17,385 nucleotides of DNA, taken from an uncultured Fibrobacterales bacterium (GTDB taxonomy: Bacteria; Fibrobacterota; Fibrobacteria; Fibrobacterales; CAWVXU01). Below the pieces are notes generated by a model. It saw only the letters and a program-made list of their open reading frames with translations, was not told the DNA's origin and searched no databases. The stretch lies in NCBI GenBank assembly GCA_963934255.1, contig CAWVXU010000058.1:1-17385 (forward strand). Reading direction: 5' to 3'. This document shows positions 1-17,385 of the stretch, one piece after another. The stretch's first letter is position 1. Every line of letters begins with the position of its first letter. The position numbers and the translations under genes were made by a program.

Positions 1-60
1 CTTATCAAGATACAACGACTTATCAAGATACAACGACTTATCAAGATACAACGACCTATC
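1..60 (+). repeat. 18-bp tandem repeat (CTTATCAAGATACAACGA)x3 plus a degenerate partial copy, coding YQDTTT
   Basis: Perfect units at 1-18, 19-36 and 37-54, then CCTATC. No spacers. May continue upstream of the window. Confidence 0.95.
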
Positions 61-665
61 ACTTAGACACTATACCCTTCTGTCCAGAAATTTATCAGCC
101 CGTCTGTGCAGGAGGGGTAACCTATGCGAACTCTTGTCAAGCTAGAGCTGCCAAGGTAAGGAGTCACACACCTGGTGAGTGCCCTATAGACAAACAAGGA
201 GTCAGGGTGTTGAGCATGGTAGATGATAGTGTTTCCATCTCTAAAGTAGATAGATACTTCAGCATGACAGCCTTTGGAGCAACAAAGCATTTGTATCATT
301 TTGTGGAGGACAATGCTATCTTATTAATTCAAATCTATAATGATTCAGCTCACTCTGCCACTGCCAAGGTCATTCTGTTTGATGTGAATGAGACTGTCTC
401 GTCGCTTGATAGATGGATCAATAATCAGGTATCTGATGCTCTTTATGCGAACGCTCCCCAACCGATGAGTGATTTAGAATTAACTCCAAATCAATTTAGC
501 CTCGTCAATCCATCCATAGCAGATAGCCTAACGGGTTCCTATGGTGATCAATGGGTGAATTATAATGTTACTTTAAAAGTAAGTGAAGTCATTCAAAACG
601 ATGTTTTCATACTAGAGAGCTTTGATGATTCGGCGATCGCACATGTGAACACGTATATGCCCTGA
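3..665 (+). CDS. 5'-truncated protein with a YQDTTT repeat linker, a Kazal-like serine protease inhibitor domain (81-182) and a C-terminal domain of unknown function
   Basis: The frame of the 207..665 ORF stays open back to the window start: YQDTTTYQDTTTYQDTTTYHLDTIPFCPEIYQPVCAGGVTYANSCQARAAKVRSHTPGECPIDKQGVRVLSM. CPxIYxPVC..G.TY.N.C..GEC is the Kazal signature. Stop TGA at 663-665. Confidence 0.85.
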   Translation, partial: YQDTTTYQDTTTYQDTTTYHLDTIPFCPEIYQPVCAGGVTYANSCQARAAKVRSHTPGECPIDKQGVRVLSMVDDSVSISKVDRYFSMTAFGATKHLYHFVEDNAILLIQIYNDSAHSATAKVILFDVNETVSSLDRWINNQVSDALYANAPQPMSDLELTPNQFSLVNPSIADSLTGSYGDQWVNYNVTLKVSEVIQNDVFILESFDDSAIAHVNTYMP

Positions 666-700
666 CTTTAACTCAACTTTCATGAGTGCGACTATCAAGA

Positions 701-730
701 AGTCCATCGGCAGTGTCGGTGGATTTTTTT
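701..730 (+). terminator. Rho-independent terminator of the Kazal-domain gene
   Basis: Hairpin TCCATCGGC-AGT-GTCGGTGGA (2 G-U pairs) followed by a 7-T run, about 37 nt after the stop codon. Confidence 0.7.
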
Positions 731-760
731 ATATGCTAGTTTCATATTTTCTATAAACAA

Positions 761-1362
761 TTGAGGGTCTCTAATTTTATTTTTGGCTTCAACGAGAATG
801 AATAAACCACACACGTATGGGATGATGATTTGAGCCTTATAGGTCCTAGAGTAAAAACCAAGAGTCTATTGAGCGACATCCTAATGAGATTCGGGTCGGT
901 GATACAAATTATATCGACACAAAGGAAGGATGGTTGTTTCTAGCCACAATCATTAATTTGTTTTCAAGAAAGGTTGTTGGTTGAGCCATGTCTAGTCCTA
1001 ATGATACTTAGCTCACAATTAATTTGATTATGATCGCAATTAAGTATCGAAAACCGAAAGAGGAAGTTGTCTTTCATTCAGGTTAAGGAGTTCAATATTC
1101 AGGTCTTTCATTTATCTCAACGCTAAAATCAAACAACATTCTGTTAAGTATGACCCGAAGAAGAAATTGTTACGAGGGTACAGTAGCAAAATCATTCTAC
1201 CAACTTTTAAAACGTGAAGAAATCAAAGCATAAAAATAGAGAACTTTGAATATATAGAATTATTCTATAATTCAAAAAGGACACATTGTCAATGTGGACG
1301 ACTATCACCGAAGAATTTCGCAAAGAACTATTATAAGTGTCTATCAAAACGGGTGCGATTCA
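761..1362 (+). mobile_element. Decayed IS3-family element (OrfB/integrase-core pseudogene with right end)
   Basis: Reads PNEIRVGDTNYIDTKEGWLFLATIINLFSRKVVG*AM...VFHSG*GVQY...SMTRRRNCYEGTVAKSFYQLLKRE, then in a shifted frame YIELFYNSKRTH...LSP. Stops at 982, 1009 and 1084. An FYFWLQR trace of the OrfB N-terminus lies near 775-795. Ends ...TGTCTATCAAAACGGGTGCGATTCA at 1362 (terminal CA). Confidence 0.88.
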
Positions 1363-1406
1363 CTTCAAAGTGCGACCATATTTGGTAGGTATATATTGCG
1401 ATAGAA

Positions 1407-2309
1407 TCAGGATTTAGTATTCACCACCTCGTTTTGTTTTTTGTTGTATTCTGCAAAAGCAGGGTTGGCGAAATCGACAGGTACATTGTCTTTGAAATTT
1501 CCAATGATCGCTTCGGCGGTAGCAGGGTTGGTGGCGAAGGGTATATGATAAACATCAGCTAGGCGACCTAAGGCTTCAATGTCAGCATGATGTGGGTGGG
1601 CTGAGAGGGGATCTCTAAAGAAAATAACGGCCCCAATACTTCCGGCAGCAATCATTGCACCAATAGCCTGATCTCCACCTAAAGGACCAGATTGAACCTT
1701 ACGCGACAACAATATCCCCGTTTCTTTGTGCAATAAAGAACCCGTTGTACCCGTAGCCACTAAGGACGATTTCTGGAGTACATCTTTGTGCTTTCGCACA
1801 AAATCCACTAGCACGGGTTTCATAGCATTGTGCGCCACAAGAGCAATGTAGCGTTTGTCATCTACCCAGTTTTCGTGTTCCCCTTCTTTTTTATGTTTGG
1901 CATAGCGAGCCCCAAAAAAGGATTTACAGGACATAGCAAGACGCAAGTCTTCACTGAAAAGAGCTTCAAATGAAGAAACACTTAAAATAGCGACAGTCAT
2001 ATCGGTTACGGCCCGCACATCTGCAGTTCGCAGTGCCTGGCTAGAAAACATGGCTTCTCCGAAAAAATCACCGACGACTAGACCTGCCCGCTTGAGGGAT
2101 TCGACCTCAACTTCGGCCGTGCCTTCAAGAATTATGCCTACAAAGTGGGCAGGTGTGTTGGCTCGGGCAACTAAACTGCCAGCGGCATAATTCTGCACAG
2201 AAAGATGCTTAGATAAATGCCCGAGTTGCAAGGGGCTTAAGTATGATCCAAGATCAGATTCAATGAGAGCTTTTTGGAGAAGAGTTGAAGTATAATCGTT
2301 CGAATTCAT
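1407..2309 (-). CDS. mgsA: Cyclic-nucleotide-binding domain fused to methylglyoxal synthase
   Basis: N-terminal ~135 aa cNMP/CAP-ED fold with phosphate-binding cassette FFGEAMFSSQALRTADVRA. C-terminal MGS motifs IALVAH, ATGTTG, SGPLGGDQ, IFFRDPL, PHHADIEAL.RLA and ATNPATA. Confidence 0.9.
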   Translation of the reverse strand: MNSNDYTSTLLQKALIESDLGSYLSPLQLGHLSKHLSVQNYAAGSLVARANTPAHFVGIILEGTAEVEVESLKRAGLVVGDFFGEAMFSSQALRTADVRAVTDMTVAILSVSSFEALFSEDLRLAMSCKSFFGARYAKHKKEGEHENWVDDKRYIALVAHNAMKPVLVDFVRKHKDVLQKSSLVATGTTGSLLHKETGILLSRKVQSGPLGGDQAIGAMIAAGSIGAVIFFRDPLSAHPHHADIEALGRLADVYHIPFATNPATAEAIIGNFKDNVPVDFANPAFAEYNKKQNEVVNTKS

Positions 2310-2395
2310 AGTTGATTACTTTTCAGGGTTAAAAGAGAATGAGATAAAAATTTAGATCATATATATGAATATACATTCTGTGTTTGATTTATTGC

Positions 2396-2462
2396 CTATA
2401 ACTTTTACTGTATGGTGTCGTAGCATCCCGCAGGGTGCTATGCACTATACACACTGTTGGAC
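2396..2462 (-). other. Solitary integron attC-like recombination site (67 bp)
   Basis: On the minus strand: R'' GTCCAAC (RYYYAAC), 5-nt spacer, imperfect inverted repeat GTATAGTGCATAGCACCC-TGCG-GGATGCTACGACACCATAC, 7-nt spacer, R' GTTATAG. The plus strand folds better (G-T wobbles, one extrahelical T at 2418). An upstream ORF remnant stops inside it. Confidence 0.65.
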
Positions 2463-2578
2463 TTAGTTTTTATTTTCAGATTGAGTTTCAATTCAGTAAT
2501 TCTTCCATTGAAACTTGCCATTCATCCATCATTACTTTTATCTAATAGAAGAAGTCCGTTAGTATATTTTTTTAAGGT
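2438..2578 (-). pseudogene. 3' remnant of a probable gene-cassette ORF cut by the IS3 end at 2579
   Basis: Reads [45 protein letters not shown]. It has one internal TGA, starts exactly at the IS end and stops inside the attC-like hairpin. Confidence 0.4.
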
Positions 2579-2933
2579 TGGACTTCCCCCGATATAGTGG
2601 AAACTTAGTTTAGGGTTGTAGAATACTTCGATATCGTAAAATATTTCTAATCGAGCATCTGCTCTTGTCTTGTAAATCTTCTTCTTAATCAACTCCTTTT
2701 TTATTGTGCTATTAAATGATTCTACAACTGCATTATCGTGGCAATTCCCTCATCGACTCATACTAGTGACAAGATTGTGATCTCTACAAAACGCATCCAT
2801 GAATCTGAATCCTATTGAGAACCTTGATCTGTGTTTATCATAACTTTTGATGTTGGATTTCTAGATGATACTGCTTTTACTAGAGACTCAATCACTAAAC
2901 ATTGGTGCATGTGGGGCTCCATTCCCGACTACC
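2579..2933 (-). mobile_element. IS3-family remnant (3' part of OrfB plus right inverted repeat)
   Basis: The minus strand reads ...LVIESLVKAVSSRNPTSKVMINTDQGSQ*, then after a frameshift [60 protein letters not shown]. Terminal IR TGGACTTCCCCCGATATAGTGGAAAC starts at 2579. Confidence 0.9.
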
Positions 2934-3004
2934 CTCTTCTTCTCAAAGATTGCTGTAATCTGTTCTATAGGTAGCGTGTTGACTTCTATTTCGAGCATAG
3001 AGTG

Positions 3005-3037
3005 AATCGTCTTAGTATGACACTAGGTGATTTTTTT
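3005..3037. terminator. Weak hairpin just downstream of kefB
   Basis: AATCGTCTTAGT-ATGAC-ACTAGGTGATT with a bulge and G-U pairs. The T-run is on the plus strand only, so it is a poor terminator for the minus-strand kef transcript. Confidence 0.25.
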
Positions 3038-3045
3038 ACATGCAA

Positions 3046-4929
3046 TTAACTTTTTTTGTTTCTTTGGATTGAATTATTGTCCCATGCTTCATTCTCTTGG
3101 TCAAAATGAGTTGTACCATCTCTGAGTTCTTCTTCAACTCCTTGAATCAATGCACGAGCTTTACTGAAAAAATCTTTTTGACTTACATCCAAATTTAAGA
3201 ATTGATTAAGGGATTCTTCGTCATGTTTTCGAAAGTTAAGACTTGCTTTATGCGCCTGATGAGCGCGAATCCCACTTGCAACAAGAGCATCCTCAGCCAT
3301 TTTTAGTGACGTGTCTAACGTTTCTCGGTAGATGTGTTCAACACCAAGCTTTTTCAATTGAACAGCCATTTTTATTCCTGAGGCTCGAACAAGTAGCTTT
3401 AAATTAGGATAGTGTTGTTTAAGCATTTCTGTCATCTCAAGCGCTTTTTTATCTTCGTCAATAGCAATAATAAACAGGCATGCTTTATCAACTCCCGCAG
3501 AATGCAGCAGGTCCATTCTACTTGCATCCCCATAATATGCTTTTAATCCAAGTTTACGAATCGATTCGACTCTTGAAGCGCTATGGTCTAAAACAGTTGT
3601 AGGGACATCAAAACTTTGCAACATTCGACCGACAATATTTCCAAATCTTCCAAACCCAGCTATAATAACAGGAGCTTGTTCTTGGATGGTATCTGCTGCT
3701 TGAGTTACTGTCGTTTTTTTGCTAATGATCGGACTAAGAACTTTTTCATGTAGAACAAATAAAAGAGGAGTTAAAGCCATAGAAAGTGCTACAGCTAGTG
3801 TAAATTCATTTGAAGTTTGAACACTTAGAATGCCATTTTGTTTTGCAAAAGAAAAAAGCACAAACGCAAATTCACCCCCTCCACACAAGCCCAGAGTAAC
3901 AAGTAATTTATCTTTAATTGAAATCTTAAAAACCGTTGATAACAGGAAAATAACGATTCCTTTTATTAGCATAAAGCTTAGGAGAAAACCTATAATCTTT
4001 ACAGGATAATCTCCTAATAGAGAGAAATCCATTGCTGCACCCACTGAAATAAAGAAAAGGCCAAGAAATAATCCTTTAAAAGGTTCTATTACAGTTTCGA
4101 GTTCTTGTCTATATTCAGATTCAGCTAAAACAACTCCAGCTATGAATGCACCCAAAGCAGGACTTAGTCCAACAGATTGCATTGCTAGTGCAACACCAAT
4201 AACTAAAAACAATGCAGCTGCAGTAAAAATTTCACGCATTCTAGTAGAGGCAATAAATCGGAAGAGTGGGCGAGTTAAAAAGCGGCCCCCAAATATTACA
4301 GCTAAAATAACGAAAATAATAATAATCGGTTCTAGCCAATTAGGAAATGCATGTAACCATGCCTGTAAACCCTCGTCATGATGACCATCACCCTTTGTAA
4401 GAATCGCGTGAGTTGCTAACATGGGTAATACGGCGAACATCGGAATTACGGCAATATCCTGAAAAAGTAAAATGGCAAAAGAAGCTTTGCCACCTTCAGT
4501 TTTCATAAGACCTTTTTCAGCCAGGGTTTGTATAGCAATTGCTGTTGATGATAATGAGAGTATTAAACCTAGAGCAAAGCTCTCCTCTATGTTGAAACCA
4601 AAAAGTAAGGCCGCACCCGTGAATAAAAGAGTGACAAAGACAACTTGAAGACCTCCAAGCCCCATAATTGGTTTTCGAAGCTCCCAGAGCAAAGAAGGCT
4701 TTAATTCTAAACCAATAAGGAAAAGCATCATCACTACGCCAAATTCGGCAAAGTGCATAATGTCCTCGTTACTTCCTCCGAGTAGATTAAAACCATAGGA
4801 GCCTAAGGCTATTCCAGCAAATAAGTATCCAAGAACTGACCCTAAGCCTAGTTTTTTTGCTATGGGGACCATGATAACGGCCGATAAAAGGTACAGAAAT
4901 GCGCGGATTAAGATTTCTTCTTGAGACAT
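3046..4929 (-). CDS. kefB: Glutathione-regulated K+/H+ efflux antiporter (CPA2 + KTN domain), KefB-like
   Basis: HFAEFGVVMMLFLIGLEL, LLFQD, LGAFIAGVVLAESEYRQELETVIEPFKGLFLGLFF, GGEFAFV, KTN GFGRFG, YYGDA and RET motifs. Likely start is ATG 4929 (MSQEEIL), 2 nt after the kefG stop with AAGGAAG upstream. ELET loop, YYGDA and FRKHD resemble KefB more than KefC, but that split is uncertain. Confidence 0.88.
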   Translation of the reverse strand: MSQEEILIRAFLYLLSAVIMVPIAKKLGLGSVLGYLFAGIALGSYGFNLLGGSNEDIMHFAEFGVVMMLFLIGLELKPSLLWELRKPIMGLGGLQVVFVTLLFTGAALLFGFNIEESFALGLILSLSSTAIAIQTLAEKGLMKTEGGKASFAILLFQDIAVIPMFAVLPMLATHAILTKGDGHHDEGLQAWLHAFPNWLEPIIIIFVILAVIFGGRFLTRPLFRFIASTRMREIFTAAALFLVIGVALAMQSVGLSPALGAFIAGVVLAESEYRQELETVIEPFKGLFLGLFFISVGAAMDFSLLGDYPVKIIGFLLSFMLIKGIVIFLLSTVFKISIKDKLLVTLGLCGGGEFAFVLFSFAKQNGILSVQTSNEFTLAVALSMALTPLLFVLHEKVLSPIISKKTTVTQAADTIQEQAPVIIAGFGRFGNIVGRMLQSFDVPTTVLDHSASRVESIRKLGLKAYYGDASRMDLLHSAGVDKACLFIIAIDEDKKALEMTEMLKQHYPNLKLLVRASGIKMAVQLKKLGVEHIYRETLDTSLKMAEDALVASGIRAHQAHKASLNFRKHDEESLNQFLNLDVSQKDFFSKARALIQGVEEELRDGTTHFDQENEAWDNNSIQRNKKS

Positions 4930-4930
4930 A

Positions 4931-5539
4931 CTAAGCTTCCTTTTCGTTTGAATAGAGTGCGTTAGTGTCACTGAGAAGATTTAAATCAAAGCTTTCGTTT
5001 TCAAGAGAGGATAAAAATTTTGAATATTGAATTGATTTTTCGTTCACTTCTAGATCCGAGAGAACATGACTCCCATGAATAACAAAAGGAGGCAGGTATT
5101 TCATTTTACAAAGTTTGGCTGTGAGTTCGAGTGGGCACAACAGTTCTCTAATGGTGTGCCCTTTTTCTCCGTCTGGTTGATACACTTCTCTTGAGCCACT
5201 CGAAGACAAGGCATTAATCCAAATCTTATTTTCTAGGGCGTGCGCATTTGATCCATATGCCCAGCTATGAGTTAAGACTAAATCCAACCATTCTTTGATG
5301 ATAGCAGGAGTAGAATACCAATAGAGCGGGAATTGAAAAACGATAGTATCATGATCGGTTAATAACTTTTGCTCTTTAGCAACGTCAATATCCATGTTGG
5401 GATACTCTTCATAAAGGTCATGAAGTGTTATAGAACTTGGAATGTTCTTGAGTAACTCAGCATGAATACGAGACTTTTGAAGGGCAGGGTGTGCAAAAAG
5501 GATTAAAATTTTTTTATCCGATGAAGTTTGAGGAGGCAT
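4931..5539 (-). CDS. kefG: Kef ancillary NAD(P)H-dependent flavodoxin-like oxidoreductase (KefG/KefF family)
   Basis: ILILFAHP, HDLYEEYP, IDVAKEQ and FQFPLYWYSTPAIIKEWLDLVLTHSWAYG motifs. Immediately upstream of the Kef antiporter. Confidence 0.88.
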   Translation of the reverse strand: MPPQTSSDKKILILFAHPALQKSRIHAELLKNIPSSITLHDLYEEYPNMDIDVAKEQKLLTDHDTIVFQFPLYWYSTPAIIKEWLDLVLTHSWAYGSNAHALENKIWINALSSSGSREVYQPDGEKGHTIRELLCPLELTAKLCKMKYLPPFVIHGSHVLSDLEVNEKSIQYSKFLSSLENESFDLNLLSDTNALYSNEKEA

Positions 5540-5703
5540 AAATTGACCTGGATTTAATGTTAATAATATAAAGATGCTATGAATGATTAGATGTGAACTA
5601 TTACTTTCACTATTGGGTCTTTTCTTCTATTGTTGTTAAGACTAAACCCTTTACTTAGCCCTTTGCTTAGCTTGAATATAGCCAGTCGATTTCTTTAAGT
5701 TCC

Positions 5704-5778
5704 ATGCTAAAAAAGGTCTCACTAACTCAACGAACTCTCATTCGTAGATTCAAAAACGCAACAGGCTATGCACCTAAA
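5704..5778 (+). pseudogene. Fragment of an AraC/GlxA-family helix-turn-helix
   Basis: KKVSLTQRTLIRRFKNATGYAP matches the AraC first HTH pattern (A..a.mS.RtL.RrFk.atG.tP). The rest of the 81-aa ORF is unrelated and largely antisense to the next gene. Confidence 0.6.
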
Positions 5779-5810
5779 CCTTTGTTATTTACCAATACTG
5801 ATAAATCTCA

Positions 5811-6245
5811 TTATTCTTCCATCGCCTTGCGTACTTTGAACATGATGGCGAGGTTATTAACAAAAGGAATGAAATTATATGGTCCCATAGCTTCTTCGGT
5901 CCGCGGTATAGGGTGTGCAGAGATGTTTGCGTCAATCGTAGAGATGTAGTCTACCATTTGATCTCTTTCATCGTCTGGAAGTCCACCTCCAATAGCCACA
6001 AAATCAATTGAGTCATTTTTAATTATTTCTTTAATTTTGTCTTTAGAATTACTGGCAATGACATTTCTACCATATCTCTCCCATTCCTCAACTAGAATAT
6101 CTAATGTTGATTGTAATCGGCCAATGACTAAAACTCTTGGTTCCATAAAATTATCCGTATTCTCTATAATATTTGAATTGTCTGTTGAACAACTTAAGAA
6201 GTTAACCAATAAACAAATTATTGTAATGTATTTAACATAAGTCAT
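5811..6245 (-). CDS. Hypothetical lipoprotein (small alpha/beta fold)
   Basis: Start ATG 6245 overlaps the osmC stop (TAATG). MTYVKYITIICLLVNFLSC is a lipoprotein signal. Contains RVLVIGR and IDFVAIGGGLPD. Confidence 0.7.
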   Translation of the reverse strand: MTYVKYITIICLLVNFLSCSTDNSNIIENTDNFMEPRVLVIGRLQSTLDILVEEWERYGRNVIASNSKDKIKEIIKNDSIDFVAIGGGLPDDERDQMVDYISTIDANISAHPIPRTEEAMGPYNFIPFVNNLAIMFKVRKAMEE

Positions 6246-6649
6246 TATGATTGAAACTCCATTTGTACTGGATTTTCTAATAATTTTGAGATCGGGCATT
6301 TGGAAGCTATGGTTAACAAACGTTCTATTTGTGAATCATCAAGGGATTTCTCAAATTGCACAGTCTTAACCATTTTTTTAGTTGTCCCATTTTCCGAAAC
6401 AACACTTTTAAGTTTAACATCTACATTGATACTTCCTACATCCCAGCCCTTTTGGTCCGCATACATTTTAATTGTAATTGCTGTACATGAAGCTAATGCG
6501 GATAGTAAATATTGTGCAGGGTTGGGGTAACGATCTGCTCCACCTAGTGATTCAGGCTCATCCACCATCACTGTGTGTTTAGTTGTTTTGATTTCCATTA
6601 AATAATTATCATTACCCAATGTGCCATTTGCATGTAAGGTTTCCTTCAT
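6245..6649 (-). CDS. OsmC/Ohr family protein (YhfA-like)
   Basis: VDEPESLGG, PNPAQYLLSALASCTAITIKMYA and KCPISKLL with both catalytic-type Cys. Start ATG 6649 overlaps the upstream stop (ATGA) with AAGGAGG upstream. Confidence 0.9.
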   Translation of the reverse strand: MKETLHANGTLGNDNYLMEIKTTKHTVMVDEPESLGGADRYPNPAQYLLSALASCTAITIKMYADQKGWDVGSINVDVKLKSVVSENGTTKKMVKTVQFEKSLDDSQIERLLTIASKCPISKLLENPVQMEFQS

Positions 6650-6870
6650 AATGAATCCTCCTTTGAGTGAGAAGTAAAAGTCAAAGCTCCTGAGGGGCAT
6701 TTACTAATTTGATTTTTCAATTCTTCAGAAGAAGCATTTTCTATTTTTATCCATGGTCTCTCTGTAGGGTTATACACTTTAGGTAATAAATTAATACACA
6801 CAGCCGCATGAGAACATTTTGAAGGATCCCAATGGATAGTGATATCCTTGTTTTTGTAATTTTTTATCAT
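6646..6870 (-). CDS. Divergent 4Fe-4S mono-cluster protein (Fer4_19, YjdI-like)
   Basis: Y.NKDITIHWDPSKCSHAAVC...LPKVYNP..RPWI...CPSGAL motif. Confidence 0.88.
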   Translation of the reverse strand: MIKNYKNKDITIHWDPSKCSHAAVCINLLPKVYNPTERPWIKIENASSEELKNQISKCPSGALTFTSHSKEDSL

Positions 6871-6890
6871 GAATATTATTCCCGTCTAAT

Positions 6891-7274
6891 CTAATTTGAT
6901 TTGATTTTAAGAAGGTGAATATAGGATGGCTTATTTGCAAAGAATAAAAAATGATTCATAGCCATTGCCACAAATGCACCTGCAATACCAGCTGGATCTA
7001 AAAACAAGTGGAACCAGAAAGCATTTAATAAAACTGGAAATAACATGACAAGAGCTAAAGGAACTAGTCGGTTAGAGAGAAGTAATATTCCCGTAACAAT
7101 TTCAACGACAGCTACGGCATTCATTAAATAACCTGTATTTATTAATGCTGACATAAATTCTGCCGCTTCTTGCGGAAGTGGTGGATTCGGAATGAATTGC
7201 AAAAACTTATTCAATCCAAAAATAAAAACTAATAACCCTAATATAATTCGAACAATGATTGCTGCTTTTTTCAT
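6891..7274 (-). CDS. DoxX family membrane protein
   Basis: RIILGLLVFIFGLNKF, TGYLM, EIVTGILLL, PLAL..L.P...N...FH motifs; about 4 TM helices. GGAGA RBS upstream. Confidence 0.85.
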   Translation of the reverse strand: MKKAAIIVRIILGLLVFIFGLNKFLQFIPNPPLPQEAAEFMSALINTGYLMNAVAVVEIVTGILLLSNRLVPLALVMLFPVLLNAFWFHLFLDPAGIAGAFVAMAMNHFLFFANKPSYIHLLKIKSN

Positions 7275-7340
7275 TTTAACTTCTCCATATGAATCTTATT
7301 TAACTGATATAAATATAGAGTTGAAAAAGTTTCAATCCAT

Positions 7341-7895
7341 TCACCTAGATGAAGAAATACTCTGTTTTGATAGCTTTTTCCTAATTGTACTTAATGTTTG
7401 AGGCATCATTCCCAAATAGGAGGCAATCATTCTTTGAGGCACACGATTCGGTAGATCAGGGTATGTTTTTAAGAAATACATATAACGATCCATAGCAGAA
7501 GAAGCCAACAATAACAAGATTCTTTGTTGTAATTGAGACATAGTCTTTTTCAATCTATTTAAATTCTGTAGTAGTTGTTCATTGGTCATATTTGCATCAA
7601 TCGAGTTGTTTTTACTGATTAAGAATACCTCAGAATCTTCTAAACAATCAATAAATAATTTGGTTGGCTCATTAAATTCAACAGCATCAATATCTCCAAT
7701 TACCCAATCTTCTGACCCAAACATATATATGTGTTCTTTACCTTGATCATCAATGATATAACTTCTAATCAAGCCTTTTTTGATATAGATAGCACTCGCA
7801 TTTAATTGACCTGGTTGTTGAATAAATTCACCTTTTTTGAAAATCCTCCCCTGAGCAGAGGAATCTATATTCAATATTTTATGTAATTTACTCAT
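7341..7895 (-). CDS. Crp/Fnr family transcriptional regulator (Bacteroidota-type)
   Basis: KGLIRSYIIDDQGKEHIYMFG.E.W and RY..FLKTYPDLPNRVPQRMIASYLGMMPQTLSTIRK (HTH). Start ATG 7895 preceded by GAGGT. Confidence 0.9.
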   Translation of the reverse strand: MSKLHKILNIDSSAQGRIFKKGEFIQQPGQLNASAIYIKKGLIRSYIIDDQGKEHIYMFGSEDWVIGDIDAVEFNEPTKLFIDCLEDSEVFLISKNNSIDANMTNEQLLQNLNRLKKTMSQLQQRILLLLASSAMDRYMYFLKTYPDLPNRVPQRMIASYLGMMPQTLSTIRKKLSKQSISSSR

Positions 7896-7961
7896 AGACC
7901 TCACTCTGACTATTTTTAGGGGCTTGTTCAAATCTTGTTTACACTTAAAAATTACATTAAA

Positions 7962-8165
7962 TGGACCTCCCCCGATATAGTCGACAATAAAATGTTTATT
8001 ATATCAGGATAAAACCACAATGGTACGTTACTCAGAAGAATAAAAAAGGAGTTAATTAAAAAGAAGATTTACAAAACTCGAGCAGATGCTCAACTAGAGA
8101 TATTTCATTATATAGAAGTATTCTACAACCCTAAACTAAGTTTCCATATTTTCGGGGGAAGTCTA
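7962..8165 (+). mobile_element. 204-bp IS3-derived internally deleted element (MITE-like)
   Basis: Left IR TGGACCTCCCCCGATATAGTCGAC and right IR ...CCATATTTTCGGGGGAAGTCTA. AGGA RBS + OrfA start MVRYSEE (8020-8040) is fused directly to the OrfB tail [32 protein letters not shown]. 8039-8165 matches the reverse complement of 2579-2705 (17 mismatches in 127 nt, hand count). Confidence 0.85.
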
Positions 8166-8353
8166 GATTGTAAAATTTATCCCAATATAGGAGGGTCAAC
8201 CTATCCTATCTATTACTCATCTATGATGTCATTGCCTAGGAATGTCACTTCAAAGTTTGCTTCCCAAAATATCAATGGAATACGCTATGCTAAAAAAGTG
8301 TTTTTATTTTTAACATGTCCCACAATGAAAGCATACTCTATAGGGAACAACCT

Positions 8354-9541
8354 TTATCGCCCATGGACAATAATAAGTGCAAAAGCTGTACTCTTACCAT
8401 ATAAACGTAAACCTAATTGCCGGGTCTGAGAATTATTTTTCTTAAAATGAAGAGTGGTCCACTCCCAGACTGTTGCAGTTCCAACGCGGTCGGTAGAGTC
8501 TATGACTTCTTGCTCAGAATTAAACGCCACCACTTGGAAGTCCGCAGCCCCTTCAGTAATCAACATCAAGCTCACACTATCGATTTGAGTAAATGGGTGG
8601 CTTTGAGTTGAGTAGAAGCTGGTGACAAGATCAAGATAGGGCTCCTTGTCAGGTAGAAGTGTGGAGTCTAGCTTGGCCGGGATAGCGACCCCACCTACAT
8701 TGGCTGTATCTATCGTCCAATAATAATCCGGGACATCACCCCAAATTACGTCCGTCTCGGACATTTTCAAAAATGTGGATATCGAGTTGTCTTCTGTCTT
8801 GACTAACGCGTCTGAGCTCCCTTTGAGATCAAGCTCACCTTGGAATTGCCAAGTATCCTCTGTGAGTCCTTCTGCGAATGACCAATCGGATTGCTTTAAT
8901 TGGTCAGTGAAGTCATCTAATTGATAATGCACTGGAGGAGCCTCGGCTTCAGATGTCGTGGTGATGACTAGTTTCTCCTCAGACACTGGTGCAGTTAGCA
9001 GAATGGGTTCTGATGTGGATTCGATGATAAGGGTGTGATCGCCAACAGGGATCAAAGACGACTCCCAAGATTGATCCACTCTGACCGTATCCCAACCTCC
9101 GAATCCAGTAATCCCAATGCGTACGAGGGAATCATCAGAATTGATATCAAAGGATTTAATCTCTATCTGAGATGGAAGACTTAATTGTAGAACTGTCAAT
9201 GGCACTGAGTCTTGAGAAGCAGTAATGAATAACTCTTCCATGGACATCAGTTGTTCAAATTCACTGCGGACGAGATAAGAACCTGGAGGGAGGGGATCAA
9301 AATTACAGATACCATGAGCATCACAGAAAGTGGAATCAATGGCTTCTGAGACTAGACTGCGATCATGGATCCATACCTTGGCCAAAGAGGCTGGTTTATC
9401 CTCTGCATTAAGGACAGAGACTTGAAATCCAGCTTCCGTCTCAGAGGCTCCGCCTGCTAGAGTGGAGTTGTTCTCAGAGCATTGAGTGAAAAAGTTCAGG
9501 GTGAGGAATACAAGGGTGAGTCGAAACAGTAAATTTTTCAT
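8354..9541 (-). CDS. Lipoprotein partner of TIGR02147 with a carboxypeptidase-regulatory-like (transthyretin-like) domain
   Basis: Signal MKNLLFRLTLVFLTLNFFTQC, then LAGGASETEAG and ..DAHGICNFDPLPPGSYLV beta-sandwich motif. ATGA overlap with the upstream TIGR02147 gene. Confidence 0.75.
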   Translation of the reverse strand: MKNLLFRLTLVFLTLNFFTQCSENNSTLAGGASETEAGFQVSVLNAEDKPASLAKVWIHDRSLVSEAIDSTFCDAHGICNFDPLPPGSYLVRSEFEQLMSMEELFITASQDSVPLTVLQLSLPSQIEIKSFDINSDDSLVRIGITGFGGWDTVRVDQSWESSLIPVGDHTLIIESTSEPILLTAPVSEEKLVITTTSEAEAPPVHYQLDDFTDQLKQSDWSFAEGLTEDTWQFQGELDLKGSSDALVKTEDNSISTFLKMSETDVIWGDVPDYYWTIDTANVGGVAIPAKLDSTLLPDKEPYLDLVTSFYSTQSHPFTQIDSVSLMLITEGAADFQVVAFNSEQEVIDSTDRVGTATVWEWTTLHFKKNNSQTRQLGLRLYGKSTAFALIIVHGR

Positions 9542-10410
9542 TGATCATCCTTGGGTTCAATAGTCTGTGAAAGTGGAAAGAGCTGCATGTTTAATTGAAA
9601 TACTTTGTTCGAAGACTGATCACTCTTAGCCATCTCCATAATCTCTTTACGAAATTGTCTTAGCTTTTGGACGAAGACCGGATAGTGCTCCTCATTGAGA
9701 CAGAGAGTCACGGTACTGACATTGCGCTCCTCAGCTGTAAAATGTCCGAGCGCCTCTTTACCTTTTTGGATCATGTCGGTATTGAATTTAAGAACAGAGG
9801 TCTTAGCGATGTCGTTGTCTGATGTGAGCAGTTGGTCGTTGACTTTCCAAGCGTAGGAACCATCGACTGAGGATATTTCTGTGATTAAATCAAGCTCAAT
9901 GAGCAGTTGGATTGAGCTCTTGGCTTTACGGGACCCAATTGACGGGATGAGGACTTCACCTAGTTCTTTGAAAGAGCCACAGAATCTTGTGCTAGAGATG
10001 ACTTCACGGATGGCGCTATGATGCCAATCTGTATAGAACTTGTAGTGTCTATTCTCTAAGGTCGCCGTGCTACCGTGAATCGCACGGAACTCCATGAGAC
10101 CTTTGAGTTGCTCTAGCTTCTCTTGGGAAGTCTTGGCTTGATTGTAAAGCACTAGTAATTCTAGATCATCAGATTCAATCTCTGGGAGTTCGAACACTTG
10201 ACTTAGCTTAATCATGACCTTGGCAGAGAGATCACGGTCTCCCTGGATAATCTTGGTAAATAGTCCCAGGCCTAGCGCAGCCTCCTGAGAGAGTTTGCGT
10301 TGAGAATAACCACGCTCAGTAGATTGTTTCCACGTGTAAAGGTCTTTTAAGAAGACTCTAAAATCAAGATATGAGCTTGAGCTCGGCTTTAAGTTTTGCA
10401 ATAATCCCAT
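9538..10410 (-). CDS. TIGR02147 family protein (N-terminal HTH-like region, C-terminal DUF4423)
   Basis: YLDFRVFLKDLY...SQRKLS...KIIQGDRDLS, FYTDWHHSAIRE, LLIELDLI, ERNVSTVTLCL and FRKEI...VFQLNMQLFPLS motifs; 290 aa. Confidence 0.9.
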   Translation of the reverse strand: MGLLQNLKPSSSSYLDFRVFLKDLYTWKQSTERGYSQRKLSQEAALGLGLFTKIIQGDRDLSAKVMIKLSQVFELPEIESDDLELLVLYNQAKTSQEKLEQLKGLMEFRAIHGSTATLENRHYKFYTDWHHSAIREVISSTRFCGSFKELGEVLIPSIGSRKAKSSIQLLIELDLITEISSVDGSYAWKVNDQLLTSDNDIAKTSVLKFNTDMIQKGKEALGHFTAEERNVSTVTLCLNEEHYPVFVQKLRQFRKEIMEMAKSDQSSNKVFQLNMQLFPLSQTIEPKDDQ

Positions 10411-10440
10411 AGGAATAAGTTAATACTATTTGATTCAATA

Positions 10441-10589
10441 TGCAACGGTTTATCATAAAAATGTCAACAAATTTAAAGAAAATTACTGCTGTTTAAAGAA
10501 AGTTGTTGCTTTTAGAAACTTTTAATACGATATTTTGTCAACAGACTAGCTTGTCAACGATAAGTATTTATGTGTCAACTAGCTAGTTG
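10441..10589. promoter_or_regulatory. Divergent intergenic region with repeated candidate operator motifs
   Basis: TGTCAAC at 10462, 10536, 10552 and 10573. Tandem 19-mers TTTAAAGAAAATTACTGCT (10472-10490) and TTTAAAGAAAGTTGTTGCT (10492-10510). Perfect palindrome CAACTAGCTAGTTG at 10576-10589. Confidence 0.5.
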
Positions 10590-10660
10590 TTCATGTCTAA
10601 TGTCTGCTACTGATTGATGGCGTCATTTAACTTATGCTCAATTTCAACAAAGGGTTAAAC

Positions 10661-11323
10661 ATGAAAAATAATCGAAAACTAGTCTTTTTAATCCTGGTCA
10701 CCTCATCTCCAGGGTGGACTCAATCCGACACACAAGAGAGTCAACAAATCAGCCTCAGCCTACAGTCTAAAAAAAGCGTGGCACTGACTCTCAATATGCC
10801 TAGACAATGGGGAGATGAAGACATCTCGGGACATGCAAATATGGTGATTGTTGACAATGCAGACCCAGAATATGAAACCTATTATGAGTTTACGGATATA
10901 TCAGCCAAATCCATCAACGTGAATCTTGCTTCTGAATTATCCTCAGGGAATCTCACAATCTCCTTGAAATACATCCCCTCTGATTCTCTGCAAACCAGTG
11001 ACATTCTTACAAGTGATTTTTTAACTCTAAGCCAAATTGAAAATCATATTAGCGCTGAAGTAGATGGGAAGAGATTAGAAAATACTCAACCATCGACTTC
11101 TAGGAAATTATGCAACCATATAGTAGCCACTTTAGAAAATGGGAAATTCAGACTCAATCACAATAACGTGTGGGTTGACTTCAACGGTACTGTTCCAACC
11201 TCACTAAAATCTAACGACATTACTTTTGGAGAGTTTCCAGGTCAAGTTTGGGATATCCAACTATACGATGGCGTTTTGTCAGATGATGAGATCAAAAAAT
11301 TAAGCCAATGTTCCATTGCATAA
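10661..11323 (+). CDS. Secreted hypothetical protein with a C-terminal LamG/concanavalin-A-like motif
   Basis: Signal-like N-terminus from ATG 10661 (AAAGGG upstream). HIVATLENGKFRL...ITFGEFPGQVWDIQLYDGVLSDDEIKKL resembles the Laminin_G_3 C-terminus. Confidence 0.6.
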   Translation: MKNNRKLVFLILVTSSPGWTQSDTQESQQISLSLQSKKSVALTLNMPRQWGDEDISGHANMVIVDNADPEYETYYEFTDISAKSINVNLASELSSGNLTISLKYIPSDSLQTSDILTSDFLTLSQIENHISAEVDGKRLENTQPSTSRKLCNHIVATLENGKFRLNHNNVWVDFNGTVPTSLKSNDITFGEFPGQVWDIQLYDGVLSDDEIKKLSQCSIA

Positions 11324-11334
11324 ATGGGGGAAGT

Positions 11335-13398
11335 ATGAAGGACTCAATGAATTTATTGTCACAAGTAAAAAAGTTAGCGCTTATTGCGACTCTATTAATG
11401 ACTACAAGTGTCTCAGCACAAATTTTTTCCATTCTAGATGACTTTGATCGAGATGGGGTGCTTGATATTTTTGATCTAGATGATGACAATGATGGAATAC
11501 TCGACAAAGATGAAAATATTGACCTAAATGCTTCTTGGGATTTTGAAACACCGATTGTTGGTCCTGGAAACAACTTTTTTGGTGCCGAATTTCAGAATTG
11601 GACTCTCATTTCGGGGGACGGGCAAATCAACTTAATACGCCCAACGCATCCTTATGGCGATGTACCTCAAGTAGCTTCAATGGGTAATCAATATGTTGAA
11701 ATCTTTGGAGAAGCTACTTTTAATCGATTATACAATGTGACTAAAGCCACCTCCATAACGGTCGAAATTGATTTTGCACCTTGGAGTCAAAAGCGTGAAG
11801 AAACTAAGATTCAAATCTTTCATTCTAATGGGACTTCAATTCTTGCAGAATCGAATGTGATCATAACAGAGGTTACTGACAATACAGATTGGTACGATAG
11901 AGATGCGCTGTGGCAGACAGCTTCGGTTACTGTTATGCTTGAACCAGGGGACTACTATATCAGATTTCGGTTGGGTAATTATCAAGCATTTGATAATGTC
12001 AGGGTTTCTTCTGCAAAAAGATCTGATTTCGACAATGATGGATTAATTAATAGCTTAGACCTTGATAGTGATAACGATGGTTGTCCTGATGCAATTGAAG
12101 GGGGAGCTTCCTTCGGATGGGCTGACCTTATTGATGAAACTCTCTCTAACGAAGTTGATGCCAATGGCGTTCCTATAATGGCAAGTAATCTTGGGCAACG
12201 TGTAGGGCTGAGCTTGGATGGAAATAACACTGATTCAGAATGTGATCAACCTAGAGTGACTGATGATGTTGGTGGAATTGCACAAGTAAATATTTATGAC
12301 GATGGTGATGGGATAGCAGATAGTTTGTGGATGTCTTTTGATTCTGGATTAAATAATACCCAGACCTTTGATTCTCTCACTGTTTTTTGGGGGAAGGGTT
12401 CAACGACATACTATTGGTCTGATGTAGAGTATTCTGAGGATAAGAGTTCTGTGAGTTTGTCGAATGTCAAATTGAGTCAAGGAGTTTATACAGGTAAAAA
12501 ATCTGATGGTGATCAATCCAGGGTTCGTTTCTACTACTCAGGCGTGATAGACGGCACTCAATATGTTGATCATTTGGAATTACCTTTAGAAGATCATGTG
12601 GGTCCTGTCATTACAAGTGCGACATTATCATTCGAAGATGATTTACAAACTCTCATTGTAAGCTATTCTGAACCAGTCCAAGATGATTTTGGAGACCTTA
12701 CAGAGGGCTTAGAAATCTATCAGATTAAAGATACAAATAGGTTAATTCAAGATTATTTGTATTCGAATTTCTCATATACTATAAATTCTTCAAGTAGCCA
12801 AGTTGATCAATTGGATAGTTTGATTAAGCCTCGGGACTCAATACGGTTAGATTCTCAGCATGGGTTAAGTGACCTCAATGGGAATCGCCCACATCCAATG
12901 AATGCTTTTGTCAAAATCAAAATCAACGACTCAATAAAGGTGGATAAGGGTGCTTTTGCGCGTCAGGTTGATGATGAAGAAGAGTACCCTCAATTTTCAA
13001 TGACTTTGATTGATCAATCCATCTCAGCAAATGAGTATTCACTAATGCACCATACAATTGGCGGAAAATATGAACTCAATATTTACAACCAATTACAAGC
13101 CTATGATAATATTGATCAGTCTCTTGTGGAAATAAAATGGCAAATGTACGTCTATTCAAATCTAGGTGGGAATGTGGATAATCAATCTGGCCAGATAAGT
13201 TGTGATGACGATATTTTTGAGGGTGAAACTTGCCTTAAGAGTGAGAGAGCCTTCTTTTTCAGTTGGAATTTAAGAGATAATTATAATCGAAAAGTGGGAG
13301 TTGGAGCTTATGTCATTTACATCAAAGTGAGTCTATATTACGATGGTGAATTGATCAAAGAACGTCCTGAGAGATGGCTTGCGGGTGTCGGGAGATGA
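11335..13398 (+). CDS. Secreted Asp-rich protein with thrombospondin type-3-like Ca2+-binding repeats and a Fibrobacterota-type C-terminal domain
   Basis: Signal peptide ending VSAQ. DFDRDGVLDIFDLDDDNDGILD and DFDNDGLINSLDLDSDNDGCPDAIEG flank a beta-sandwich. C-terminus YVYSNLG...WNLRDNYNRKVGVGAYV is FlgD-Ig-like. Start is ATG 11335 or 11347. Confidence 0.75.
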   Translation: MKDSMNLLSQVKKLALIATLLMTTSVSAQIFSILDDFDRDGVLDIFDLDDDNDGILDKDENIDLNASWDFETPIVGPGNNFFGAEFQNWTLISGDGQINLIRPTHPYGDVPQVASMGNQYVEIFGEATFNRLYNVTKATSITVEIDFAPWSQKREETKIQIFHSNGTSILAESNVIITEVTDNTDWYDRDALWQTASVTVMLEPGDYYIRFRLGNYQAFDNVRVSSAKRSDFDNDGLINSLDLDSDNDGCPDAIEGGASFGWADLIDETLSNEVDANGVPIMASNLGQRVGLSLDGNNTDSECDQPRVTDDVGGIAQVNIYDDGDGIADSLWMSFDSGLNNTQTFDSLTVFWGKGSTTYYWSDVEYSEDKSSVSLSNVKLSQGVYTGKKSDGDQSRVRFYYSGVIDGTQYVDHLELPLEDHVGPVITSATLSFEDDLQTLIVSYSEPVQDDFGDLTEGLEIYQIKDTNRLIQDYLYSNFSYTINSSSSQVDQLDSLIKPRDSIRLDSQHGLSDLNGNRPHPMNAFVKIKINDSIKVDKGAFARQVDDEEEYPQFSMTLIDQSISANEYSLMHHTIGGKYELNIYNQLQAYDNIDQSLVEIKWQMYVYSNLGGNVDNQSGQISCDDDIFEGETCLKSERAFFFSWNLRDNYNRKVGVGAYVIYIKVSLYYDGELIKERPERWLAGVGR

Positions 13399-13412
13399 GA
13401 TAGATAATTCCA

Positions 13413-13438
13413 ATAGACATAGACATAGACATAGACAT
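13413..13438 (+). repeat. Intergenic simple sequence repeat (ATAGAC)x4 + AT
   Basis: Read directly; lies between the stop at 13398 and the ATG at 13466. Confidence 0.95.
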
Positions 13439-13465
13439 TCAATAAAAAAAAGACAGGAAATATAT

Positions 13466-15247
13466 ATGAAAAAGTTTGATATTCTAATAGTGGCATGCGG
13501 ATTAATCATGGGAGGGTGTACCGAAAATACTTACGTTACAAATGATGAATGCCTTGAAGACGGGACGTGTATCGCTGTAGAAGCCGAATCTAGTGATACA
13601 AGCGATATTATTGAAAAGGCTTGGGAGGGTGTAGCAAATATTGACGTCGTCTACTTAGCCCAAAAACATGTGTTGGAACCCGACAATGCCATGTTTAAAC
13701 TTTTTAGTGATCTAGAAGCTCTTATCAAGGTAAACGTCTCTTCATCAGAACAAAGTTCAGCCCCCACTGTGATAGCCACCCTGAGCTTGGACGGCGAGAG
13801 CACGACACTTGAACTCACTGGCCCAGATACTTTACCGGTTTCCATCCCCAAGGGGTTGGGTGTAGAAGACCATAAATTCGAAAATAGTTTTACAACGACT
13901 ATCCCTAAAGAATGGGTCCAACCTGGCTTGACTATTGAGGTGAAGGCTGGTGAGAATACTAGATTTTTCAACGACTTAAAAATAGGGGCTCCTTCAAAGA
14001 TCATTATGACCATGTTTGATGTTCATTACTTTACCAATTCGCCAGGTGATTATCCTGCAGGTTGGCTTCCTGAAATGGAATCAAAATTCCCCACCTCTGA
14101 GTTAGAACTCCGCCGCATACCAAACGTCGACTTCCCGGACCTCATTATCCCCGCCCGCGCCGATATGGGCTTCCCCTCCGTCAGGATCGGATCTAAAGAC
14201 GAATACCAAGAATTGACAGGATCCCCGTTTGATGGTGAACAGGCCGCGGCTTTAGCCTGGAAGGGTGCCCTCAAGGGAGCCAATGGGATCAGTGGCAGAT
14301 ATAGTCTGTATTATGTGAACATCTATGGCGCTTGGGCTGGTGGACAAGCGGGTAACTTTGGTGGCGTGGGTGCTGGTGATTCGCCAGGAGTCTTGCTTCA
14401 TGAGCTTGGCCACGCCTTCTCACTGCCACACTGGCAGGGAGTTCAAGAATACCCTTACAAGGGCGAAATGTATGGATTGACACCGCCTAGACCTTTAGAG
14501 AACGATGAACAAATTCACGCGGGTCCTACCTGGGCTTATGATATCCCTACTCAGAAATTTATACCTCCTACTATTCAGTGGAATACAGTGGCAGGGCCAG
14601 CCCATGAAAGATATAGTGTCGGTACTCTTAAGCTTGACCCCATGCATGGCGGAGGTGATGGTGACCAGGAAGAGGGTTTCGTTTTCAGGCATTTTGCAGA
14701 TTACTCCATGAACAAAATGCAATTATGGCTTGAGGAACATATCGTCGTGTGGAATGCATCCTTGAACAGTTACGCCAGTTGGAACGATGCTGCAGGAGAC
14801 TATAGTACACTTGTCAGTAACAATGGTGTGGAATACCCTGTCGAACGGGATGTTGAAGTGATTACTGTGATGGCAGCCACAAGTGCCGTTTCACCTCAAG
14901 CCACATTAGTGTATCCGCCAATCGGACCTTTTTCCTCAGGAATCATTGACACTTTTGACCCATCGATATCGGCCGACCGTACCAAAGCCGATCAGGTATT
15001 CTGCTATGGTGATGGTTGTGATCTTAGCATGAGAGTTACGCAGGGTGGCAAGGTGTCAGTCTACATGCTGAGACAATCTATGGATCCAAATGCAGATCCA
15101 ATGAGTACAAGTTCTTTGTATACTCAAGCCGTTAACTTAAGAGCTTCTGATGGCGAAGTGACCAAGATTGAACTTTTGAATACTCCTGATGCAGAGGTCA
15201 ATGGATTACCTTCCAATCCTACTGTGATGGATACTTGGGAAAAGTAA
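13466..15247 (+). CDS. M66 family (StcE/TagA/dictomallein-like) zinc metallopeptidase lipoprotein
   Basis: Lipobox IMGGC, IPKEWVQPGL, zinc motif HELGHAFSLPH, WAYD and DPMHGG Met-turn. Start ATG 13466 with AGGA RBS. Confidence 0.82.
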   Translation: MKKFDILIVACGLIMGGCTENTYVTNDECLEDGTCIAVEAESSDTSDIIEKAWEGVANIDVVYLAQKHVLEPDNAMFKLFSDLEALIKVNVSSSEQSSAPTVIATLSLDGESTTLELTGPDTLPVSIPKGLGVEDHKFENSFTTTIPKEWVQPGLTIEVKAGENTRFFNDLKIGAPSKIIMTMFDVHYFTNSPGDYPAGWLPEMESKFPTSELELRRIPNVDFPDLIIPARADMGFPSVRIGSKDEYQELTGSPFDGEQAAALAWKGALKGANGISGRYSLYYVNIYGAWAGGQAGNFGGVGAGDSPGVLLHELGHAFSLPHWQGVQEYPYKGEMYGLTPPRPLENDEQIHAGPTWAYDIPTQKFIPPTIQWNTVAGPAHERYSVGTLKLDPMHGGGDGDQEEGFVFRHFADYSMNKMQLWLEEHIVVWNASLNSYASWNDAAGDYSTLVSNNGVEYPVERDVEVITVMAATSAVSPQATLVYPPIGPFSSGIIDTFDPSISADRTKADQVFCYGDGCDLSMRVTQGGKVSVYMLRQSMDPNADPMSTSSLYTQAVNLRASDGEVTKIELLNTPDAEVNGLPSNPTVMDTWEK

Positions 15248-15312
15248 GTTAATCAAAACGAGTCGAAGAATTCAGACACGAAAAATATTGAGCTAATAGC
15301 CAAGGAAAATTT

Positions 15313-17385
15313 ATGCTAAAACATCTCTTGTTACTTCTAATAATCTGCTTCTCTTCGACAGTTTTTTCTCAGGGAAAACTAAAGGTATTTATTCTTGCTG
15401 GTCAGTCCAATGCAGAAGGACATGGGGATCTTGGCCCTGTGACTACGGCAGGCACCTTGGAACATTTTTATGCCAACAGACAAGGTAATGAGTTTGATTT
15501 CATAAAAGACAATAACAGTAATTGGGCAACTAGATCAGATGTCTGGGTGCGGTATGATACTGAATCTAACGGATTATTAGCCGATAATTTGAAGGTAGGT
15601 TATGGTGGCTGGTCTCAGCAGATCGGCCCCGAATATGGAATGGGACATGCTTTGGGGGAACATTTTAATGATCAAGTGCTTATCATTAAAACAGCTTGGG
15701 GAGGCAAAAGTTTGGCGGTTGATTTCAGACCACCGAGTGCGGGAGGAACTACAGGTCCTTACTACACTACAATGATGAATGATATCAAAGCGTCAATGAA
15801 TAACATTGCTACTGAGTTTCCAGGGTATAATGGAGAAACGATAGAGATAGCAGGTTTTGTTTGGTTTCAAGGATGGAACGATGGAGGAAGTGATGCACAC
15901 AAAGCGGAGTATGAAAGTAACTTACTCAATCTAATTAAAGATGTTCCAGTAGATCTAAATGTACCAGATTTACCAATTTTAGTTGGATTAACAGGAAACG
16001 GTGGCCGCGACACGACCACTTCTGATGGGTGGGTAAAAGGGCTTCAAACCAAGATCGTTCCAGCGCAAATTGGTGCAGTTCAATCTACACCTCACTCTGT
16101 CATTGATTATGCTGAAACTCGTGATTTTTGGATAGAGCCATCAAATTCGCCGGGAAATGGTCTCCACCATTGGAACAATAATGCTCAGAGTTATCTGCGC
16201 ATTGGAGATGAATTTGGGAAAAAGATGATAGAACTAATTGAGGGAAAGGCCACGGCTCCTGAAGGAAAGTTGAAGATTTATATCCTTGCTGGGCAGTCTA
16301 ACATGGAAGGTCATGGGAAAATATCAGCTGATCAGAACATGTTGACCAAAAATGGAGGAATGGGGAGTTTGGATTACACAATTCAAAACGATAACAACAA
16401 CACCTTTTCACATCTTAAAGACAGTGGTGGGAACTATAAAATACGCGATGATGTCTGGGTATATTACAAAAGAGGTGGCACGACGGAATTGAAAGGTGAT
16501 TTATCAACGCAATATGGTTCGGATCCAACTAACATAGGTCCAGAACTCCAGTTTGGTCACCTAATGGGAGATCATCACGGCGAACAAGTACTTATTATAA
16601 AAACTGCTTGGGGTGGTAAAAGCCTGGCCAATGACTTTCTTCCTCCAAGCTCTGTCAGTCCTGCGGGTTATGCCTCTGTACCAACAGTAGATGGGGATCC
16701 TGGTTTCTACTTCATGGAAACGATTAGGATTGTGAACGATGTCCTTACCAACCTAGAGACCCACTTCCCGGGTTATGATGGGAATGGATATGAGCTTGCA
16801 GGTTTTGGTTGGCATCAGGGTTGGAACGATGTGATTGACGCAAATAGCGTTAATGCCTACGAATCAAACATGAGAAACTTCATACTTGATGTAAGAGATT
16901 CCCTTGGAGTTCCCAAGCTACCTTTTGTTGTTGGGCTGAGTGGAATGCATGGACCCTTAAGTAATTTTGAGGGACAATATTACGAAGGCCGTGTTGTAGG
17001 ATTATGGAATGCACAATTTGCTATGGCCGATTATACAAAGTATCCTGATTTTGCTGATAATGTAACTACCGTGGATACCAGAGATTATTGGAGAAGCGGT
17101 GCGAATTCCCCTTCGAGTCAAGAATACCACTGGCACGGTAATGCAGAAACCTATTTTTGGATTGGCGATGCCATGGCTAAAGGAATGCAAGGACTTTCAG
17201 GAAACACGCAAGAAGAATGTAATGGAATACCTGAGGGCTATATTTATCTGGGTGATGAAGGTGATACGAAAACGCTACCTTCCACAAGTGATGTGGCGTA
17301 TGGTCACGGTTGTGAGTTTACTTACTTGTATAATGTTTCAGGGAGTGTTGCTATAAACAATGGTACTTTTGGTGGAGACCCTGCA
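15313..17385 (+). CDS. Secreted tandem sialate O-acetylesterase-like (SASA/SGNH) protein, 3'-truncated by the window
   Basis: Open frame from ATG 15313 (AAGGA RBS) to the window end. Signal peptide MLKHLLLLLIICFSSTVFSQ. Two domains each carry ILAGQSN (15400, 16291), IGPE, IIKTAWGGKSL, W.QGWND and a C-terminal HW..NA (16168, 17128). Not in the ORF track because it has no stop in the window. Confidence 0.9.
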   Translation, partial: MLKHLLLLLIICFSSTVFSQGKLKVFILAGQSNAEGHGDLGPVTTAGTLEHFYANRQGNEFDFIKDNNSNWATRSDVWVRYDTESNGLLADNLKVGYGGWSQQIGPEYGMGHALGEHFNDQVLIIKTAWGGKSLAVDFRPPSAGGTTGPYYTTMMNDIKASMNNIATEFPGYNGETIEIAGFVWFQGWNDGGSDAHKAEYESNLLNLIKDVPVDLNVPDLPILVGLTGNGGRDTTTSDGWVKGLQTKIVPAQIGAVQSTPHSVIDYAETRDFWIEPSNSPGNGLHHWNNNAQSYLRIGDEFGKKMIELIEGKATAPEGKLKIYILAGQSNMEGHGKISADQNMLTKNGGMGSLDYTIQNDNNNTFSHLKDSGGNYKIRDDVWVYYKRGGTTELKGDLSTQYGSDPTNIGPELQFGHLMGDHHGEQVLIIKTAWGGKSLANDFLPPSSVSPAGYASVPTVDGDPGFYFMETIRIVNDVLTNLETHFPGYDGNGYELAGFGWHQGWNDVIDANSVNAYESNMRNFILDVRDSLGVPKLPFVVGLSGMHGPLSNFEGQYYEGRVVGLWNAQFAMADYTKYPDFADNVTTVDTRDYWRSGANSPSSQEYHWHGNAETYFWIGDAMAKGMQGLSGNTQEECNGIPEGYIYLGDEGDTKTLPSTSDVAYGHGCEFTYLYNVSGSVAINNGTFGGDPA

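Follow-up and report, generated by a model that had tools for sequence, protein, structure and literature searches.

A methylglyoxal synthase fused to a cyclic-nucleotide-binding domain in an uncultured Fibrobacterales bacterium

Methylglyoxal synthases and proteins controlled by cyclic nucleotides

It has long been asked why bacteria keep an enzyme that produces a toxic metabolite, and the usual answer is the recycling of phosphate under sugar excess. The canonical methylglyoxal synthase, MgsA (EC 4.2.3.3; TIGR00160), a homohexamer acting on dihydroxyacetone phosphate (DHAP), is represented by structures from Escherichia coli (1B93/1EGH), Thermus (2X8W) and Bacillus subtilis (6F2C), and the roles of its catalytic residues are described in the available text of PMC7843640. 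Cyclic-nucleotide-binding domains (CNBDs) occur in the regulatory domains of PKA and PKG, in the HCN, MloK1 and SthK channels and in CRP. In the Pycsar and Pucsar systems, a dedicated cyclase is paired with a CNBD-TIR or 3TM effector, according to the available portions of PMC11224242 and bioRxiv 10.64898/2026.08.12.744502. In Synechococcus, the available text of Dore et al. 2020 (PMC7522525) describes a module, Syn_GI122, in which adenylate cyclases adjoin CRP and a cAMP-regulated MscS.

Here, we describe a 300-residue protein encoded in a stretch of 17,385 nucleotides (the window) from an uncultured Fibrobacterales bacterium. It shares with MgsA the fold (Z 19–21), 43–52% identity over the domain and the catalytic and phosphate-binding residues, and passes both NCBIfam cut-offs; unlike MgsA, it has twice the length, an N-terminal CNBD and changes of D20 to N, R150 to Q and D99-P100 to H-A, and its methylglyoxal synthase (MGS) activity is putative. 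With the PKA/PKG, channel and CRP domains it has in common the CNBD fold (Z 16–18), the G-E...R cassette and a PKA-like spacing, whereas its output is a lyase of central metabolism, with no HTH, channel or kinase and no conserved residue of the CRP S128 type. Like PycTIR and PucTIR, as far as the two sources above describe them, it joins an N-terminal CNBD with a G/E/R pocket to a potentially toxic enzyme, but it differs from them in having no TIR or 3TM effector, cognate Pyc/Puc cyclase, defence context or conserved N143-type residue. Many Synechococcus copies have a Syn_GI122-like context, whereas the gene in the window belongs to another phylum and lies outside any such island.

No published description of a methylglyoxal synthase fused to a CNBD or to EF-hands was found in a literature search that had most subscription journals outside its range, and existing annotations, where named, call these proteins plain 'methylglyoxal synthase'. 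The CNBD-MGS architecture of this marine gene is real and widespread, recurring in many ocean microbes, and apparently undescribed; curated databases may already note it.

Domain architecture, nucleotide pocket and active site

A first-pass annotation of the window, made from the letters alone, had reported a single 300-residue ORF joining a CNBD with an intact phosphate-binding cassette to an MGS domain. Our analysis confirms both the fusion and the cassette, and places the gene on the minus strand, with a start at 2309 and a TGA stop at 1407–1409; the plus frame of the interval is stop-rich. The features of the gene are the following:

1407..2309, minus strand: CNBD-methylglyoxal synthase fusion gene, 300 aa (Pfam, NCBIfam, AlphaFold2 model)
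1947..2195, minus strand: cNMP-binding beta-barrel PF00027, residues 39–121 (Pfam; structural domain about residues 1–145)
2022..2060, minus strand: phosphate-binding cassette G84-E85...R94-T95-A96 (G84, E85 and R94 invariant in the alignment)
1878..1946, minus strand: long C-helix, residues 122–144, leading out of the CNBD in the direction of the first MGS strand (AlphaFold2 model; putative coupling role)
1434..1856, minus strand: MGS catalytic domain and C-terminal helix, residues 152–292 (NCBIfam, alignment, structure superposition)
1827..1829, minus strand: N161, equivalent to E. coli D20 (N in 115 of the 120 sequences and 30 of 33 clusters)
1434..1436, minus strand: Q292, part of a Y-x-x-x-Q tail and equivalent to E. 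coli R150 (Q in 115 of the 120 sequences)

In Pfam, PF00027 matches residues 39–121 (E = 1.1e-12; 48.2 bits against a cut-off of 27.5) and PF02142 matches residues 167–260 (E = 1e-15), and the protein passes the MgsA models TIGR00160 (156 bits; cut-off 146.9) and PRK05234 (160 bits; cut-off 84), the former being narrowly missed by most of its homologues. The AlphaFold2 model, built on an alignment of 57 sequences, has a pLDDT of 85.7. Residues 152–275 of the model superpose on MgsA (Z 21.2, rmsd 1.6, 122 aligned), residues 2–143 superpose on the cAMP-bound CNBD of HCN2 (Z 18.3, rmsd 2.6, 137 aligned) and also match cNMP-bound HCN, SthK and PKA domains (Z 17–18), and a 23-residue helix (122–144) links the two domains. 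All of the best 120 homologues listed, down to 40% identity, carry both domains in one chain, which rules out a fusion by chance or by assembly; the cluster of the window itself counts among the 120, and a list ordered by full-length score is biased towards two-domain matches.

In PycTIR and CRP, the G/E/R residues make the contacts with the ribose and the cyclic phosphate, according to the available text of PMC11224242. The CNBD described here has the canonical beta-barrel, G-E...R cassette and B and C helices, and G84, E85 and R94 are found in 120 of 120 sequences (the query and 119 homologues) and in each of the 33 clusters that share less than 70% identity. Only 10 of the 131 CNBD columns, among them those of G84, E85, R94 and A96, are at least 98% conserved, with a mean of 49%, and T95 is present in only 60 of the 120 sequences. 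Columns 135–140, which we take to be the place of CRP S128, are variable across the family, with no conserved residue at the base-selecting place of the C-helix (CRP S128, PycTIR N143, XC_0249 E146). Since this place is not conserved, the protein itself does not show whether cAMP or cGMP is preferred. The lack of a base-selecting residue would also suit a CNBD that is unresponsive to cyclic nucleotides, either vestigial or reading another metabolite, in a protein that is a constitutive MgsA with baggage, and several distant CNBD-MGS and EF-CNBD-MGS forms have indeed no recognisable G-E...R cassette. Nevertheless, this explanation seems quite improbable in view of the invariance of G84, E85 and R94 across the 33 clusters and of the co-occurrence of the fusion with cyclases (see below).

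The MGS domain had been described as complete, and this is so for its extent, but the equivalents of E. coli D20 and R150 are replaced by N161 and Q292. The query retains the catalytic set H19, K23, T45–T48, S65, D71, D91, H98, D101 and R107 (E. coli numbering) as H160, K164, T186/T188/T189, S207, D213, D233, H240, D243 and R249, and H19, K23, T45, T47, T48, D71, D91, H98, D101 and R107 have equivalents in each of the 33 clusters. The register of the tail is confirmed structurally, residues 151–294 of the model aligning to residues 9–152 of 1EGH. D20 is kept in 84 of the 86 stand-alone MgsA of a short-protein search, the other two having N20, and in many distant CNBD-MGS (19/35); many stand-alone MgsA have no C-terminal tail.

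In the available text of PMC4133812, two routes are proposed for phosphate allostery in MgsA, one of them through the D20-R150 salt bridge, and the D10N mutant of the Thermus enzyme (equivalent to D20N) shows a fall in kcat from 326 to 0.41 per s, about 800-fold, in the absence of any tail arginine. The magnitude of this fall leads us to predict a low basal activity for the fusion and allows near-inactivity. Judged from the sequence, the two changes suggest that the native control has been rewired and the basal activity lowered, and the enzyme may be nearly dead. The MGS domain could then be a DHAP/phosphate sensor or a scaffold, or catalyse a different reaction, integrated with the cNMP signal; this would agree with the Thermus data, with the family-wide changes D99H (118/120) and P100A (119/120) next to H98, with the missing glyoxalase matches in the host genome and with the degenerate second MGS copies that occur in tandem forms. 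We find such a near-dead or repurposed domain unlikely, given that all 33 clusters keep the catalytic base D71 together with the other active-site residues, that mean column conservation is far higher in the MGS domain (0.81) than in the CNBD (0.49), that N20 also occurs in stand-alone MgsA, and that 14 of 19 host genomes have no MgsA-like match besides the fusion.

Host genome, family distribution and linked cyclases

In the 92%-complete host genome, the fusion is the only MgsA, and the other PF02142 match sits in a frame of 1096 aa. Among 40 genomes of the same order, none matched the MGS part, and 23 gave weak matches to the CNBD only. At 45.8%, the GC content of the fusion gene falls on the 99th percentile among 1379 long ORFs. 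The neighbouring elements are listed below, the transposase remnants from a six-frame read:

874..1170, plus strand: decayed integrase-core (rve) transposase remnant with 3 stops, downstream of the fusion gene (PF00665, E = 4.3e-16; IS3-like by our own reading)
2788..2916, minus strand: second decayed rve remnant, upstream, between the fusion gene and kefC (PF00665, E = 0.0032, below cut-off; recognisable over about 2500–3000)
3046..5539, minus strand: kefF-kefC-like pair (best matches KefC PRK03562 and KefF PRK00871, both below cut-off)

Taken together, the absence from same-order genomes, the GC content and the flanking remnants indicate that the fusion gene likely arrived horizontally. A promoter and terminator scan around the gene gave nothing above shuffles. 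Contigs at least 99% alike to parts of the gene were present in 4 of 4 marine RNA libraries, which is a weak hint of expression, as the runs were chosen by the fusion gene and may hold DNA.

CNBD-MGS was found in 19 of the 80 GTDB loci kept. Record titles name Deltaproteobacteria, Latescibacterota, Sedimenticolaceae, Verrucomicrobiota, Gemmatimonadetes, Brocadiaceae and Spirochaetales, and, among the cyanobacteria, Synechococcus, Cyanobium and Trichodesmium erythraeum IMS101. The first-pass annotation had named, as contrary to its reading, homologues that are the sole housekeeping mgsA of their genomes with no signalling linkage. They are indeed the only MgsA-like match in those 14 of 19 hosts, but their distribution is patchy rather than that of a housekeeping gene, and a signalling linkage is present. 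Thirteen loci (L004, L009, L010, L011, L014 and related ones), labelled Latescibacterota, Verrucomicrobiota, Gemmatimonadetes and Opitutia, are linked at 70% identity or more in differing gene contexts, reflecting either recent spread across phyla or binning errors. In a Myxococcota-labelled MAG (L003, 301–5004), a double-CNBD aminotransferase class V (939 aa) and a double-CNBD protein (475 aa) are divergent from the fusion gene and read as a cluster of cNMP-controlled enzymes.

Class III cyclases are present in 17 of the 19 host genomes of CNBD-MGS. The Fibrobacterales host has five class III cyclase matches and 12 CNBD matches; none of the five cyclases is on the contig of the fusion gene, which bears out the earlier remark that no cyclase is visible in the window. 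In one Synechococcus genus, 12 of the 27 genomes searched carry CNBD-MGS, and class III cyclases occur in 11 of these 12 carriers against 3 of the 15 non-carriers (Fisher p = 3.4e-4, a value overstated by kinship, as kin are counted as independent, and given without genome completeness). All 10 intact Synechococcus copies are in cyclase-bearing genomes, and four of them lie at a second site at least 0.8 Mb from any cyclase, so that hitch-hiking with an island is not the whole explanation. In the single cyclase-free carrier (G080), the copy carries a frameshift and the island has been lost, and in another genome (G081) the copy has lost its cassette while the cyclases remain.

Cyclases near the homologues, which the first-pass annotation had proposed to look for, are found, although almost all at loci of one type. 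Among 69 loci where a single ORF encodes both domains, many of them under 3 kb, the fetched flanks hold a class III cyclase in 16 and a phosphofructokinase (PFK) in 11; of the 16, 15 are Synechococcus-type loci between speA and alaS, and elsewhere a flanking cyclase was seen in one case only. Genes for FecR, CRP-type proteins and CNBD-MscS are also found at the speA-alaS loci, as is an ATP-PFK (PRK06830 type), and the cyclases linked there are CHASE2 sensor enzymes. In 12 cyclases aligned, Lys is present in all, accompanied in 10 by Thr/Asp, presumably as the adenine-selecting pair, and in two by Ala. PFK occurs in 5 of the 27 genomes of the Synechococcus genus, all of them carriers, and in four it is within about 3 kb of the fusion gene; L013, L016 and L154 are examples of the island carrying this ATP-dependent enzyme. 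Dore et al. 2020 described such an island as a cAMP module, the available main text mentioning neither methylglyoxal nor PFK (PMC7522525). Dore 2023 (PMC10119275) and two supplementary text files of PMC7522525, among which the island table may not be included, hold no matching mention either.

The same MGS subtype is also found behind EF-hands, in records of Nostoc, Brasilonema, Hormoscilla and Synechococcus, and behind EF-hands and a CNBD in a Flavobacteriales record. In 81 further representatives scanned for partner domains, which are part of 150 listed, the partner was a CNBD alone in 17, EF-hands alone in 16, both in two and CoaE in two, with none recognised in 44. The two eukaryote-named clusters looked up, out of 10, were Fibrocapsa japonica ('calmodulin') and Pelomyxa schiedti. 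Once 21 degenerate domains had been dropped, the Y-x-x-x-Q tail was present in 15/15 CNBD-N, 19/20 EF-N and 3/3 EF-CNBD rows, compared with 0/19 CNBD forms keeping D20 and 1/26 stand-alone rows. Other EF-hand-MGS fusions (L023–L027, L161; P0256, P0305, P0365) occur in cyanobacteria and microbial eukaryotes and include an isochorismatase-EF-MGS protein and tandem forms in which one of the MGS copies is degenerate; in P0357 and P0364, dephospho-CoA kinase is fused to an ordinary D20-type MgsA.

In a careful tree of 69 MGS domains, the 54 sensor-fused domains split from the 15 stand-alone ones at a support of 100/97, and the EF-hand forms join the group of the query at 99/98; this tree excludes seven rows on long branches, every row lacking a labelled partner and 12 of the 26 stand-alone rows, and has a small stand-alone sample and no outgroup. 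The D20-bearing CNBD forms were an ancestral grade in a quick tree, but the careful one places the spirochaete forms among them within the main clade, and for this reason no order of events is claimed. Among 120 short matches, 34 have the family motif, nearly all starting in or just before the domain; these were not accepted as stand-alone forms of the subtype and look like truncated gene calls, one of them (P0148) looking chimeric.

Possible control and role of the fusion enzyme

The proposal that a cyclic nucleotide controls methylglyoxal output is thus supported indirectly, by the invariant pocket, the co-occurrence with class III cyclases, the cAMP island and the exchange of the CNBD for EF-hands. 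Cyclic-nucleotide gating of a working enzyme is probable, activation by the ligand is clearly more likely than inhibition, and a role in metabolic control rather than phage defence is likely. To the complete reading, an MGS of low basal activity that is switched on by a cyclic purine nucleotide, most likely cAMP, as a spill valve for triose phosphate, we give an even chance. A sensory cyclase would fire, cAMP would rise and bind to the CNBD, and the binding would move the C-helix (residues 122–144), which leads into the strand bearing H160, N161 and K164. The shift would bring the MGS oligomer to its active state, in which DHAP is converted to methylglyoxal and free phosphate. Control by cNMP would then replace part of the ordinary phosphate allostery of MgsA, and the enzyme would act as a signal-triggered spill valve, as one output of the cAMP regulon. 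If so, an enzyme of a glycolytic bypass would join the direct cAMP receptors of bacteria, and the cAMP island of Synechococcus, where the gene travels with a PFK absent from the other searched genomes of the genus, would gain a metabolic output.

The sign of the response deserves consideration. Some CNBD enzymes of other kinds are activated by their ligand. The same is true of CNBD-TIR effectors, according to the available text of PMC11224242, and we take this as a pointer to activation. It could be argued instead that the enzyme is active without ligand and that cAMP, as a low-carbon signal, shuts a wasteful bypass off. Canonical MgsA is itself controlled by an inhibitor, Crh, which counts for this opposite sign. 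Phosphate, another inhibitor, controls it too (PMC4133812, available text), and in E. coli cAMP is high at low sugar flux while methylglyoxal synthesis goes with sugar excess (PMC12096831). The low basal activity predicted from N161 and the activation of ligand-bound CNBD effectors make the opposite sign rather unlikely, and a toxic product would favour an enzyme that is off by default.

How the product is disposed of bears on a spill valve. The kefFC-like pair lies 0.7 kb upstream of the fusion gene, with a transposase remnant in between, and tblastn searches found kef in none of 83 related loci, including L109, which is 77% identical. The host genome gave no match to glyoxalase I, glyoxalase II or GshB, and one weak match to DJ-1. 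These observations led us to reject a functional link with kef, whose linkage the first-pass annotation had suggested checking, and the adjacency is probably a coincidence. Glyoxalases near homologues, suggested likewise, amounted to a single glyoxalase-family neighbour (L113). Across the 19 host genomes, the glyoxalase I cut-off was passed in only eight, all of them cyanobacteria; with so few hosts showing this enzyme, the route by which methylglyoxal is normally disposed of is in many cases not seen. Such sparse glyoxalases weaken the case for a high-flux bypass outside cyanobacteria, and fit a tightly closed or low-output enzyme.

The idea of a Pycsar-type effector, also raised from the sequence, fared worse. 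In an abortive infection of the Pycsar or Pucsar kind, a phage-triggered cyclase would make the cNMP and the enzyme would poison the cell with methylglyoxal. The CNBD-effector architecture recalls PycTIR and defence systems using cGMP exist, as recorded in the partial sources available, the distribution is patchy and mobile (0/40 same-order genomes, GC at the 99th percentile, transposase remnants), and the neighbouring cyclases match PycC models at the domain level (E 1e-21 to 1e-27). Against this, PADLOC gave no match for the fusion protein at E 1e-8, and of 249 proteins scanned (243 of the 286 non-redundant neighbours within 5 kb and six window proteins) 23 matched, those checked being CNBD/cyclase domains or housekeeping enzymes (RecQ-type and DEAD helicases, FtsH, TatD, DNA ligase), with no clustering of defence genes near the homologues. 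No cyclase-effector pairing of the Pycsar type occurs on the contig, which has no cyclase, or at related loci, where the neighbours are signalling and housekeeping genes; the linked CHASE2 cyclases adjoin CRP, CNBD-MscS and PFK and not a cognate effector. The word 'methylglyoxal' does not occur in the available main text of the Pucsar preprint (bioRxiv 10.64898/2026.08.12.744502). Finally, none of 79 viral loci encodes the fusion, all matching the MGS part only. A role in defence is therefore very improbable. The same search rejected phage carriage of the fusion; these 79 IMG/VR loci (L189–L267) encode a stand-alone MgsA-like protein, and may do so in phage genes or in host flanks.

A broader reading seems possible, though tentative. 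A lineage of MgsA in marine bacteria and microbial eukaryotes may have swapped phosphate allostery for interchangeable cAMP and Ca2+ sensors, with a site dampened by D20N and rescued by the ligand, and organisms such as Synechococcus and Trichodesmium would in that case make methylglyoxal deliberately, in answer to a signal. An enzyme under cAMP or calcium control would mean that cells start methylglyoxal production in response to a signal; in major primary producers of the ocean, this output could serve as phosphate release, stress signal or chemical weapon.

The remainder of the window encodes a TIGR02147 protein, among others, which points to Fibrobacterota as the probable host phylum. An ORF entering from the contig end (3–665) has an 18-base tandem repeat of about three copies and a weak Kazal domain. 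Small redox and stress genes of low GC (32–34%), of Crp/Fnr-type, DoxX, divergent 4Fe-4S and OsmC-like families, occupy 5811–7931, and 13379–17385 encodes a peptidase M66 protein and, after it, a second protein that has two SASA acetylesterase domains and is cut by the contig end.
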